DNA of 64,000 bases from a virus (lineage: Duplodnaviria; Caudoviricetes): positions 1 through 64,000 of the IMG/VR virus record IMGVR_UViG_2593339225_000003. One strand, 5' to 3'. The translations under genes and the position numbers were made by a program. Position 1 is the stretch's first letter. Every line of letters starts with the position of its first letter. Below, piece by piece: positions 1 to 64,000 of this stretch. A model generated the notes under the pieces. The model saw nothing but the letters and a program-made list of their open reading frames with translations, was not told where the DNA came from and made no database searches.

Positions 1-1167
1 TTACTTAACTAATTTTGCTTCAATACCATCAATAGTTTTTCCAAATATTCCTGCATATCCATCTTGTCCATTTGTGGTTTCAGTGTCGTATTGCCAGTCG
101 AGCCAGCCGCCGCCAAGCAGATGAACCCTGTATGCTACTCTATAATAGCCAAACTTATTTACAACATCTGAAGGGGTTTTGTAATACATTTTCACTGCAT
201 CAATAGCATTTCCTTTTTGTGCGGGATTTCCGTCGCCGGCATAACCATTATTATAATCTTTATAATTGAATCCAGTTACCTTGCCGAGCCAACCTTTGCC
301 CTTGACGTGTACACTATATTCGATAGTGCCTTTAGTAACTTTAGCCGCAAAAGCAACGAGAGCTTTTCCAAAAATGCCAGAATAATCCGCACCATTTTTA
401 ATTACACCAAGCCATTTGCCGTTTGTAACACCTTGCGTATAGATAATAGGCACATCTACACTTGGCATAGGAGTAGGCGTAGGCGTATCATTGCCGCCAG
501 AAGATTTTGACCAACCATTATAACCACCATTCTTAATGATGGTCGGATAATCTTTATAAGCCTTGTCTTTGTCGATAACACCAACGCCAGCAATACTATT
601 GCTCTCAATAAGATTTGTTTCTCCGCCATATTGCCACATTCCTAAATTATCCTCAGTGTAATCGGGGTATCTGCCCCATTCTGCGAGCCAAATGTCACAA
701 CTATTTACGACAGACTTTGAAAGATAATCACGAATGTCATAATAGCCAGTATATATCATTGGATAGTAACCTAACTTTTTCATTCCTTCTACCCAAACTT
801 TCGCGGTGTTAGTAATGATTGATGGAGTGTACTCCCAACTATTGAATCCAGCTTCTTCAATATCAATGGCGATAGGCAAAGTTGGCTTATATCCTTTAGC
901 TATCTGTTGTTTAATTAGTTTATCAGCGAACGCTACTTCCGCTTGCACCTCAGACGTTGTTGTTGCTTCTGTTAAAAGATATACACCCCACGGCATACCA
1001 AGTTGCTCCGCCTTTTTTACGTTGGCTGCAAATTGATTATCTGTAATTCTTGTGCCTTGACCGACCCGAATCATAACCCATCCATATCCAGCGTTTTTAA
1101 CTTTTGACATATTAATGTCGCCTTGTGCATAAGAAATATCTACACCTTTAGTTCCCTTAATGCTCAT
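1..1167 (-). CDS. Endolysin, GH25 muramidase with C-terminal cell-wall-binding domain
   Basis: N-terminal GVDISYAQG and IAIDIEE motifs of GH25 lysozymes; Pro/Thr linker; C-terminal domain (GWLGKVTG...DGYAGIFG) shared with the neighbouring CHAP lysin. Confidence 0.9.
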   Translation of the reverse strand: MSIKGTKGVDISYAQGDINMSKVKNAGYGWVMIRVGQGTRITDNQFAANVKKAEQLGMPWGVYLLTEATTTSEVQAEVAFADKLIKQQIAKGYKPTLPIAIDIEEAGFNSWEYTPSIITNTAKVWVEGMKKLGYYPMIYTGYYDIRDYLSKSVVNSCDIWLAEWGRYPDYTEDNLGMWQYGGETNLIESNSIAGVGVIDKDKAYKDYPTIIKNGGYNGWSKSSGGNDTPTPTPMPSVDVPIIYTQGVTNGKWLGVIKNGADYSGIFGKALVAFAAKVTKGTIEYSVHVKGKGWLGKVTGFNYKDYNNGYAGDGNPAQKGNAIDAVKMYYKTPSDVVNKFGYYRVAYRVHLLGGGWLDWQYDTETTNGQDGYAGIFGKTIDGIEAKLVK

Positions 1168-1180
1168 ATTCTCACCTCAA

Positions 1181-2140
1181 TTAAACCAAGCAAAGACATA
1201 ATTTATCCATTGCCACGCCAAATACTCCTGCATAGCCGTCCTGTCCGTTATCTGTGTCGGTGTCGATTTGCCAATCATAGTAAGTTGAAGCGTTGATTGG
1301 GCTTGTCTTATATTTAGCACAATAGTAAGTACCAGTGCTTCTAATACCGTCGGGAGTTGTATAATAAACTTTCAGAGCATCAATCGGTTTGCCGTTTCCT
1401 GCATATCCATTGACGGGTTCTTTATAGTTCCAGCCAGTCACCTTGCCGAGCCAGCCACCGCCTTTAACGTGAGCTTGATACCAAACAGAACCTTTATCTA
1501 CCTTAACGGCTACTTTGGTGATTGCGTGTCCATCTTTTCCTGCACTTCCTGCATTTTTAGCAACAGGTAGCCAACCATCCTCGGCGGTACAAACCTGAAA
1601 ATAGATATTAGGTTTACTTGTATTTGTTGAAGGCTTTGTTGATGAACCTCCGCCGGAATTTGAAGAATCATATTTCGGACGACCGCAGCAAGAAATCTGA
1701 TATGAATATCTTGTACGCACTAAGCACTCACCATATGCGGAACTACCAGTGTTACCCTCGATTGTTGTGTATGTACCGTCGCTATTTGCGCTGATGATGA
1801 TACCAACGTGGTCAAGAGTGTAAACACCGGGAACGCTTGAACTTGAGTCATTAGACCAGTGGAAAAACACTACGTCGCCAGCCTTATATCCGCTCTTGAC
1901 TAATTGCCCTTTGTCATAGAAACCTCTTGCGAGAACGCCGCAGTTTGCGGATTTTACGGGAATTAAATTACTTGCACCCGCTTGGTTGAACCAATAGCAA
2001 ACAGTTGCCGCGCACCAAGCTACGTCGCCGCCAACATTATAACCATAGAACCAGTTGTTAGGTGTACAAGAATAAGCAGTCGCTTTGTAGCCTTGTAATT
2101 TCTTAGCAGTTGTAATTAATTGATTTGCTGTAATTGCCAT
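1181..2140 (-). CDS. Second lysin, CHAP-domain amidase/peptidase with the same C-terminal binding domain
   Basis: AWCAATV, DHVGII and TIEGNT CHAP motifs. Start moved to the ATG at 2140 behind AAGGAG (ORF track gives 2191). Confidence 0.85.
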   Translation of the reverse strand: MAITANQLITTAKKLQGYKATAYSCTPNNWFYGYNVGGDVAWCAATVCYWFNQAGASNLIPVKSANCGVLARGFYDKGQLVKSGYKAGDVVFFHWSNDSSSSVPGVYTLDHVGIIISANSDGTYTTIEGNTGSSAYGECLVRTRYSYQISCCGRPKYDSSNSGGGSSTKPSTNTSKPNIYFQVCTAEDGWLPVAKNAGSAGKDGHAITKVAVKVDKGSVWYQAHVKGGGWLGKVTGWNYKEPVNGYAGNGKPIDALKVYYTTPDGIRSTGTYYCAKYKTSPINASTYYDWQIDTDTDNGQDGYAGVFGVAMDKLCLCLV

Positions 2141-2197
2141 AATTGCCATCTCCTTTTTATTAAAAAAATAAGAGCCTTGCCGGATTAGCAAGACAAT

Positions 2198-2599
2198 TTA
2201 TTGGTTGATATTATCACTTTGTCCCTCTGTATTTTCCACCACAATGTTGCGGAGTTCTTTTAAGGAAGAATTAATTGCTTCATCAATAAATTCAATGATT
2301 TTTTCTTGGTCGGCGGCTTTTGCAAGAATGGGATAATCCGCGAAAATCTTTTGAATTACTTGTGACCTCTTGATAGAGCCAGACTTTTGCCATTCGGTGT
2401 AATCCAATTCCGCCTCCGTAATCAGTTTTAGAACGACCTGCGAAATCTGTTTCTTAGCAACTTCAATTTTCTCGATATTTGATTTATTGAAATAACTCCG
2501 CGCTTTTTGAACAATAGCGATAATTAACGAAATAATAATAAAGATTGCTGTCCAGTTATCATTGATAAACTGTAAAAAATTCTGAATACCGTTTAACAT
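2198..2599 (-). CDS. Holin (LL-H-like)
   Basis: One N-terminal transmembrane segment, G-x-x-K-R motif and C-terminal IDEA; directly upstream of the lysins. Confidence 0.7.
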   Translation of the reverse strand: MLNGIQNFLQFINDNWTAIFIIISLIIAIVQKARSYFNKSNIEKIEVAKKQISQVVLKLITEAELDYTEWQKSGSIKRSQVIQKIFADYPILAKAADQEKIIEFIDEAINSSLKELRNIVVENTEGQSDNINQ

Positions 2600-2601
2600 T
2601 T

Positions 2602-3051
2602 TTATTCCTCCGTGTCATATTCATTTCTGTCGGTGAGAATGTCACCATTTTTGAGCGGAACAGGCTCTTGACAATCAACTTCCGCCGAAAGTATATCGTT
2701 AAGTGTTCCGAACTTCTCTCTCTTAAATTTCATTTCTTCTTCTGATTTTTTACCTTTGTATGCTTTCATACAATAGATTCCGTAGATTAGAATTTGCGCG
2801 GCGATGTCTGTAATAAGAACTCCGAGATATGAAAGGTCGGCAAATTTCCACATTGAAATCATTGCATAAACTACAATGGCATTTAATAAAATAAACAAGT
2901 AAATCGCAATCAACTTACTTGTTTCTATGTGGATTTTTTTCTTATATTTTAATTTTTCCGCCCGCAAGTTGCGCTTCAATAGTTTTTGGCGATTCTCTCT
3001 CTTTATCTTCTCTAACCCTGCTGCATATTTATCATTCGTTAGGTATTTCAT
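2602..3051 (-). CDS. Two-TM membrane protein of the lysis module (holin/antiholin-like)
   Basis: Two hydrophobic segments; adjacent to the holin. Confidence 0.5.
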   Translation of the reverse strand: MKYLTNDKYAAGLEKIKRENRQKLLKRNLRAEKLKYKKKIHIETSKLIAIYLFILLNAIVVYAMISMWKFADLSYLGVLITDIAAQILIYGIYCMKAYKGKKSEEEMKFKREKFGTLNDILSAEVDCQEPVPLKNGDILTDRNEYDTEE

Positions 3052-3065
3052 AAAATCACCTTATT

Positions 3066-3464
3066 TCATAATAATTCTTTTGCAACCAATAAATATGTTT
3101 TTTTATCTTGGTAATACAATGATTCTAAAAACCCATATGTATTCATTGGTCTAAATTTTTGCAAAATATCTTTTGCAATAAAAATATAATTGATTTTAGA
3201 AGTTTCATCCTCGCAATTACCATAATATGATAGCCATTTTGAAGGATGTTGCTCATTGTGTATTGGATTATATTTATCAATCAAAAACCCTTCATATATT
3301 TCTGCTAAATATTGAGTTGCTATTTTTGCGATATAAATACCAGCTATTTCATCAGCCCAATATTCCTTTTTCAAATGGTCATTATTTCTGCGCTGAATAT
3401 CATTGGTTTCTCCAATATATATAATAGTTCCTGCGTGATTAATATAAAAATATAAATAATGCAA
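3066..3464 (-). CDS. Small GIY-YIG nuclease-domain protein
   Basis: YLY...IYIGET...RR...H, conserved E and P-x-HN; lower GC than its neighbours. Confidence 0.7.
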   Translation of the reverse strand: MHYLYFYINHAGTIIYIGETNDIQRRNNDHLKKEYWADEIAGIYIAKIATQYLAEIYEGFLIDKYNPIHNEQHPSKWLSYYGNCEDETSKINYIFIAKDILQKFRPMNTYGFLESLYYQDKKTYLLVAKELL

Positions 3465-3465
3465 T

Positions 3466-3894
3466 TTATCGCCTCACTTTATAATGCGGTTTTTCTTCAT
3501 CAAACAACCAATATCGCAGAAAGTCGTCTGCAACAATAGCTAAAAGAGATAGCAAAAACCACAGAAAAGAATATAATAAGCAAATCTGCCCTAAGATATT
3601 AAATGGTTGATTGCTATAATCCCACACCTCCAGTTTGAATATTAGGTTAATTGCCACACCTGCCAAAAATTCTATTGCAGTAATACCAACTGAGCATATT
3701 AGCATTTGTTTCCATAATGGCATATCCCAATCAAACCATTCGTTGATTCCGCCGCAAAATATAAAACAAATTCCACCGACAATAAACATAGTCCAATGGC
3801 TATGACCGCGCCACAACATTTCAATGCAAAAATATGTCGCCCCGCCAATTAAGAACAAGACGACATATTTGAATATCATTTTAAGTTTCATCAT
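3466..3894 (-). CDS. Four-TM membrane protein (putative ABC-permease/CmpB-like family seen in phage tail regions)
   Basis: IEMLWRGHSHWTM, VWDYSNQPFNILGQIC motifs; four hydrophobic helices. Confidence 0.65.
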   Translation of the reverse strand: MMKLKMIFKYVVLFLIGGATYFCIEMLWRGHSHWTMFIVGGICFIFCGGINEWFDWDMPLWKQMLICSVGITAIEFLAGVAINLIFKLEVWDYSNQPFNILGQICLLYSFLWFLLSLLAIVADDFLRYWLFDEEKPHYKVRR

Positions 3895-4627
3895 TTCTAT
3901 TTATTTCCTTCCAAACATCAGACTGATATTTTTCGGGTATATCCATACCATAAGTGACCCTACTAATAGTGTTCAGTGAACGTAAGGAATTAATATAAGC
4001 CTTGAGGCTATTAAAATATGTTGTATGATATGCAATGTATTGTGTTGCGGCATTTGCTATCGCAATAATATCTACGGCGGGATAGAATTTACATAATTCT
4101 CCATCTTCGTGATAAGGTAATACTTCTTGACTAGAACGTGCCAAAGTTTCTAACTTGAACAGATTTAGTTGGTCGTACTCCGTTAAAGAAAAATGATGTG
4201 TTTCCTCGTCAGAAAGAACCACATCAATTCCTGCAAATATTATATTGTTACAAGTATTGCTCATATCTTTGAGTTTTAGTTTCTTTGCATATGCTACTGT
4301 AATATCTTCCGGCTCTGGTTCTGACTCGGGGCTTGGCTCTGGCTCGGGATATGGCTCAATTTCTTCATCGTGTTCAATCAACTCATATAGTTCGTCATAT
4401 TCTTCTTTATCAATCTCAATAACATCGGCTGTAATTGCACCAATATCTTCTCGAACAACCTTCATCCAACCTGCGTGATAATAATTATCTTCAATTTGAA
4501 TACATTCAGCTTCTTGCTCGGTACAAGATATTAAAATATTATGCCGCAACTGTATCTTCCGAAGTTCCGAAGTCGTTGCTATCCCAACGAAAAACTGCCC
4601 ATTTATCACCTTGTAATATTTCATCAC
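3881..4627 (-). CDS. Tail-fibre-associated protein (DUF4376-like)
   Basis: HFSLTEYDQLNL, YHEDGELCKFY and YHTTYFNSLKAYI motifs; PE-rich linker; overlaps the RT 3' end. Confidence 0.55.
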   Translation of the reverse strand: MMKYYKVINGQFFVGIATTSELRKIQLRHNILISCTEQEAECIQIEDNYYHAGWMKVVREDIGAITADVIEIDKEEYDELYELIEHDEEIEPYPEPEPSPESEPEPEDITVAYAKKLKLKDMSNTCNNIIFAGIDVVLSDEETHHFSLTEYDQLNLFKLETLARSSQEVLPYHEDGELCKFYPAVDIIAIANAATQYIAYHTTYFNSLKAYINSLRSLNTISRVTYGMDIPEKYQSDVWKEINRNDET

Positions 4628-5867
4628 TCAACCCTCCTTGTTTTAATTTTCTAAAATACGTTTTAGTTATTTTATAACCGCCAAATAATTCATCATATAA
4701 CTTTAACATACTTTTAACTGTGTGGTAAGACTGAGCTAATTTGGCGTGTGCCAACCACGATTGCATTGAATTATACACATCGTCCAACTCCATTACGCCA
4801 TTATCGACTTTTATTTTGAACTTTTTAAGTTTTCTTCTCATTCTAACTATCCCACTTCTTACCAGTGTTTTCACAAGACGTTTTCCAACAACGCGATATT
4901 TTATTTTTAGAAAAGAAAATTCTTTTGTTGCTTTTACAATTTTTGTTTTCTTTTCGTTAAAGGTTAATCCTAATGTATCACACACTTCTTTCATACCTTT
5001 ATATAATTCTTGTAAAACTTCTTTACTTTGATGAATTATTATTCCGTCATCCATATATCTTACATAACGTTTCATACTTCGTTTGTCTTTGATATAATGG
5101 TCTAATTTATTTGGAACTACTAAAGCAAGGATTTGAGATATTTGACTTCCGAGGCAAATACCTTTCATTTGATTATTTTCAAGAGCTTTTAACGAAAATT
5201 CTCTTTCTGCATTATTTTTGATTTTCAATAAATCTGGTCTTTGATATGATTTTACAACTTCCATAATAAGATTAACGATGCGCTTATCTTCATAATATTC
5301 ATTGAGAACATTATAACAAGTTGAATGTGGAATACTATCGAAAAAACTCTTAAAATCAAAAGTGAGGATATAAAAATCCTCACCATAATCTTTAATAGAT
5401 TCTCTTAAAAAATTTTCTGCCCTTCTTCGAGCAAAATCAGCGCCTTTTCCCTCGGTACTCGCTCCATTATCATAAATTAAAGTCGGTCTTATCATAGGTA
5501 TCATCGAATAGTCACAAATAACACGCTGAGTAATCCTATCACTAAATTGTATAGGTGTGATTATTCGTTCTTTACCTCTTTCAAATAAAGTAATATGAGA
5601 GGTGTTCTCTAATGGCGGCAACTTATAATTATCTATATAGTCCAGCGTTTTAGATATTTGCGTCATTGAAGTTTGGCAGTATTTTTGCGGTTTGCCTTTC
5701 CACATAACACCTTTTCTATATTTCTTTATTGAATTATAATAATGTTGCATAGTCATTACTTTATCATAATCATCTGCTTTTATAGTTTTAACTCGTGCGG
5801 CTTTCTTTTCTGCTCTACGAATTTTGTCACGTTCAATCCTTGCTCTAATTCTTTCTTGTTGATTCAA
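4539..5867 (-). CDS. DGR reverse transcriptase (442 aa)
   Basis: RT motifs FDFKSFFDSI, GICLGSQISQ, YVRYMDD and FSFL; ERGKERII and SWLAHAK are typical of DGR RTs; downstream of TR and avd; TTG start. Confidence 0.95.
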   Translation of the reverse strand: MNQQERIRARIERDKIRRAEKKAARVKTIKADDYDKVMTMQHYYNSIKKYRKGVMWKGKPQKYCQTSMTQISKTLDYIDNYKLPPLENTSHITLFERGKERIITPIQFSDRITQRVICDYSMIPMIRPTLIYDNGASTEGKGADFARRRAENFLRESIKDYGEDFYILTFDFKSFFDSIPHSTCYNVLNEYYEDKRIVNLIMEVVKSYQRPDLLKIKNNAEREFSLKALENNQMKGICLGSQISQILALVVPNKLDHYIKDKRSMKRYVRYMDDGIIIHQSKEVLQELYKGMKEVCDTLGLTFNEKKTKIVKATKEFSFLKIKYRVVGKRLVKTLVRSGIVRMRRKLKKFKIKVDNGVMELDDVYNSMQSWLAHAKLAQSYHTVKSMLKLYDELFGGYKITKTYFRKLKQGGLSDEILQGDKWAVFRWDSNDFGTSEDTVAA

Positions 5868-6181
5868 GAATATTACCTACCTTTCTGGTTTTCCTTCGTT
5901 TAGCCTGATATATTTTGCTGAAACTAGCTAACATAGTTGAGCATAAAAATAAGTTCAGCAAGTGCTTATCTATGCAAGAAGCGTTCCGCTCAACCGTAAC
6001 GAATCGCCACCATAGCGAGTTTTTGTTAAACACAAAAACGTATAATTTACTATCATTAGATAGAGGGTTAAACTCTCCTTCTCAATTCAATAAATCAATA
6101 CTAGTTCACAAAGAATTAATAAAAATTCAAAAAGAATAAAGATTCTTAATTCACACATAATACATTGCTACTTATGAATGG

Positions 6182-6310
6182 GAATCAGGGGCGCACGCCA
6201 CTCCAGGAGTTCGCGTTGTTGTTGTTGGTAACTCCATTGTTGTTCACATTTCAGAAGTTGTTGGTGTTACCAGTATTCGGGGAACGCAACCAATAGTTGT
6301 TCGCGCTAAT
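6182..6310 (-). ncRNA. DGR template repeat (TR)
   Basis: Gap-free match to 7250-7378; 15 AAC/AAT codons in the target frame; 19 of 21 mismatches to VR are at TR adenines on the minus strand. Confidence 0.95.
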
Positions 6311-6343
6311 ATAGAATTTAACCAATTTTTATATTAAGAAAGT

Positions 6344-7138
6344 TTACAAAATCGCTTTTTTATCGGATTTCTGCAAACCTTTTAATAACTTAATTTCATC
6401 ATTTAATAATTCAGACCATTCCCTCATTACTCTATCACTATATCCCATAGTGTTAAAGTACGACAACATTGGTCTTTGAATTTCATCTAAACAATGCAAT
6501 GCTCTTTTTAACTTGTTTTTCCTGTTTTGATATTCTTCTTTTGTTTTTGGGAAGAAAGTGCTTGCGGTCATTGTATTATAAAATGCTTCATCAATTAATT
6601 CGATAATTAAAGGCGTTTCACCATTATCTAAAAAATTTTTCGCTTTAATTGCTTTTCCGTGAACATACCTATGTAATGCACACATATTTTTTAATACTTG
6701 AAATTTATTCATTTTCTCCCAATCAAGCACTTTAACCCTAAAATCGGATTTATCATTATCATCTTCAATCATACCATTTAGTAATGCAATTTCTTTATTT
6801 AATGGGTCGCACCACCTACACTGTTTATCAAAAGGTAATGACATAATATTAGAATACACCATAATCGCTTTTTCGAAATTTTCTATTTTTTCTAATGCGT
6901 ATTTTATTCGCTTTTGCTTCTCATCTTTTTTATCTTTCTGTTTTGCAAAAAGATTTAATTGTACTATCATTAAATCATTATAGATTGAATTGTTTAACCA
7001 TATAATTTTTGGACAAATAAAATCTTTCCGCCTTTTGGAAGCTTTTGACAATAATCGTCTCGAATCAGCATAAAAGAGCGAGAATGTTTGTTCAAACTCG
7101 CTCTTTGCTATATGTCGTTTAGCTTTAATTACGCTCAT
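6344..7138 (-). CDS. avd: DGR accessory protein Avd, tandem two-domain form (264 aa)
   Basis: Between VR and TR; MSVIKAKR start behind AAAGGAG; basic; two similar helical halves ending RWCDPLNKEIALLNGM and EWSELLNDEIKLLKGL. Confidence 0.75.
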   Translation of the reverse strand: MSVIKAKRHIAKSEFEQTFSLFYADSRRLLSKASKRRKDFICPKIIWLNNSIYNDLMIVQLNLFAKQKDKKDEKQKRIKYALEKIENFEKAIMVYSNIMSLPFDKQCRWCDPLNKEIALLNGMIEDDNDKSDFRVKVLDWEKMNKFQVLKNMCALHRYVHGKAIKAKNFLDNGETPLIIELIDEAFYNTMTASTFFPKTKEEYQNRKNKLKRALHCLDEIQRPMLSYFNTMGYSDRVMREWSELLNDEIKLLKGLQKSDKKAIL

Positions 7139-7168
7139 AATATTTCTCCTTTTGGCATACACAATAAC

Positions 7169-7210
7169 ACCCTACAAGCGGTAAGCAAGTTACCGCCAGA
7201 TTTGTAGGGT
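7169..7210. promoter_or_regulatory. Hairpin/cruciform just downstream of VR (candidate DGR target-recognition element)
   Basis: ACCCTACAA (7169-7177) pairs with TTGTAGGGT (7202-7210); GCGGTAA (7178-7184) pairs with TTACCGC (7190-7196); 5-nt loop. Confidence 0.7.
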
Positions 7211-7222
7211 TTAATGAATAGT

Positions 7223-10200
7223 TTATTCTGTGGTAGCCACATAAAATGAGAAGCAGGGGCGCACGCCACTCCAGAGGTTCGCGGTGTTGGGGGAGGTAAC
7301 TCCATAGTTGCCCACACTCCAGAAGGCGTGGGCGTAACCAGTATCCGGGGAACGCAACCAATAGGTGTACGCGCTAATCCAACCACCGACACGCTCTGTT
7401 CCCTGAGTAATCCAAGTGATAGGCGATAGGTTCTTCTTCCTTATGGTTTGCGCGGATAAATAAATCCTACAAGCATTACTGTTATCAATATACCAAACAT
7501 CATATTCACTAACTCCATTTGGATTATTGTCCGCATCGTAAAATCCCTTGCTCTGACCAAAAATCGGCTCGCTTGAACCCGTGTGTTTAGCATTACCATT
7601 TGCAAGTAATGATGTATCGAGAGTAATAACATCTCTGAAACATACTCTACGCATTTGAGTAGTGTTCCAACCAATAAAACTACCCTCAGAAACATATGGG
7701 GTATTCTTTGTCTCGTTATTATCTATGGCTTCTCTATAACAAGGAATATAAACATAACTATCATAATTCGTGACATTAGTTGACCTATTACCTTCCGTAG
7801 ATGGCACTTTAACCTGCGCAATAAGACTTCTAATCTCATCTGGAATAGCAGGATAAAATTTATGTTGCATAAAGTAGTGCATTGAAGCTTGATATTTTGC
7901 CTCTGTTGAAGTATTGCCACCCCAACCGCCGACATTTACATTATCGACATTCATTCTATGTAAATATCTCATTAGATTATTTGAAACGAATGAAGCATTA
8001 GCTCTTGTTGAAGAATCAGAAAGAATATAAGGACTTCCGAATAGAGTTCCCGCCGAGTCTAACTGAACTTCAAAATATTCCTGTCTATCTTCGTCACGTG
8101 TCCAAGAAGCAAGTTTTCTTGCGACGGTATCGCCTAAATCATCATACCAAATCTTGCACCAATAAATAATGCCAGCACCAATATATGTAGAATTAGTTGT
8201 AGCAGAATATATTTCATTTTCAGAGTCGTATTCTGCAATACCGCCAAATACAAGCGGAGCATTTGTATTGCTGAATGACGTTCTTGTAAGAGTTGCAGTA
8301 ACAACATCATCTGAATAGTTATTAGCATCTACTGTGCCGCCATTAAAAGCATATATATGCAATTCATTGCTACCTTGAACGTGACGTAATACAACCATAT
8401 CTCTATTAAGTGAGGTTGTGACATTTTGGTTTTTATCTCCCCAAAGAATATTTGCTTTATTAGAATTATACCTCAAAGCAAATCCGTCATTGCCATTGTC
8501 TGGATTTTCAAAACAAGAAACCAATGTCTTTTTATCTGCCGGAGCATAATCATTAGCATCATTTGCGAATTGATAATCAATAGCCATAGTGAATGATGGC
8601 GCATCTGCGGAGAATAATTTAATTTGATTACCTTGACCGTCAGTTGGAATAACGGCAGTTAATCCATCCAAATGTAATTCTTCGCCAAGCGGAACAAGGA
8701 CTTCTTCATTGACATTTGAGAAAGTATAATCGTGACCCATAATAAAGTCAAAATAATCTTTATCATCAAAGAAAGTAGTAGCTTCGCCGTTAGCACAAAC
8801 CGCTGCAATTTCAGCAGTCGTCATATTATTCAGCGTTTTCCTGTTACCCATCATATCTTCGAGGATTAGATTATCGCTATTCTTATATATTTTAGCGTAA
8901 TCCCAAACTGCATAAACATTTGTATCTTCTGTGATACTACCAGTAGAATCACTCCAAGAAGAAAATACATAACTTTCCATATAAGTTACATTACCAGAAG
9001 AAACATTCCTACAAACAACTTTTTGCAAAGCATCATAAGAAATTTCCGCGCCATATTGAACGTTTGTTTCAGTGTGCAACAATGTTTTGTTTGCACTATT
9101 ACTTTTTGAGTTCCACTTTCCAGAGGTAATATTTGAATTAACAGGAGAAGTGTACCAATTAACAGTAAATGTTCTCAATGTACTTGTATAAACAGCAATC
9201 AAAGTAATATTAGAAGATAATACGCGCCCAAAAGTATATTCTCCGCCAACAGTATTGTTTACAAATGTAGCCCAATGACTAAATGTGTAATCATATTTCG
9301 CAGAGCTTGCTTTTGTAGGAGTATTAACATATCCTTCTGTAATTGGATTATATGTCGCACTTTCTCCATCAACCCATTCTACATATGGAGTATTATCTGT
9401 ATTCGATAAAATTGGGGTTTTATCGTCATTCAAGAATGTGATACTATACTCAGGAACAACAAGTGTTGCATCAATTACGAAATCATCTCCCCATTTTTCG
9501 TGATACTTTTGAACGTATCTATATGGGATTCTGTCAATTCTAGTCGTACCCTTTAGAGTAACGTTAGTGATTGTATAGAGTTTTTCGATTAAGAAATCCT
9601 GCGGAGAAGTAAAATCAACATCTGAAAAAGTCCAATCAAATCCTGTTAAATACAGATAATTTAGATAACCCGCAAGATTGCCCATAAGAGTTTTGGTATC
9701 AAGAATACCATTAACAATAGTCGCGCTACGCATACTGCTATATGAGGGCATATCAAAATTCTCATCTTCAAGATTATTCAAGTTCCTCATAATAATTGAA
9801 CTCATAGAAGTCGGTAGTTCAACATCATTTACTTTTCCGTAATTAGCAAACAACACTTCTGTAATATTACTTCCACTTGCATAGAACTTTTCAAGATTTC
9901 CGCAATTTGTTAGGTCGATAGAAGCATCTGTGAAAGTATTACAATTTTCAATATTTAATTCTTCAAGAATCGGGTTATTACTCAAAGCTAATGCTGTGAT
10001 ATAACTTCTATATCCAAGAGTATCATTACCGATAATTAATTTACGAAGTTTAGTGGCTTTACTAAAATCGTTATCCTCGATATAGCACGGCGAAAGGTCG
10101 CTCAACTCTTGAATATGTGAACCGCAGTAAATCTTAACCATAGTATTACTCATATTTCTTCCGGCAGGACATTCAATAGTATATGATTGCCCAGCTTTAG

Positions 10201-13200
10201 CTCTAATTGCAACTTGCTCTGTTGTACTACCTTCGTTACCAAATTCGGCGGTTAGATACAAGTCGGAATATGGCGTAATAGTTAAATCATAATTTGGTTC
10301 AACAATAGGAATATATGTAAGCGAACCATTAACAGACTTAATAACAAACAATTTGTAAGCATTATCACTCTGCTTAATTTTTACATTTTGGTCAACAGCG
10401 GCGCTTGATGAAGCAAGATAAGTATTCGCCGTTGTTTGATTTCCAAATATACGGCTGCTATCAACCTCGAAGATAGGCTGATTGCATCTGAACGAAATAC
10501 GGTCTGTATTCTTGTAATATGCTAATCCGTATTTTGTTCCGAAATATGGAGCTTGGTCACGCTCCCATTGTCTACGGTGATATTTCTTTCTACCCTGCAT
10601 CATTTGGGTCATAAATCTGTCCACGCCAGATTGATATGTACGGGTGTATTCTCTTTCGTAATTTAATCTCCAAATTTCTTCGGGGAATTGTGATTGCCAA
10701 TTATCAAACTCATTGATTAGATGTTCGGCATCCCAAGCACTACTCTTGTTTGTTGCAACAGTTTGATACATATTTGCAATTTCCGCAGGCATTAAATCGC
10801 GGAGTCTGCACCAAAATACGCTCGTAGCCTCGTTAAATAAATAACCCGATGTAGAATCTCCGTCACTTCTGTAATCAGTATCTTCTTTACCATAACGATA
10901 CTGTTCACTCATTACACCGGAGTTATTGATACCAAGCGCAGTATCAAAGTCATAACCCCACATTTCAAAGCGATAACCCTCGTTGATGGCTGCCTTTGCA
11001 TTATCAACAGTGTAGTAACTTGCTTCTGTTTCTCCCATTTCAGCGGCTTCGGCTTCGGTAATATAAACCTTACTCCAATGCCAAAATGAGTTTTTAGCGC
11101 GGTTATCAATCATTGTGTAACGGTGTGTGAATAGATAGTAATACAAAGCAGAATCAACAACAAACCAATTACCAAGTTCGGTCGGGAAATTAGCGTCAGA
11201 TACAGTAATAACCCACTCATAGAAATCGCGCCATTTTTGTTTGTTGGCTTCGGCTTGTACACTTGTAATGTTATTCTTGGGGTCATAATCTGCTTTTGTA
11301 TAACGGAACTCAAAAGAACTATCCCAATTATTATAAAGTGAATCATATGCTGTATTACCCGCAGCCCATTGTGAGCCAGAAATGGGGTATGAACCTGTTC
11401 CTGTATTAAATCCAGAGTTAGGTTTACCATTGTCTTTAATTTCAATTACAAATTCTTTCGGGTCGTTCTTGTCATTTACCCTTGTCTTATCGGTTTTCTT
11501 TGCATCACCAATATTTCCAAGAGCATAAAAATGCCATTTCGTATCTTGAAATTCTCTATGGCTTGATAAATCAGGGTCGTTCTCTCTAATGAATATAACA
11601 CAATTAACAAATTCCATTGTATTCTTAACTCTACTATCCCTCTTTTGTGCAGGCATTTTGTAAGGCAGATAATCATTGTATCTCTTTGCTAATAATGCGT
11701 TATTAGCGTTTTCAGAAGAAGCAATATTCACCTTAACATTAAACACGTTGTTAGGGATAGATGTCGGATTTTGACCGTTATATGTTAATGCAACCTTTTC
11801 TACGGTCGTTGTATCATCACCGAGAGTAATGACGGTGTTATCGTCGTTCATATATAGCATTAAGTTTCTGCCGGCAAAACCATAGTCATTAGAAGTTGTA
11901 CCCTGTCCAGAGTGTTTGCAATTAACGGCTTTCCAATTTTCAAGAACAGAATCGCCATCCTTATACATATATCCTATCGTTGTATTCGGCACTTTTTCAT
12001 CTTTATCATTTGTGAAATATGGCGCGTCAATAGTGATTACGCGAAGTTGAGGACAAGCCTCTGCCACCGAATCAGGCGTAAGCGCACCATCATCATAAAC
12101 CTGATTTCTTACATACCTATTAACCATTGTTTCAGAATCTCTTGCATCGGCAATAAAGTTATCGAGAATTTGTGAATCAGAAAGTGAAACACTATATGCC
12201 TTCATACGATAAATATATACATCACAATCGTCAGAACCAATAGTAATCGGCACGGGGGTATCTTGGTGTAACTGTGCGCCGCCATTCCATTCTCCCGTAA
12301 GGGTATTAAATGTACCACTTGAATAAGGTGCGGGCTTGTAGGGAACGCCGTCCTCATATGTCATAATCAAAGGATTGTAGGTTAAACCGTTAATACTTGG
12401 ATTAATATTATACTCAAACTCAATAATATCTTCCTCACTATAAGGAATCCATAATGGGTCAGCAACATTAACGCTATTTGCAAGCGTTGCGGAATGAACA
12501 TCCATTTTAAGACCGATATTATCAGATACACAACTCAAAAATGTTGTTTCAGTATCACGAACATTACCAGTTTTGAAAACCAACTTAAATTCCGCACCGT
12601 CATATTTCGGGTTAGTTCCGAACAGATTGTATGAGATTGTAGCCCTTGTTCCTGCTTTAACAAGGAAGTAACTTTCGCCAGTTACACTATCAATTTGATA
12701 ACCACCGTTATCCCAATCGAAGTTCTCAGAAACGGAAAGGGCAATACTGTTATCGTTGGCATCGTGCCATAATCTATTTGAGCTGCTATTTGTAATTCCC
12801 GTTGGGTCAAAATCAAAAGCAAGACCAGTAGTAACAGGACTAATATCATAACCTAAATCATTTACATTCACAGTGATTGTTACTGAGGTTGAGCCGCAAG
12901 CAATAGTAAGAGTATGGCTTCCAACTTCACTTCCCTTAAACGCCCAAGTGTTGCTATGTGAAGAAAGCGTAAGAGTATTAACCACCGTGCCATCGACAGA
13001 CAATGTAACAACGGGAGAACTTGTACTTGGGTCGTAAACGGTATATGGGATATTCAAAGTGCTATACTCATTCATTTGAACAGTGCCGTATCTATCATAT
13101 CTATAAATACAACCAATAATCGGCAATTCGCCGTCATTTGCATAACAAATAATATCCTTGTAAATGTGATTTGAAGTAATCGGCACACCGTCAACAGTCG

Positions 13201-14506
13201 CAGTAATATAACAATCAAGGAAATGCGCCCCATAAGTTGTATATGTTGAAGCAATAGAATAAGTTGATTGTGTGCCGGAACTATTTGTCGTTACCGTTCC
13301 AATCTCAACACCATCTAAAACAAAATGAACCGTTTTTGATGTAGCTCCATATGGAGTATATGTGAAATTAATAGTTGAACCGGCAACTCTTGAATAAGTA
13401 TCATCAAACATACTTGTGATACTAATATCAATAATCTGCACCGTCCATCTACGGATAATCATATTTCCATATTCGTCAGTTATTGAAATTGTTACTGTTT
13501 GAGTACCAGTTGAGCAATACTCAGTAACATCAAAAACATTGTAAATAGGATTACTGTCCTCGTCATATAATTGATTTCCGCTACTATCCTTACATTGAAT
13601 TGCGGTACCAGTTTTAACAACATTATTTCCTACTTTGATTGAATATGTAGCAGAAACAGCCTCACCGCCAGTTTCATAATCAGAAAATGAAGCGTAGATA
13701 ATAATGCCATTTGTTTCTACGCTACCAACGGTAGTTACGATATTCGCGGGAGTAATTCTTTCAAATGTCATATTTGTGGCTTGTGAAGAACCGCCACCAC
13801 CACCGCCTTGTAATTCAAACCAAGTGACAACTGTTCCTACTTCTCCTGTTGTATCACCAACATCATCGGGATTTGTATATCTCCAAAGACGTACAACATT
13901 ATTCTTTTCAATTTGTTCGCCATTTTCTTCCACGATTGCAGTACCATAAGATAAATAGTAGTAATAGATTACTTGCTCATCAAGTAATGTATCAACCTCT
14001 GCTTTTGTGTAAGAATCGCCACCAACAGCAATATAATCATTTATATCATCGGCAAAATAACGATAATGAATAAATCCATCTTCCTCGTTACCGATATAGT
14101 AATCTATATCTGTATCGCCAATCGCGGGCAATGAACTTCCAACATATGCCTTCTTATTGTCAGAACCAACTAATACATACCTTGTACCATTGAAACGATA
14201 CTGTTGGTAAATATCATCCTCGCTATTATAAATGAAATAAATTAAATCCGTATCTCCATCCGCAACAGACGGGAGCTGATTTCCGACATAATCTCCTGCA
14301 CCCATCGGTGTAGTTGTAAAATTACCAGTTGTACCCTGAATAATATAAGCCTTATATCTTCCACTTGTTGAGTCCAAAAGTTTTACGCCTTGCCCCGCTT
14401 TGGCATTAGGAGATGACAGATAGGTATTTAACGCAGATTGTGTGTCAAACACACGATTATCCTCTTGCGAAGGAGATGCCGCATAAGCAATTTTACCTAT
14501 AATCAT
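7223..14506 (-). CDS. Giant tail fibre/receptor-binding protein (2427 aa), DGR target
   Basis: C-terminal YWLRSP...GVRPCF VR domain; internal CotH-like motifs (DNRAKN, YDFDTALG), LRR-like stretch and Listeria/Bacteroides-type repeat (PTKASSAKYDYTFSHW); at the end of the tail module. Confidence 0.85.
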   Translation of the reverse strand: MIIGKIAYAASPSQEDNRVFDTQSALNTYLSSPNAKAGQGVKLLDSTSGRYKAYIIQGTTGNFTTTPMGAGDYVGNQLPSVADGDTDLIYFIYNSEDDIYQQYRFNGTRYVLVGSDNKKAYVGSSLPAIGDTDIDYYIGNEEDGFIHYRYFADDINDYIAVGGDSYTKAEVDTLLDEQVIYYYYLSYGTAIVEENGEQIEKNNVVRLWRYTNPDDVGDTTGEVGTVVTWFELQGGGGGGSSQATNMTFERITPANIVTTVGSVETNGIIIYASFSDYETGGEAVSATYSIKVGNNVVKTGTAIQCKDSSGNQLYDEDSNPIYNVFDVTEYCSTGTQTVTISITDEYGNMIIRRWTVQIIDISITSMFDDTYSRVAGSTINFTYTPYGATSKTVHFVLDGVEIGTVTTNSSGTQSTYSIASTYTTYGAHFLDCYITATVDGVPITSNHIYKDIICYANDGELPIIGCIYRYDRYGTVQMNEYSTLNIPYTVYDPSTSSPVVTLSVDGTVVNTLTLSSHSNTWAFKGSEVGSHTLTIACGSTSVTITVNVNDLGYDISPVTTGLAFDFDPTGITNSSSNRLWHDANDNSIALSVSENFDWDNGGYQIDSVTGESYFLVKAGTRATISYNLFGTNPKYDGAEFKLVFKTGNVRDTETTFLSCVSDNIGLKMDVHSATLANSVNVADPLWIPYSEEDIIEFEYNINPSINGLTYNPLIMTYEDGVPYKPAPYSSGTFNTLTGEWNGGAQLHQDTPVPITIGSDDCDVYIYRMKAYSVSLSDSQILDNFIADARDSETMVNRYVRNQVYDDGALTPDSVAEACPQLRVITIDAPYFTNDKDEKVPNTTIGYMYKDGDSVLENWKAVNCKHSGQGTTSNDYGFAGRNLMLYMNDDNTVITLGDDTTTVEKVALTYNGQNPTSIPNNVFNVKVNIASSENANNALLAKRYNDYLPYKMPAQKRDSRVKNTMEFVNCVIFIRENDPDLSSHREFQDTKWHFYALGNIGDAKKTDKTRVNDKNDPKEFVIEIKDNGKPNSGFNTGTGSYPISGSQWAAGNTAYDSLYNNWDSSFEFRYTKADYDPKNNITSVQAEANKQKWRDFYEWVITVSDANFPTELGNWFVVDSALYYYLFTHRYTMIDNRAKNSFWHWSKVYITEAEAAEMGETEASYYTVDNAKAAINEGYRFEMWGYDFDTALGINNSGVMSEQYRYGKEDTDYRSDGDSTSGYLFNEATSVFWCRLRDLMPAEIANMYQTVATNKSSAWDAEHLINEFDNWQSQFPEEIWRLNYEREYTRTYQSGVDRFMTQMMQGRKKYHRRQWERDQAPYFGTKYGLAYYKNTDRISFRCNQPIFEVDSSRIFGNQTTANTYLASSSAAVDQNVKIKQSDNAYKLFVIKSVNGSLTYIPIVEPNYDLTITPYSDLYLTAEFGNEGSTTEQVAIRAKAGQSYTIECPAGRNMSNTMVKIYCGSHIQELSDLSPCYIEDNDFSKATKLRKLIIGNDTLGYRSYITALALSNNPILEELNIENCNTFTDASIDLTNCGNLEKFYASGSNITEVLFANYGKVNDVELPTSMSSIIMRNLNNLEDENFDMPSYSSMRSATIVNGILDTKTLMGNLAGYLNYLYLTGFDWTFSDVDFTSPQDFLIEKLYTITNVTLKGTTRIDRIPYRYVQKYHEKWGDDFVIDATLVVPEYSITFLNDDKTPILSNTDNTPYVEWVDGESATYNPITEGYVNTPTKASSAKYDYTFSHWATFVNNTVGGEYTFGRVLSSNITLIAVYTSTLRTFTVNWYTSPVNSNITSGKWNSKSNSANKTLLHTETNVQYGAEISYDALQKVVCRNVSSGNVTYMESYVFSSWSDSTGSITEDTNVYAVWDYAKIYKNSDNLILEDMMGNRKTLNNMTTAEIAAVCANGEATTFFDDKDYFDFIMGHDYTFSNVNEEVLVPLGEELHLDGLTAVIPTDGQGNQIKLFSADAPSFTMAIDYQFANDANDYAPADKKTLVSCFENPDNGNDGFALRYNSNKANILWGDKNQNVTTSLNRDMVVLRHVQGSNELHIYAFNGGTVDANNYSDDVVTATLTRTSFSNTNAPLVFGGIAEYDSENEIYSATTNSTYIGAGIIYWCKIWYDDLGDTVARKLASWTRDEDRQEYFEVQLDSAGTLFGSPYILSDSSTRANASFVSNNLMRYLHRMNVDNVNVGGWGGNTSTEAKYQASMHYFMQHKFYPAIPDEIRSLIAQVKVPSTEGNRSTNVTNYDSYVYIPCYREAIDNNETKNTPYVSEGSFIGWNTTQMRRVCFRDVITLDTSLLANGNAKHTGSSEPIFGQSKGFYDADNNPNGVSEYDVWYIDNSNACRIYLSAQTIRKKNLSPITWITQGTERVGGWISAYTYWLRSPDTGYAHAFWSVGNYGVTSPNTANLWSGVRPCFSFYVATTE
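7250..7378 (-). repeat. DGR variable repeat (VR) at the 3' end of the tail protein gene
   Basis: Encodes ISAYTYWLRSPDTGYAHAFWSVGNYGVTSPNTANLWSGVRPCF, a CLec-type VR; adenine-specific differences from TR. Confidence 0.95.
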
Positions 14507-14566
14507 TTTTAACCTTCTTTCTTTTTGAAATAAAAAACACCGCGATTCATAAGAATCACGATGTCG

Positions 14567-15716
14567 TTAATATGTTTCAACTATATTTAATTGTACGGTA
14601 ATATCCACAGTTGGCGGATTACCAATATAATGCGCTAAAAGTTCGCCGTCATTTTCTTCATTTGTCGTAATGTAAATCGCGGCACAATCATCTCTTAGCA
14701 TTTGATTATTTGTCATTTCACTAATTTCAATATCTACTTTTGTTTTTGCCGTTGTTGTATAATCATCCGAAATGTCTACAACTTGTTTTCCATCTACCCA
14801 ATCATTTGCAAGCAATACATAATCTAAGAACCGATAAAATTTCCCTTTTACATCTTCCGCGAGTTTTTCATAAGTCACAGACCCATTATTAATAACCATT
14901 CCAGCATAATATAACAACCTATTTGATAATTCAGTTCCGCTCCAATAGAAGATATATCCATTATCCGCGCTCTCGGGATTAACCATTAAGTAAATTCCGC
15001 TCGGTTTATTTGTTAAATCAGCGGCAGTTGCAAATATACCTTTAGGGCTACCATCTTCAATGCCGTTCAAAAGTGTGTTTAAGGCGGATTCTATTTCAGA
15101 ATTGAGCTGAGATTTTGCGGCTTGAATATCGGAAGTTAATTGCATATTGTTATCACGAATTTCTTTTATAAGATTTGTATTTGCGTTGGTTATTTGAGTA
15201 TTGAGATTTTCAACGTCGCCTTGAATCGCGGCGCGGATTTCTGTAATTGTCGCTTGATACGAATTGCCTAACTCATCAATTTTTGTATCAATGGTTTCCT
15301 CGGCTTTCGTTATCAGTGCTTCGAGTTTAACCCGCAGTTCGCTCAACTGAACGACTTCGACATTATCTTCATACTCATAATCGTTTGGCTTCGGTTTCGT
15401 TTCGACCGGCAAATCTATAACATAAATCGTTCTTCCCGATTTTTCCTCAGACTCATATAAAAATACATACATTTTTATTGGTTCTGCTCTTTTGTTCTCG
15501 TCGCTTAACAGAATGTTCGGCACTACAACAGATACGGTATTATCGGATAGGGTAGAGGTAACGGTTATCGCTTCTTTATCATAACGTTTTGCAAAATGAC
15601 AAACGGGTGCAATATCATAATTGAAATCTGTAATCTTCAAAAAAAACGTTCATATCCCATTGAGTAAGGTGGTCTATCTCATTTCCATATTTATCAAATA
15701 ATTTCACGCTTGCCAT
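14567..15716 (-). CDS. Baseplate/tail protein with BppU-like N-terminus, frameshifted in a T8 tract
   Basis: ATG at 15716 with GGAGGTG RBS gives MASVKLFDKYGNEIDHLTQWDMNV; removing one T from the run at 15639-15646 joins it to ORF 14567-15640. Confidence 0.65.
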
Positions 15717-15812
15717 CAAAATCACCTCCAAGTTAGCATACGCAAACCCTCTAAAATAGAGGTGTAAAATGCCGATAAAATTGTAGTTTTATTGACACTT
15801 ATATTTTTTCTC

Positions 15813-17840
15813 TTATTCACTCAAATCACTCACTTTCGTTAGAGTAACTTGAATAGTTACATTGGCGGTTGGCTTGTTATTGAGAGCGTGGGCGGTGAGG
15901 GTAAGAGTACTGCCGCTTCGCTCGGACGAAATATAGATTCCGCCGCAACCATCCGCACATAATTGATTATAGGCTATACTGTCGATTTCTGTGTCTGCAA
16001 TAACGTCGCTTGTAACCACATAAGAAGAAGGCTTTGTTACTGTTTGTTCATTATTTGTGTTCCACCCATTTGACGTAAGGGTATATGAAAATACAACAAC
16101 TTGATTAGCAAGAGATGTGGAAGTTGCAATTTCAGTCCAATTATATACAGGGTTTTCAGAAGTGCCGCCGATACTTGTTAATTGGTAACAATGCTCTACC
16201 GAAGAACTATCTGTGTACCAACGTATATCCCACAATTTGCTTGCACTACTTGTGGTTGGACGGCTTGATTTCCTATAAACATTTTGAGAGGCAACATATT
16301 TCCAATCATTCCAATCTCCCCAAGCATCAGATAAAGATTGACTTCTATATAAAACCTCCCCCGTTGATTTATGTAAATATTGAGTGCGATTGCTTGAACC
16401 AACAACACAATACAAAATGCTAAAAAATCCTTGATAATAAACAGAATATAATGTTTGTTGGTCTATGGCATCATCCACTTCGCTTGAAGTAATAGATTGG
16501 TATTTTCTAAAATTACCATTTGCAAAAGTATATACACCGCCAGAAGTTATGAATTTTGAACTTCCGTTTGTCGGGGTCGTTTCATATGCAGAACTTGCTA
16601 TTTTATCTTGTGTTACCGCGCCACTACCTATTTTACCTTCAGTAACCGCGCCATCCGCAAGTTTTCCGTTTGTTACTGCACCGTCATTTATCTTTCCCGT
16701 TGTGACTGCCGATAAGCCAAGTTTGTCAGCCGTTACCGCGCCGTCATTTATTTTTGCAGTTGTTACCGCTGATGAGCCTAATTTATCTGCCGTTACAGCA
16801 CTATCAGCAATTTTCTGAGTAGTAACCGCATTTGAATCAAGTTTTCCTGCGGTAACTGCACTATCTGCGATTTTTGCGGTCGTAACAGCCCCATCATTAA
16901 CATTAGTTGTTTTAACTTCGCCACTTCCGATTTTTGCAGAGGTTACTGCACCATCCGCAAGTTTTGCTGTTGTAACCGCGCCATCTTGAATGTTTCTTGT
17001 TGTTCCAGCAGGCGTCCAGCTTTTCCAAGTATAATTTGCCTCTCCGCTTTCTTGTGTTTTTACACGGGTTGTGATATTACCATAAGTATCTATTTTAACC
17101 TGCGCGGCGTAATTATATCCCGGAGTTTGCACGCAAAATAGAATACCAACTCTTGCTCCATTTGAATTTTTTACATAATACATTTTTGTTATGTCTGTGG
17201 CATTATCTATATATACGCCACCATCATCATATGAACTCTCATTATTTTCGTGAGCAAAAGATATTTGACGATAGTTACCTTGCAAATAGTCATAAATGAT
17301 TCCGCTCGCCACGGGTTTAGTCCCATTATGCTGAATAACAGTATCCAAAGCGACCGTTCCAGATGAGCCGCCACTAATAACCAAACCTACTTGTTGCAAC
17401 GCTTCGATAAGTGCGCTAAATTGTGAACTCTGAGCCGCTGCTGCATCTGATACGCCATCGAAAATATAAAAATCCACACCATAAAACTTAGTAACTGAGT
17501 TGGCGGTGACTAAACGGATTTCACCTTTGACCTCTCCGGCAACATCTGTCAATGATTTTGTAATCGGGCAAGAAATAATTCCGTTCTCTCTATCTACGAT
17601 TGTGCAAGTCAATAAATCCTCTGTGTGATTTGAGCGCGTAACTGCAAGTTGAACGCTTGGGTTTCCAGATGACGGGATTTCTATAACATCACGCTCATCT
17701 CTTAACTGAAATCGAGGTGCTTTAATAACATCGTTATCGGTTATTGTACCGCTATATCCATCGCCTTGAGTCAATGCTAAGCGCCGTCTATTATCTCTCC
17801 AAGCGTGTAAGACATATACATCATCATAAGAATAACTCAT
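15813..17840 (-). CDS. Baseplate upper protein/tail fibre (BppU-like N-terminus, decapeptide repeats)
   Basis: LTQGDG...VAGEVKGEIRL N-terminus; 13 copies of a 10-aa repeat; C-terminus similar to that of 14567-15716. Confidence 0.75.
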   Translation of the reverse strand: MSYSYDDVYVLHAWRDNRRRLALTQGDGYSGTITDNDVIKAPRFQLRDERDVIEIPSSGNPSVQLAVTRSNHTEDLLTCTIVDRENGIISCPITKSLTDVAGEVKGEIRLVTANSVTKFYGVDFYIFDGVSDAAAAQSSQFSALIEALQQVGLVISGGSSGTVALDTVIQHNGTKPVASGIIYDYLQGNYRQISFAHENNESSYDDGGVYIDNATDITKMYYVKNSNGARVGILFCVQTPGYNYAAQVKIDTYGNITTRVKTQESGEANYTWKSWTPAGTTRNIQDGAVTTAKLADGAVTSAKIGSGEVKTTNVNDGAVTTAKIADSAVTAGKLDSNAVTTQKIADSAVTADKLGSSAVTTAKINDGAVTADKLGLSAVTTGKINDGAVTNGKLADGAVTEGKIGSGAVTQDKIASSAYETTPTNGSSKFITSGGVYTFANGNFRKYQSITSSEVDDAIDQQTLYSVYYQGFFSILYCVVGSSNRTQYLHKSTGEVLYRSQSLSDAWGDWNDWKYVASQNVYRKSSRPTTSSASKLWDIRWYTDSSSVEHCYQLTSIGGTSENPVYNWTEIATSTSLANQVVVFSYTLTSNGWNTNNEQTVTKPSSYVVTSDVIADTEIDSIAYNQLCADGCGGIYISSERSGSTLTLTAHALNNKPTANVTIQVTLTKVSDLSE
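16601..16991 (-). repeat. 13 tandem 30-bp coding repeats (I/L-x-D-G-A-V-T-x-x-K)
   Basis: IQDGAVTTAK LADGAVTSAK ... IGSGAVTQDK in the translation; boundaries approximate. Confidence 0.9.
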
Positions 17841-17873
17841 AAAAGCCCTCCTTTCTTTTTATTAATTTCATAA

Positions 17874-20618
17874 TTAATCCTCATATGTATAAGAATTTGA
17901 ACTGCTACTTGATTGATTAATAGCATCAAATAGTTTTGCGAATCTCTTTTTGAGCGGCTTATTAGAATAATTTGTGTCGAATGTCATTGAGAAGTTACTA
18001 TCGTCCGCGTGGTCGATGTGATAACCCATCAAAATCGGGAATTGCCAATCACCGTTATTCAGTTGCAGAGTAACCATTCTTCCCAAAGTCAAATCATCTA
18101 AGTTCTTCTCAAAACCATCCAAATCCATAATATTGGTTGAAGAAACATCAAACTCATAACATTGTTGAGAAATATAATTATCGTGGTCAACTTTAGCTTC
18201 CGCATATACACTTTTTAATGTACTAATTATATCTCCTGCGGAAAAGTTCTCAGAAAAAACAGCGTTTTCATTAGTCCAGTCGCCCTCAACTATGAATTTT
18301 TGCAATTCTAATACTTCTTTTGGAGATAAGATAGCATAACCCTCATTGGCAACAGCAGTCTTATAATCCATAGTTAATAAATACCTACTGTTTCTCATAG
18401 TTTTATAATTTGAATCTTTTATGTCTATATTACTATCTCTTTTTGCTAATGCTTCGTAATAGTTTTTTGAAGCACTATATAAGTCTGCAACGTGAGGTTT
18501 TCTCCAATTTTCAGTTACGTCTAAATTTATGACAGAATAATAAATTGGATAATCAACATATCTATTTGTTATACCTTGTGATTCCGCACCTATATTGATT
18601 TTATCTGCAACACTTCTATATTGAGCAAGAGATTCTGAAATTGAGGATTCATTTTGTATTATTTCAAGAAGTTTACCAACATACGATTGTGCTGCTGATT
18701 GATAATCAGACTTGACACTATCATATGCAGATTGCCACGCTTGAATAGCCTCCCATAAAGTGCGGTTTTTATCAGAATCAGCAATGTATTGCATTTGAGA
18801 CTTATAAGCAGAAAAATTATAAAGAATATTATTACCAGTTGGATTAATCAAACCCATACCATATTGGTCATCGGCTGTATGCACCCTAAGTGCGGTAACG
18901 GCTCTATCTTCCGTTGCTTTAATATTTGTTTTCTTAATTGCATTACTCCAAGTTAATATAATATTAGAAGAAGAACCAACCATACCATCTTTTTGTGGCG
19001 CACCATTTTTATCTATAGAAGTAGGATTTCCACTGATTATATTTATTGTCATATTCTCACTATCAAAGATAAAGAAACATTGATAGGCTTTTTCGACTTC
19101 ATTCATTAAGAAAGAGTAAACAACCTCATTATTTACCTCGTCCAAACTACGATATTTACAGCATAACGTCGCTGCGGGAACATTTGATTTTATCTCTGAA
19201 TCAACATATCCAATTTTCCATTCTGGCATATAATCTAATATTTGATTTAACACGCCACGATTACATCTTTGTGGGGCTGTTGATTCATACTTTATTCCGT
19301 TATTTTCCCAAACATCTCTACGCCAACTTGAAGAAGTTATCAAATTGTAGATTTTATTTGGGAAAAACAATGGCATAGTTCCCTCAGAAAGTGAAAATGT
19401 TTTTTGTGTAAGAATATGTTCATAAGATTTTGCAGTTACAGTTTTTGTTTTATTGATACCATCATTATTTTCTTCTGTATTAGTTATAACCCACCAAACT
19501 TGTTTAATAGCATAAGATGTTTTTTCTCCAACATTAAACTTGGTTACATTTCTTAATCCGCTATATATTTGCACATAATTTTCTGGCATTAAATGCCACG
19601 TCCATTGTTTCGATGTTTTTGTGGCTTTTATATCCACGCAATCAAATCGCATATATCCCGTAGAAAGATTAGTAGAAACATCCACGTTATAACCAACATA
19701 ATACTTTTTTCCCTCAACAATATCTTCTGGGTCATTTGCAGTAAATACGTTTCCGTTCGATGTTCCTTTTATACCACTGCTATGTATATTTTCTGCAACA
19801 CCAATATTATAAGGTATTCCATCAATATCGGTTACAGTTATTGAACCATTATTCGTAGCAATTATCTCAACAGCCCTTCTATGTTTTTTTGTTTGCAAAT
19901 CGTTTACTCCAATACGACTTATGGGGTTTGGCTGCACATATGAATTATCTTCACTATGGAGAAGATTTCTTCTCATAGTTGTACTATCATTATCATCATA
20001 AAAAAAACCACGATAAATAAAAGTTGGACTTCCAGTTGCTCCCGACCTTATGGCTATAATATCTCCATTCTCAACAGGAATAAAGCTATTACAGCACAAA
20101 TGTTTATATCCATAATACCCTTCATATTGCGAACTATCTGTCAGAGCTTTTTGCTCGGCATACTGATTGTGAGAATCAAAGTAATGTTGCCACTCCCAAG
20201 AATAACCCTTTGACAACCCTAAATCAAACAATAACGTTTCTTCTTGAACTTCAAAATTGTTTAAACCACCATTAACGTTATATCTCATATTTGTCAAAGG
20301 TCTTGGCGTGGTATCACTTTTACTTTTTAGAGAATATTCGCTATCATTTAGAATAGGGCTGCCATTAAACTTATATTGTTCAGTAGGGTCTGTTAAATAC
20401 AATAACATATCTGGTTTTATGTCATCATAGCGTGGATTATCTATCCATTGATATGTTTCGCTATTATATATTTTTTTGGGGATTTCAAATTTGATTTCAG
20501 AGGTAGAATTGAAATGATAATCACACTCAAATCCATTTATATTTCTTAATACACCAATAGGGTCTTTTTTATTCATCTCATACAAAATAACATTGGGGAT
20601 TTTATTTAATCGTTTCAT
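17874..20618 (-). CDS. Baseplate hub/Tal-like tail protein
   Basis: Follows Dit; HFNSTSEIKFEI, KTVTAKSYE and INPTGNNILYNFSAY motifs of clostridial phage tail proteins. Confidence 0.65.
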   Translation of the reverse strand: MKRLNKIPNVILYEMNKKDPIGVLRNINGFECDYHFNSTSEIKFEIPKKIYNSETYQWIDNPRYDDIKPDMLLYLTDPTEQYKFNGSPILNDSEYSLKSKSDTTPRPLTNMRYNVNGGLNNFEVQEETLLFDLGLSKGYSWEWQHYFDSHNQYAEQKALTDSSQYEGYYGYKHLCCNSFIPVENGDIIAIRSGATGSPTFIYRGFFYDDNDSTTMRRNLLHSEDNSYVQPNPISRIGVNDLQTKKHRRAVEIIATNNGSITVTDIDGIPYNIGVAENIHSSGIKGTSNGNVFTANDPEDIVEGKKYYVGYNVDVSTNLSTGYMRFDCVDIKATKTSKQWTWHLMPENYVQIYSGLRNVTKFNVGEKTSYAIKQVWWVITNTEENNDGINKTKTVTAKSYEHILTQKTFSLSEGTMPLFFPNKIYNLITSSSWRRDVWENNGIKYESTAPQRCNRGVLNQILDYMPEWKIGYVDSEIKSNVPAATLCCKYRSLDEVNNEVVYSFLMNEVEKAYQCFFIFDSENMTINIISGNPTSIDKNGAPQKDGMVGSSSNIILTWSNAIKKTNIKATEDRAVTALRVHTADDQYGMGLINPTGNNILYNFSAYKSQMQYIADSDKNRTLWEAIQAWQSAYDSVKSDYQSAAQSYVGKLLEIIQNESSISESLAQYRSVADKINIGAESQGITNRYVDYPIYYSVINLDVTENWRKPHVADLYSASKNYYEALAKRDSNIDIKDSNYKTMRNSRYLLTMDYKTAVANEGYAILSPKEVLELQKFIVEGDWTNENAVFSENFSAGDIISTLKSVYAEAKVDHDNYISQQCYEFDVSSTNIMDLDGFEKNLDDLTLGRMVTLQLNNGDWQFPILMGYHIDHADDSNFSMTFDTNYSNKPLKKRFAKLFDAINQSSSSSNSYTYED

Positions 20619-21784
20619 TAAAATCCCCCAATTCTATGTAATGATGTAAATGAAACAGTTATTTTATTATCAATAGCACCAAAATAATTCCAACTCCAAG
20701 AATATTTACTCATCGCAAGATTTGTTGTCAATAGCATAGAAATTTGGAAAACATTTTCACCTCTTGATAAATACAATAAATTTGAGTATTTTGTTGAATT
20801 ATCAATATAAGGAGGATATTTTAAGTTGTTTATAATTGATTCTCCATTTATAATCTTTTTATAAGTTCCATATTTACAATCAGCAACTACAGAAAATTCA
20901 TCTGCATTTCCATCAAGCGCCATTACAGAATCATTTGATTTATTAAAAATTTTCAACAAAAAAGTAGTTCCTTCGTTCCATTTATCCTCGCTCGACGGAT
21001 TATCCGTAATCCAATAAGCAACATAATAATAAGTTCCAACAACTAAATTTTCGGATGTGGTTGCCGTAAAAATATTTGTTTCAGTATCATATTCTCCGGC
21101 GATTTTGTTAGTAAACCCATCATCGTGTGCTACAACTACATATTCCAGTATGTTACCAGATGTATCTGTAATTGTAAGTTTACCAGGAACGGCACATTGT
21201 ATTGTTGCGGTATGTTTACTCCTTTTTAACGGAACTGTCTTAAAACTAATTTTTGGATTAATTTCCATTCTATCAGGTAAACCGTTCAATTTTATAGTTT
21301 TTTTTATAGTAGAAATTCCTGTGTTTACTCCATCAGTGAAACTTAGCGGTAAATCAATATTTTCATCTCGATACCAAAATCCACTATCATTTCTTACCTT
21401 ACATCTAAATCCTCTATATCCATTAACATCCATTATATCTTCACTTGGAATTAATAACGCTCTTAAATAATAATCTTGCCTCTCATTTATTACAACAAAT
21501 TTCTTCCAACCATTTTGACCAAATAGCCAATCCTTTATTTCCTCAACTTGGGTATAAGGAATATTTTCGTCGGGATTAATTATCTCCAAATCAAATTCAA
21601 GGGGCTTGTTAGAATAATCAAGCCCCAAGAGTAATTGACTTGCAGAATGGGGGAGGGTATCAACGGTGGGTTCATATTCAGCACCCGAAATTATGCTTTG
21701 ATAGTCTTTATTTATTTCGCAGGAAACAAGATTGTATATGCTCGAACTTTTGCCGGCATATTCAAAAATATCAAATCTGCCCAT
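20618..21784 (-). CDS. Distal tail protein (Dit) with insertion
   Basis: Follows the tape measure gene; FEYAGKSS, IKDWLFG and LYLSRGEN are typical of Dit. Confidence 0.7.
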   Translation of the reverse strand: MGRFDIFEYAGKSSSIYNLVSCEINKDYQSIISGAEYEPTVDTLPHSASQLLLGLDYSNKPLEFDLEIINPDENIPYTQVEEIKDWLFGQNGWKKFVVINERQDYYLRALLIPSEDIMDVNGYRGFRCKVRNDSGFWYRDENIDLPLSFTDGVNTGISTIKKTIKLNGLPDRMEINPKISFKTVPLKRSKHTATIQCAVPGKLTITDTSGNILEYVVVAHDDGFTNKIAGEYDTETNIFTATTSENLVVGTYYYVAYWITDNPSSEDKWNEGTTFLLKIFNKSNDSVMALDGNADEFSVVADCKYGTYKKIINGESIINNLKYPPYIDNSTKYSNLLYLSRGENVFQISMLLTTNLAMSKYSWSWNYFGAIDNKITVSFTSLHRIGGF

Positions 21785-21803
21785 TGTTTACCCACTTCCT
21801 TTC

Positions 21804-24800
21804 TTATAAATTATTTTTCTCTCTTAACATTTCTAACATAAATTGCTTTTTGAACAATTCGTATCTCTGTCTTTCTTGCTTGTCCATTGTGCTTAATGTG
21901 TTTTTGTCTATGTTGCCGTAGATGTGATAGACTGGCGCGGAACTTAGTGTCACATCGCCGCCGTACTTCGTTACCTTGTTTGTCACACCTCTTGCGCTGT
22001 CTGCAAAATTGCCGTAACTTGAAGATAAGAAACTGCTCATTTTGCCGATAACGTCTGAGATGAATTTTTGCGGGTCAGAAGAAAACTTCCATAAGTTGTC
22101 GGTCATACCTGCATTAAATACTTGTGAGCCTTGCGGCATCATAGTATATTGACCCTGACTGAGTTTGCCAAAAATGGCTTCTAAACCTTCTTCTTGGGTG
22201 ACTGATACTCCACCGGCAGAATGACGTGTACCTTTAGCGTGATGATTAACGATGGCGTTTTTGAACAACAGCGGATTAACGTCATTGAAATTGTTATACT
22301 TATAAACCTCTTTCATTATGGCATTATAAGCTCGTTCTCTTACCGAAGTAGTGTCAGAACTGTCGCCAACATAACCATAATAATCTCTGCCGCGGAATTT
22401 GACTTTATAGTAATAATTGCCACTTGCTGCATCATAACCGTGACCCAAATATTTTGGGGTTGTATCACTATTATCAGTTCCACCAACGTTAATGCCTGTA
22501 AGCTGATTTAACTTGTTTATATAATCAGAAATACTATTACCCAAACCATCAAGGCTACCAGACACACTGTCAATAGAATCCGAAGTTGCACTAATAGCAT
22601 CACTTGTAGAACTAATAGCGTCATCAAGATAACCTATTTGAGTTTCACAATTATCAATTTGCGTGTTAAGGTCATTAATTTGTCTATCGGTATCATAAAT
22701 TTTACCTTGTAAAAATTCCATTGTACCGATAAGAGTATCGTTGTCGCCCTTATATCTCTGAATCGCGGCTTGTGCGCTACTCCATAGATAATCAAACTCT
22801 GCGCGGGTTTTAGTTGTATAAGTATAAGTATAATTCCATAAATTGCTATACAAAGTGCCATTATCATTGTCAATCATACGACAAGCATCTTCATATAACT
22901 TGCGGGAATTATCAAGATAAGCGTCTATCTCGTCAATCTTGGACTCAAGGTGTTCAACTTGCGCGTCAATAGCAGCCTTGCGCTGTTCAATCATTTCTGA
23001 ATATCTTGTTTCTTCTTCTTCAAGCGCGGAAATACGTTTATCTTTTTCCTGCTCGTCAAGATAGTCTTTGAGGTCTTTGCTGCTTTCGGCGTAATTGTCG
23101 GCGGCTTGTTTTTGAGATTTTTTGCCGGCAGAACTGTCGTCGAGTTGCGCGATTGCAAGTGCGAGGGCATCTTTGGCGGCGGACTTTTGCTTTTCGGATA
23201 ATTCATCCTGTGCTTTCTTTTCTTCATATAAAGCCTCGATTTCCTCTTTGCGTTTACTAATTAATTTAGAATAGGCATCCTTTTGGTCATCGAGTGCAGA
23301 TTTCTTATCCTCTAAGGAATCAATACTATCTTGAAGTGCGGATTTTTCATTTTCTTTAGTTTGTTTAATATAATCGATTGTAAGGTCAATTAAAGATTGA
23401 ATATCGTCCTGCGCACCCTCTAAACTATCTTTGTAATCTTCGAGAGCATCTTTGGCATCCTCTAAACCATCCTTGTAATCTTGAAGTGCGGATTTCTGCG
23501 ATTCAAGCGCATCTTTTTGGGATTCGAGGGCGGATGTTGCGCCATTAGTTTTACTTGTGAACTCATTTGTCGAAGAATTTAAACTACTAAGCCAACTGTC
23601 GTAAATTGCAGCATAATTGGCAACAGTATTAAACGACTGTTTCATAGCATCTGTATAAGCCGTAGTTTTATTTGCTACATCTTTTGCTTGGGCTAAAGCA
23701 TAATAGTGTTTTGTAAGGCTTTCGATACTATTAGATTCTTCATCATATGCTTTTGCAGTCGCATAGGCTTGGGCTTCTTCAACACTCATATTCAAGATAG
23801 ATTCATATAAAGACGTAACTTGGTCTAATAATAGAGATTTAGCTTTTGCGGCTATGTAATTCTTGTATGCCTGGGAATTAGTATTAATTTGACCATTTTC
23901 GTCAATTAAAAGATTTAAATATTCGGGTTCAAGCTCTAATAATTTTTGTAAATCATCCGTTGAATAATAGCCATTATCATTGAAGTTTTCTTGAATATCT
24001 TGAATGTCCGAAACAACAGATTGTAAATCATCTAAATCATTTGACAATTTTTCAATTTCTGCTGAAAGTACTTTAATTCCTATGGCTTTACTTGCAATCC
24101 CATCAAGTGATTCTTTTACTGCATTAAGGCTGTTTGCATCCTCACTGGTTGGCATATTCTTTGCCCAACTCTCAAATTGATTATCAATTTCAGTTTGGGT
24201 GCTATTAATAAGTTCTTCTAATGCTACATCTAAGTCATCTGTGCGGTTAGCAAGTTCGGGGAACTTTTCAAATAAATCAATTAAATCGCTCTCTGATAAA
24301 TCTCCGTTTTTAATTCCTTCAAGTGCATCTGATAATTCGGTAAGCCTTGTCTTAAATCCATTAACGACTTCTTGGACATTTTCGTTTGATATTAAATCGC
24401 TAAATGCCACTTTTGCATCTGAGGCTATCGAGCCAGTCACTTGTTCTGCTTGTTCAATTTGAGCGGCAAGCCCTTTAAAAGATTCAGAAGTTGTGTCGGT
24501 AATAAGACCGACATCCTTCATATTATCTACCATAGCTTTTACATCATCATTGCTATTATATAAATTTTCAACTTCTGCGGCTGTTAAACCATCTTTTGCA
24601 GCTTTTTCTAATTCTTCTCTACCTTTGGCAAAACGGTCTGAATTAAAAATATCTTTAAATACCAAATCAAAGTTATCAGATGTTGCAGCTAAATAGGCGT
24701 TTTGCACATCCATTATTTTGTCATAAGCTGCTTTAGCATCGTCTGACAAAGTAGTATAATCATAATCAGCTATTTTTTCTCTTAATTCATTAAGTTTAGG

Positions 24801-25835
24801 AACAAACTCATCTAACCATTGTTCTGCTACATCTTTGGTCTTTTCGTTGGTAGGGTTAAGATATTCACCAAGCATAAAACGGAAGTAATCTTCATTAGAC
24901 ATATATGCGCCGCCGCCCGCCAAGGGATTTTGCTGGTTGAATTGTTCATTAACCGAATCTACAAAATTCTTTTCATTTTTACCTTTTGCAGTTTCTAAGT
25001 TCTTTTTTTCAAGAGCAATTTGTTTTTCAAGTTCAGCGTTGACCTTTCTTAGACGACTAAGTTCGGCTTGTTCAACAATCGTTAAAGTGTCTTTTCTTAA
25101 TAATTCATCAATACGTTTTTTAGTAGTATTTAGGTCATCATTAAGTCCAGATATTTTATCCTGTAACTCTTTAACCTCACTGGCACTTTCTTCTAATCTC
25201 TCAGAGGCACTTTTAATCTTGCTTACCAATGAAACAATCACAGCAATCGCCGTTGCTGCAATGGTAGCAAATAGCAAAATTGGATGCGAAGAAAAAGCCA
25301 CCTTTAATCCGTTAAGAGCCGCAGTTAATCCACCTGTTGCCGCAGACAATCCAGAAGTTGTAGCAGTAGCAGCTACATTTGCCGCCGAATGTGCAGCGGT
25401 TGAAACAGCGGCTTCTGCCTCCGCTGCGGACATTCCTTTATTCATTAAAATTGAAATTTGCTGTTCAGCGTTCAATCCAGAAGTAGATATAATTAAAGCT
25501 AAATTTGTAGCGTTTAGATTTGAAGCCGCTATTGCGGCAGCTATTTGCTGTTGTGTTAATCCACTCTCAGCAAGGGATTCGGCAGTGATTGCTTCTACCA
25601 AAGATGTTTTGGTTAATGCCGCATATAAATCACTTGCACTCATTGTATTTGCAGAAGCAATCATAGTTGCTCGCGAAGCAGAAAGACCAGACTCCGTTAA
25701 AATTTGTGCTTGCTCTGCGGCAGTTAAACTCGTTTTCGCTAAAGTAGCAGAAAGGTCACTTTCAGCCATACCAACAGTAGCGTTTCTGACGAGATTTATA
25801 TTTGCAGCTCCCTCTAAACCCAGAAGTTTTAATTG
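21804..25835 (-). CDS. Tape measure protein, exon 2 (1343 aa)
   Basis: Long Ala-rich and coiled-coil protein with HAKGT motif; no RBS of its own; in frame with exon 1 after intron removal (...FIKNFG|QLKLLG...). Confidence 0.8.
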   Translation of the reverse strand, partial: QLKLLGLEGAANINLVRNATVGMAESDLSATLAKTSLTAAEQAQILTESGLSASRATMIASANTMSASDLYAALTKTSLVEAITAESLAESGLTQQQIAAAIAASNLNATNLALIISTSGLNAEQQISILMNKGMSAAEAEAAVSTAAHSAANVAATATTSGLSAATGGLTAALNGLKVAFSSHPILLFATIAATAIAVIVSLVSKIKSASERLEESASEVKELQDKISGLNDDLNTTKKRIDELLRKDTLTIVEQAELSRLRKVNAELEKQIALEKKNLETAKGKNEKNFVDSVNEQFNQQNPLAGGGAYMSNEDYFRFMLGEYLNPTNEKTKDVAEQWLDEFVPKLNELREKIADYDYTTLSDDAKAAYDKIMDVQNAYLAATSDNFDLVFKDIFNSDRFAKGREELEKAAKDGLTAAEVENLYNSNDDVKAMVDNMKDVGLITDTTSESFKGLAAQIEQAEQVTGSIASDAKVAFSDLISNENVQEVVNGFKTRLTELSDALEGIKNGDLSESDLIDLFEKFPELANRTDDLDVALEELINSTQTEIDNQFESWAKNMPTSEDANSLNAVKESLDGIASKAIGIKVLSAEIEKLSNDLDDLQSVVSDIQDIQENFNDNGYYSTDDLQKLLELEPEYLNLLIDENGQINTNSQAYKNYIAAKAKSLLLDQVTSLYESILNMSVEEAQAYATAKAYDEESNSIESLTKHYYALAQAKDVANKTTAYTDAMKQSFNTVANYAAIYDSWLSSLNSSTNEFTSKTNGATSALESQKDALESQKSALQDYKDGLEDAKDALEDYKDSLEGAQDDIQSLIDLTIDYIKQTKENEKSALQDSIDSLEDKKSALDDQKDAYSKLISKRKEEIEALYEEKKAQDELSEKQKSAAKDALALAIAQLDDSSAGKKSQKQAADNYAESSKDLKDYLDEQEKDKRISALEEEETRYSEMIEQRKAAIDAQVEHLESKIDEIDAYLDNSRKLYEDACRMIDNDNGTLYSNLWNYTYTYTTKTRAEFDYLWSSAQAAIQRYKGDNDTLIGTMEFLQGKIYDTDRQINDLNTQIDNCETQIGYLDDAISSTSDAISATSDSIDSVSGSLDGLGNSISDYINKLNQLTGINVGGTDNSDTTPKYLGHGYDAASGNYYYKVKFRGRDYYGYVGDSSDTTSVRERAYNAIMKEVYKYNNFNDVNPLLFKNAIVNHHAKGTRHSAGGVSVTQEEGLEAIFGKLSQGQYTMMPQGSQVFNAGMTDNLWKFSSDPQKFISDVIGKMSSFLSSSYGNFADSARGVTNKVTKYGGDVTLSSAPVYHIYGNIDKNTLSTMDKQERQRYELFKKQFMLEMLREKNNL

Positions 25836-25861
25836 CATTATTATTATAACTGTGTTATAAT
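25833..25861 (+). promoter_or_regulatory. Sigma-A promoter for the intron cargo gene
   Basis: TTGCAT (25833-25838), 17 bp spacer, TGnTATAAT (-10 at 25856-25861), then AAGAGGTG RBS and ATG 25881. Confidence 0.75.
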
Positions 25862-25880
25862 TAAAAAGAGGTGAGCTAAT

Positions 25881-26213
25881 ATGAGTGAATATTCTAAAAT
25901 AATAGGGACAATCAAAATAACTTGTCCTAATTGTAAACATAATATCTCAAATCAACGCATAATGAACGACCAAATAACAGAGTTTGGCGAATGTGTTAAT
26001 TGCGGCAAAATGACATATCATAAAATACTAAATCCTATAACTTCACAAGAAAAACAATCTAAACCGTTAATTAAATGTCCATATTGTCAATCAACTAATA
26101 TTAAAAAGATTTCTAAATCTTCAAAATTAGTACACGGAATAACGTTTGGCATTTTCGCGGCAAGCAAACTCGTACATCAATGGCATTGTAATAATTGTAA
26201 AAGTGATTTTTAA
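25881..26213 (+). CDS. Zinc-ribbon protein (110 aa), antisense cargo inside the intron
   Basis: Four CxxC motifs (CPNC, CVNC, CPYC, CNNC) and a short hydrophobic segment (LVHGITFGIFAA); own promoter, RBS and terminator. Confidence 0.85.
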   Translation: MSEYSKIIGTIKITCPNCKHNISNQRIMNDQITEFGECVNCGKMTYHKILNPITSQEKQSKPLIKCPYCQSTNIKKISKSSKLVHGITFGIFAASKLVHQWHCNNCKSDF

Positions 26214-26217
26214 TTAT

Positions 26218-26246
26218 AGACCGTTCACTCTGGACGGTCTTTTTTG
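26218..26246 (+). terminator. Rho-independent terminator of the cargo gene
   Basis: AGACCGTTCA-CTC-TGGACGGTCT followed by a T run. Confidence 0.85.
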
Positions 26247-26744
26247 TGTTTGGAACATACGTTAATAGCAAATAAAATAAGGCTTTTATCTACTATAAGG
26301 AATGGTGTCCTCTGAACGTTCCCATTGTTAAGACTTTTATCCCGACATTGCTTTCACAACTTCTACCTATCGGATTATATAGTCAAAGAATACACTCAAT
26401 GGGTGCGCTGCTCGTTATCAATTATATATCTGTCCGGCGTTATTTTTTAACCGTAGAAATCTCACTCCCGTACACGGCGGTTTGACTATTTGCCTTATTT
26501 TTCGGCTACAAATTATAATTGCAAATAACTGCAAATAAATAATGGCTTAGTTAAGCCATTTTCGCAAGTGTTTTCAATAATTGCAACTAAATTTGTGTAG
26601 TGAGCATTATGACTTCAAGCAATTTCTCCTTTTGTTGTTTTAGAACTTTCTTCTTATGGAATTGATTTTCTCGCCATTATGATAAATCTTCCCCATAATA
26701 GACCAATTAACGCCTCTGGGTAGCGTTATACTCCTGTTGGAGTA

Positions 26745-29036
26745 ACCGAAGTTCTTGATAAATGCGACTATAGGAATTGCTATCATTGCCGTTCCTAAAA
26801 GTCCAAATGTACTTGTTAATCCATCAAGTACATTTAATAATCCAGTGAGTAAATCAATAATAGCTCCCATTTCATTTGTTTGGAAAATATTTTGAAAAAT
26901 ACCCACTCCTGTTTCTTTGAGCGCATTAATTTTGTAATCAAGCGACTCCATAATAATTGACATTTCGTTTTCTGCATTGCCGGCACTATTAGCCATAGTG
27001 TCAAGAGATTTATCTACTGCGCCAAAGTTTCCGATGATACTTGCGATGATTTGTCCTTGACGTTTACCGGCAAGTTTTTCAAGCAAATCTGCTTGTTGTT
27101 TGTCTGTAAGTTCATCATAAATATCCGAAATATCTCTTAATAATTCAGTTGTTGATTTATATTCAGTTTTATCTTTATCTCTAAATAATGAGATTCCACC
27201 TGGATGATTAGCTGTTTTTGTGAGTTCTGCTATTTCACCATTTAATACTTCTACGCCACCAATAAATTCTTCGGTTTCTTCATCGTAACCGCGAATACGC
27301 ATTGAAACAGTTTTCAAGGCATTACCAACAGATGCAGCATCTCTTGTGATTTCTGTTGCTGCCGTACCAAGCGCAATAGTTTCCTCTAACGTATTATTTG
27401 CTTCTTTCATTGCCGAAGATGAACGGGTCAAAAAGTCAACAATGTTTTCATTAGAAACTGCTTGTGAGTTACCAATAGCATTTATTTTACTTGCAACTCC
27501 ATCAAGTGCATCATCGGCTTCTATATCAAACGCTTTCATTGCGCTAACCAAACCATCAGTAGCCTTTTCAATATCTACTCCGGGCGAAATAGAAGCAAAG
27601 ATAGAAGATGTTTTAGCCATTGTTTCGGCATCTTTAATCGAATATCCCAAACGCGACCATTCGGCAGCTGCGCTAATTACTTCTTTGGTTGTTACACCTA
27701 ATTGCTTGGCGGTATCGTTGGCAGTATAATAAAACTCCTTTAATTGAGTTTCTGTAGCATCAGTGGTTTTCTTTAAATCAACCAACGCAGTATCAAGGCT
27801 TATAACATCACTAACGCCAGTCTTTACTGCCCTTATAGCAGAATAAATAAGTGTTGAAGCACTAATATATCTTGTAATACTCGAAACCGCACCTTTTAAA
27901 CTATCTCCAAATGTTTTACCTTTTAGCCCTGCCGCAGAAGCAGCACTGTCAACTTCTTTGTAAGAATTTCTAAGCTGATTAAGAGTGTTCTTGTGAACGT
28001 TTCCACTTGCCGTCGCAGAATCAAGTTGGTTAATTAAATTGCGGACTATTTGCCCATATGTTTTTGCTGCTCTTGAATTTTTGTTGAGCCAAGATTCCAT
28101 TTGATTACGCAAAGTCGTCACTTCGATAGATGTAGCAAACTGCCTCTGAGTATTATTTACAGTTGTTAAACTATTCCGCACTCTATTCAAAGTAGACTCA
28201 TAATCATTGAAATGTGCAACAAGTTGTTCCGATGTTAAATTACCAGAATTAGCAAATGTTTGTTCAAGCGTATTCAAATGTTCAAGGTCTGTTTCAACTT
28301 GTAACAAAGTATTGTGTAATTCTTGATATGTAGCTTCACTTAATTGCGCGGAATCAACTTTACCACTAACCGCAGAAAATGATTGTTGGACTTTACTTAT
28401 TTGTGCGCCAATATCGCCATTAGCCAAAGCATTAGTAGCTCTTTGTAAAGAACTGTTAAATTCTTCAACCGCCCGCCTTCTTTGCTCAAAGGACTGAGTA
28501 AACTGATTTTGAGAATGAATAATATCACCGGTTTCATTTTCAAATACCCTAAGAACTTCAACTCCGCGATTTAACTCATCGACACCAGTTAATCGAATAC
28601 TAATATTTCCGTTGCTCAACTGGCGGGTTCTTATCTCATCAATCGAAACGACCATATTCTGCAATCCCCGCGTAGCATTATTGATTGCGTTTTGGTCAAG
28701 ACCCATTTGGTGCAATAAATTGCCGACATCACCAAGCCCACCGTTGTTCAACGTAATTCGATGTATTTCTCCGCTAAAATTCTGCGCGAATTGCTGCCCC
28801 GCCGATTGTCCAATATTGCCCATTTGCTGAACAACATTTTGAACATTTGCGCTATTGACATTTATTGCAAACGTATGATTGCTAAACGCTTCTTGAATTT
28901 GCTGAATGAGATTCGCAGTGTTGACAGTTACATTGTGTAAATTTACTTGGCGATTATTGATTTCGTTTTTGATTTGATTTTCTACGCCAGAGGTATCTAA
29001 TCTCGCTTTGATAATAGCTTCAAAATTATTAGCCAT
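26745..29036 (-). CDS. Tape measure protein, exon 1 (764 aa; TP901-type core)
   Basis: LDTALVDLKK, AAAEWSRLGYS and VGNALKTVSMRIRG motifs; unspliced ORF runs on to a stop at 26640 (798 aa). Confidence 0.85.
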
Positions 29037-29092
29037 AAAAACCTCCTTTCTCTAAAATAAAAAATCGCCCTTGTAGGCGAATAAATTTTTCA

Positions 29093-30139
29093 TTACAAAT
29101 CCTCTAATCCCTTTTGTTCAACTTTTTTGATTCCTTCAGCTCCGAAATACTTGTCAAATGTATTTTCCGCCTCAAGGTCAGAATATACATCAACAAGACT
29201 AACATCAGACCATCCAAATATATCTTTAATGACGTTCGCGGGGATTCCAGCTTCAACATATCTCGTGGTTGCACGATGCCTACAAAGGTGGGGAAACCAG
29301 GGTTTACCAGCCAATCTTGTAAATGTTCTCGAATACGAGTCCATTGTTGTAGTGTTCATTGGCTCGTCCAGCCATTTGCCATCTTTATACATAGGGAATA
29401 ACCAATCGCTCGTAATATTTAATCGAACACGTTCCTCTAACCACATATCCAAATAAGGTTGGAATGGTTTTGCAAGAGTATAGCAGTATAAGAGTTTCCC
29501 TCTTTGCCCGCGACCTTTGGTTTTTATCTTTTCAGGTGTTTTGTATAATGCTCCTTCGCAAATTAAATTTTCTTTGTTAAAATAAGAAACCTTAAAGCGC
29601 GGGATTTCTGCCTTTCTTCTTCCGCCATATATCATTAATGCTAAAACACAGGCTTTCATATATTCTTTCTTTTCAACCAGTTTATTAAGTAAATCTTCCA
29701 ACTCTTCATCTGTAAAAACCGGCTGTTCTCGCACAGCTTCGTTGACGGGATTTTCAATCTTATCCCATATTCTTTGATAATTTGGATATTCGTCATCAAG
29801 AATTTTGATTATGAAATTTTCTAAACTACGCATAACAGATTTTACAAATCTCATTCTTCTTGGCGACCAACCCCATTCATTCAATGCCATATTCTGAAAT
29901 TTAGACACCTCACGTTTCTTCATTTCAACAAAACTTTTATTTTTGTTATAGTCTAAATTCCAACACCAAAGAATGTGTAATGCCGCGCGGTACTGAGTAA
30001 TTGTAGTTTCAGCTCTATCAACAGAAACTAAATGTTCAAGAAAATCTTCTTCAAGGTCAAGACTTTCTTCGTTAGCCTTCGCTAACTTTTCCTCGGAAGT
30101 TAAATCGTTATATACAGTTGACCTACCAGCTTTCGCCAT
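29093..30139 (-). CDS. Tyrosine recombinase
   Basis: Catalytic R (GRRKAEI), HxxR (PHLCRH), W (FGWS) and Y (VDVY). Confidence 0.85.
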   Translation of the reverse strand: MAKAGRSTVYNDLTSEEKLAKANEESLDLEEDFLEHLVSVDRAETTITQYRAALHILWCWNLDYNKNKSFVEMKKREVSKFQNMALNEWGWSPRRMRFVKSVMRSLENFIIKILDDEYPNYQRIWDKIENPVNEAVREQPVFTDEELEDLLNKLVEKKEYMKACVLALMIYGGRRKAEIPRFKVSYFNKENLICEGALYKTPEKIKTKGRGQRGKLLYCYTLAKPFQPYLDMWLEERVRLNITSDWLFPMYKDGKWLDEPMNTTTMDSYSRTFTRLAGKPWFPHLCRHRATTRYVEAGIPANVIKDIFGWSDVSLVDVYSDLEAENTFDKYFGAEGIKKVEQKGLEDL

Positions 30140-30151
30140 AAAATCACCTCT

Positions 30152-30598
30152 TTATTTTGGAGTAAAAGTCATACTCAATGTATCATTGAAATCTTTCTCA
30201 ATATTATCTTTTGCTCTTTGCCAAAATTCTTTGTTTCCCACGGTTGGTCTTGCCCAATGTCCGCTCGAAACTATCCAACGCTTGCCCTTATCCGCAAGTT
30301 CCAACGCTTGCTCCATATTTGGTTTATCGCCAGTCGAATAATTATGTTCAGTATCTAAATAAGCTGTAAAAGAAACCTCTCCTCCATCTGTGAATTGTTG
30401 GCTCTCATTATAGGTTGTCTTTGGAGTTTTCCCCAGCTCGCCAGTTCTAACATACATCACAGGCTTTTTGCCTTTATAAAACCACGAAGTTGCCTCTTGC
30501 ATATCCTTTTTTGCTTTCTTATTAACCTTTTTCATAGAGTCCTTTAGTGAACGCATAAGCATTTGGTTTAACTGTGTCATATTTCTTGCTGTGGGCAT
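30152..30598 (-). CDS. Hypothetical tail-module protein (tail completion-like)
   Basis: 148-aa ORF with RBS; YVRTGEL motif; position in the tail module. Confidence 0.45.
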   Translation of the reverse strand: MPTARNMTQLNQMLMRSLKDSMKKVNKKAKKDMQEATSWFYKGKKPVMYVRTGELGKTPKTTYNESQQFTDGGEVSFTAYLDTEHNYSTGDKPNMEQALELADKGKRWIVSSGHWARPTVGNKEFWQRAKDNIEKDFNDTLSMTFTPK

Positions 30599-30599
30599 T

Positions 30600-31094
30600 T
30601 TATTTACCTATCGCTTTCAATACGGATTCCGCACTCAAATCACCCTTTGCAACATCGTCAGAAATTTTTGCAAGTTTGTTCAAATTTTCTTCCGTAATCA
30701 CAGGGGAAATTTTATCAACAAGTCCTTCAAGTCCTGCCTGAATCCTGTCTATAATGGTATAAATAGACGACTTTCTTGTATTAACAATCTCCAAAGCATC
30801 GGCATAAGCATTTCCAAAATTAAATCTTACTCTTTGGTTATCGGTTAATGCTTTGTTGTATTCCTCTAAAAATTCCTCGTCCGCGAAAAATTGGTCAGTA
30901 TCAAATTCCTCGGCGGGGATATCATTGAATTTACTTTCTGTTACGAAATAGTTATAAAAAACCAACATAGCATTTGCTTTTCCAATATGCGGAGCATAAT
31001 TTCCATCTCCGTCAAAGAATTTTTGCGCTATTTCTTGAACTGCCGCGCCATACGCAACAATATCCAAGTTATCCTTTATCTTAAACATTTTCAT
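30600..31094 (-). CDS. Hypothetical protein (possible tail assembly chaperone)
   Basis: 164-aa ORF, translationally coupled, upstream of the tape measure gene. Confidence 0.45.
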   Translation of the reverse strand: MKMFKIKDNLDIVAYGAAVQEIAQKFFDGDGNYAPHIGKANAMLVFYNYFVTESKFNDIPAEEFDTDQFFADEEFLEEYNKALTDNQRVRFNFGNAYADALEIVNTRKSSIYTIIDRIQAGLEGLVDKISPVITEENLNKLAKISDDVAKGDLSAESVLKAIGK

Positions 31095-31263
31095 CTTCCT
31101 TTCTTAATAAAAAACCCGCGCCAAATGCACGGTTCAATCAAACTAATATTTTATTTACACACAATAGCTCTAAAACGCCGAAATTTGCTCTGTATCGCAT
31201 TTTTATTTTAGGAATATAGTTTAACGTTTTTAGCCTAAAATCGCGGTAGAGCAAGCCACAGGC

Positions 31264-31800
31264 TTAAATATTACAATTCTGTAAGAATTTATCCATATTG
31301 TATGTATATCGAGTCCGCGCCATTTGCTGTTCAATAATCACATACTGAACACCATATTTCTCCAAATCGTCATAATTAAAACTTTTCTTGGGTATCGCAT
31401 TTATGAGTTTATTGAACTCAGATATTTCAATAAAAACCGTCGTTTCGATTTTGCGGAACTCAATTACAAAACCACAAATAATTCCGTCGTACTCATTCCA
31501 TTCATTCAATCCCGCGATTTGGTGAAAATGTATCTCACCTTTTTCCTCTTTGGTTCTCTCAAACGAAATTGATTTTCCCGCCACGGTTTTCATTTCTAAT
31601 GCATATAAGATGCGTTTAGTTGAATCCCAAAGCAAAAAGTCGAATGGGTTGCGGCTGCTAAATCGTAAGTTGCCTCCGCCAAACGATTGCGGCGGGTCGG
31701 GCAAGCGATAAAGTAGGGCATAGCCCGGCACGGATTTCTTTATTTGTGTTTCAAATAGTTTCCCTATATTCATTTCTTCTTTGAACTGTGCTTTTGCCAT
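31264..31800 (-). CDS. RecU-like Holliday junction resolvase (PD-(D/E)xK)
   Basis: GKLFE, PFDF, ALEMKT and IHFHQI motifs match RecU. Confidence 0.75.
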   Translation of the reverse strand: MAKAQFKEEMNIGKLFETQIKKSVPGYALLYRLPDPPQSFGGGNLRFSSRNPFDFLLWDSTKRILYALEMKTVAGKSISFERTKEEKGEIHFHQIAGLNEWNEYDGIICGFVIEFRKIETTVFIEISEFNKLINAIPKKSFNYDDLEKYGVQYVIIEQQMARTRYTYNMDKFLQNCNI

Positions 31801-32003
31801 TGTTTGTAAATGTAAGCGGACTCAGATTTTAGAAACCAACAAGATATTCTGCCGGGCTTGGTTTCATTTTCAATTACAAACTTTGGTTGAACACCTTTTG
31901 TTGTGTAGAAAATAATTTGCGGTAAGTAGTCGATTGCTATGAGATTTTCCCGCCCATAACAATCAAACACATCTTCTAATGACTTAAATTGTAATGTTTT
32001 CAT
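31770..32003 (-). CDS. Small hypothetical protein
   Basis: 77-aa ORF with GGAG RBS. Confidence 0.55.
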   Translation of the reverse strand: MKTLQFKSLEDVFDCYGRENLIAIDYLPQIIFYTTKGVQPKFVIENETKPGRISCWFLKSESAYIYKQWQKHSSKKK

Positions 32004-32120
32004 TAATTCTCTCCTTAATTTTGACTATCATTAAACGCAAAAAGAAAAGGGAGACGTACCGATAATTAGTAGGTATCATCTCCCTTATATAAACTTAATA
32101 CAACTAACTTCGGCATATTA

Positions 32121-32378
32121 TCATTCTTGCGTTTCATTTGTTGTTTTCTTTGTTTTCTTTCTCTTTGGTTTCGATTTTGTTTCCTCGACTGTAACTTCCT
32201 TAACTTCTTCTACTGCCTCAGTATAGTCATCGGGTACAACGGTATATTTGCCGTCTTGATATTTCACTTTAATTTGGTTCGCTTTACGACCAATCGCGGG
32301 AAGTTGCACGTCAATTCCTTCAAAATCAACCACAGTTACACACTCGTTATTGAGCGTTACTCTGCAATTTTTAATCAT
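32121..32378 (-). CDS. Small hypothetical protein with Lys-rich tail
   Basis: 85-aa ORF with AGGAG RBS, followed by a hairpin at about 32044-32086. Confidence 0.6.
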   Translation of the reverse strand: MIKNCRVTLNNECVTVVDFEGIDVQLPAIGRKANQIKVKYQDGKYTVVPDDYTEAVEEVKEVTVEETKSKPKRKKTKKTTNETQE

Positions 32379-32389
32379 TTTTATTTCTC

Positions 32390-33652
32390 CTATCTGAACG
32401 GATTGCCAACAGTTTTGGTCGGGTATAGGATTTTGGCTTCGTTGAATTTTGCGCGGGTTATATATATAAACTTGTGATTTAAGTAGTTTTGTTCGCGTTG
32501 GATGGACTTGCGAATTTGTCTTGAATAAAATGTTTGGCGGGGAGTAGAAAGCGATTTTTCTGCCACGCCAGAACTGCGATAATAAGTATCATTCGTTATG
32601 CAATAAATAGGCTTTTGTTTATGGTCTATGCGATTTTGGGATTCTAAAATTTGCCGGCTCTCATTGATGTCGTAGGTACACCAGCCCAATTTCGCGCCCT
32701 TCTTTATATAGTTTTGAACTACACCATATGCAGTTTTGAAGTATTTTGCAATTTCTGGTATTGTAAGATGCGGATTTGCTTTTTTGTATTCACAAACTGC
32801 TTTTACAAGATTTGAAGTTGCAATCTCATCACATTTTTGCCAGTCTATTTGTTCCTCAGAAACATTTAGGCTTTCGAGTAGCCCAGATTTAATAATATTA
32901 TTTTTTATAAAATCACCATCGGATTCCGAGCAATCAATAGAAAAATATTTGTCAATACCATTTTCAAAAGCAATTTTTCTCTTATATCTATCGTTTTCCT
33001 GTTCTTCTTCTAAAGTCCGCGCTTTGGGATTTATTGGCTTTGAGTAATGTTGTTTGCCATTCATCTCAACAATTATTTTTTCATTATCATTTATATAAAA
33101 ATCATATCTTTTTGACTCTGACCAAGAAAAAGATTTCTCTTTTTCAAAGCAGATATTTAATTGTTCTAATAGCGCATACATATACTTATTAGGATAACTA
33201 ATTCCATCACCGCAAACACAAGCCAATGTCTTTGCCGAGCAAAAAGCCTTAATTTGCTTTTTATAAACCCTGCCACAATCGGGACATACTAATTCGACAA
33301 TTTCATTTGAATATTTTGTGTATTTCTGAGCCTCCGTTATTCCTTTTGGAAAGTATTTCACCATCCACGGTGCGGTAGTTGTTATATCGTTTACTCCCAC
33401 GACAACCTTTTTGGGTGGATGGCAACAAGCATTGCATCCACAGTGCATTTTCTCTCCCAAAACATACTCAACAGACCAATCTTCGTTACCGCAATCCAAA
33501 CATCTATATTTGTAAAACTTTTGATTGAGGTTATATGGTTTCCCATTTTTGTGGGCAATTTTAGGGCGGATTTCTCTGTCGATAATAATTAAATTACGGT
33601 CAAATGTGTCCACCTTATCTCCAATTTCTCTTTGAAATTTCAAAGTTGACAT
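32390..33652 (-). CDS. Free-standing homing endonuclease-like protein (Zn ribbons, Vsr/PD-(D/E)xK-like nuclease, HTH/NUMOD-like end)
   Basis: CxxC repeats, EKSFSW..RYDFY...IVEMNGKQHY nuclease motif, C-terminal KPIYCIT; inserted after the major tail gene terminator. Confidence 0.7.
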   Translation of the reverse strand: MSTLKFQREIGDKVDTFDRNLIIIDREIRPKIAHKNGKPYNLNQKFYKYRCLDCGNEDWSVEYVLGEKMHCGCNACCHPPKKVVVGVNDITTTAPWMVKYFPKGITEAQKYTKYSNEIVELVCPDCGRVYKKQIKAFCSAKTLACVCGDGISYPNKYMYALLEQLNICFEKEKSFSWSESKRYDFYINDNEKIIVEMNGKQHYSKPINPKARTLEEEQENDRYKRKIAFENGIDKYFSIDCSESDGDFIKNNIIKSGLLESLNVSEEQIDWQKCDEIATSNLVKAVCEYKKANPHLTIPEIAKYFKTAYGVVQNYIKKGAKLGWCTYDINESRQILESQNRIDHKQKPIYCITNDTYYRSSGVAEKSLSTPRQTFYSRQIRKSIQREQNYLNHKFIYITRAKFNEAKILYPTKTVGNPFR

Positions 33653-33713
33653 ATAATCATCCTTAATAAAAAAGCCGTGACAAGACAAACTCATCACGGC
33701 TTAAATTCAAATA

Positions 33714-34463
33714 TTATTCAGCATCGTCCTCAATTTCAATCATATCAACGAAATCACCATTAGCATCTTCGAGTAACGTGAACTGAGCTGAGATGGAAAC
33801 AGGCTCACCGTCAGAACTCAAAGCAATCTCAAAGTTTCTTTGAGGTGTAGCCTTGTAGAAAGTTTGCTTGAATGGTGTCAGAACGCCATCTTCATCCTTG
33901 TCAACAGTTGACATTGTAATAAAGTAATCCTTTGGAGTTCTCTTTGAATTGAAAGCAACTTTCTTAACACCAGTACGGTTAAGAATATAACTTACAGCAT
34001 ATTCGGTGTCTACTGCAATATCACCAGCAGTTGTGGCGGTAAATTTGCCTTCTGCAAAAGTACCAGCGATTACAGCAGTTTCATCACCAGCGGAATCGGC
34101 TGGATATGCAAATAAAGTGCCAGATTGAATTGTTCCATTGGTTGGAACTGTGATTGAAAGCTCACCAGCAGTAGTTGCCTTAATAATTTGAGTTTCACCA
34201 TATACAGCAGTAGTATCAATCTTACCGTCGCTAAATAAAGCGAACATCTTGAAAGGATATACCTGTGCTTCGATAGTTAGCGTACCTTCAGGAGAGTTCG
34301 GGAACGCAATACGGTTTGAACCCTTCGCTTTTGCATATACGCTATCAGCACTAATATTTGTTGTGGTTGTATTTGCAGTCTTAAAATCAAGGAATAATGC
34401 TTTGGTTTTCTTATCCTGAATCAGAACATCAGCCACTTGTCTATTAGCTCTGTTAATATCCAT
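33714..34463 (-). CDS. Major tail protein
   Basis: 249 aa, high-expression codon usage, followed by a terminator; position after head-tail genes. Confidence 0.75.
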   Translation of the reverse strand: MDINRANRQVADVLIQDKKTKALFLDFKTANTTTTNISADSVYAKAKGSNRIAFPNSPEGTLTIEAQVYPFKMFALFSDGKIDTTAVYGETQIIKATTAGELSITVPTNGTIQSGTLFAYPADSAGDETAVIAGTFAEGKFTATTAGDIAVDTEYAVSYILNRTGVKKVAFNSKRTPKDYFITMSTVDKDEDGVLTPFKQTFYKATPQRNFEIALSSDGEPVSISAQFTLLEDANGDFVDMIEIEDDAE

Positions 34464-34535
34464 AGTTTTCCTCCTTGTTATATTTGAGTATTAAAAAAGA
34501 GCCTTTCGGCTCGTGTTTAGTGAATCCGCGAGGAT

Positions 34536-35336
34536 TCATTTTTTATCAAAATCATTTTTATACCACCGAGCGGGGTCAAACGTGTTTTTCTCGTCGCCCC
34601 AAACGGCAACTCTCGTCCATTCAATTTCATAAATAGACCCTTCACGCATACGCCCGAAATTATCCAATAACTGGAAAATAGTTAAATCCCAAATGTTTGT
34701 ATAATTCAGGGAATAATGTTTAGCAGTCACCGCCGAAATTACATTGGGCAAAGTTAAATTCTTATCTGCCCTTTTATTTCGTTCTCGCTCGCCTTCTTTG
34801 ATTTGATAGTATAATCTTTCCGCGATTTTGTTCTTGAACTTGGGGATTTCTTCTTCCTCCTCTGCAATACAACACACTTGCTGTATATAGTTCAAGATTT
34901 CCGAAAAGTTATGTGAATCTATAACCCCGACAATATCTTCACGCTGCGGAGTATCAATCGAATAATCCTTGTCTGGATTAACCAAAACAAACACTCCTTC
35001 AACAAATAAAACCGTTTCCTCGAAAAAGAAGTTGAACACTTCCAAGAAGTTTTGCATTAATGTTGGATTGAGTTGTATTAAATCATATACAGTCAACTCG
35101 CGCTTTTCTTCTTCGGACAGAGAATCCCAAAATTCCTGTCCTTTTTCAACCTCGGCTTTTGTAAAAAATTCTTTGGGGGTCATAGAGATTAAAAACTCAT
35201 AAAACATAAACTTCGTAAATGACATTGCCGGCTTAGATTTTGGGTCTGCAATGTCCCGCAGTTTAGGTTTCCTCAACATTCCCACAGACAGCGGAATAGG
35301 GAATGGAGAGATTTGTGTACCGTAATCAAATCTCAT
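34536..35336 (-). CDS. Conserved morphogenesis protein
   Basis: 266-aa ORF with NIWDLTIFQL motif, between neck genes and the major tail gene. Confidence 0.55.
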   Translation of the reverse strand: MRFDYGTQISPFPIPLSVGMLRKPKLRDIADPKSKPAMSFTKFMFYEFLISMTPKEFFTKAEVEKGQEFWDSLSEEEKRELTVYDLIQLNPTLMQNFLEVFNFFFEETVLFVEGVFVLVNPDKDYSIDTPQREDIVGVIDSHNFSEILNYIQQVCCIAEEEEEIPKFKNKIAERLYYQIKEGERERNKRADKNLTLPNVISAVTAKHYSLNYTNIWDLTIFQLLDNFGRMREGSIYEIEWTRVAVWGDEKNTFDPARWYKNDFDKK

Positions 35337-35821
35337 CGGAAGTTAGGCACTACGAATGTCATAACGCATCCGTATAAATAACGACCATTAAAGGGTTCTA
35401 CGCCGTCCAATTTCAAATCCCCAATGCCGAAATCTCGCACCACTTTTTCATCATTGATTAGGCAATCTTCAACCATTTGTGAAAGAATATCCGCGCGGTT
35501 TCCGTAATAACCCTCTTTTGAATAATTATCAAGTATGTCGCGGTGACACACGACATACATCATAACCGTGCAAGTTTTTATATTCTCTCTCATATATGTT
35601 AAAGCCACGTCATAAAATATATAGGATTGCGTATCTTGTATGACTTCATCAACAAATAGGTGCGACTTGACGTGTTCCTTAAATAATTTTCGCACCTCGC
35701 TTGAAGTCATCCCCGAAACGTCACCAAGTAATACTTCTTTAATTCCGTCACTATGGTAGAGGGCATTATGGATTTTATTTTTGAATTTTCCGCGCTCGGA
35801 AGTATCTTTCTTCATATTCAT
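35333..35821 (-). CDS. Tail terminator-like protein
   Basis: 162 aa, NRADIL motif; synteny. Confidence 0.5.
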   Translation of the reverse strand: MNMKKDTSERGKFKNKIHNALYHSDGIKEVLLGDVSGMTSSEVRKLFKEHVKSHLFVDEVIQDTQSYIFYDVALTYMRENIKTCTVMMYVVCHRDILDNYSKEGYYGNRADILSQMVEDCLINDEKVVRDFGIGDLKLDGVEPFNGRYLYGCVMTFVVPNFR

Positions 35822-35833
35822 ATCCGCCCCTCC

Positions 35834-36904
35834 TTACAGAAATCCTTTAATCGTGACAACTAACTTGGCTGTTTCGTATTCAAACGCACTTAATGATAAC
35901 TCAAACGATTTATTGAGCAACTTTTCGTTGTTGACAGAAATACTGATTGAATTATCTATGTACTGAATATCAAGGTCATTCTTAAAATCACAGTTAATAC
36001 TCCATTGTGGGCTTGCCGCGATTTCTTTCCCAGCCTCGTCATAGAACTTCGCCAAGAACACGCTTGGTTCAAGTCCGTTATAAATGACGGGTTCTTCGCA
36101 TACGATTTCGCACGATAAACTGTTCGTTTTATCGTCATTTTCGGCGGGAATATCACATAACCAATATCCCTTACCGTCAATCACATAATAACCATCATTA
36201 TCGTGCTGTTCTTCTTGCGTAATCATATATTCTGAATGACCGCTTTTTTGATAATCATATAACACATTGTCTGTACGAGTAATAAAGTAAGTTATAAGTG
36301 GTTTCGATGTATCAACTGTTACATCCGGCGAGAACGACTTTTCATATAATTTGCAACGCTTATCAATAACAAAACGTTTTCTGTGCGGCAACGCAATACA
36401 TTCATCATCATTAGGCATTATTAGCAATAATTGGTCTGTTCGTATAAAGGCATATTGGTCACTCGTTTCACCTGTATTATATTGTGAAGCAGAGGTAATA
36501 TTTGCCCACCTTTGAACAATCTGTTTGCGGTCGTTTAACCACGTTATATAATAATTACACAATGCTAAAACCGCTTTGCCATAGATACCATTGTCGTCCT
36601 CTAATCCGACAATAATCCAATATCTTTCTTTATAGTAAACATATTGCCCCGCTCGGCATAAACCGATAGGGAACAGCATTTGCCGCGAGATAGAGTTAAG
36701 TTTTGTATCTTGCACTTTGCCGTTCATAATAACTCTTGCGGGTGTTCTTTCCGTCAAATCATAATTACATATCTCAACACTTTCAGCCATTGCGGATTGC
36801 AACGCTTCCTCAAAACCATCTTTTGCAAAATTCTCAAAATCCTCTGTTTCAAATCCACTAACTGTATCGTGATTAGTGTTCATTAAATACCATTCTTGTG
36901 CCAT
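35834..36904 (-). CDS. Head-closure/neck protein
   Basis: 356 aa; GQYV..YWII...LCNY motif; synteny. Confidence 0.55.
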   Translation of the reverse strand: MAQEWYLMNTNHDTVSGFETEDFENFAKDGFEEALQSAMAESVEICNYDLTERTPARVIMNGKVQDTKLNSISRQMLFPIGLCRAGQYVYYKERYWIIVGLEDDNGIYGKAVLALCNYYITWLNDRKQIVQRWANITSASQYNTGETSDQYAFIRTDQLLLIMPNDDECIALPHRKRFVIDKRCKLYEKSFSPDVTVDTSKPLITYFITRTDNVLYDYQKSGHSEYMITQEEQHDNDGYYVIDGKGYWLCDIPAENDDKTNSLSCEIVCEEPVIYNGLEPSVFLAKFYDEAGKEIAASPQWSINCDFKNDLDIQYIDNSISISVNNEKLLNKSFELSLSAFEYETAKLVVTIKGFL

Positions 36905-36915
36905 TCAATCACCGC

Positions 36916-37305
36916 CTAATTATAAGCAGTAGGCTTTTGGTTCGCAATCATCTGTTCACTTTGAGAATCGCAATAATCCAATTCCTCTTTGACGGCTGCT
37001 TTGCCGCCCTGACCCATAGTTATACTTACATCTTTACCAGTTATGGAAACCTGCTTATTTATCCTCGAAACCTCGCGCTCCTGATAACTTTGTTTCATAA
37101 AGGCAGCTAATGTATCAATGGAATATTGGTCGAGTTCTCGGTCAAATTCCATCATATCTGAATCAAAGCTAATAGGGGAAAGTTCGATTGAATATCTACC
37201 AACCGCTTTCTTTAACCACACGATTTCAAGGGCTTCGGGAATGACAACTTTATCTTTGAATGAACTCTCAAAGCTGTCAAAAACATCACTTGCGGTAGTA
37301 TTCAT
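36916..37305 (-). CDS. Head-tail adaptor-like protein
   Basis: 129-aa helical protein downstream of the capsid gene. Confidence 0.5.
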   Translation of the reverse strand: MNTTASDVFDSFESSFKDKVVIPEALEIVWLKKAVGRYSIELSPISFDSDMMEFDRELDQYSIDTLAAFMKQSYQEREVSRINKQVSITGKDVSITMGQGGKAAVKEELDYCDSQSEQMIANQKPTAYN

Positions 37306-37329
37306 TCACAAGCACCTTCCTTCTTGGTT

Positions 37330-37869
37330 TTATCTCAACGGATAGCCCGTGTATTTTGAAGCGTAAACAATCTTGCGATAGTCGTTGAATCCAAGACGTT
37401 CAATAGCCTCGTTTAGCGCATATTTCTCCGCGCTTGTTGCAATATAGTTGGGAAGCTCCTGCTCAAATTCAGATTGTGACATAGCAAACAATTTCCTCGC
37501 TATATCGTCAGTAAAGATTTTTTGCGGCTCATCTGCCGTTTCAAAACCAAGCCAAATACGAGTAGCCTTATCCTCAATATAAATAGTGGCGTGGCTACCA
37601 TTTCCGTCAGTTCCGCTAAACAGTTTATTGCCATTATAAATCTGTGCCTGAATTTCGTTTCTCGGCAATCTCTGCTTACTCTTTTTAGTGAGCAATACGT
37701 CGCCCTCTCTGTTTCTCAGTGCAAAAGTTACATTCCAACCCGCGATATTGTGGATAACAACGCTTTTATCTAAATCCTTGTCATCAAAATCCACGGTTTC
37801 AACTATATCTTCATTTGCTGCGGCTTTCTTTGTCGCAGTCTTTTTGACTTTTGTTTCTGCCATTTTCAA
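37330..37869 (-). CDS. Hypothetical head-module protein
   Basis: 179-aa ORF with RBS. Confidence 0.55.
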   Translation of the reverse strand: MKMAETKVKKTATKKAAANEDIVETVDFDDKDLDKSVVIHNIAGWNVTFALRNREGDVLLTKKSKQRLPRNEIQAQIYNGNKLFSGTDGNGSHATIYIEDKATRIWLGFETADEPQKIFTDDIARKLFAMSQSEFEQELPNYIATSAEKYALNEAIERLGFNDYRKIVYASKYTGYPLR

Positions 37870-37930
37870 TACCTCGTTTCAATTATTATTCAGCCCGTCC
37901 CGCGCGGGATAGACTGTTTTGTGATTTCAA

Positions 37931-38116
37931 CTAAATAGTATGTTTAACCTCATTGTATAAGGCGATTATCTTATCAAGCCTCTCATTTTTTCTGAAAATC
38001 CAATATCTTGTATTGCTTACAGAATTAATCTTTGAAGCATAGCACTTCTCCGAAAAGGCTGATATAAAATGATATAATCTCAGAGAATAACAGTAAAAAT
38101 TAACATTATTTTGCAT
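37931..38116 (-). CDS. Small hypothetical protein (DUF5659-like)
   Basis: FYCYSLRL...YWIF pattern; AGGAG RBS. Confidence 0.5.
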   Translation of the reverse strand: MQNNVNFYCYSLRLYHFISAFSEKCYASKINSVSNTRYWIFRKNERLDKIIALYNEVKHTI

Positions 38117-38182
38117 TGGATTTTTCTCCTAACAAGAGCGGGTATCTCAATTAAGAAATACCCGCCCAAAATTTATCAGCAA

Positions 38183-39289
38183 TTAAAGAGTGCTAAGATT
38201 TGTGTCCATAAGAACACCGATTTGATGCTCTTTACCTTTTGCTACGTCCGCAGCTACCTCGGTATCGAACCTTGTGATGTACTTACCAGTCTTGACATCC
38301 TCACCAGTCATAGAAGTCAATCCGCCACGCAACCAAGTCTTAATGGGTGACTGACCGCCAGTAGGAACAACAAAGCCAAGACCTTCAGGCATTAACTTAG
38401 CGAAGTTAGTACCATCAGCAATAAGCTCGTACTCATTGTAAGGATTGGGAACTTCAACGATGTTTGCACCGTTGTATGTAGCAAGCAAACCGCGAGAAGC
38501 AATCTCGTTCATAGTCTTTTCAGAAATACCAGTGATGGTGTTGCTGTTGATAGAACCAACATAACCAGCCCACGGAGTAAACTGACCTACAAGACCATAA
38601 GCACCGAATACAGTGGGTTTGCCGTTAGGACGTACCTTGTTGATAACGTCGTCAGCACCAGCCTTTGTAAGACCAGCAGCCTCTACCCAATACTTAACGC
38701 CAGTAGCGTTCTTAATTGCATTGTAAACAGTAACAAGAACATACTTGATTGTCTTGTTGTAAATCTGAGTCTTAACAAGAGCAAGACCCTCGTTTTCGTA
38801 CTGCATATCACCAAGAGCTACCCTACGATAGTCAACAGCGTAACCACCAGAGATGGTCTGTGTGCCAACAGGGTATCTCTCTTTTGCAACAGCAATAAAG
38901 GGAACGTCGCCATTATTAGCTTGCTCACGCGCACCCTCACCTACGAAACCAGGAACTTCACGCTCAATAGACTCGTCGAAACCAACCTGTTCAAAAGAAC
39001 CGAAAAGACCAAGCAGTTTCATTTCCTTTAGAACAGCGGGTTCAATAACATAACGTCTAATAGTGTTCAACTCTGCAACAGCAGCAGTGTCGCCACTCTC
39101 AGCTCTTTCGCCGAGTTTCTTAATGTAAGCAACAGCCTTGTCAGCCTTTGCGCCGAACTTGCCAACTTCTTCACCATTAACCATAGCAGAGAAAATCTCT
39201 ACAACAGCGGAATGAGCGTGAAGGTCAGAGTTGGTAATATAGTTAGCGTCTTTACGCGCATTATTAAGTTCAATAGTAGTATTAAACAT
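38183..39289 (-). CDS. Major capsid protein
   Basis: 368 aa, strongly biased codon usage, follows protease/scaffold and decoration genes; hairpin at 38136-38167. Confidence 0.8.
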   Translation of the reverse strand: MFNTTIELNNARKDANYITNSDLHAHSAVVEIFSAMVNGEEVGKFGAKADKAVAYIKKLGERAESGDTAAVAELNTIRRYVIEPAVLKEMKLLGLFGSFEQVGFDESIEREVPGFVGEGAREQANNGDVPFIAVAKERYPVGTQTISGGYAVDYRRVALGDMQYENEGLALVKTQIYNKTIKYVLVTVYNAIKNATGVKYWVEAAGLTKAGADDVINKVRPNGKPTVFGAYGLVGQFTPWAGYVGSINSNTITGISEKTMNEIASRGLLATYNGANIVEVPNPYNEYELIADGTNFAKLMPEGLGFVVPTGGQSPIKTWLRGGLTSMTGEDVKTGKYITRFDTEVAADVAKGKEHQIGVLMDTNLSTL

Positions 39290-39321
39290 AAGTCACAACT
39301 TCCTTTCTATAAAAGTTTTAA

Positions 39322-39759
39322 TTACTCAGTCGCATCAGCAACACAAACCTTAACTTCAAAAGCAGCCTCGGTTAGTCTAATGCCAGTTTTGGTAACAGTG
39401 AAATACACGCCGCTGCCGGGAGCAGACTCCGCAACAGCCAGTTTGCCATCGTTACCAACAGTTAAAATATCTTCTTCCTCAATATCTGCAACGGTTTTGC
39501 CAGAAGCATATGTAACGTGTTTGCCATCAACAATCAGTTTCAAGCCTTCGATACTCTTAACGTCAATTCCTCTTAGGTATTCGCCAGCAGGAATAGTAAT
39601 ATCGTCAACATAAGAATCATCGCCATTGATGATGTTCATAATAAGATAAAGAGTTCCTTCGTAAGTAAGGAAAGTATAATTTGCTACTGCGCTTTCAGAA
39701 GTGATAGTAGGGTCATTCTTGGCAGCGATGCCAGCACCCAAAGTTGCAAATTTAATCAT
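39322..39759 (-). CDS. Capsid decoration/cement-like protein
   Basis: 145 aa, beta-rich, between scaffold and capsid genes. Confidence 0.55.
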   Translation of the reverse strand: MIKFATLGAGIAAKNDPTITSESAVANYTFLTYEGTLYLIMNIINGDDSYVDDITIPAGEYLRGIDVKSIEGLKLIVDGKHVTYASGKTVADIEEEDILTVGNDGKLAVAESAPGSGVYFTVTKTGIRLTEAAFEVKVCVADATE

Positions 39760-39785
39760 TTGTCATCTTCCTTTCTATTTGTAAA

Positions 39786-40994
39786 TTAAGCAAAAATATC
39801 GACATCTTCCTCAACAGCAGGAGTATTAACTTCTACTGCGGCAAAAATGTCCTCAACTTGTGTTTTAGCCGCGTTCTGTTCGGCAACCTTTTTGTCGGTT
39901 TCTGCCTTCGCGGTTTTACCAATGCCCTCGTAAATCTTGCTAACAACGGAATTGATTTCAACGTTTTCAGGGTCAGCAGTAAAGGCTTCGATTTCAGCCT
40001 TTGCATATTCTTTCTCTGTGTCAGAGAACTTAGCAATCGCAGCGTTCATTTCGCCGATAAGCTCCTTAGCCTTTGCTTCGCCAAGAGCCTTATCAAGAGC
40101 TTCTTTGGCAGCCCAAAGTTCAGAATACTTCTGATTCAGCTCTTTGTAATCAGATTCCCACTTTTCGATAGCTGCGTGTAACTCGTCAACAGTGGCTTGC
40201 AATTCGTTCTTTTCAACGATAGCAGCATCAGTAGCGGCATTAGCATCAGCAACCTTTTTATCGCAATCTTCTTTGCATTGGTTGATTTCAACCTCTGCAT
40301 TTGTATATGCAGAAACGGTCTGCTCGACAAGAGCTTTAATTTCAGCTTCGGTCATAGTCGTTTCCTCCTTGTTTTGTGAATTTAATTCCAATAACTTAGC
40401 TGCGGAATCACTTGGTTTTATGCCAATTAGCGCATATCCACTGTGAATGAATTTCATCGGGATTCTTCCTAAATCTTTGTAACCATACTTATAAACAATT
40501 CTGTCCTCATCTTCCGCCCGCATAATTTCCACGCTGCCCTGTGGATAAATGCCTTGCGCAATATCTTCGTCAAGTTTGTCACAGAAATTCTTATAACAAC
40601 TGGAATCTATCTCTCCTTCGCCGATACAAGCCAAAATCGTTTCACCGTTTTCATCTTCAATTTCTTGGATATAACCTTTGGTGAATCTACCGATTGTGGT
40701 CGCGTTTTCAAAGATAGGTACTCCATCTTCGATTTCAGTCATTCCGTGTCCGCAAATTTCAGTTCTATCCTCGTCTAAAAACTCACAACGCAGAAACATA
40801 CCCTCAATACTGCCTAATGCTTGTTCACAATATTCTCTTATCCAAGTGATACCATTTAGGTTATACTCAGTACCCACTTCGTTTTCTTCGTCAATGCAGC
40901 TATCGGGTTGAATCTTATACAACACGAGTTTGAATTTGCGCCGACCATTTTGACCTTTCTTTTTAGACTCGCTAAAAATCTCAAATGTTTTCAT
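39786..40994 (-). CDS. Prohead protease-scaffold fusion
   Basis: N-terminal globular domain (GHG, GSVEI) plus acidic Ala/Glu/Lys coiled-coil C-terminus. Confidence 0.7.
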   Translation of the reverse strand: MKTFEIFSESKKKGQNGRRKFKLVLYKIQPDSCIDEENEVGTEYNLNGITWIREYCEQALGSIEGMFLRCEFLDEDRTEICGHGMTEIEDGVPIFENATTIGRFTKGYIQEIEDENGETILACIGEGEIDSSCYKNFCDKLDEDIAQGIYPQGSVEIMRAEDEDRIVYKYGYKDLGRIPMKFIHSGYALIGIKPSDSAAKLLELNSQNKEETTMTEAEIKALVEQTVSAYTNAEVEINQCKEDCDKKVADANAATDAAIVEKNELQATVDELHAAIEKWESDYKELNQKYSELWAAKEALDKALGEAKAKELIGEMNAAIAKFSDTEKEYAKAEIEAFTADPENVEINSVVSKIYEGIGKTAKAETDKKVAEQNAAKTQVEDIFAAVEVNTPAVEEDVDIFA

Positions 40995-41087
40995 TCATCT
41001 TCACCGCCTTTCTTTGGAATTTTGTATATATGAAAAAGGTAATAAAATTTACCTTTTATCAACAAAAAAAAGCACCCATTGGGTGCA

Positions 41088-42734
41088 TTACTTTTTATCG
41101 GAAGGTGACGGCATATTATTGCCGTTGTTTCCTTGTGATTTAATTGTATTTTCAGTAGGATTATCGGTTTCTGGTCTACCACCCTTATTATCTGTTTTTG
41201 ATAACGTAAAACTTGTTTGGTGCGGAGGATATTTTTCCGCAAACTTTTCTTCTTTTTCGTGGTCTAACAATGCCGTAAATACTTCTTCTGATAATCCGCA
41301 AGCCGCCGCCCAAGCGGTTATTGAACCATTGCCTTGTAAATATAAATCCTTAAAATCAGCAACTTTTTGCTTTTGATTTACACAAGTAATAGGCAAATAG
41401 TTCACTTCTGCTTTATTATTTCTATCTTTAATAATATTTTCAGCAATACATTTATTTAATTCATTGGCTATTTGCTCAACCCATTGGCAAACTTGTCTTG
41501 TAATCAATTCAAGGTTCTGCTCTTGCGCGGCATAACTACCACTGCCAACACCATTTAATAAAGCTCCCGCGACACCAAGTCCGAGAGACATTCTGTCATT
41601 TAAGTTTTCTTCATTTTTACTATCAAAAATATTAGTATTACTTGTGTCAAGCATATTGATTTTTGTGCCAGCAGCAACAGAAACAACCGTTGAACCACTC
41701 TTATTCTGTTTAGTCAAAATAGCGTTTTTAACGGTTCTGTGCTGATTCTCTTGCTGTTTGGTTGTCAATGCGCTTGTACCCTTTTCCTTACCTTCCGGAA
41801 ATGTTTGATAAAATACTTTATTATTGATTTCATCAAGTACGCCACGTTTTGTAGCAATAAAATAATCATTATATAAAATGTCATTGATTGCAGCTAATAC
41901 AAGTGGTCTACCATACGGCTCACTCATTTCACTGCGTATTTTATGAACAAGTGTATTCTTTACGTTTAACACGACCCAATTACCATTTTCCTTAAATCCT
42001 TGTTTGTCTCTTTCGTAATAAGCATCTCGGATTTCTTTGGGGAACTTTCTTAATTTGCGCTCAACAGGTTCATTGGAATTAAGTAGAAAATAATCCAAAT
42101 TAAAAGCTATTTGATAATAATTATTTCGTCTATGTATAATCCGAGTGAAATCAGTTGGCAATGGAATAATTGATGCTTTAATTTCTGCATCGTTAATTTC
42201 GACAATAGAAGAAATGTCAAAATCATTGTAGTATTTTTGATTACTTATCGGTCTTTGCGCCGTTTCAAAATAATAAAAGGCAATTCCGTCTACCATACCA
42301 CGCCATAAAGCATCTCTAATAAATTCCTTGTCTTTAATCATTTTCAACGTTGAGTTCATTGCTTCCTGATTTTTCTTTTTCTTAGATTTACTTTTTCCGC
42401 TTGTAGAAATAACCTTGTCCAATGTCAACATTGCAGTAAGGTAATCTACGGTATGAGTATAAGTGCCATTTGTGTTGTATAACATACGCGCAATTTCACG
42501 GAGTTCTTTATTATGCCCCATTGGGTCACGTATCATCGCCATAAGTTGTTTGGTATCATATAACTCCAATATATCCAAACCAAAATAATAGTAAGACAAT
42601 GATTGGCTTGTTGAATATGAATTAAATTCAGCAACGGGGGCGGTAGAAGATATCTCTATGCTATTTGTTTCAACAGGCTTTGAATTATTATATGGTCTAT
42701 TGTTTTGATAGTATCTTTTCTTTTTGTTCGACAT
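41088..42734 (-). CDS. Portal protein
   Basis: 548 aa after terminase; EPYGRP motif and C-terminal GGRP. Confidence 0.8.
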   Translation of the reverse strand: MSNKKKRYYQNNRPYNNSKPVETNSIEISSTAPVAEFNSYSTSQSLSYYYFGLDILELYDTKQLMAMIRDPMGHNKELREIARMLYNTNGTYTHTVDYLTAMLTLDKVISTSGKSKSKKKKNQEAMNSTLKMIKDKEFIRDALWRGMVDGIAFYYFETAQRPISNQKYYNDFDISSIVEINDAEIKASIIPLPTDFTRIIHRRNNYYQIAFNLDYFLLNSNEPVERKLRKFPKEIRDAYYERDKQGFKENGNWVVLNVKNTLVHKIRSEMSEPYGRPLVLAAINDILYNDYFIATKRGVLDEINNKVFYQTFPEGKEKGTSALTTKQQENQHRTVKNAILTKQNKSGSTVVSVAAGTKINMLDTSNTNIFDSKNEENLNDRMSLGLGVAGALLNGVGSGSYAAQEQNLELITRQVCQWVEQIANELNKCIAENIIKDRNNKAEVNYLPITCVNQKQKVADFKDLYLQGNGSITAWAAACGLSEEVFTALLDHEKEEKFAEKYPPHQTSFTLSKTDNKGGRPETDNPTENTIKSQGNNGNNMPSPSDKK

Positions 42735-42748
42735 TTTCTACCTCCTTT

Positions 42749-44638
42749 CTAATTAACAAAAACGCCCACTTCATATTCTTGAATATTATTCATTAAATCT
42801 TTTTCAAGTTGTGTGAAAAACATATCCCCGTAAGAAACGCTGGTATATCTATCTTTGCGATTTTTACCTTGTTCGTGCACAACAATCACGCCAGTTTGTT
42901 CTTTTCTCTCATAAAGAAGGCTTGTAGTTTCACTTATAAGTGCTTGCGTTTCTAAATATGGAGATTCGTAAAATGCTTGCATTTCTCCATCTTCGGCTTC
43001 TAAGTATTCCTTAATGTTTGGCAGAATATCCTCTTTTGCCTTTTCAAAAGTTACAGGCAAATCAATTCTCTGCGCTTGCAATGTTCCTTTGAAATTCTGA
43101 GCAATATCACTGTTTAATTTTTGAGTTGCATTTACAGCATAAATACACTCTTTTGCTCCTTCTACATAGGTCATTGCTTTATATTCATCATTATTCATAC
43201 AAGCTAAAGGGGAATATTCTTTCCCACGTTCTTCGTCATACATAACCTTTGATAACAAAGAAAGAATTGTTATACCGCCATTTCTTGTGTCCAATACTAT
43301 GAAATCTGCGCCGAAATCTTCATATAATTGTCTTATTCTCAATGCTTGCTTTGTAACATCTCCACCTTGCATTGAATCAATATATGAAACCACTCTACGA
43401 TAACCGTTATCAATAGTGATAGATTCTTGATTTTCTCTATGGATAGTCGTGGCTTCCGGTAAACCTCTCATACAAGTAAAAATAGAATTATCGTTATTTT
43501 TATTTGTAACAAAAGCTATATCGCAGGATATTATTCTTACCTCATTCTTTTGTTTTGGAATATCATAAGGATTTTTCTTTCCCATCCTAAAATCAATTAA
43601 AGTGCGTGGATAGAAAGGATGCTTATTTACTTGATTTTGGCTTAGTAACTTATATGAGAAATAAGCTGATTGGTTATCTTTTAAGCGACAATTCTTAAAC
43701 TCTAATAACCAAGTAAGCCTATCTTGTTTTTTCTTCTCTTTTAATAAATCTTCGCGCTTTTTAATGCCAAAATACAGAGCGACGGTTTCATCAAAGGCTA
43801 ACAGGCAAGATGGTTTTCCATTAAGCATATCATCAAATGCCATATCAACTATTTCCCACATCCAAGTATCTTCTCCGCCATTATCAAAATAGCTTGAACT
43901 AATATATATATCCGTTGCATCCTCTTGCAACTCAGCTACTTTTGAGTAGAATGGTGTAGATAGATAGGGAGTAGGTCTAATAAATTTGAACGGCGAAAGA
44001 ACACTATCATCAATCCATTTTGGAATTTGACGACATTCCTCTCTTACTATGTCCGTGGCTCTATATCCGCGTGCAGCATCGGAGGCTACAACGACGTTTA
44101 TTTTGCTTCCGTTATAAAAGATTACTTCAACATTGTTGTTATTTGTAATAATCTTTTTTATCTCTCGTTTAAGCACCGGCGACCAAGAACATAATTCCTT
44201 TTCAATTTTCTCCGACACCAGTAATTTTGCCTGATTTTTCGTTCCCGAACAAAGCACAATACTTGACTGAGGATAAAGAATAGCCTTACAACAAGCGTAA
44301 ATCGCAATAACAAATGATTTAGCACTCGCGCGGCTTGCGATACAAACAAATGTATTATTAACCCCCATCAAGTAAAGCATTATCACCTGATACAACTTTA
44401 GTGATAGTCCGAGATAGTCAGTAGCAAACCTATGCAGATTTCTCCGCCAAAAAGTTACCCACAATAAAAAATGCCCCAAGAAATTCGCATCGCCCAAAAG
44501 CGTTGTACTTGGGAAATTCTGAGATAACATTTTCTGTTTCTCATCTGCGTGTTCGTAGAGTTTTTTCATTACGCGCGGGTCAATCGTAACTACCGTCTGT
44601 TTCTTGGCGGTCTTTGTCGTACTAATCATCTTCATCAC
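42749..44638 (-). CDS. terL: Terminase large subunit
   Basis: Walker A ASRASAKS, ARGYRA, Walker B IVREE; RNase H-like ISCDIA and KDRY. Confidence 0.9.
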   Translation of the reverse strand: MMKMISTTKTAKKQTVVTIDPRVMKKLYEHADEKQKMLSQNFPSTTLLGDANFLGHFLLWVTFWRRNLHRFATDYLGLSLKLYQVIMLYLMGVNNTFVCIASRASAKSFVIAIYACCKAILYPQSSIVLCSGTKNQAKLLVSEKIEKELCSWSPVLKREIKKIITNNNNVEVIFYNGSKINVVVASDAARGYRATDIVREECRQIPKWIDDSVLSPFKFIRPTPYLSTPFYSKVAELQEDATDIYISSSYFDNGGEDTWMWEIVDMAFDDMLNGKPSCLLAFDETVALYFGIKKREDLLKEKKKQDRLTWLLEFKNCRLKDNQSAYFSYKLLSQNQVNKHPFYPRTLIDFRMGKKNPYDIPKQKNEVRIISCDIAFVTNKNNDNSIFTCMRGLPEATTIHRENQESITIDNGYRRVVSYIDSMQGGDVTKQALRIRQLYEDFGADFIVLDTRNGGITILSLLSKVMYDEERGKEYSPLACMNNDEYKAMTYVEGAKECIYAVNATQKLNSDIAQNFKGTLQAQRIDLPVTFEKAKEDILPNIKEYLEAEDGEMQAFYESPYLETQALISETTSLLYERKEQTGVIVVHEQGKNRKDRYTSVSYGDMFFTQLEKDLMNNIQEYEVGVFVN

Positions 44639-45530
44639 CGTCTTGTATTGAATATTCTTCGTCCTGCTCGTTCGTGCCGAACTGTAAGTTTTTCAATGGG
44701 CGCGTGAAGAAACGTTTAATTATCTCGCCAATTCCGTCAAAGTCTTTATATAACTTTTGGTCTTTGTAAAACTCTGAAGGAGTATATTTTTCAATAGTCG
44801 CAATAGAAACCCCTGTAACAAAATCCTTGCTTTCAGTAGTGTCCTTAACGGTTTTTAATCCCGCCTCTTTGAACGTTCTAAGGTATAATTCAGACATATC
44901 CTTATATGTCTTTATATCGCCTTCCCGCAAAGATTTCATTTGTTTCATATAGGTATAACACAACGTCGTAATAAATATTTCTTGGTTACTATCGCAATTC
45001 GGGTTTGAATTTTTGAGGAATTTATAGTGAGAGTTCAGGATTGAGTAATCCATAAGGTCAAATCCGACTCCCCACTTTTCCAAATCTTTAGGGTTAATCT
45101 TTTCATCGGGTGCTTCTTCTTGTACATTGTCATATTCGTCAACGATAGCTACACGTTTACCTTTTACTTTCTTCCTGTCTCCCGACAATTCAAAAATGCC
45201 ATCGTTCAAAGAATCCTCAAAAGTTTTCCCGCGATATTGTGTCATATTTAATTTTCTGAAATAGTTTCCAATAACTGTTTCGTTGTTGGTATCGCAACTA
45301 TCGAACATATCCTCATTAAAATATATATCAAATAACATACACATTCTCTGCATAGCCATTTTGTTGCTTTTATATAGATTTCCGTATTCCCAAAATTTGT
45401 GGGAGAAACAATCCTTGCAAATCGGCAACATAGAATCTGTATATAAATTGCTATATGTTTTATAATATTTATTTAGTGCCAGCGGTTTACCGCAAGCGCA
45501 GCAAACCCGCTTTTCGTTTTGCTTCGGCAT
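44622..45530 (-). CDS. Terminase small subunit-like protein (N-terminal Zn finger)
   Basis: CCACG...PICKDC; overlaps the terL start. Confidence 0.55.
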   Translation of the reverse strand: MPKQNEKRVCCACGKPLALNKYYKTYSNLYTDSMLPICKDCFSHKFWEYGNLYKSNKMAMQRMCMLFDIYFNEDMFDSCDTNNETVIGNYFRKLNMTQYRGKTFEDSLNDGIFELSGDRKKVKGKRVAIVDEYDNVQEEAPDEKINPKDLEKWGVGFDLMDYSILNSHYKFLKNSNPNCDSNQEIFITTLCYTYMKQMKSLREGDIKTYKDMSELYLRTFKEAGLKTVKDTTESKDFVTGVSIATIEKYTPSEFYKDQKLYKDFDGIGEIIKRFFTRPLKNLQFGTNEQDEEYSIQDGDEDD

Positions 45531-45604
45531 ATTTGCCGCACCTCCATCTCAACTAATTTCTGCAATTTTAACTAAAAAGAGCCACCCAAACGGGTAGCTC
45601 CGAT

Positions 45605-46210
45605 TTAATCATCTACATTATCATATTGGTTCAATATGTAACTGAAATAATCCAAAGCAGCACCTATTGCTTGAACTGCAAGCCTGCGTTCGCAGTTTGA
45701 ACAATCTTCGCAACATTCGCCGCAATCTTCGTCATCTTCTTCAAAGAAATCATAAATTTCGTCGTCCTCATCGAAATCGTAAAGACCGTCAAATTCGTCA
45801 TCAAGAAGAACGCTATATATATCATCGTCGTCATCTTCGTAAACGATTTCATACTGTTCGCAATTATTACCGAGCGCAATTTTATTTGAAACATCACCAT
45901 CAAATAACATAATGTCTGTTTCCGCACTCAGCATTTTGCCCTCATCCATAAAAACAGGAACAATACTTAACACAAATTCGTTAGTAAGAGTAACATAATA
46001 CTCTTTTTCATAATCTCCGTGGATAAAGATAACGCCAGTTTTAGTTTCATCATAATCAATAAGCCATTGCCACAATTCTTTCGCGCCTTCCTCAAAAACA
46101 ACTGCGGTAATGGTCTTTCCGCCCTCGGCAACATCGTACATATGGCAACCGAGGTCTATAATGCTATCAAAAGTTTTTTCTTTCATTTTCTTATCCTCAC
46201 TTTTCAGCAA
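45605..46210 (-). CDS. Highly acidic protein with a Cys cluster
   Basis: Asp/Glu-rich C-half followed by CGECCEDCSNC. Confidence 0.55.
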   Translation of the reverse strand: MLKSEDKKMKEKTFDSIIDLGCHMYDVAEGGKTITAVVFEEGAKELWQWLIDYDETKTGVIFIHGDYEKEYYVTLTNEFVLSIVPVFMDEGKMLSAETDIMLFDGDVSNKIALGNNCEQYEIVYEDDDDDIYSVLLDDEFDGLYDFDEDDEIYDFFEEDDEDCGECCEDCSNCERRLAVQAIGAALDYFSYILNQYDNVDD

Positions 46211-46490
46211 TAATATTTTTTATTGTATCGCTTACCTTACACCTAACAACTTTTGTTGCGGGGAATAATTCAATTTGATTTGTCGCGGGATTTCTCGCCT
46301 TTCTCGCGGCGCGGTCTCTAACTTCCATACTTAGGAAGCCTTTCCACAAAATTCGCTTTTCCTCAATCAGTGCATCGGTAAATATGTCAACGAGCGTATC
46401 GCAGACTTCCGAATATTTTTGCGTAGTTTCCTCGGTAATATTTCCGTCAATTCGCTCGGCTAATTGTTTAACAATCTCATTCTTTCCCAT
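46197..46490 (-). CDS. HU/IHF-family DNA-binding protein
   Basis: MGKNEIVKQLA; KGFLSMEVRDRAARKARNPAT arm motif. Confidence 0.85.
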   Translation of the reverse strand: MGKNEIVKQLAERIDGNITEETTQKYSEVCDTLVDIFTDALIEEKRILWKGFLSMEVRDRAARKARNPATNQIELFPATKVVRCKVSDTIKNIIAEK

Positions 46491-46504
46491 TTTTCTCTCT
46501 CCTT

Positions 46505-47758
46505 CTAATCAAGTGGAATATCGCATAATGCTTTCACTCTATGTTTTTCTGTAACCACAGTAACGGTTTGCTCTGGTGTGCCGACAAGTCTTGAGTCTAT
46601 TGTGTAACTATCCATTCCGTCAACACAACCGCTCTGAATAACCTTAACATCGTCTATGGTTTCCATCGAATTTGTGTGTCTATGTCCTAAATAACACATA
46701 TCCGGCAGCGGCAATTTAGCCTTCCGCGCAAAATTAGTCATATGATAAACCACATTTTTGACGGTATCTTTGTCGCCGTGCGTGGCATAAACCATATGTC
46801 CTCTAACCATAAAAGTAGCTATATCGCAATCAAGATAATTACTGACAAATTCAACATTCTCAACGTTTTTCAAGTCTTTCCCGCAAATGTAGGGAACTAA
46901 TAAATCAAAATTCTCGCCTTTTATGGTTTCTTCTTTACTCGCGGTTGAGCGTGAATGATTTCCTGCGGTTGTATGTACTTCGACTTTATTAAAGACTTTA
47001 CTCAGTTCATAAATGAAGTCGCTTATCAAATCTGTAACGACCATAATCTGAGTAATAATATTTTCTTTGGCTTCAATCCGCGCATTTAAGTGGATGATGC
47101 CGCTAATATTGTCGCCGCCCAAAATCAGGTAAGCATTTTCCGACTGATACATTCTTTGGATTTCAATAATCTCATCGAGATATTTTTGTAAACGCTCTTT
47201 CAAGATTTCAGTATTAAACTGATTCATTGGCGAATTGATATTAACTCCGCAATGAATGTCCGTTAAATGAATAATCAGGTCGTTATCGCCCTTCCGCGCA
47301 GTTGGCGGCTGATAGTCAAATCTAATCGGGCGGTATTCTTCAATGGCACGTTTTACAATATCAAACATTGATTCGCGACGAGCTTGTTCGCGGAGTGACT
47401 TGTTATAAGCTGTGCGCTCGTCGAATAATTGTTGCTTTGCTTTTCTGACCTCTTGCTTGGCTTCTCTTAATTCCTCGATGTACTGCTCTTGCGAAAAATC
47501 CTTAAACACGCCAGATTCATAAAAACACTTTGCTTGTTGATATGGTTTCCTATATGCCGCTTCACTACGATAATCTGAAATATCATCTCTAAATTCTTTA
47601 TTCATAATATCGGCAATATCGTCCCAACTATATTCAACTAATCCATTGTCTTTGGCTTGTCCAAGTCGCCATAAATAACTCTGTTCGTTTTCATCCTCAA
47701 ATCTTCTAAACAATCTCTTTCCACCTTTCTTGAAGTTTAGCGGAAAGAATATCCGCAA
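46505..47758 (-). CDS. Calcineurin-like metallophosphoesterase
   Basis: DIH, GGD, GNH, THGD and GHRH motifs; real start probably near 47713. Confidence 0.85.
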   Translation of the reverse strand: MRIFFPLNFKKGGKRLFRRFEDENEQSYLWRLGQAKDNGLVEYSWDDIADIMNKEFRDDISDYRSEAAYRKPYQQAKCFYESGVFKDFSQEQYIEELREAKQEVRKAKQQLFDERTAYNKSLREQARRESMFDIVKRAIEEYRPIRFDYQPPTARKGDNDLIIHLTDIHCGVNINSPMNQFNTEILKERLQKYLDEIIEIQRMYQSENAYLILGGDNISGIIHLNARIEAKENIITQIMVVTDLISDFIYELSKVFNKVEVHTTAGNHSRSTASKEETIKGENFDLLVPYICGKDLKNVENVEFVSNYLDCDIATFMVRGHMVYATHGDKDTVKNVVYHMTNFARKAKLPLPDMCYLGHRHTNSMETIDDVKVIQSGCVDGMDSYTIDSRLVGTPEQTVTVVTEKHRVKALCDIPLD

Positions 47759-47760
47759 AC

Positions 47761-48387
47761 CTATAAAATTTCATCCATATCACAATCTTGACCGACTATG
47801 TAATCCACAACACCAATATCTTTGCCTTCTTTGGGTAGGAAATACCATTCTCTCCGATAATTATTGTCGAAGCTATCCCCCGAAATCGCGGATTGTGCAA
47901 TAACATAATCTTTGGTCATCTTCTCGATTTGATTAATTGAAAAATCTAAATAGTCTTTCACTTTTGCTGTGCTGTTAGCATCTGAACTTTGCCCGTCGTG
48001 CAATAGAAATTCACTGTGCGGGAAACTAAATCTCTTATGACCCGCCATAAAAACTAATAAAGCCATAGAGAAACACATTCCCAAATTGATTGTATAAACG
48101 GGCGTTTTTGATAATTTGATACAGTCAATGAGTGAAAAACCGTCAATTACTGAACCGCCGGGGCTATTTATATACAGCCTTATCGGTTCTCTATCTTCAA
48201 TGTCAATATCTCTATCTAAACGATTGCAACGCATAATTTGATATACAATTACGTCAACCGCGCTTTCGTTTATTTCAGAATTAAGATAAATCCTTCTATC
48301 AAGATTATCTTCCATTATGAATTTATCGTTATAATCATAAGAAAACGATTCTTCTATATCTCGCATTTCTTCAATATTCTCAACCAT
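47761..48387 (-). CDS. clpP: ClpP-family protease
   Basis: LYINSPGGSV, GMCFSMA (Ser), FLLHD (His). Confidence 0.8.
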   Translation of the reverse strand: MVENIEEMRDIEESFSYDYNDKFIMEDNLDRRIYLNSEINESAVDVIVYQIMRCNRLDRDIDIEDREPIRLYINSPGGSVIDGFSLIDCIKLSKTPVYTINLGMCFSMALLVFMAGHKRFSFPHSEFLLHDGQSSDANSTAKVKDYLDFSINQIEKMTKDYVIAQSAISGDSFDNNYRREWYFLPKEGKDIGVVDYIVGQDCDMDEIL

Positions 48388-48397
48388 AATGTATCTC

Positions 48398-49834
48398 CTA
48401 TAAATGTATCATCATTCCCTTAAAGGATTGAATGACACGATATGTTTTATCATTTTTTGATATTTCTTCTTCTAATTTCTCAGCCAAACACTTTTTAGCA
48501 TCTGCCGCGCCGTGTACCAAAACCAATTTGTTTGTATTCAGCGAACTTCCGTATTCCACCAAATCGTTGAAACTTGCGTGGCTACTGAAAGTCGTGAGAT
48601 TTATACAATCCGCGCGGTTTGGCACTTGTTCGCCATTTATCTTAATGAACTTGTTATCACGATAATTCTTAATCCGATAAGACAAGTAAGATGGGTTATC
48701 GCCTGTGTAACCAGAAAAGATAACCATTGAGTTTGGGTCGCGTAAATATCTTTTCAAATATCCGACAATTCTGCCGTTCGTGCAAAATCCAGAAGAAGAA
48801 ATAATTATCTTTGGCATACGGTTTGCAATAACATTGTTGGATTCGTCTTTATCTTCAATGAAATGCACATTCTCCCATTCAAAAACTTCCCGCCATTTTT
48901 CAGCGTTATCTCCATCGAGCAATCGTGAATACATTCTTGATATTTCACAACTCAACATTGAATCAATAAAAATAGGCGTACAGAAATTCTTCTGTGCGCC
49001 ATAAATTTCGTATAATGTTGTAAGTAATTCTTGTGTGCGGCTAAAACTGAAACAGGGGAGAAGTACCGTACCTTTGCGCTCGATAACTGTATTTATCGCG
49101 GACTCAAGCAATTTGATGTCATATGAGCGTTTCTTTTTGGTTTGCCGTTTAGCCAATCCGTAGGTACTCTCTAAAAGACAAACATCTATGTGCCGGCTCG
49201 GAATTTCAGTATTCGTAACATAATGATTTTTGGATTTTAATGCTCCGATGTCTGACGTATATAAAACTCTTTTCGTTGAATTTTTGTCGCGGAGTGTTAG
49301 TAACAACTGAGCCGCGCCAAGACAATGAGAATTTCTTAACCATTGAAAACTTACATTGTCGTTCAAAACATAATCTTTGTTATATTCGTTATATACCTCA
49401 ACCAATTCCAATGCTTTGTAAACATCTTCTTCTTCGTATAGAGGCTTATAATCTCGCTTGTATTTTCGAGATAAAATCCGTGCTTCTTCTTTAAGTATTG
49501 CACAGGAGTTTAATAACATTGGTTTTAGCAATTCCGCAGTTTCTTTTGTGGCTATAATTTTACCACGAAAACCCTCGCGGACTAATCTACCTATGCAACC
49601 TGAGTGGTCGATATGAATATGATTTAGGAAAACAAAATCAATTTCTGAGGGTTTGAACTGATATTTCGCGGAATTTGCTCGATATGATTCTATGTAATCG
49701 TTAGATTGAAATAATCCACATTCAAGCAAGCATTGGGTATGTCCGAATTTAATAAGATACTGAGAACCCGTTACATCCTCGGATGCCTTTCCCGTGAAGA
49801 ATATGCCATTTGATTTTAGTTTCTTTTTAGCCAT
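48398..49834 (-). CDS. MBL-fold beta-CASP ribonuclease
   Basis: EDVTGS, HIHIDH, HCLGA, YTSD, LESTYG, SRTQE, FSSHA and LVHG motifs. Confidence 0.9.
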   Translation of the reverse strand: MAKKKLKSNGIFFTGKASEDVTGSQYLIKFGHTQCLLECGLFQSNDYIESYRANSAKYQFKPSEIDFVFLNHIHIDHSGCIGRLVREGFRGKIIATKETAELLKPMLLNSCAILKEEARILSRKYKRDYKPLYEEEDVYKALELVEVYNEYNKDYVLNDNVSFQWLRNSHCLGAAQLLLTLRDKNSTKRVLYTSDIGALKSKNHYVTNTEIPSRHIDVCLLESTYGLAKRQTKKKRSYDIKLLESAINTVIERKGTVLLPCFSFSRTQELLTTLYEIYGAQKNFCTPIFIDSMLSCEISRMYSRLLDGDNAEKWREVFEWENVHFIEDKDESNNVIANRMPKIIISSSGFCTNGRIVGYLKRYLRDPNSMVIFSGYTGDNPSYLSYRIKNYRDNKFIKINGEQVPNRADCINLTTFSSHASFNDLVEYGSSLNTNKLVLVHGAADAKKCLAEKLEEEISKNDKTYRVIQSFKGMMIHL

Positions 49835-49843
49835 ATACGCTCC

Positions 49844-50029
49844 TTATGTGAGTTTTTTGGCTATGTCTACATATTTGTCCTCTAAGTATCTTCTGTGGCG
49901 GGTACGATAAAATCCTACGATGTCGCCGTTTTGTTTAACATAACCTCTTGTTGAATTGCGGATAACACCTTTTTCAATTAGTGCTTCCATTTCCTTTTTT
50001 GTTATTTCTTTCAATTTTGGTGTAACCAC
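49844..50029 (-). CDS. Small basic hypothetical protein
   Basis: 61-aa ORF between the tRNA cluster and the MBL gene. Confidence 0.5.
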   Translation of the reverse strand: MVTPKLKEITKKEMEALIEKGVIRNSTRGYVKQNGDIVGFYRTRHRRYLEDKYVDIAKKLT

Positions 50030-50057
50030 CTTTTGTAAATTTAGCTTTCGCTATGTT

Positions 50058-50131
50058 TGGAGCTGAAACCGAGAGTCGGACTCGGATTAGTAGGTTACAA
50101 ATCTACGGTACTACCATTATACTATTTCAGC
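50058..50131 (-). tRNA. tRNA-Thr(UGU)
   Basis: Acceptor stem GCTGAAA/TTTCAGC, anticodon loop TT-TGT-AA, encoded CCA; atypical T-loop TCCGACT. Confidence 0.75.
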
Positions 50132-50149
50132 ATATTACCCTTGCGGGTA

Positions 50150-50954
50150 TTAAGCGGCATTTCGATAATATGATGAATGTCGCGGGATATTATATTTATC
50201 GCACCATTTACGAACCGCATTGTCTGTTACTCCATATATTTTACCGACACTTACAAAAGAATTTTTTGATAGTAAATCAATTAATTCTTTCTTACTTGGT
50301 ATATATTGAATTAATTGTTTGTTATAACAATCAGGACATAATAGTGTTTTGCATTTTCCACTTAATTTTTTACCACACTGCAAACACGCATAATCTCTTT
50401 TTACTCTAATAGAAACATCTTTATTTTCTTCTTGCCTTTGTGCAAAAGATTTTTTATTGTTTTTTATTGCAGTTTGCCTAATCGGGTATTGTTTATTGTC
50501 ATCTTTCCAAGTATTTCCAACATTTATTTGAGAGATTGTATTAAAATGCAGTGAATACTTTTTTGCAATTTCATTTTCAGTTAAAATGTTTTCTTCTAAA
50601 TCAACAATTATTTTATTAACAGTATCTTGATTTAATTTTTTATAGTATAGCATATCGCCTCCAGCAGTGAGATTATAACCATTTGGATATTTGGTGTTAT
50701 ATTTAGCAATATAATATATTTCTTTTTCTTTTAATTCTTCTTTTTTATATCCTTCGATAACCTCAAAATTAAAATTGTTAAATCCAAAATAGTTAAGCAT
50801 ATGATGAAAGTAAGAATTTTCTGTTGATTTACCAGTATCTCTTTTGACATCACTCTTATTTTTTATGTTGATTATATCTTCTTTTTATATTTGTACTTTG
50901 TCCAATATAAGATTCACCTGTTATTTTGTTCGTAAATTTGTATATTCCTATCAT
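50150..50954 (-). pseudogene. GIY-YIG homing endonuclease, frameshifted in an A6 run
   Basis: MIGIYKFTNKITGESYIGQS starts at 50954 and stops at 50856; removing one A at 50859-50864 joins it to ORF 50150-50800 (YNLTAGGD, Zn finger, HTH). Confidence 0.75.
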
Positions 50955-51134
50955 AATAAAACTTCCTTTCTGCAAAAAGATATAAAAAAACAAAGTTAGT
51001 AATTGTTGTTGCAGCAACAAAAAGAGAGCGACTCTCTGTCCTAACTTTGTATTTTGACAAATGTATTCGATTGTGAACAAAAAACTTTCGATTTCTAAAA
51101 ACAATAGAAACAAACGATGTTTAATAAAATATCA

Positions 51135-51169
51135 AATCAGTATAACTCTACCAACTGAGCTACACGAGA
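51135..51169 (-). pseudogene. 5' fragment of a tRNA gene
   Basis: TCTCGTGTAGCTCAGTTGGTAGAG (acceptor 5' strand plus D-arm) right after tRNA-Asp; no T-arm or 3' half found. Confidence 0.55.
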
Positions 51170-51174
51170 ATATA

Positions 51175-51250
51175 TGGCGGCTCTATGGGGACTCGAACCC
51201 TAAACTCCGCCGTGACAGGGCGGTGCTTTAACCAGTTAAACTATAAAGCC
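51175..51250 (-). tRNA. tRNA-Asp(GUC)
   Basis: Anticodon arm CCGCC-CTGTCAC-GGCGG, GGTTCGAG T-loop, CCA end. Confidence 0.9.
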
Positions 51251-51253
51251 ATA

Positions 51254-51341
51254 TGGTGGGCAGGAAAGGATTTGAACCTTTGAATCGTTGCCGAAACAGT
51301 TTTACAGACTGCTTGCTTTGACCAGACTTGCATACCTACCC
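51254..51341 (-). tRNA. tRNA-Tyr(GUA)
   Basis: GCAGT-CTGTAAA-ACTGT anticodon arm, long variable arm, GGTTCAAAT, CCA end. Confidence 0.9.
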
Positions 51342-51344
51342 ATA

Positions 51345-51420
51345 TGGTAGCGGATGCCGGAGTTGAACCGTGCGCCACTCGATTGAAAGCCGAGTATCTT
51401 GACCGCTTGACTAATCCGCC
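51345..51420 (-). tRNA. tRNA-Glu(UUC)
   Basis: CTCGG-CTTTCAA-TCGAG anticodon arm, GGTTCAAC, CCA end. Confidence 0.88.
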
Positions 51421-51783
51421 ATTTGATTGAACTATTATGCAAAATATGTAAATCGCGGGAATTGCACAATCAATTACATCTACTCATACAACGATTAAAT
51501 TGTAAAAGCAGATAGTTAGTCTTTTTTATAATGTAGATAATGTAGAAGGATGATTGTGTTTAGCCGCGTTGTTTTAAGATGCGCCGACGCAGCTTTTGCC
51601 GCGCCAACGCCAATTCTGAAAGAGAAAGATAAAGAAATGAGAGTATAAGTGGGTTATCCCCCACTCATATAAATAAAAGGATTCGTTTGTGTAAATTGCA
51701 CAAAATACCCTGTAAACCCTCTAAAATAGGGCGTTTTTGTTGTGAAAAATGCACAAATTTCTTTGATTTCTCTCATATTTGCG

Positions 51784-52992
51784 CTATGAACAAATTTTAT
51801 GCCTATACCGATATTTACGCTCTTTGTCGATTCTTTTTCTTTCATTGCGATGGCAAGTTTCACAACGAATTTGACGTGAGTGCGCCGATATAACATATTC
51901 TTTGCCACAATCAATACATTTTTGAATTTTGTATCTCTGCAATTTATAGGTTGAACAATAATCGCAATACTTTCTCGTTCTGTTCTTATTGTTCATAATA
52001 AATGAACCACACTTTTCGCACTTTGATACATTTTGATTACCCACATATTCTTCTAAGAGTAAATATATATTTTCATCTATCGTAAAAGAAGAAATTGTTT
52101 TATAAACATCGCAAGCACTTTCGTTAGCACAATAAGGAATACGGTAACGATTCCCATAAATCTCTATGTAACCATCATCCTCTAATTGCTTTATTAAATT
52201 CTGTCGTTCTTGCTTTTTAACTGATACCTTACCTAATTTACATATTGCAGAATTATTAAATTCAATGTAGTCGCAATTATTGTTTGACTTTAGTTTATAA
52301 TAAATTAATGTTCCAAATGCAATCTTTTTTATTTTTTTATTCTTTATCCCGCAAATATAATTTAGCTCCGACTCGTACAAAGTAAACTTTGTATTACCTA
52401 TAAAATCAACGATTTGAGATTCTGATAAACCATATATTTGGTCAATTAATTCTTGCATAAAAATATTTCTTCTGACATTATTTGTTAAAAATTTTTCTTT
52501 TGCCTTTTTGCTTATTTCAATCAAAATATCTTTAGCTATTGATTTAGAAAATCCATTTAACCGTAAATACATACAATAATACTTCAACTTGAAAAGTGTC
52601 CGACCTTGCGCCTTAACAAAATCTCTATTAATTTCTGAAATATATTTTTTAGGATTATATATTTCTGGGTGCTTTTTGAAGTTGCCAGGAGCAACAGCAG
52701 AACCAACGGCAATTCCTTCTCCGCCAGTTGCGAGATTATAATACATATCATCATCAATGGCGTTGCGCTTTTTAATTTCTTCTATTTCCAAATTAAACGC
52801 TTCTTCCTCTGAATCACAATGATGCAATATTTCTCTGCGAAAACTATTTCTGCCATATTTTGATATTGCTTTAGCAATTAGCACTCCACTACCTAAATAA
52901 TTGTCATCTTCGATACTTTTATCGGTTGAATGTTTTCCAATATATTTCTTGCCATTCACTAAATTGGTAGTTAAATATACATAATGGTTCAT
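51784..52992 (-). CDS. GIY-YIG nuclease fused to a paralogue of the upstream Zn-finger protein
   Basis: HYVYLTTNLVNGKKYIGKH...YLGSG...YYNLATGG N-terminus; C-half resembles 52989-53861. Confidence 0.75.
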   Translation of the reverse strand: MNHYVYLTTNLVNGKKYIGKHSTDKSIEDDNYLGSGVLIAKAISKYGRNSFRREILHHCDSEEEAFNLEIEEIKKRNAIDDDMYYNLATGGEGIAVGSAVAPGNFKKHPEIYNPKKYISEINRDFVKAQGRTLFKLKYYCMYLRLNGFSKSIAKDILIEISKKAKEKFLTNNVRRNIFMQELIDQIYGLSESQIVDFIGNTKFTLYESELNYICGIKNKKIKKIAFGTLIYYKLKSNNNCDYIEFNNSAICKLGKVSVKKQERQNLIKQLEDDGYIEIYGNRYRIPYCANESACDVYKTISSFTIDENIYLLLEEYVGNQNVSKCEKCGSFIMNNKNRTRKYCDYCSTYKLQRYKIQKCIDCGKEYVISAHSRQIRCETCHRNERKRIDKERKYRYRHKICS

Positions 52993-53861
52993 TTCTTTTG
53001 TTTTTCCCTTTGATTTCTTCTATATTCACGGTAATACTTCCTTTTATACTCCAAATTACAAGTATCACATCTACAAGTACAGTTATCTTTGGAATTTACC
53101 TCAAACTCTTTGCCGCAATCAATACATTTAATGATTTTTACGAGCATTGGATTATATGATTTACAATTATTACAATATTTTTTATTACCATATTTATTCC
53201 CGCGAGTTAAAATCCCGCACTCAGCACATCGAATAAAATTGCCGCCCTTGTATTTCAAATACTCATATCCAAGTTCACGGAAGTCAGATACCAATAGCTT
53301 CTGTTCGCCCTCATTGTCGATGAATGTCACTCTCACACTGTTGTTTGCGTTTCGCAGCGGCAATTCAAGAAAACCATTATCGGTTAATTCACCGATACAT
53401 AATTCACGGTCAAATCGTTTAGAGGAAACCCGCGCCATTTTGAAAATATCCTTTGTGCTTTCATTTACCCAGCCGTCACTATTCGGGTTTCTTAACTGCC
53501 CAAGTTTGGCAAGACATAAGATTGTAAACATAACCCGCTCTTTTTCAGGATTATCAAGCGTAGCTATTTTTTCAAGCTCAGATTCCGTGATACTAACTCC
53601 CGCGAGTTCAAGTAACTCATACCTGTTTACATTCCTAACAATTTTATCTATGGTTTCCTCCCAAGTGAGTTTATCGTTTTGATAGCCAAAATAATTTTTC
53701 TGCATAAACTCATTTAGCAGTTTATTGATTTTGCTTTTCTTATATCCCAAACAGTGATAATAATACTTCGCAATCATAGATAATGTGAAAAACGGTTTTT
53801 CGCCGACATCGCCACTTTCAAGGTGTTCGATAGCATAATCTTTCTCATTTAATACAATCAT
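52989..53861 (-). CDS. Conserved protein with C-terminal double Zn finger, downstream of the RNA polymerase
   Basis: CAECG...YCNNC...CIDCG...CDTC. Confidence 0.65.
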   Translation of the reverse strand: MIVLNEKDYAIEHLESGDVGEKPFFTLSMIAKYYYHCLGYKKSKINKLLNEFMQKNYFGYQNDKLTWEETIDKIVRNVNRYELLELAGVSITESELEKIATLDNPEKERVMFTILCLAKLGQLRNPNSDGWVNESTKDIFKMARVSSKRFDRELCIGELTDNGFLELPLRNANNSVRVTFIDNEGEQKLLVSDFRELGYEYLKYKGGNFIRCAECGILTRGNKYGNKKYCNNCKSYNPMLVKIIKCIDCGKEFEVNSKDNCTCRCDTCNLEYKRKYYREYRRNQREKQKK

Positions 53862-54106
53862 TCTTCGTCACCTCCTTGTAAATGGCTTTCTTTTTCATTT
53901 AGAGGGGGCGTAGAGGCACATTTTTTTGTAAAACTACCCTCGGTAATGAAATTATATTCCTCAGTACCTTTTCTCGGTTTATGCCCACTTTTATAGGGGT
54001 ATAAAGGGCAAGTCTTAATATCGCACAGTTTTACCTCTGTTGGACTATCACAACAACAGTCAAGACACTTGGCGCGGATTGCCCTCATCGGGGTCAATTT
54101 TCCCAT
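53858..54106 (-). CDS. Small Cys-rich protein
   Basis: AIRAKCLDCC...C...CPLYPY; GGAGG RBS. Confidence 0.6.
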   Translation of the reverse strand: MGKLTPMRAIRAKCLDCCCDSPTEVKLCDIKTCPLYPYKSGHKPRKGTEEYNFITEGSFTKKCASTPPLNEKESHLQGGDEE

Positions 54107-56894
54107 AATCCACCTCCAATTCTTTCATTGTAAACTGCCGACCACAATATTCAAACTCACCCTCGCCGGAAACCACTTGCGGGAAGTGAATTACATTATC
54201 ATTTCTCTGTAACAGATTTTTGATAATAACATCGCCGCATACATCCCAAGCAAACTTCTTTGAATTTTCACTTTGATAGCATAAATCCAAAACGATATTA
54301 CACATTTCTTCTTCACTCGGACAAATCTCAAAGCATTGCTTTCTGAAATGATTTATCATAATCATATAGTCCGCGAACTCCTGCTCTGAGGAAACCTTGC
54401 GCTCGGTTAGATTTTTCATATGGTTTTTGGTTTTGGCTTTATAATCATTAAAAATCTTTGAGATTCCTACATAGTCTGATTTGCTATATTCAGTTTTACT
54501 TTTCAAAATCGTATAATCAAACGGCTTTTGAGTTATTTTAATCATATATTCGCTGATATTAGATAAGCAATCTCTAAACGAATCCTCAAAAAACCAACAG
54601 ATACGATTTATTGTCGAGTCGCCGCAATCAACAGGGGAGAGTTTGTCGTAGAATTTTATGAAGTCCGACATCTCAGGCGATTGCGCGGGATAGTTACGAA
54701 TATCGTCTACGCACTTTATTCCATACTTACCATATTTGCGGATTGCTGAGTTATTATTGTTCTTAACGTATTTGTTGTATTCCGATTTGAGCTTGGGATA
54801 AACATAGCACATAAAGTAGGGTTTCTTTGTCGCGGCAATTCGCTCGTTGATTGTTTTCCAATCAATAACCTCTTGTGTATCATTTTCTTTTATTTTTAAG
54901 CTGCGCATTGAATACCAATACTCTGGCATAGACTTTGCAATAATTCCTTTGCATTTATCAATACAACACTGCTGAAAATGCTGCCCACATCTAATCCTGT
55001 ATGTCAACATTTCGTATTCAACAGAATCTTTTGGAAATCTATCACGTACAACCGTCATTGCTGTAACGTGGTTTGTAACTTCGCCTATTTCATCACTAAA
55101 CGCAAGTTTGTTGGCAGCAATAATATCTTCCTCTGAGGCAATAACCTTTTCTGCTCGTTTTTGTAAACAAATAATTGTAGGAAGATTATCGGTATTATCC
55201 AAAAGAACTCTATTATCCGTACAGAAGAAACTATCTCCGTCAAAATCGCACCCATTTTCCGCCTCTGCCGTAGAATCCCAATCATTGATAATGCAAGCCG
55301 TCTGAATATATCTAAACCAATAAGCAACAATATCTGATTTTACAAGTTTTAATTTCCTTATGTTGGAACTTTGACTCATTGGAGCGCGAAAACAAGCGAT
55401 TTCCTCCGCTCCTTTATCAATCCAATATTTGTGATAAACTTCTCCTGCCTTTAGTAATCCTGTAATCTCCAAACCAAAGATAGATTGCAATAAGGCATAA
55501 GGGTCTCCGCTAACCATAGCGAAATTTGCATTAATGCGAATTGCTCCGCGTTCGCCCATTTCAATCCGCTTGCGAATCATACTGTATATCTTTCTACGGA
55601 TGAATGGGTCGTTAATCATATCTGATTCAATCATTAACGCTTTAACATAACTCTCAGTATCTTTTGTGAAACAATTATCCTCAGTTAAACTAAATCCCGC
55701 GAGAAATGCTAAACTCTTTCTGTAATCCAAACCAATAACAGACTTTATTTCATCAACCGTCGGCTGACACAACTCTTTGATTTCCTCATCTGTGAATTGA
55801 TAGGATTGCAAAAACTGATAGTTTGTATCTCTTACGTTTTCAAGCTCTTGAGGCGTGGTTTTAGTTACTGCAAACTCATAATTGTTTTTTTGACAATTCT
55901 CAAAGTAATCTTCCCAACTGTCATATGAATCCCACAACTTTAACATAGATTCCGTAAGGATAACATCTGCTTCGCGGACATCGCGCTTTTGCCCCCAAAC
56001 ATCTATGATTTCGTATGTGCCGGCAATTTTTTCCGCAAACTCCACAAAATCCATAGTATAAAGCATCCCTTTAGTCCAAGCGTATCTAACAGTCATACCC
56101 GACAGGGTATCTTCACACCCTGTCAGGTAGCCGTTTACTTCGCGGGAGTATGAGGGAGACATTAACCCAAACCCATCCGAGCCGTTGTGTTCAATTTCAT
56201 AATCTTTCTCAAACGTCAGTTTTGGTTCTCCGTCACCGCTATCATCAATCACATAAACATCCTCTTTGAATTTCGTTATGCAATCCTTAACCACAATGAA
56301 ACCTTTTGGCATTGGCAGCGGAATTGAGCCAGAACAGATAAGGGCTTGATATGCTTCGAGCTTGGCGGGAACAAGCTTCATATCCATTTTCCTGCCGTTA
56401 TCTAATTTGCTTTTTATCTTGTCGTATAGAAGTTCATTGACATAGACAATAGTTGAGTTTTTGATACCGCCATTTGTGCCGAGCAAGCGGCGGTATTTTA
56501 CTGTATGATTGTTTTCGTATGTAATTGAAAATCCTTGATTGGCGCGGTCGTAATCCTTTTTGGAGTTCATAACCACACAAACATAATCTTGTTGGAATTG
56601 AAGATGATATAGAGTGTTATAGTAATTGCCAATCAATCGTTTGTTTTCAATGCTTTTGGGTTTCTTCTTGATATTGCGGATTCTTCTTTGTAAGTTATAG
56701 ATTTTCTCACTTACGTTTTCCGCGCCGTTGATTTCATCTATAAATCTCAGACATTGACTATCGTTCAGAGCCACAATAACGCTTGGACATTCTTTCCACG
56801 CGGTTTCAAGCGGGAGGTTAAGTTTCCACTTGTTCCGCTTCAACATTTTGCTCTCTATTTTGTATATGAGCTTATGTGGGCTTTTTTGCTCCAC
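54060..56894 (-). CDS. yonO: YonO-like single-subunit DNA-dependent RNA polymerase
   Basis: 944 aa with catalytic DFDGD (near 55233-55247), FRAP, DGFG and KGML motifs; directly upstream of the late-gene block as in SPbeta. Confidence 0.85.
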   Translation of the reverse strand: MEQKSPHKLIYKIESKMLKRNKWKLNLPLETAWKECPSVIVALNDSQCLRFIDEINGAENVSEKIYNLQRRIRNIKKKPKSIENKRLIGNYYNTLYHLQFQQDYVCVVMNSKKDYDRANQGFSITYENNHTVKYRRLLGTNGGIKNSTIVYVNELLYDKIKSKLDNGRKMDMKLVPAKLEAYQALICSGSIPLPMPKGFIVVKDCITKFKEDVYVIDDSGDGEPKLTFEKDYEIEHNGSDGFGLMSPSYSREVNGYLTGCEDTLSGMTVRYAWTKGMLYTMDFVEFAEKIAGTYEIIDVWGQKRDVREADVILTESMLKLWDSYDSWEDYFENCQKNNYEFAVTKTTPQELENVRDTNYQFLQSYQFTDEEIKELCQPTVDEIKSVIGLDYRKSLAFLAGFSLTEDNCFTKDTESYVKALMIESDMINDPFIRRKIYSMIRKRIEMGERGAIRINANFAMVSGDPYALLQSIFGLEITGLLKAGEVYHKYWIDKGAEEIACFRAPMSQSSNIRKLKLVKSDIVAYWFRYIQTACIINDWDSTAEAENGCDFDGDSFFCTDNRVLLDNTDNLPTIICLQKRAEKVIASEEDIIAANKLAFSDEIGEVTNHVTAMTVVRDRFPKDSVEYEMLTYRIRCGQHFQQCCIDKCKGIIAKSMPEYWYSMRSLKIKENDTQEVIDWKTINERIAATKKPYFMCYVYPKLKSEYNKYVKNNNNSAIRKYGKYGIKCVDDIRNYPAQSPEMSDFIKFYDKLSPVDCGDSTINRICWFFEDSFRDCLSNISEYMIKITQKPFDYTILKSKTEYSKSDYVGISKIFNDYKAKTKNHMKNLTERKVSSEQEFADYMIMINHFRKQCFEICPSEEEMCNIVLDLCYQSENSKKFAWDVCGDVIIKNLLQRNDNVIHFPQVVSGEGEFEYCGRQFTMKELEVDYGKIDPDEGNPRQVS

Positions 56895-57376
56895 TCACAT
56901 ACCTCCCTCGCGGAGTTTAATTCCGTTCCGTCTTGTTTGTAACATTTGATTAATAGATAACCCTGCCGTTCGCCTTGAGGCAAAGTCTTGGTTAATTCAA
57001 TATCATAAAATCCATCGCCGGGAGAAACGTTGCCCAACTTCCAAACAAGCTCGTCCTCGGCATACAAGTTCATTTGAAAGTAGCAGTTGTTTTCTCGCGG
57101 GTTATAAAGATTAACCTTCTGTTCTTTTTGGTTGGCAATAAAAATCATTTCTTTTATGCCGGGAACAGCGATGGCAGGTTTATTATCAACTGTTGGTTTT
57201 GATACTTCTTGCTCTCCGTTCCAAGTAACAGCGGCATCATCAGGATTTAGATTTTGCGCCGGCTGTTCGTTCCCGCATTTAGAAAACAATAGGATAACTA
57301 AAACCAAACAGGCGATTAGTAAGATAACCACAATGGGTATAAGTTTGTTCTTTTTCTTAATATCAATATTAAACAT
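56855..57376 (-). CDS. Membrane-anchored or secreted protein
   Basis: N-terminal TM/signal segment; IAVPG...NLYNPRENNCYFQ; C-terminus overlaps the polymerase start. Confidence 0.55.
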   Translation of the reverse strand: MFNIDIKKKNKLIPIVVILLIACLVLVILLFSKCGNEQPAQNLNPDDAAVTWNGEQEVSKPTVDNKPAIAVPGIKEMIFIANQKEQKVNLYNPRENNCYFQMNLYAEDELVWKLGNVSPGDGFYDIELTKTLPQGERQGYLLIKCYKQDGTELNSAREVCEWSKKAHISSYTK

Positions 57377-57385
57377 TTGTGCTAT

Positions 57386-57706
57386 TTATTTTAGAGATAT
57401 GCGGAAACAGCGTTCAGACTGTAACCATTGAACCTCTAACCTTTCTTTCTCATATTTTAGTAAATCCGCTATTTGATATATGTAATAACAGTAATCAACC
57501 TCTCCGCGCCGGATGTTCCTCAAAATGTTATTGATAAAGCTGCAATAATTCTGATACTGAGTTTTACCGTGATATGAACCATAAGAGGGAGTATCGGGGA
57601 TTACCCTCATTCTGTCCTCTTGCGCGGGAATGACTGTTCGTTTAAGGTTTTCAAAATCAGATAGCCATTCTTCGTTCGTGTATTCTTTGGGCGGTCTATC
57701 GTTCAA
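57386..57706 (-). CDS. Hypothetical protein
   Basis: 106 aa, TTG start behind GGAGGTG. Confidence 0.55.
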   Translation of the reverse strand: MNDRPPKEYTNEEWLSDFENLKRTVIPAQEDRMRVIPDTPSYGSYHGKTQYQNYCSFINNILRNIRRGEVDYCYYIYQIADLLKYEKERLEVQWLQSERCFRISLK

Positions 57707-57779
57707 TCATAAGCACCTCCTTTCTTTGTTTGTAAATGTAGTCCCACCTCGCGGCGGTTTATTTATTCAATCCATAGCT

Positions 57780-57808
57780 ATTGTAACACTTTACAAAAGT
57801 TTTGTCAA
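57780..57808 (-). promoter_or_regulatory. Leftward sigma-A promoter for the polymerase operon
   Basis: TTGACA (57808-57803), 17 bp spacer, TGnTACAAT. Confidence 0.7.
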
Positions 57809-57918
57809 TATGTTTTTTGCTATTTACATTAATTTTTTTTATTTTTTTGTAGAAGCCACAGAGGGAAGTCTGCGAACTCCGCCGGATTTTTGCATTATAA
57901 AGTAAATAGTATATATTA

Positions 57919-58105
<187 letters not shown>

Positions 58106-58746
58106 CCTTCCCTACCTGACGGTAGGGTATATTTTTAACCAACATTCGGATTATTTTTTGCATAAATTCGGAATAGTTTATCACGCAAATTTCGCGGGTT
58201 ATCTGTTAAAACATAATCCGAAAAACCATATCAGCTAAATTCTGCGGGATAAGAAACCGTCTAAAATAGAGGGATTGTGATTACTGTTCTGATGTGGTTT
58301 TTATAGGTGGTTTTCGATAATCGAATTTTTTGGGCAGTAAACCCTCTATTTTCGCGGAGTAGCTATTAAGGAATGACTGTTTCGGTATGTATTGCAAAAC
58401 GTCTATTTATGGTGACTTGTAATGAAAAATTTGATTTTTCGGTAAACCTCTATTTTTGAGGGATAGGATGGGGTTTGGTTAGTAGAAGAAATGTGGATAG
58501 AATGGGACACATAACACTCCTGACGGTAACGCTTTATCGCTTTACTATGTTAAAGCCCCCCTCTATTTTTGGGCTATTCCGGCGGTATCTTCATATTTGT
58601 GCATTTTATGAAGTTGATTTTTGACTATAAAACATTTATTTTATTGTGATATTATTCTATTTTAGCAATATACAATTTGTAATTCTGATTATATAACATT
58701 TTGTATAGTTTTAGATTTTTCGGGAAGGTGTAAAGTAAATTACTTT

Positions 58747-58988
58747 ACATTGTTAAATTTTTAACAATCTTTTACAATATTTTATATTTGTTTACAATCT
58801 TTTACCGCTTTTTACATTGACAAAACTTTAACAATCTTTACCATCTCAATACATTGACAAAAAATTAACAATCTTTTGCATAACATTGTTATTAATTTAA
58901 CAATCTTTTTAGCAGCAATAATATTTTAACATATTAAAGCGTTAAATCATAACCCGCGCGTTATATTGTTAATATTTTAACAATCTTT
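58747..58988. repeat. Five 26-bp repeats with palindromic core ATTGTTAA-N4-TTAACAAT
   Basis: Copies start at 58747, 58814, 58851, 58883 and 58963, each ending TTAACAATCTTT. Confidence 0.8.
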
Positions 58989-59333
58989 AGCATATAAATA
59001 TATTTTAGCACTATACCATATTAAAATATTTATATCTAACCCGGCAGCCGTCCAGGAACTTATATCTGACTCCCGCGCTAAATATCCATATTATTCTAAT
59101 ATGCTTTTATTTTATTTGTATTGCGTTTTATTATTTGATTATATATTTATATTACTAATATATATTTAATATAAATACGCTTTGATGCTTGCACAAATAG
59201 AGCTATTTATATTTAGTTATACCGGCGCAATTATACCGATATAATAGAGTTGTGCATATTATACAATTACATTATACTTGCATTGTGCAATGTGACAAAT
59301 CAATAATTTTTCAAAAAAATTTCAAAAAAAGTA

Positions 59334-59362
59334 TTGACATAGTATTAATAGTATGTTATATT
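59334..59362 (+). promoter_or_regulatory. Sigma-A promoter with embedded operator (copy 1)
   Basis: TTGACA-17 bp-TATATT with extended TG; spacer ACATAGTATTAATAGTATGT. Confidence 0.8.
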
Positions 59363-59426
59363 ATAGGTACAGTAAATCACACAAAACATCTACACAAAAA
59401 ATTATTAAAAAACTTTCAAAAAACTA

Positions 59427-59455
59427 TTGACATACTATTAATAGTATGTTATAAT
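59427..59455 (+). promoter_or_regulatory. Consensus sigma-A promoter with perfect 20-bp palindromic operator (copy 2)
   Basis: TTGACA-17 bp-TATAAT with extended TG; ACATACTATTAATAGTATGT at 59430-59449. Confidence 0.9.
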
Positions 59456-59488
59456 TAAATCAAGATAAGAGAAGGGAGACAAACAAAA

Positions 59489-59806
59489 ATGATTAAAACA
59501 TTATTTACAATAGGCTTATATGATAAAGATACAGAAACACAAATCATAAAAGCCGGCGATGCTAAAAAGATTATAGCAAATACATTATTAAACCAGTATA
59601 ATATTTTTGCATTTACAATGATGGATGCCGAAGGCGTTTACAAGATGGGCAGCACGGGCAATATTATTTTTGAGCCGTCCATCCGCGTAGAAATTGCAAG
59701 CGATGCCGATATTCCCGCCGCGCAAATTTGCGAGACGCTCAAAGAATTATTAAATCAAGAAACAATAATGACGGAGCGGGAGGAGGTCAATATTTCTTTC
59801 ATCTAA
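59489..59806 (+). CDS. Hypothetical early protein
   Basis: 105 aa, AAGGGAG RBS, first gene after the promoters. Confidence 0.65.
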   Translation: MIKTLFTIGLYDKDTETQIIKAGDAKKIIANTLLNQYNIFAFTMMDAEGVYKMGSTGNIIFEPSIRVEIASDADIPAAQICETLKELLNQETIMTEREEVNISFI

Positions 59807-59935
59807 AAGTAAATAGCACAAAACATATAAACAAATAACGCCGGCGCGATGCCGGTACTCCCGCAAAAATAGCAAGCCTTGACGCGGCGCGGGAGCTTAT
59901 ACAAACTAATTGCTATTAAATTATAGGAGGCTATT

Positions 59936-60082
59936 ATGCAGGAATTAACAAGAAATTATTTTGATGCTTTAATTAGTATAGGGTACAAATATATTGTTAC
60001 CCGTGACGGATGTTATTATTCAGAAATTCACGCCGGCAACGATGCCGAGGCAATAGAAAAATTTAATAATAGAGAATACTAA
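59936..60082 (+). CDS. Small hypothetical protein (48 aa, not in ORF track)
   Basis: AGGAGG RBS; MQELTRNYFD...NNREY. Confidence 0.55.
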   Translation: MQELTRNYFDALISIGYKYIVTRDGCYYSEIHAGNDAEAIEKFNNREY

Positions 60083-60095
60083 GGAGGTTATTACT

Positions 60096-60497
60096 ATGTT
60101 AAATATTGATACTTTAAGAAATAAAGTTGAAACAAGGCAAGCCCGCAGCGCGTGGAGTCGCGGAGTTCGTGAGTATGCGCTTGAGCTTGTGGACGAATAC
60201 GAGGAAGCCCGCAACTATAACGAACGCGATGCCCGCGATACTGCCGAGCTTAAAAAGTGGATGCTCAACGGCGCGAGCGACTGGGAACAATATTCTTGGG
60301 GAGGTTGCAGCCTGATTTATAACGGGGATATCGCAGAAAGACTCTGCACGCCGTCGGAGCTGAAAAAGACAAGAAACGGCGAACGCCGCCCGAACGCTCG
60401 GGAGGAATGGTTAGACACGCAAGCCCGCGCATTATATCAAGCCGCCGCCCGTGTGTGCTACGCCTTCCGCGAGATGATGGAAGAAACAACAAAATAA
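60096..60497 (+). CDS. Hypothetical early protein
   Basis: 133 aa, AAGGAGG RBS; LNGASDWEQYSWGG motif. Confidence 0.7.
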   Translation: MLNIDTLRNKVETRQARSAWSRGVREYALELVDEYEEARNYNERDARDTAELKKWMLNGASDWEQYSWGGCSLIYNGDIAERLCTPSELKKTRNGERRPNAREEWLDTQARALYQAAARVCYAFREMMEETTK

Positions 60498-60615
60498 ATA
60501 TATACAAATGCAGAGCATACCGCGCGGGAGCGTGAGGAGGTGACAGACTCCCGCCGGTATAATGCAGCCAGGCGGAGCGTTGCAAGCCGCTGCCAAATTT
60601 CAAGGAGGTATTACT

Positions 60616-61185
60616 ATGAAAAAATATACAATCTGGTGTGATGTCGTTTTTATGACATCGGAAGAAGTGGAAAACTATGCGCGAGATATCCGCGAGATTT
60701 GCGCGGAAATGGACGAGGAAACGCCGGAAGGCTATGCAATGGACGAACGCATCGCGGAAGATAATGCAATGCGCCTTGACGACGAGCGCGAAAATCTGGA
60801 AGGCATCGACCTGCCGGAGTCCATCCTCTGCGTTGCCGACATCGGAAGATGGAACGGGCGCGTCTGTGGTTATCGCGAATTTGATGACCTTGAAAGCTGC
60901 CTTTATTCAAACGTGGGCGAAATTTCATATTGTGAATGGTATGTTGACCAGTACGGAAATTTACGCGGAACAGAAGCCCATCACGACGGCACAAACGCCT
61001 ATTTATACAGAATGTGGAAGCCCGGACTCTCTGACGGACAGAAGGAAAAATTGCTTTATAAAATCTACTGCGGAAAAGCAACAACGGCAGATATTAACCG
61101 CTATACGGTCAGACTCGGCGACTATATAGGCGCGGTTTACGGTTGGAAATTCCGCGGGACTGCTCCGGCGTGTGTAAGAGTATAA
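60616..61185 (+). CDS. Hypothetical acidic early protein
   Basis: ATG 60616 behind AAGGAGG; GRWNG and AHHDGTN motifs. Confidence 0.7.
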   Translation: MKKYTIWCDVVFMTSEEVENYARDIREICAEMDEETPEGYAMDERIAEDNAMRLDDERENLEGIDLPESILCVADIGRWNGRVCGYREFDDLESCLYSNVGEISYCEWYVDQYGNLRGTEAHHDGTNAYLYRMWKPGLSDGQKEKLLYKIYCGKATTADINRYTVRLGDYIGAVYGWKFRGTAPACVRV

Positions 61186-61213
61186 CACGGAAAAATTGAC
61201 AAGGAGGAAATAA

Positions 61214-61417
61214 ATGGAAACTTTAAGAGTTTACGGAATGAAGAACGGCGCGGAGTCCTTATTATTCGCAAATCTTGCCGAACATCCAAACTGCATTGAA
61301 AATGCGAAAAGAACGGCAACGAAGAACGGCTACAAAATCAGCCGCGCGGTACGGATTGGCACACATCGTAATTGCTTTACTGATGAGGATGTCACGGAAA
61401 AATTCTTGACAGCCTAA
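61214..61417 (+). CDS. Small hypothetical protein
   Basis: 67 aa, AAGGAGG RBS. Confidence 0.6.
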   Translation: METLRVYGMKNGAESLLFANLAEHPNCIENAKRTATKNGYKISRAVRIGTHRNCFTDEDVTEKFLTA

Positions 61418-61461
61418 AATAAATAGCACAAAACATAAACAAAAGAAATGAGGTATTTGAA

Positions 61462-61668
61462 ATGGTTGGAAAAATTATTATCATTGCCGTCGGAATCGCT
61501 TATATCGTTTTTAACTGCATTGTCAGCAAGCGGATGTCGGCAAAGGAAATGGCGGGAAAGTTTATTGCCGGTCAGAATGTTGTCGGAAGAATCGCAACAA
61601 ACATCTTTTATTCTCCGGCGTGGCTGCTAAAGGGTATCAAGTTTTTAGCGGTCAATCTCATTAAATAA
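61462..61668 (+). CDS. Small membrane protein
   Basis: 68 aa, hydrophobic N-terminus, GAGGT RBS. Confidence 0.55.
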   Translation: MVGKIIIIAVGIAYIVFNCIVSKRMSAKEMAGKFIAGQNVVGRIATNIFYSPAWLLKGIKFLAVNLIK

Positions 61669-61778
61669 TTACATAGCTGTGCTATCGGCTTGACGGGCAA
61701 ATTAAAACACAATTAAAGCGATTATATATTGACCGTTTTAATTATGGTTTAACGGAAAAATTCAAAGGAGTGAACGAA

Positions 61779-61943
61779 ATGGCAAAGGGAATTAAATGTA
61801 CAGTAATTTGCAATACAAAGTGGGGTTATTGTATGACTCCGCGCGAATGTAAGAGCATCAGAGAAGCCGTCCGATACGCGAAAGACCTGGGAATGGCTTA
61901 TAGAGTATTTGTTGACGGAAAAGTTGTAAAATCAGGATGGTAA
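61779..61943 (+). CDS. Small hypothetical protein (54 aa, not in ORF track)
   Basis: AAGGAG RBS; MAKGIKCTVIC...VKSGW. Confidence 0.55.
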   Translation: MAKGIKCTVICNTKWGYCMTPRECKSIREAVRYAKDLGMAYRVFVDGKVVKSGW

Positions 61944-61959
61944 ACAAGGAGGAATCACT

Positions 61960-62454
61960 ATGTCATTAGCAGAACTTAAAAGACAGGCGCGAGCCGGCAA
62001 AATCAAATTTGAATTAACCGAACGCTTCGGCAAAACCGGTGATGAAATCCCTGATTTTTGTCGCGGAATCCGCGAGGTTGCAAGGGTCAATACAGTTGCA
62101 ATTATTCTTGTGACCGCCGACGGAAAAGAAAGCGAGTTGAGGTTTAACGGCGCAAAGCTGGTTGAATATGATGGAAAATCTCTGACTATCTATGCCGCCG
62201 GAGAACGCGACGTAACACCGGAGGAACAGTCCGTACTTGACGGCGCACAGAAAATCCGTGACAGACATATGAAAGTAAATCCGTATGGTAACGGCGGATT
62301 TTGGGAGTGCAAACATTATTTTGCAAACAGCTCTTGTCCGTGGATGGCAGGATATGAAACGGTGCGCGGCAAACGCTATAACTATAACGGAAAAGTCGTT
62401 GACAATTCCGTAAGGGGTAGAGCTATTCTGCGCTATACAATCCATCAGGTTTAA
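61960..62454 (+). CDS. Hypothetical protein
   Basis: 164 aa, AAGGAGG RBS. Confidence 0.65.
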   Translation: MSLAELKRQARAGKIKFELTERFGKTGDEIPDFCRGIREVARVNTVAIILVTADGKESELRFNGAKLVEYDGKSLTIYAAGERDVTPEEQSVLDGAQKIRDRHMKVNPYGNGGFWECKHYFANSSCPWMAGYETVRGKRYNYNGKVVDNSVRGRAILRYTIHQV

Positions 62455-62464
62455 GGAGGAAAAT

Positions 62465-62668
62465 ATGGCAAACAGAATCCCGCGACATATCACAGAAATG
62501 GACGTTGAATTTTTGACAGCAACATCCGCCGGAAATCCCGGTACAAAAATGAAAGCGAAAAAAGATGAATACGGCTGGCACGGCACAGATAAAAATGGAA
62601 AAAGTTGGTCATTATTTCCGTCACATCTCCGTTGCTCTGAGCTTTGCAGATTATCGAATATGAAATAA
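62465..62668 (+). CDS. Small hypothetical protein
   Basis: 67 aa, AAGGAGG RBS. Confidence 0.6.
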   Translation: MANRIPRHITEMDVEFLTATSAGNPGTKMKAKKDEYGWHGTDKNGKSWSLFPSHLRCSELCRLSNMK

Positions 62669-62682
62669 TCAAGGAGGAAAAT

Positions 62683-62835
62683 ATGCTCGAACCCAGACAA
62701 AGAACGGCACTGGACGGCAAGGTTTGGTGGTGTGTGTTCGATACAGAGAAACAAAAGTATTCAACGCTTTTGTGTTTCGGAAAATACAAGAAAAAGCGCG
62801 ATGCGGCATATGCAATTCAGAGAGCCGCAGAATAA
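62683..62835 (+). CDS. Small hypothetical protein
   Basis: ATG 62683 behind AAGGAGG. Confidence 0.55.
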   Translation: MLEPRQRTALDGKVWWCVFDTEKQKYSTLLCFGKYKKKRDAAYAIQRAAE

Positions 62836-62849
62836 GGAGAGGTGAGATT

Positions 62850-63023
62850 ATGCCGCTGATTATTATTATCGGAATCCTCGCGGTTTGCGGAGCGGCGGGA
62901 GCTGCCGGCGCAGACCGACACAAACACTACACGCACAAAGACACGGAAAATATGCTAATCGAGATGACCGGCAAAAGCAAAAGAGAGTGCCGCAAAATCT
63001 TAAAACGATACGGCAGAAAATAA
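62850..63023 (+). CDS. Small protein with N-terminal hydrophobic segment
   Basis: ATG 62850 behind GAGGTG; MPLIIIIGILAVC. Confidence 0.5.
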   Translation: MPLIIIIGILAVCGAAGAAGADRHKHYTHKDTENMLIEMTGKSKRECRKILKRYGRK

Positions 63024-63038
63024 GACAAGGAGGGCAAA

Positions 63039-63668
63039 ATGGATAGATGTATTCTAAAGAATAAGGACGTTGAGGCACTGTTCGCGTGGCGCGACAGGAA
63101 TAAAGACCTTGTAAGGCGCGGCGCAAATCCGATGAAAGGCATCGAGGTCATTTTGCCCGACGTAAAATCAAGGGTCAAATATCTACGAACGGAAAATATA
63201 TTAAACATCCATTATGTTGTGGCTAATGAATCATTCAATTATAAAATTGAAATCATTACAGGCAAATGGAAAATCGCAAAGCAGCCCGCCAAAGGTTTCG
63301 GCGCACAACAAACATTCATCGAGGATATTGTCGGAATGTATTTTGCGCTTATGGCTCTAATAGTCTATGGCGACGATGTGCAATATACAGAGCAGGAACT
63401 TGATATTATTGATAGCATCACAACGGAAAAATCGAAAGCAAAGCCCGCGCAAAAGCAAACACACATCAAGCGCGACAATGTGATTTATCTTTTCAACAAA
63501 GAGCCTTCGGGCAAACTGAGCGTAAAGCGGAAAGGCGAGAGACGTTCTCCGCGCGGTCAATTCAATGTGCGCGGACATTTCAGACACTTAAAGGGCGGTA
63601 AGGTCATTTGGATTGCCGAGTATAAAAAAGGAACAGGCACAAAGAAAAACAAAATATACAAGCTGTAA
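63039..63668 (+). CDS. Hypothetical protein with C-terminal VRGHFR motif
   Basis: 209 aa; FNVRGHFRH...IWI..YKKG. Confidence 0.65.
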   Translation: MDRCILKNKDVEALFAWRDRNKDLVRRGANPMKGIEVILPDVKSRVKYLRTENILNIHYVVANESFNYKIEIITGKWKIAKQPAKGFGAQQTFIEDIVGMYFALMALIVYGDDVQYTEQELDIIDSITTEKSKAKPAQKQTHIKRDNVIYLFNKEPSGKLSVKRKGERRSPRGQFNVRGHFRHLKGGKVIWIAEYKKGTGTKKNKIYKL

Positions 63669-63679
63669 AGGAGCAGACA

Positions 63680-63895
63680 ATGAAAAAATTAAAGCAGATT
63701 ATAGACGGAGCATATAATGAGGGCAAAATCCCGCGAGGTTTGTCTCTGACGGATTTTCGCCTGTTAGAGAGTATCTATATTAACCTAACGGAAAAACGCT
63801 CATACGAGTTCATACAGGCGACTATACTGCCAATTCTTGACCGCTGCAAAATCAAATATAAGGTGCGCGGCATCGGTTGGATTGTCGGCGCATAA
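63680..63895 (+). CDS. Small hypothetical protein
   Basis: 71 aa, AAGGAG RBS. Confidence 0.55.
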   Translation: MKKLKQIIDGAYNEGKIPRGLSLTDFRLLESIYINLTEKRSYEFIQATILPILDRCKIKYKVRGIGWIVGA

Positions 63896-63920
63896 CCCGC
63901 AAAATTTTTTCAAAAAACTA

Positions 63921-63949
63921 TTGACATAATATTCATAGTATGTTATAAT
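63921..63949 (+). promoter_or_regulatory. Consensus sigma-A promoter with operator (copy 3)
   Basis: TTGACA-17 bp-TATAAT; ACATAATATTCATAGTATGT; same upstream CAAAAAACTA as copy 2. Confidence 0.85.
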
Positions 63950-64000
63950 GGTTAGCGTAATGAGGGAGCGGAAATCCCCCTTGTATTTCAAAATCTAAAG

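What the first reader, a model, noticed from the sequence alone, without database searches (positions are those of the whole stretch)
25836..26744. Group I intron splits the tape measure gene and carries an antisense, non-endonuclease cargo gene
Seen on the minus strand: exon 1 ends ...AAC TTC GGT (26745); the intron ends in G (25836); exon 2 starts CAA TTA AAA. Joining gives FIKNFG-QLKLLG and a 764+1343 = 2107-aa protein. The guide TTAATTG-GTC (26710-26701) pairs 7/7 with exon 2 CAATTAA (P10) and with exon 1 GGT including the G.U wobble (P1). Core helices: P3 AAGGAG (26631-26626)/TTCCTT (26302-26297); P4 TGCTT/GAGCA; P6 GCG/CGT; P6a CCCATTG/CAATGGG; P7 G(A)GGACA (26312-26306)/TGTTCC (26257-26252); 13-bp P8 (26296-26265). 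Established: phage group I introns usually carry a sense-strand homing endonuclease or no ORF. Here the P9 region holds a 110-aa zinc-ribbon gene on the opposite strand with its own promoter and terminator. Inference: the ribozyme acts as a silent slot that lets a moron-type accessory gene sit inside an essential late gene.
Basis: partly seen in the sequence, partly recalled or inferred. Interest (0 to 1): 0.92.

Follow-up and report, generated by a model that had tools for sequence, protein, structure and literature searches.

The report
Tape-measure intron with backwards zinc-ribbon gene
The giant tail tape-measure gene of this rumen phage is split by what is almost certainly a self-splicing group I intron, and the intron always carries a small zinc-ribbon gene that points the opposite way and has its own promoter in place of the usual homing nuclease.

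Summary
On the minus strand the tape-measure (TMP) frame stops making sense after ...FIKNFG (26745) and resumes at QLKLLG (25835). The 909 bases between (26744..25836) are a conserved structured RNA.

I found the same element at the same TMP site in 13 distinct sequences from viral, metagenome and genome collections. On these, 98.1% of cells pair in a group I-type structure (P1-P9 with the P3/P7 pseudoknot). 39 of 120 pairs show compensatory changes, against 2-9 for slid controls. U(-1) and the terminal G are invariant. Intron-less TMP alleles exist and are colinear.

Rfam's RF00028 does not see this intron. Exon ligation was not observed in RNA.

All 18 intron loci carry the antisense tandem zinc-ribbon ORF. 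It has a terminator, a -10 element and an RBS, and shows no nuclease signature.

New here:
- A hairpin loop in the intron's 5' domain pairs with exon 2 +10..+19.
- Ribozyme identity tracks the zinc-ribbon gene, not the exons.

Group I introns in TMP genes are already published (PMC2504315). The antisense non-nuclease passenger was not found in my searches of the literature. This scan has noted the same element before on other DNA (48 notes in at least 33 genomes).

The parts
26745..29036 (-). Exon 1 of the tape-measure gene (764 codons, ends ...FIKNFG)
   Evidence: ORF and translation. Pfam PhageMin_Tail, 1.9e-23. The tail aligns to residues 739-995 of the uninterrupted TMP of L008.
25836..26744 (-). 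Group I-type intron, 909 nt
   Evidence: Conserved as nucleotide sequence, not as protein: stops follow KNFD in L004, L009 and L010. Boundaries in 16 loci, with T at -1 and G at the last base in all. Covariation. Single copy in the genome.
21804..25835 (-). Exon 2 of the tape-measure gene (1343 codons plus stop, starts QLKLLG)
   Evidence: Exon 2 residue 26 aligns to L008 TMP residue 1025, colinear with exon 1 ending near residue 998. No conserved start codon or Shine-Dalgarno before it in the relatives.
26701..26710 (-). Internal guide. GTC (26703-26701) pairs with exon 1 GGT (P1, with the U.G wobble). TTAATTG (26710-26704) pairs with exon 2 CAATTAA, 25835-25829 (P10).
   Evidence: P1: 13 of 13 rows paired, middle pair A-U 7 and G-U 6. 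P10: positions +1 and +2 pair in 13 of 13 rows. Position +2 is A-U in 11 rows and G-C in 2, L004 and L030.
26729..26744 (-). First hairpin inside the P1 loop (TACTCC/GGAGTA)
   Evidence: Helix 3: 4 of 6 pairs with changes on both sides.
26709..26727 (-). Second hairpin inside the P1 loop (AACGC/GCGTT). Its loop ACCCAGAG(G), 26721-26713, is complementary to exon 2 +10..+18 (25826-25818).
   Evidence: Stem: helix 4, 3 of 4 pairs compensatory. Loop with exon 2: 7-9 contiguous pairs in 13 of 13 rows in the same register, with matched changes in L029/L032, L030, L037 and L004.
26654..26698 (-). P2 with inner hairpin and conserved loop ATAATGGC
   Evidence: Helix 5: 7 of 15 pairs compensatory.
26642..26648 (-). 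AAGTTCT, complementary to exon 1 -11..-5 (AGAACTT, 26755-26749)
   Evidence: Helix 1: 7 pairs, one compensatory change (G-C to A-U in L034). Its role is unknown.
26297..26631 (-). Ribozyme core: P3 (26631-26626 with 26302-26297), P4 (26621-26616 with 26414-26409), P5 (26613-26610 with 26420-26417) with a large P5 extension, P6 (26408-26406 with 26318-26316), P6a (26403-26397 with 26327-26321)
   Evidence: P3's last pair reads G-U 11, A-U 1, U-A 1. P5 has 1 compensatory pair, P5a 4 and P6/P6a 4. P4 is invariant.
26252..26312 (-). P7 (G(A)GGACA 26312-26306 with TGTTCC 26257-26252) enclosing P8 (26296-26265)
   Evidence: P7 is invariant in 13 of 13 rows, so it is uninformative. P8 has 13 bp, 4 of them compensatory.
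26510..26594 (-). Insertion of about 85 nt in the terminal loop of a P5 side hairpin, shared only with L037. It holds three ATAAYTGCAA-type repeats and a hairpin.
   Evidence: Alignments A1 and A5. Relatives' contigs skip 26509..26595. Repeats D1. Hairpin 26560-26541.
26218..26240 (.). Hairpin used on both strands: intrinsic terminator of the zinc-ribbon gene (+), and the P9-position stem-loop of the intron (-)
   Evidence: The terminator scan lists it on the + strand with a T-tail. The stem varies with compensation among relatives (GACCG/CGGTC against GTACCG/CGGTAC, read from A5).
25881..26213 (+). Antisense gene for a 110-aa tandem zinc-ribbon protein (four CxxC pairs; C-terminus ...WHCNNCKSDF)
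   Evidence: An intact ORF is present in 18 of 18 intron loci (L009's is cut by the contig end). 154 homologs, none named. Invariant residues C66 P67 C69 G90 H102 C103 N104 N105 C106 K107 S108 D109 F110.
25833..25873 (+). Expression signals of the zinc-ribbon gene: TTGCAT (25833-25838, lying across the 3' splice site), a 17-nt spacer, TGT + TATAAT (25853-25861), and the RBS GAGGTG (25868-25873)
   Evidence: Read from the sequence. Not listed by the promoter scan, because the -35 matches 3 of 6. L006 has the same TTGCAT-17-TATAAT and L004 has TTGACA-17-TATAAT upstream of its ORF (read).
25856..25867 (-). 3' arm of a 12-bp helix with 26218-26207 that would loop the whole ORF out of the intron RNA and bring the 3' splice site (20 nt further on) next to P9
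   Evidence: Inverted repeat I4, 12 of 12 complementary. 1 of 300 shuffles reaches it. Relatives with longer 3' tails have an analogous helix, with one compensatory change in L004 (read).

Best explanation
The 909 bases at 26744..25836 (minus strand) are a group I intron. It is removed from the late tape-measure transcript by the usual two transesterifications, joining ...NFG to QLK... to give one 2107-aa tape-measure protein.

Anatomy of the ribozyme:
- The ribozyme proper occupies the first 493 nt (P1 to P7).
- It has an unusual 5' domain: a 3-bp P1 that encloses two hairpins.
- It has a large P5 extension and a P6a/b arm, and no room between P7 and P3 for P7.1/P7.2.

Recruiting the 3' splice site (inferred):
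- The last 416 nt hold a gene on the other strand, so the 3' splice site is far from the core.
- I infer that three pairings bring it in. One is a long P10 (7 bp). The second is a pairing of a hairpin loop (ACCCAGAGG) with exon 2 +10..+18. The third is a helix that loops the ORF out.

The antisense gene:
- It has its own extended -10 promoter, RBS and terminator. The terminator hairpin is the intron's P9-position stem on the other strand.
- It encodes a tandem zinc-ribbon protein with no nuclease signature.
- It is present in every copy and diverges with the ribozyme, not with the exons. I therefore think it most likely acts as a nucleic-acid-binding factor tied to the element itself (its maintenance, spread or splicing), not as an interchangeable host-benefit moron.

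Shown: the RNA structure by covariation, the splice-site rules, intron-less alleles, and conservation of the ORF and its signals. Inferred: splicing in vivo, the roles of the exon-2 pairings, and any function of the protein. The confidence given is for the intron and antisense-gene anatomy. My confidence in the element-tied role of the protein alone is about 0.35.
For: Position of the break:
- TMP similarity stops at KNFG/KNFD and resumes at Q/R/H-L/I-K. In L004, L009 and L010 a stop follows KNFD at once, yet nucleotide similarity continues.
- Uninterrupted TMP alleles exist (L008, L011, L013; 2759 aa). The two window exons align to L008 colinearly.

Structure:
- 13 distinct sequences give 98.1% of cells paired and 39 of 120 pairs with compensatory change. 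0 of 500 shuffles reach this. Slid controls give 38-45% paired and 2-9 pairs.
- RNAalifold independently recovers P2, P4, P5, P6 and P8 (116 pairs, 38 compensatory).
- The P3 closing pair changes G-U to A-U to U-A. That favours the pseudoknotted P3 over RNAalifold's alternative, which is broken in L030.

Splice sites:
- T at -1, G at the last intron base and C at +1 in all 16 loci with both ends.
- P10 position +2 covaries: A-U in 11 rows, G-C in 2.
- The loop-exon 2 duplex is 7-9 bp in 13 of 13 rows.

Context:
- The same phage group holds a textbook intron (RF00028, 71.9 bits, L005).

The antisense gene:
- The ORF is present in 18 of 18 loci.
- Terminator. Promoter and RBS read from the sequence.
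- Only zinc-ribbon families match, and there is no PADLOC hit.
- The AF2 model has pLDDT 69. It has no PDB match at E <= 0.001; the nearest are RNA-polymerase zinc ribbons.
- Ribozyme identity (76-97%) correlates with zinc-ribbon identity (r = 0.52). It does not correlate with exon 1 identity (22-92%, r = 0.19). Computed on 10 of 13 rows, near-duplicates L035, L032 and L023 dropped.
Against: - Rfam's group I model gives nothing for this stretch even at E up to 10, although it finds another intron in L005.
- P1 has only 3 exon pairs, two of them wobbles in the window, and encloses about 55 nt. That is atypical.
- P4 and P7 never vary, so covariation says nothing about them.
- My likening of the conserved blocks to the classical P/Q/R/S elements, and of the bulged A plus G-C pair in P7 to the guanosine site, rests on recall.
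- The loop-exon 2 duplex is weak against shuffles taken singly: window 42 of 2000, L030 134, L004 161, L029 412. The cross-pairing table does not always favour a sequence's own exon.
- The -35 hexamer is poor (3 of 6), and the scan tool did not call the promoter.
- One PHROG annotated as HNH endonuclease matches residues 13-63 at E = 0.0062. So 'non-endonuclease' means no recognisable nuclease, not proof of none. H102, N104, N105 and D109 are invariant.
- The zinc-ribbon C-terminal domain also occurs in 73 of 80 viral loci where nhmmer sees no such ribozyme.
Confidence: 0.85

Rival explanations
1. The zinc-ribbon gene is an ordinary moron: an accessory gene that benefits the phage or lysogen, for example by superinfection exclusion, anti-defence or host takeover. 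It merely exploits the intron as a harmless parking place inside an essential gene. The ribozyme part is as in the best explanation.
For: - The gene has its own promoter, RBS and terminator, and is oriented against late transcription.
- In the related locus L014 the gap at the same TMP site holds 4.5 kb of extra genes. These include an HTH protein and a 525-aa ATPase that hits the defence families NsnB (6.8e-62) and AriA, next to a zinc-ribbon homolog.
- The C-terminal domain is widespread on varied N-termini in large phages.
- 4 of 22 family members weakly match Lar restriction-alleviation.
Against: - Morons are typically variable, but this gene is present in 18 of 18 copies and co-diverges with the ribozyme.
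- It has no PADLOC hit.
- It keeps its place next to the 3' splice site even where other cargo is added.
Confidence: 0.3
2. The zinc-ribbon protein is the intron's mobility protein: a new, minimal kind of homing endonuclease or recombination-promoting DNA binder, encoded backwards.
For: - The intron sits at one site in TMPs as little as 22-31% identical over the last 100 exon residues, while the ribozymes are 77-95% identical. Examples are window-L034 (29% against 88%) and L039-L024 (31% against 95%).
- Intron-less alleles exist.
- The protein is always present.
- Polar residues H102, N104, N105 and D109 beside a CxxC knuckle are invariant.
- There is a weak match to a PHROG annotated as HNH.
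- Antisense homing endonuclease genes are known in nuclear rDNA group I introns (PMC9548176, title and abstract seen in the listing).
Against: - No match to any nuclease family in Pfam, NCBIfam or PDB.
- The model of the C-terminal domain is poor (pLDDT 46-51 over residues 80-100).
- Mosaic recombination of TMP segments between phages could give the same discordance without homing.
Confidence: 0.15
3. There is no splicing. The tape measure is made as two separately translated proteins. The conserved RNA between them is a decayed intron or another structured element, with the zinc-ribbon gene simply lying between two genes.
For: - No exon-exon junction was seen.
- Rfam is negative.
- In the window an ATG stands directly before CAA.
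- In L014 the downstream part starts with its own ATG ORF, and no ribozyme of this family is seen.
Against: - The ATG is not conserved: L024 has TAG, L034 AAG, and L030 and L033 TTG before the splice site. No Shine-Dalgarno precedes it.
- A decayed intron would not keep 98% of pairs through 39 compensated positions.
- It would not keep U(-1) and the terminal G in every copy.
- It would not keep guide pairings that covary with exon 2.
- The uninterrupted homolog is colinear across the joint.
Confidence: 0.05

Closest known systems
Group I introns TMP-IVS1, IVS2 and IVS3 in tape-measure genes of Bacillus cereus-group prophages (Tourasse and Kolsto 2008, PMC2504315; section 'Introns inserted in prophages' read)
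   Same: Self-splicing-type group I introns that interrupt the TMP gene of phages of Firmicutes. They are patchily distributed, and intron-less alleles exist. Different introns adapt to one site through P1 and P10. The introns target the most conserved stretch of the host gene.
   Different: Those are IA1/IA2 introns and are recognisably related to other phage introns. They carry a homing endonuclease gene, a remnant of one, or nothing. The present intron is missed by RF00028 and has no room for P7.1/P7.2. It has two hairpins inside P1 and an extra exon-2 pairing, and it always carries an antisense zinc-ribbon gene.
IStrons (CdISt1, BcISt1; Tourasse et al. 2014, PMC4227781; passages read)
   Same: A group I ribozyme at the 5' end, followed by kilobase-scale protein-coding cargo. 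The 3' splice site therefore lies far from the catalytic core.
   Different: IStron cargo is an IS200/IS605 or IS607 transposon that supplies mobility. The elements are multi-copy and insert at many sites. Here the cargo is a non-transposase gene on the opposite strand, there is a single copy per genome, and the site in one gene is fixed.
Nuclear rDNA group I introns with antisense homing endonuclease genes (position L2066; PMC9548176; title and abstract only, listing)
   Same: A protein gene on the strand opposite to the ribozyme inside a group I intron.
   Different: Those are eukaryotic, in rRNA genes, and the ORF is a His-Cys box homing endonuclease. Here the intron is in a bacteriophage protein-coding gene and the ORF has no nuclease motif.
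Phage T4 td, nrdB and nrdD/sunY introns (recalled, with the T4 review PMC2988022 seen in passages only)
   Same: Phage group I introns whose ORF is looped out of a peripheral helix and has its own promoter.
   Different: The ORFs are on the sense strand and are homing endonucleases (I-TevI, II, III), in IA2 ribozymes.

Membership tests
Group I intron | 5' splice site after a U that forms a U.G wobble with the internal guide (P1) | tested here: met
   T at -1 and its G partner in 13 of 13 rows. The P1 cells are 100% paired, but there are only 3 pairs (helix 2).
Group I intron | Intron ends in G (omega G); P10 pairs the guide with the start of exon 2 | tested here: met
   G at the last base in all 16 loci with both ends. 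P10 has 2-7 contiguous pairs, with +2 covarying: A-U in 11 rows, G-C in 2.
Group I intron | Core helices P3-P8 in the canonical order, with the P3/P7 pseudoknot and the P4-P6 domain | tested here: met
   P3 has 1 compensated pair, P5 1, P5a 4, P6/P6a 4 and P8 4. P4 and P7 are invariant and therefore uninformative. The order and topology fit.
Group I intron | Guanosine-binding G-C pair in P7 next to a bulged nucleotide; conserved P, Q, R, S sequence elements | tested here: inconclusive
   P7 reads G(A)GGACA with TGTTCC, with a bulged A followed by G-C. The likeness to the consensus elements and to the Tetrahymena site is judged from recall, not by a tool.
Group I intron | Match to the Rfam covariance model RF00028 | tested here: not met
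   No hit at gathering score or at E up to 10 on 25500-27100. There was none in 16 further related loci. The model does find another intron in L005 at 71.9 bits. Subgroup-specific models were not available.
Group I intron | Excision restores an open frame colinear with intron-less homologs | tested here: met
   L008, L011 and L013 carry an uninterrupted TMP. Exon 1 aligns to L008 residues 739-995, and exon 2 residue 26 aligns to residue 1025.
Group I intron | GTP-dependent self-splicing / ligated exons in RNA | not testable with these tools
   The only RNA data were assembled contigs of metatranscriptomes. See Tried and rejected.
Homing endonucleases (LAGLIDADG, GIY-YIG, HNH, His-Cys box, PD-(D/E)xK) | Catalytic motif or domain recognisable in the intron ORF | tested here: not met
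   - Pfam, single protein and 22 family members: zinc-ribbon families only.
- NCBIfam: zinc-ribbon families below their cut-offs.
- PHROGs: one HNH-annotated family at E = 0.0062 over the first zinc ribbon only.
- PDB by sequence and by fold: zinc fingers and RNA-polymerase zinc ribbons, none at E <= 0.001.
IStron | IS200/IS605 or IS607 transposase genes and IS ends fused to the 3' end of the ribozyme | tested here: not met
   The only ORF of 60 aa or more wholly inside the intron is the 110-aa zinc-ribbon gene. Its transposase-type zinc-ribbon matches are weak and cover the knuckle only. There is a single copy in the genome.
Anti-phage defence gene (PADLOC families) | Match of the cargo protein to a known defence family | tested here: not met
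   P0003 has 0 families at E <= 0.001.

The most novel reading that the evidence does not exclude
The ribozyme and its backwards zinc-ribbon gene are one co-evolving mobile unit of a new kind. The intron makes insertion into an essential, highly conserved site of the tape-measure gene harmless. An unusually long, tripartite grip on exon 2 lets it tolerate kilobases of cargo before the 3' splice site. The zinc-ribbon protein, with invariant His/Asn/Asp beside a zinc knuckle, supplies spread or retention without any known homing-nuclease fold. Related phages then use the same protected slot for defence-type genes, which cannot be deleted imprecisely without killing the phage.
Probability: 0.2. 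Interest if true: 0.85.

Novelty: new variant of a known kind. Interest (0 to 1): 0.62.

Why it matters
Group I introns in phages are regarded as carriers of homing endonucleases, or as empty relics. This one is different in three ways:
- It is a well-conserved ribozyme lineage, widespread in large gut and rumen phages.
- It is invisible to the standard Rfam model. Annotation pipelines will therefore call two truncated tape-measure genes.
- Its constant passenger is an independently expressed antisense gene of unknown function.

If it splices as inferred:
- An essential structural gene can serve as a protected locus for extra genes.
- There is a natural design for recruiting a 3' splice site across a long insert: P10, a loop-exon pairing and an ORF-closing helix. 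This is of interest for ribozyme engineering.

If the zinc-ribbon protein proves to drive intron spread or splicing, it would be a new class of intron-encoded protein.

For practical annotation, the junction ...TTCGRT | ... G | CAATTAAA marks a splice that should be joined.

Tried and rejected
**Rfam.** Searching the window and the stretch found no group I hit. I did not take this as refutation, because covariation is strong and RF00028 is built on other subgroups.

**GenBank phages.** Distant blastn with 25400-27200 gave only one 40-nt match under the end of the zinc-ribbon ORF. No close isolate is available.

**Related genomes of the host genus and order.** TMP relatives turned up in 3 of 41 genomes, counting its own. 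This was not useful for the intron.

**RNA evidence.** There were five RNA-labelled runs with small shares. I laid X15-X18 at 88% likeness.
- Contigs from the RNA libraries X16, X17 and X18 lie only on 26240-26722 (the ribozyme core), and partly come from relatives with other P5-loop inserts.
- None covers the exons next to the splice sites, and none joins 26745 to 25835.
- This gives no verdict on splicing or on expression of either strand. Conserved core sequence of relatives, or DNA in the libraries, would look the same.
- One X18 contig ends at 26240 in adapter-like letters. I draw nothing from it.

**An alternative P4.** I first considered TTGCTT with AAGCAA (26356-26351). I rejected it because that 3' strand belongs to a covarying hairpin inside P6b and the pairing would cross P6a.

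**RNAalifold's pairings for P3 and P7.** It paired GGAG (P3 5') with TTCC of P7 3', and GAGGA with TTCCT. I replaced these with the canonical pseudoknot, because the first is broken in L030 whereas P3 is compensated there.

**Exon 1 -11..-5 with AAGTTCT as the true P1.** Rejected: it has no U.G wobble, and it would put the splice site inside conserved coding sequence.

**ORF-closing helix.** It is clear in the window (12 bp) and in L004, L039 and L024, but not evident in L006, L029 or L037. I keep it as a candidate only.

**Interruptions at the same TMP site in L007, L012 and L014.** I found no similarity to this ribozyme by blastn or nhmmer, and no Rfam hit at E <= 0.1. I left these unexplained.

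**Structure of the zinc-ribbon protein.** The AF2 model is mediocre (pLDDT 69, pTM 0.36). Foldseek against PDB gives only generic zinc ribbons. The ESM Atlas gives unnamed viral clusters.

**Literature.**
- 'group I intron' + 'tape measure': 38 papers.
- The same plus 'zinc ribbon': 1 paper, on staphylococcal phage DW2, which I did not open.
- 'group I intron' + phage + cargo + 'defense system': 7 papers, none on this by title or abstract.
- I found no description of an antisense non-nuclease gene in a phage group I intron in these searches. Supplements were closed and I did not consult them. Table 2 and the figures of PMC2504315 were not seen.
Full report
**What is in the sequence**

On the minus strand an ORF of 798 codons (26640..29036) carries a PhageMin_Tail domain. 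It is followed, after a gap, by an ORF of 1378 codons (21804..25940). Tape-measure similarity to relatives ends at ...FIKNFG (residue 764, base 26745) and restarts at QLKLLG (residue 36 of the second ORF, base 25835). On the + strand a 110-codon ORF (25881..26213) with four CxxC pairs lies inside the gap.

**Relatives**

A protein-pattern scan of viral contigs gave 12 related loci from phage contigs of up to about 150 kb.
- L004, L006, L009 and L010 have the same interruption and the same antisense ORF.
- In L004, L009 and L010 a stop codon follows KNFD at once, yet similarity continues. The stretch is therefore conserved as nucleic acid, not as protein.
- L008, L011 and L013 have one uninterrupted TMP of 2759 aa.
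- The two window exons align to L008 colinearly: exon 1 reaches residue 995, and exon 2 residue 26 aligns to residue 1025.

Exact-pattern scans with conserved core motifs added more copies.
- Viral contigs gave 6 stretches.
- Metagenome contigs gave 10, and genome contigs gave 3.
- Of those last 13, 11 carry the element. L031 and L040 matched the pattern only and lack the other motifs.
- Two of the genome hits are MAG contigs labelled Clostridia and Gastranaerophilales.

With both ends present in 16 loci, the element is 826-1015 nt long. It always follows a T and always ends in G before a C. Thirteen sequences are distinct.

**Is it a group I intron?**

RNAalifold on the 13 sequences (exon 1 -15 to P7) predicts 116 pairs, 38 of them with compensatory changes. 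It cannot draw pseudoknots, so I replaced its two makeshift helices with the canonical P3 and P7 and added P1.

On that structure:
- 98.1% of 1558 cells are standard pairs.
- 39 of 120 pairs have changes on both sides.
- No shuffle out of 500 reaches the observed values.
- Sliding the 3' partners by 1-3 columns drops pairing to 38-45% and compensated pairs to 2-9.

Compensated pairs by helix:

| Helix | Compensated pairs |
|---|---|
| P2 with its inner hairpin | 7 of 15 |
| P5 | 1 |
| P5a | 4 of 6 |
| P6/P6a | 4 of 10 |
| P6b arms | 4 of 4 and 1 of 5 |
| P8 | 4 of 13 |
| P3 | 1 (closing pair G-U 11, A-U 1, U-A 1) |
| P4, P7 | invariant |

The order P3-P4-P5...P5'-P4'-P6...P6'-P7-P3'-P8-P7' is that of a group I core. 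So are the three-A joiner between P3 and P4, the bulged A followed by a G-C pair in P7, and the U.G wobble at the 5' splice site. My comparison with the classical consensus elements is from memory.

Against this, RF00028 does not match at any threshold tried, though it detects a different intron upstream of the TMP in L005 at 71.9 bits. I conclude that this is a genuine but atypical group I intron. The subgroup is not assigned. There is no space for P7.1/P7.2 between P7 and P3'.

**Unusual 5' domain and the grip on exon 2**

P1 has only three exon pairs (GGT or GAT with GTC). It encloses two hairpins that are both well supported: 4 of 6 and 3 of 4 pairs compensated.

P10 is 7 bp in the window. 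Its second pair covaries: A-U in 11 rows, G-C in L004 and L030.

- All 13 sequences have 7-9 contiguous pairs in this register.
- Changes are matched in L029/L032 (CCAAGAG with TTCTTGG), L030, L037 and L004.
- Single-sequence shuffle tests are weak (2-20%), so the case rests on the matched changes.

A 12-bp perfect inverted repeat (26218-26207 with 25867-25856) would loop out the whole ORF and place the 3' splice site 20 nt from the P9-position hairpin. Relatives with longer tails have an analogous helix, but three close relatives do not show one.

Exon 1 -11..-5 is also complementary to AAGTTCT just 5' of P3, with one compensated change in L034. I cannot say what this does.

Together these pairings offer a mechanism for finding a 3' splice site 416 nt beyond P7. 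That is inference.

**The antisense gene**
- The ORF is intact in 18 of 18 intron loci (L009's is cut by the contig end). It has one or two N-terminal zinc ribbons and a nearly invariant C-terminal module ending WHCNNCKSDF.
- Its terminator (26218-26240, + strand) was found by the scan. On the other strand it is the intron's P9-position stem.
- Its promoter reads TTGCAT-17 nt-TGT TATAAT. The -35 hexamer lies across the 3' splice site, and GAGGTG follows 7 nt before the ATG.
- The scan did not list the promoter because the -35 matches 3 of 6. L006 has the same arrangement, and L004 has a consensus TTGACA-17-TATAAT.
- Family searches give only zinc-ribbon models, mostly below their cut-offs.
- One PHROG annotated as HNH endonuclease matches at E = 0.0062 over the first ribbon. 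PADLOC gives nothing.
- The AF2 model (pLDDT 69) has no PDB neighbour at E <= 0.001. The nearest are RNA-polymerase zinc ribbons.
- There are 154 homologs in the large protein collection, none named.

**How the gene and the ribozyme travel**

Among 10 of the 13 sequences (near-duplicates L035, L032 and L023 dropped), ribozyme identity is 76-97%. It is unrelated to identity of the last 100 exon 1 residues (22-92%, r = 0.19), but it is related to zinc-ribbon identity (r = 0.52). For example, window and L034 are 29% identical in exon 1 against 88% in the ribozyme.

So the ribozyme and the zinc-ribbon gene move or persist as a unit relative to the exons. This could happen by homing or by mosaic recombination of TMP segments. 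No formal tree test was done.

**A wider family**

A scan for the C-terminal module gave 130 relatives in viral contigs, of which 80 were kept.
- nhmmer with the core alignment finds the ribozyme in 7 of 80.
- tblastn finds TMP halves flanking the gene in 30 of 80.
- In L072, L065 and L112 the TMP is cut at the same FIKNFD site. The gap is 1.7-2.6 kb. It begins with a recognisably related P1-P2 domain and ends G|CAATTAAAG. So more diverged introns of this kind exist.
- L014 and L007 carry another conserved non-coding sequence at the same site. In L014 the gap is 4.5 kb. It holds an HTH gene, a 525-aa ATPase matching defence families (NsnB 6.8e-62, AriA, weakly PtuA), a 289-aa ORF and a zinc-ribbon homolog next to the downstream part.

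**Known and new**

Group I introns in TMP genes of Bacillus cereus-group prophages were described in 2008 (PMC2504315, section read). Also published are:
- IStrons, which have long 3' cargo (PMC4227781, passages);
- antisense homing endonuclease genes in nuclear rDNA introns (PMC9548176, listing only).

I found no paper describing a phage group I intron with a conserved antisense non-nuclease gene.

Within this scan the same element has been reported repeatedly on other DNA: 48 notes in at least 33 genomes. Those follow-up reports reach the same reading. I treated them as leads only. My structural, covariation and literature results up to one search were obtained before I read them.

**Verdict**

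The group I reading is well supported by comparative evidence, though splicing is not shown. The cargo is a real antisense gene without a recognisable nuclease. Its 'moron' role is unproven, and its constancy argues for a function tied to the element. The novelty class is a new variant of a known kind.

Noticed in passing
L014 9437-14059; L007 7546 onward; L012 7804 onward: The same TMP site (after KN-x-G) is interrupted by other sequences. L014 and L007 share conserved non-coding blocks unrelated to this ribozyme and unseen by Rfam (examples are CATGAGATACATGA and GTTAGATGCAACGCTGC). In L014 the 4.5-kb gap holds an HTH gene, a 525-aa defence-type ATPase (PADLOC NsnB 6.8e-62), a 289-aa ORF and a zinc-ribbon homolog.
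   Followed up: partly
L072, L065, L112 (IMG/VR contigs of 90-146 kb), about 3180-5920 in locus coordinates: The TMP is cut at the same FIKNFD site by 1.7-2.6 kb. The gap has a diverged version of the P1-P2 domain, the same 3' junction G|CAATTAAAG, an antisense zinc-ribbon gene with a different N-terminus, and in L072 and L112 a further small CxxC ORF.
   Followed up: partly
L006 3136-4959; L005 8459-8883; L014/L015 8350-8889: Further interruptions at other positions in the N-terminal part of the TMP genes of relatives: about 1.8 kb, 0.42 kb and 0.54 kb, with shifts of frame. These may be more introns. I did not examine them.
   Followed up: no
L005 4194-4537: A textbook group I intron (RF00028, 71.9 bits) just upstream of the TMP match in a related phage contig.
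   Followed up: no
window 26510-26594: An insert of about 85 nt in a P5 side-loop, shared only with L037. It has three copies of an ATAAYTGCAA-type 14-mer and a terminator-like hairpin (26560-26541, minus strand). L029 and L032 have a different 27-nt insert at the same loop.
   Followed up: no
L004 3762-3828: A match to skipping-rope RNA (RF02924, 39.2 bits, gathering score 36.7) upstream of the TMP in a related 152-kb phage contig.
   Followed up: no
window 50061-51420: Four tRNA genes on the minus strand. The phage carries its own tRNA cluster.
   Followed up: no
window 26178-26217: The last codons of the zinc-ribbon ORF (WHCNNCKSDF) are conserved even at the nucleotide level among intron copies. 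They gave the only GenBank phage hit, 40 nt at 95% in an unannotated human-faecal phage contig. The stretch may serve both the protein and the intron RNA, as the 5' arm of the ORF-closing helix.
   Followed up: partly
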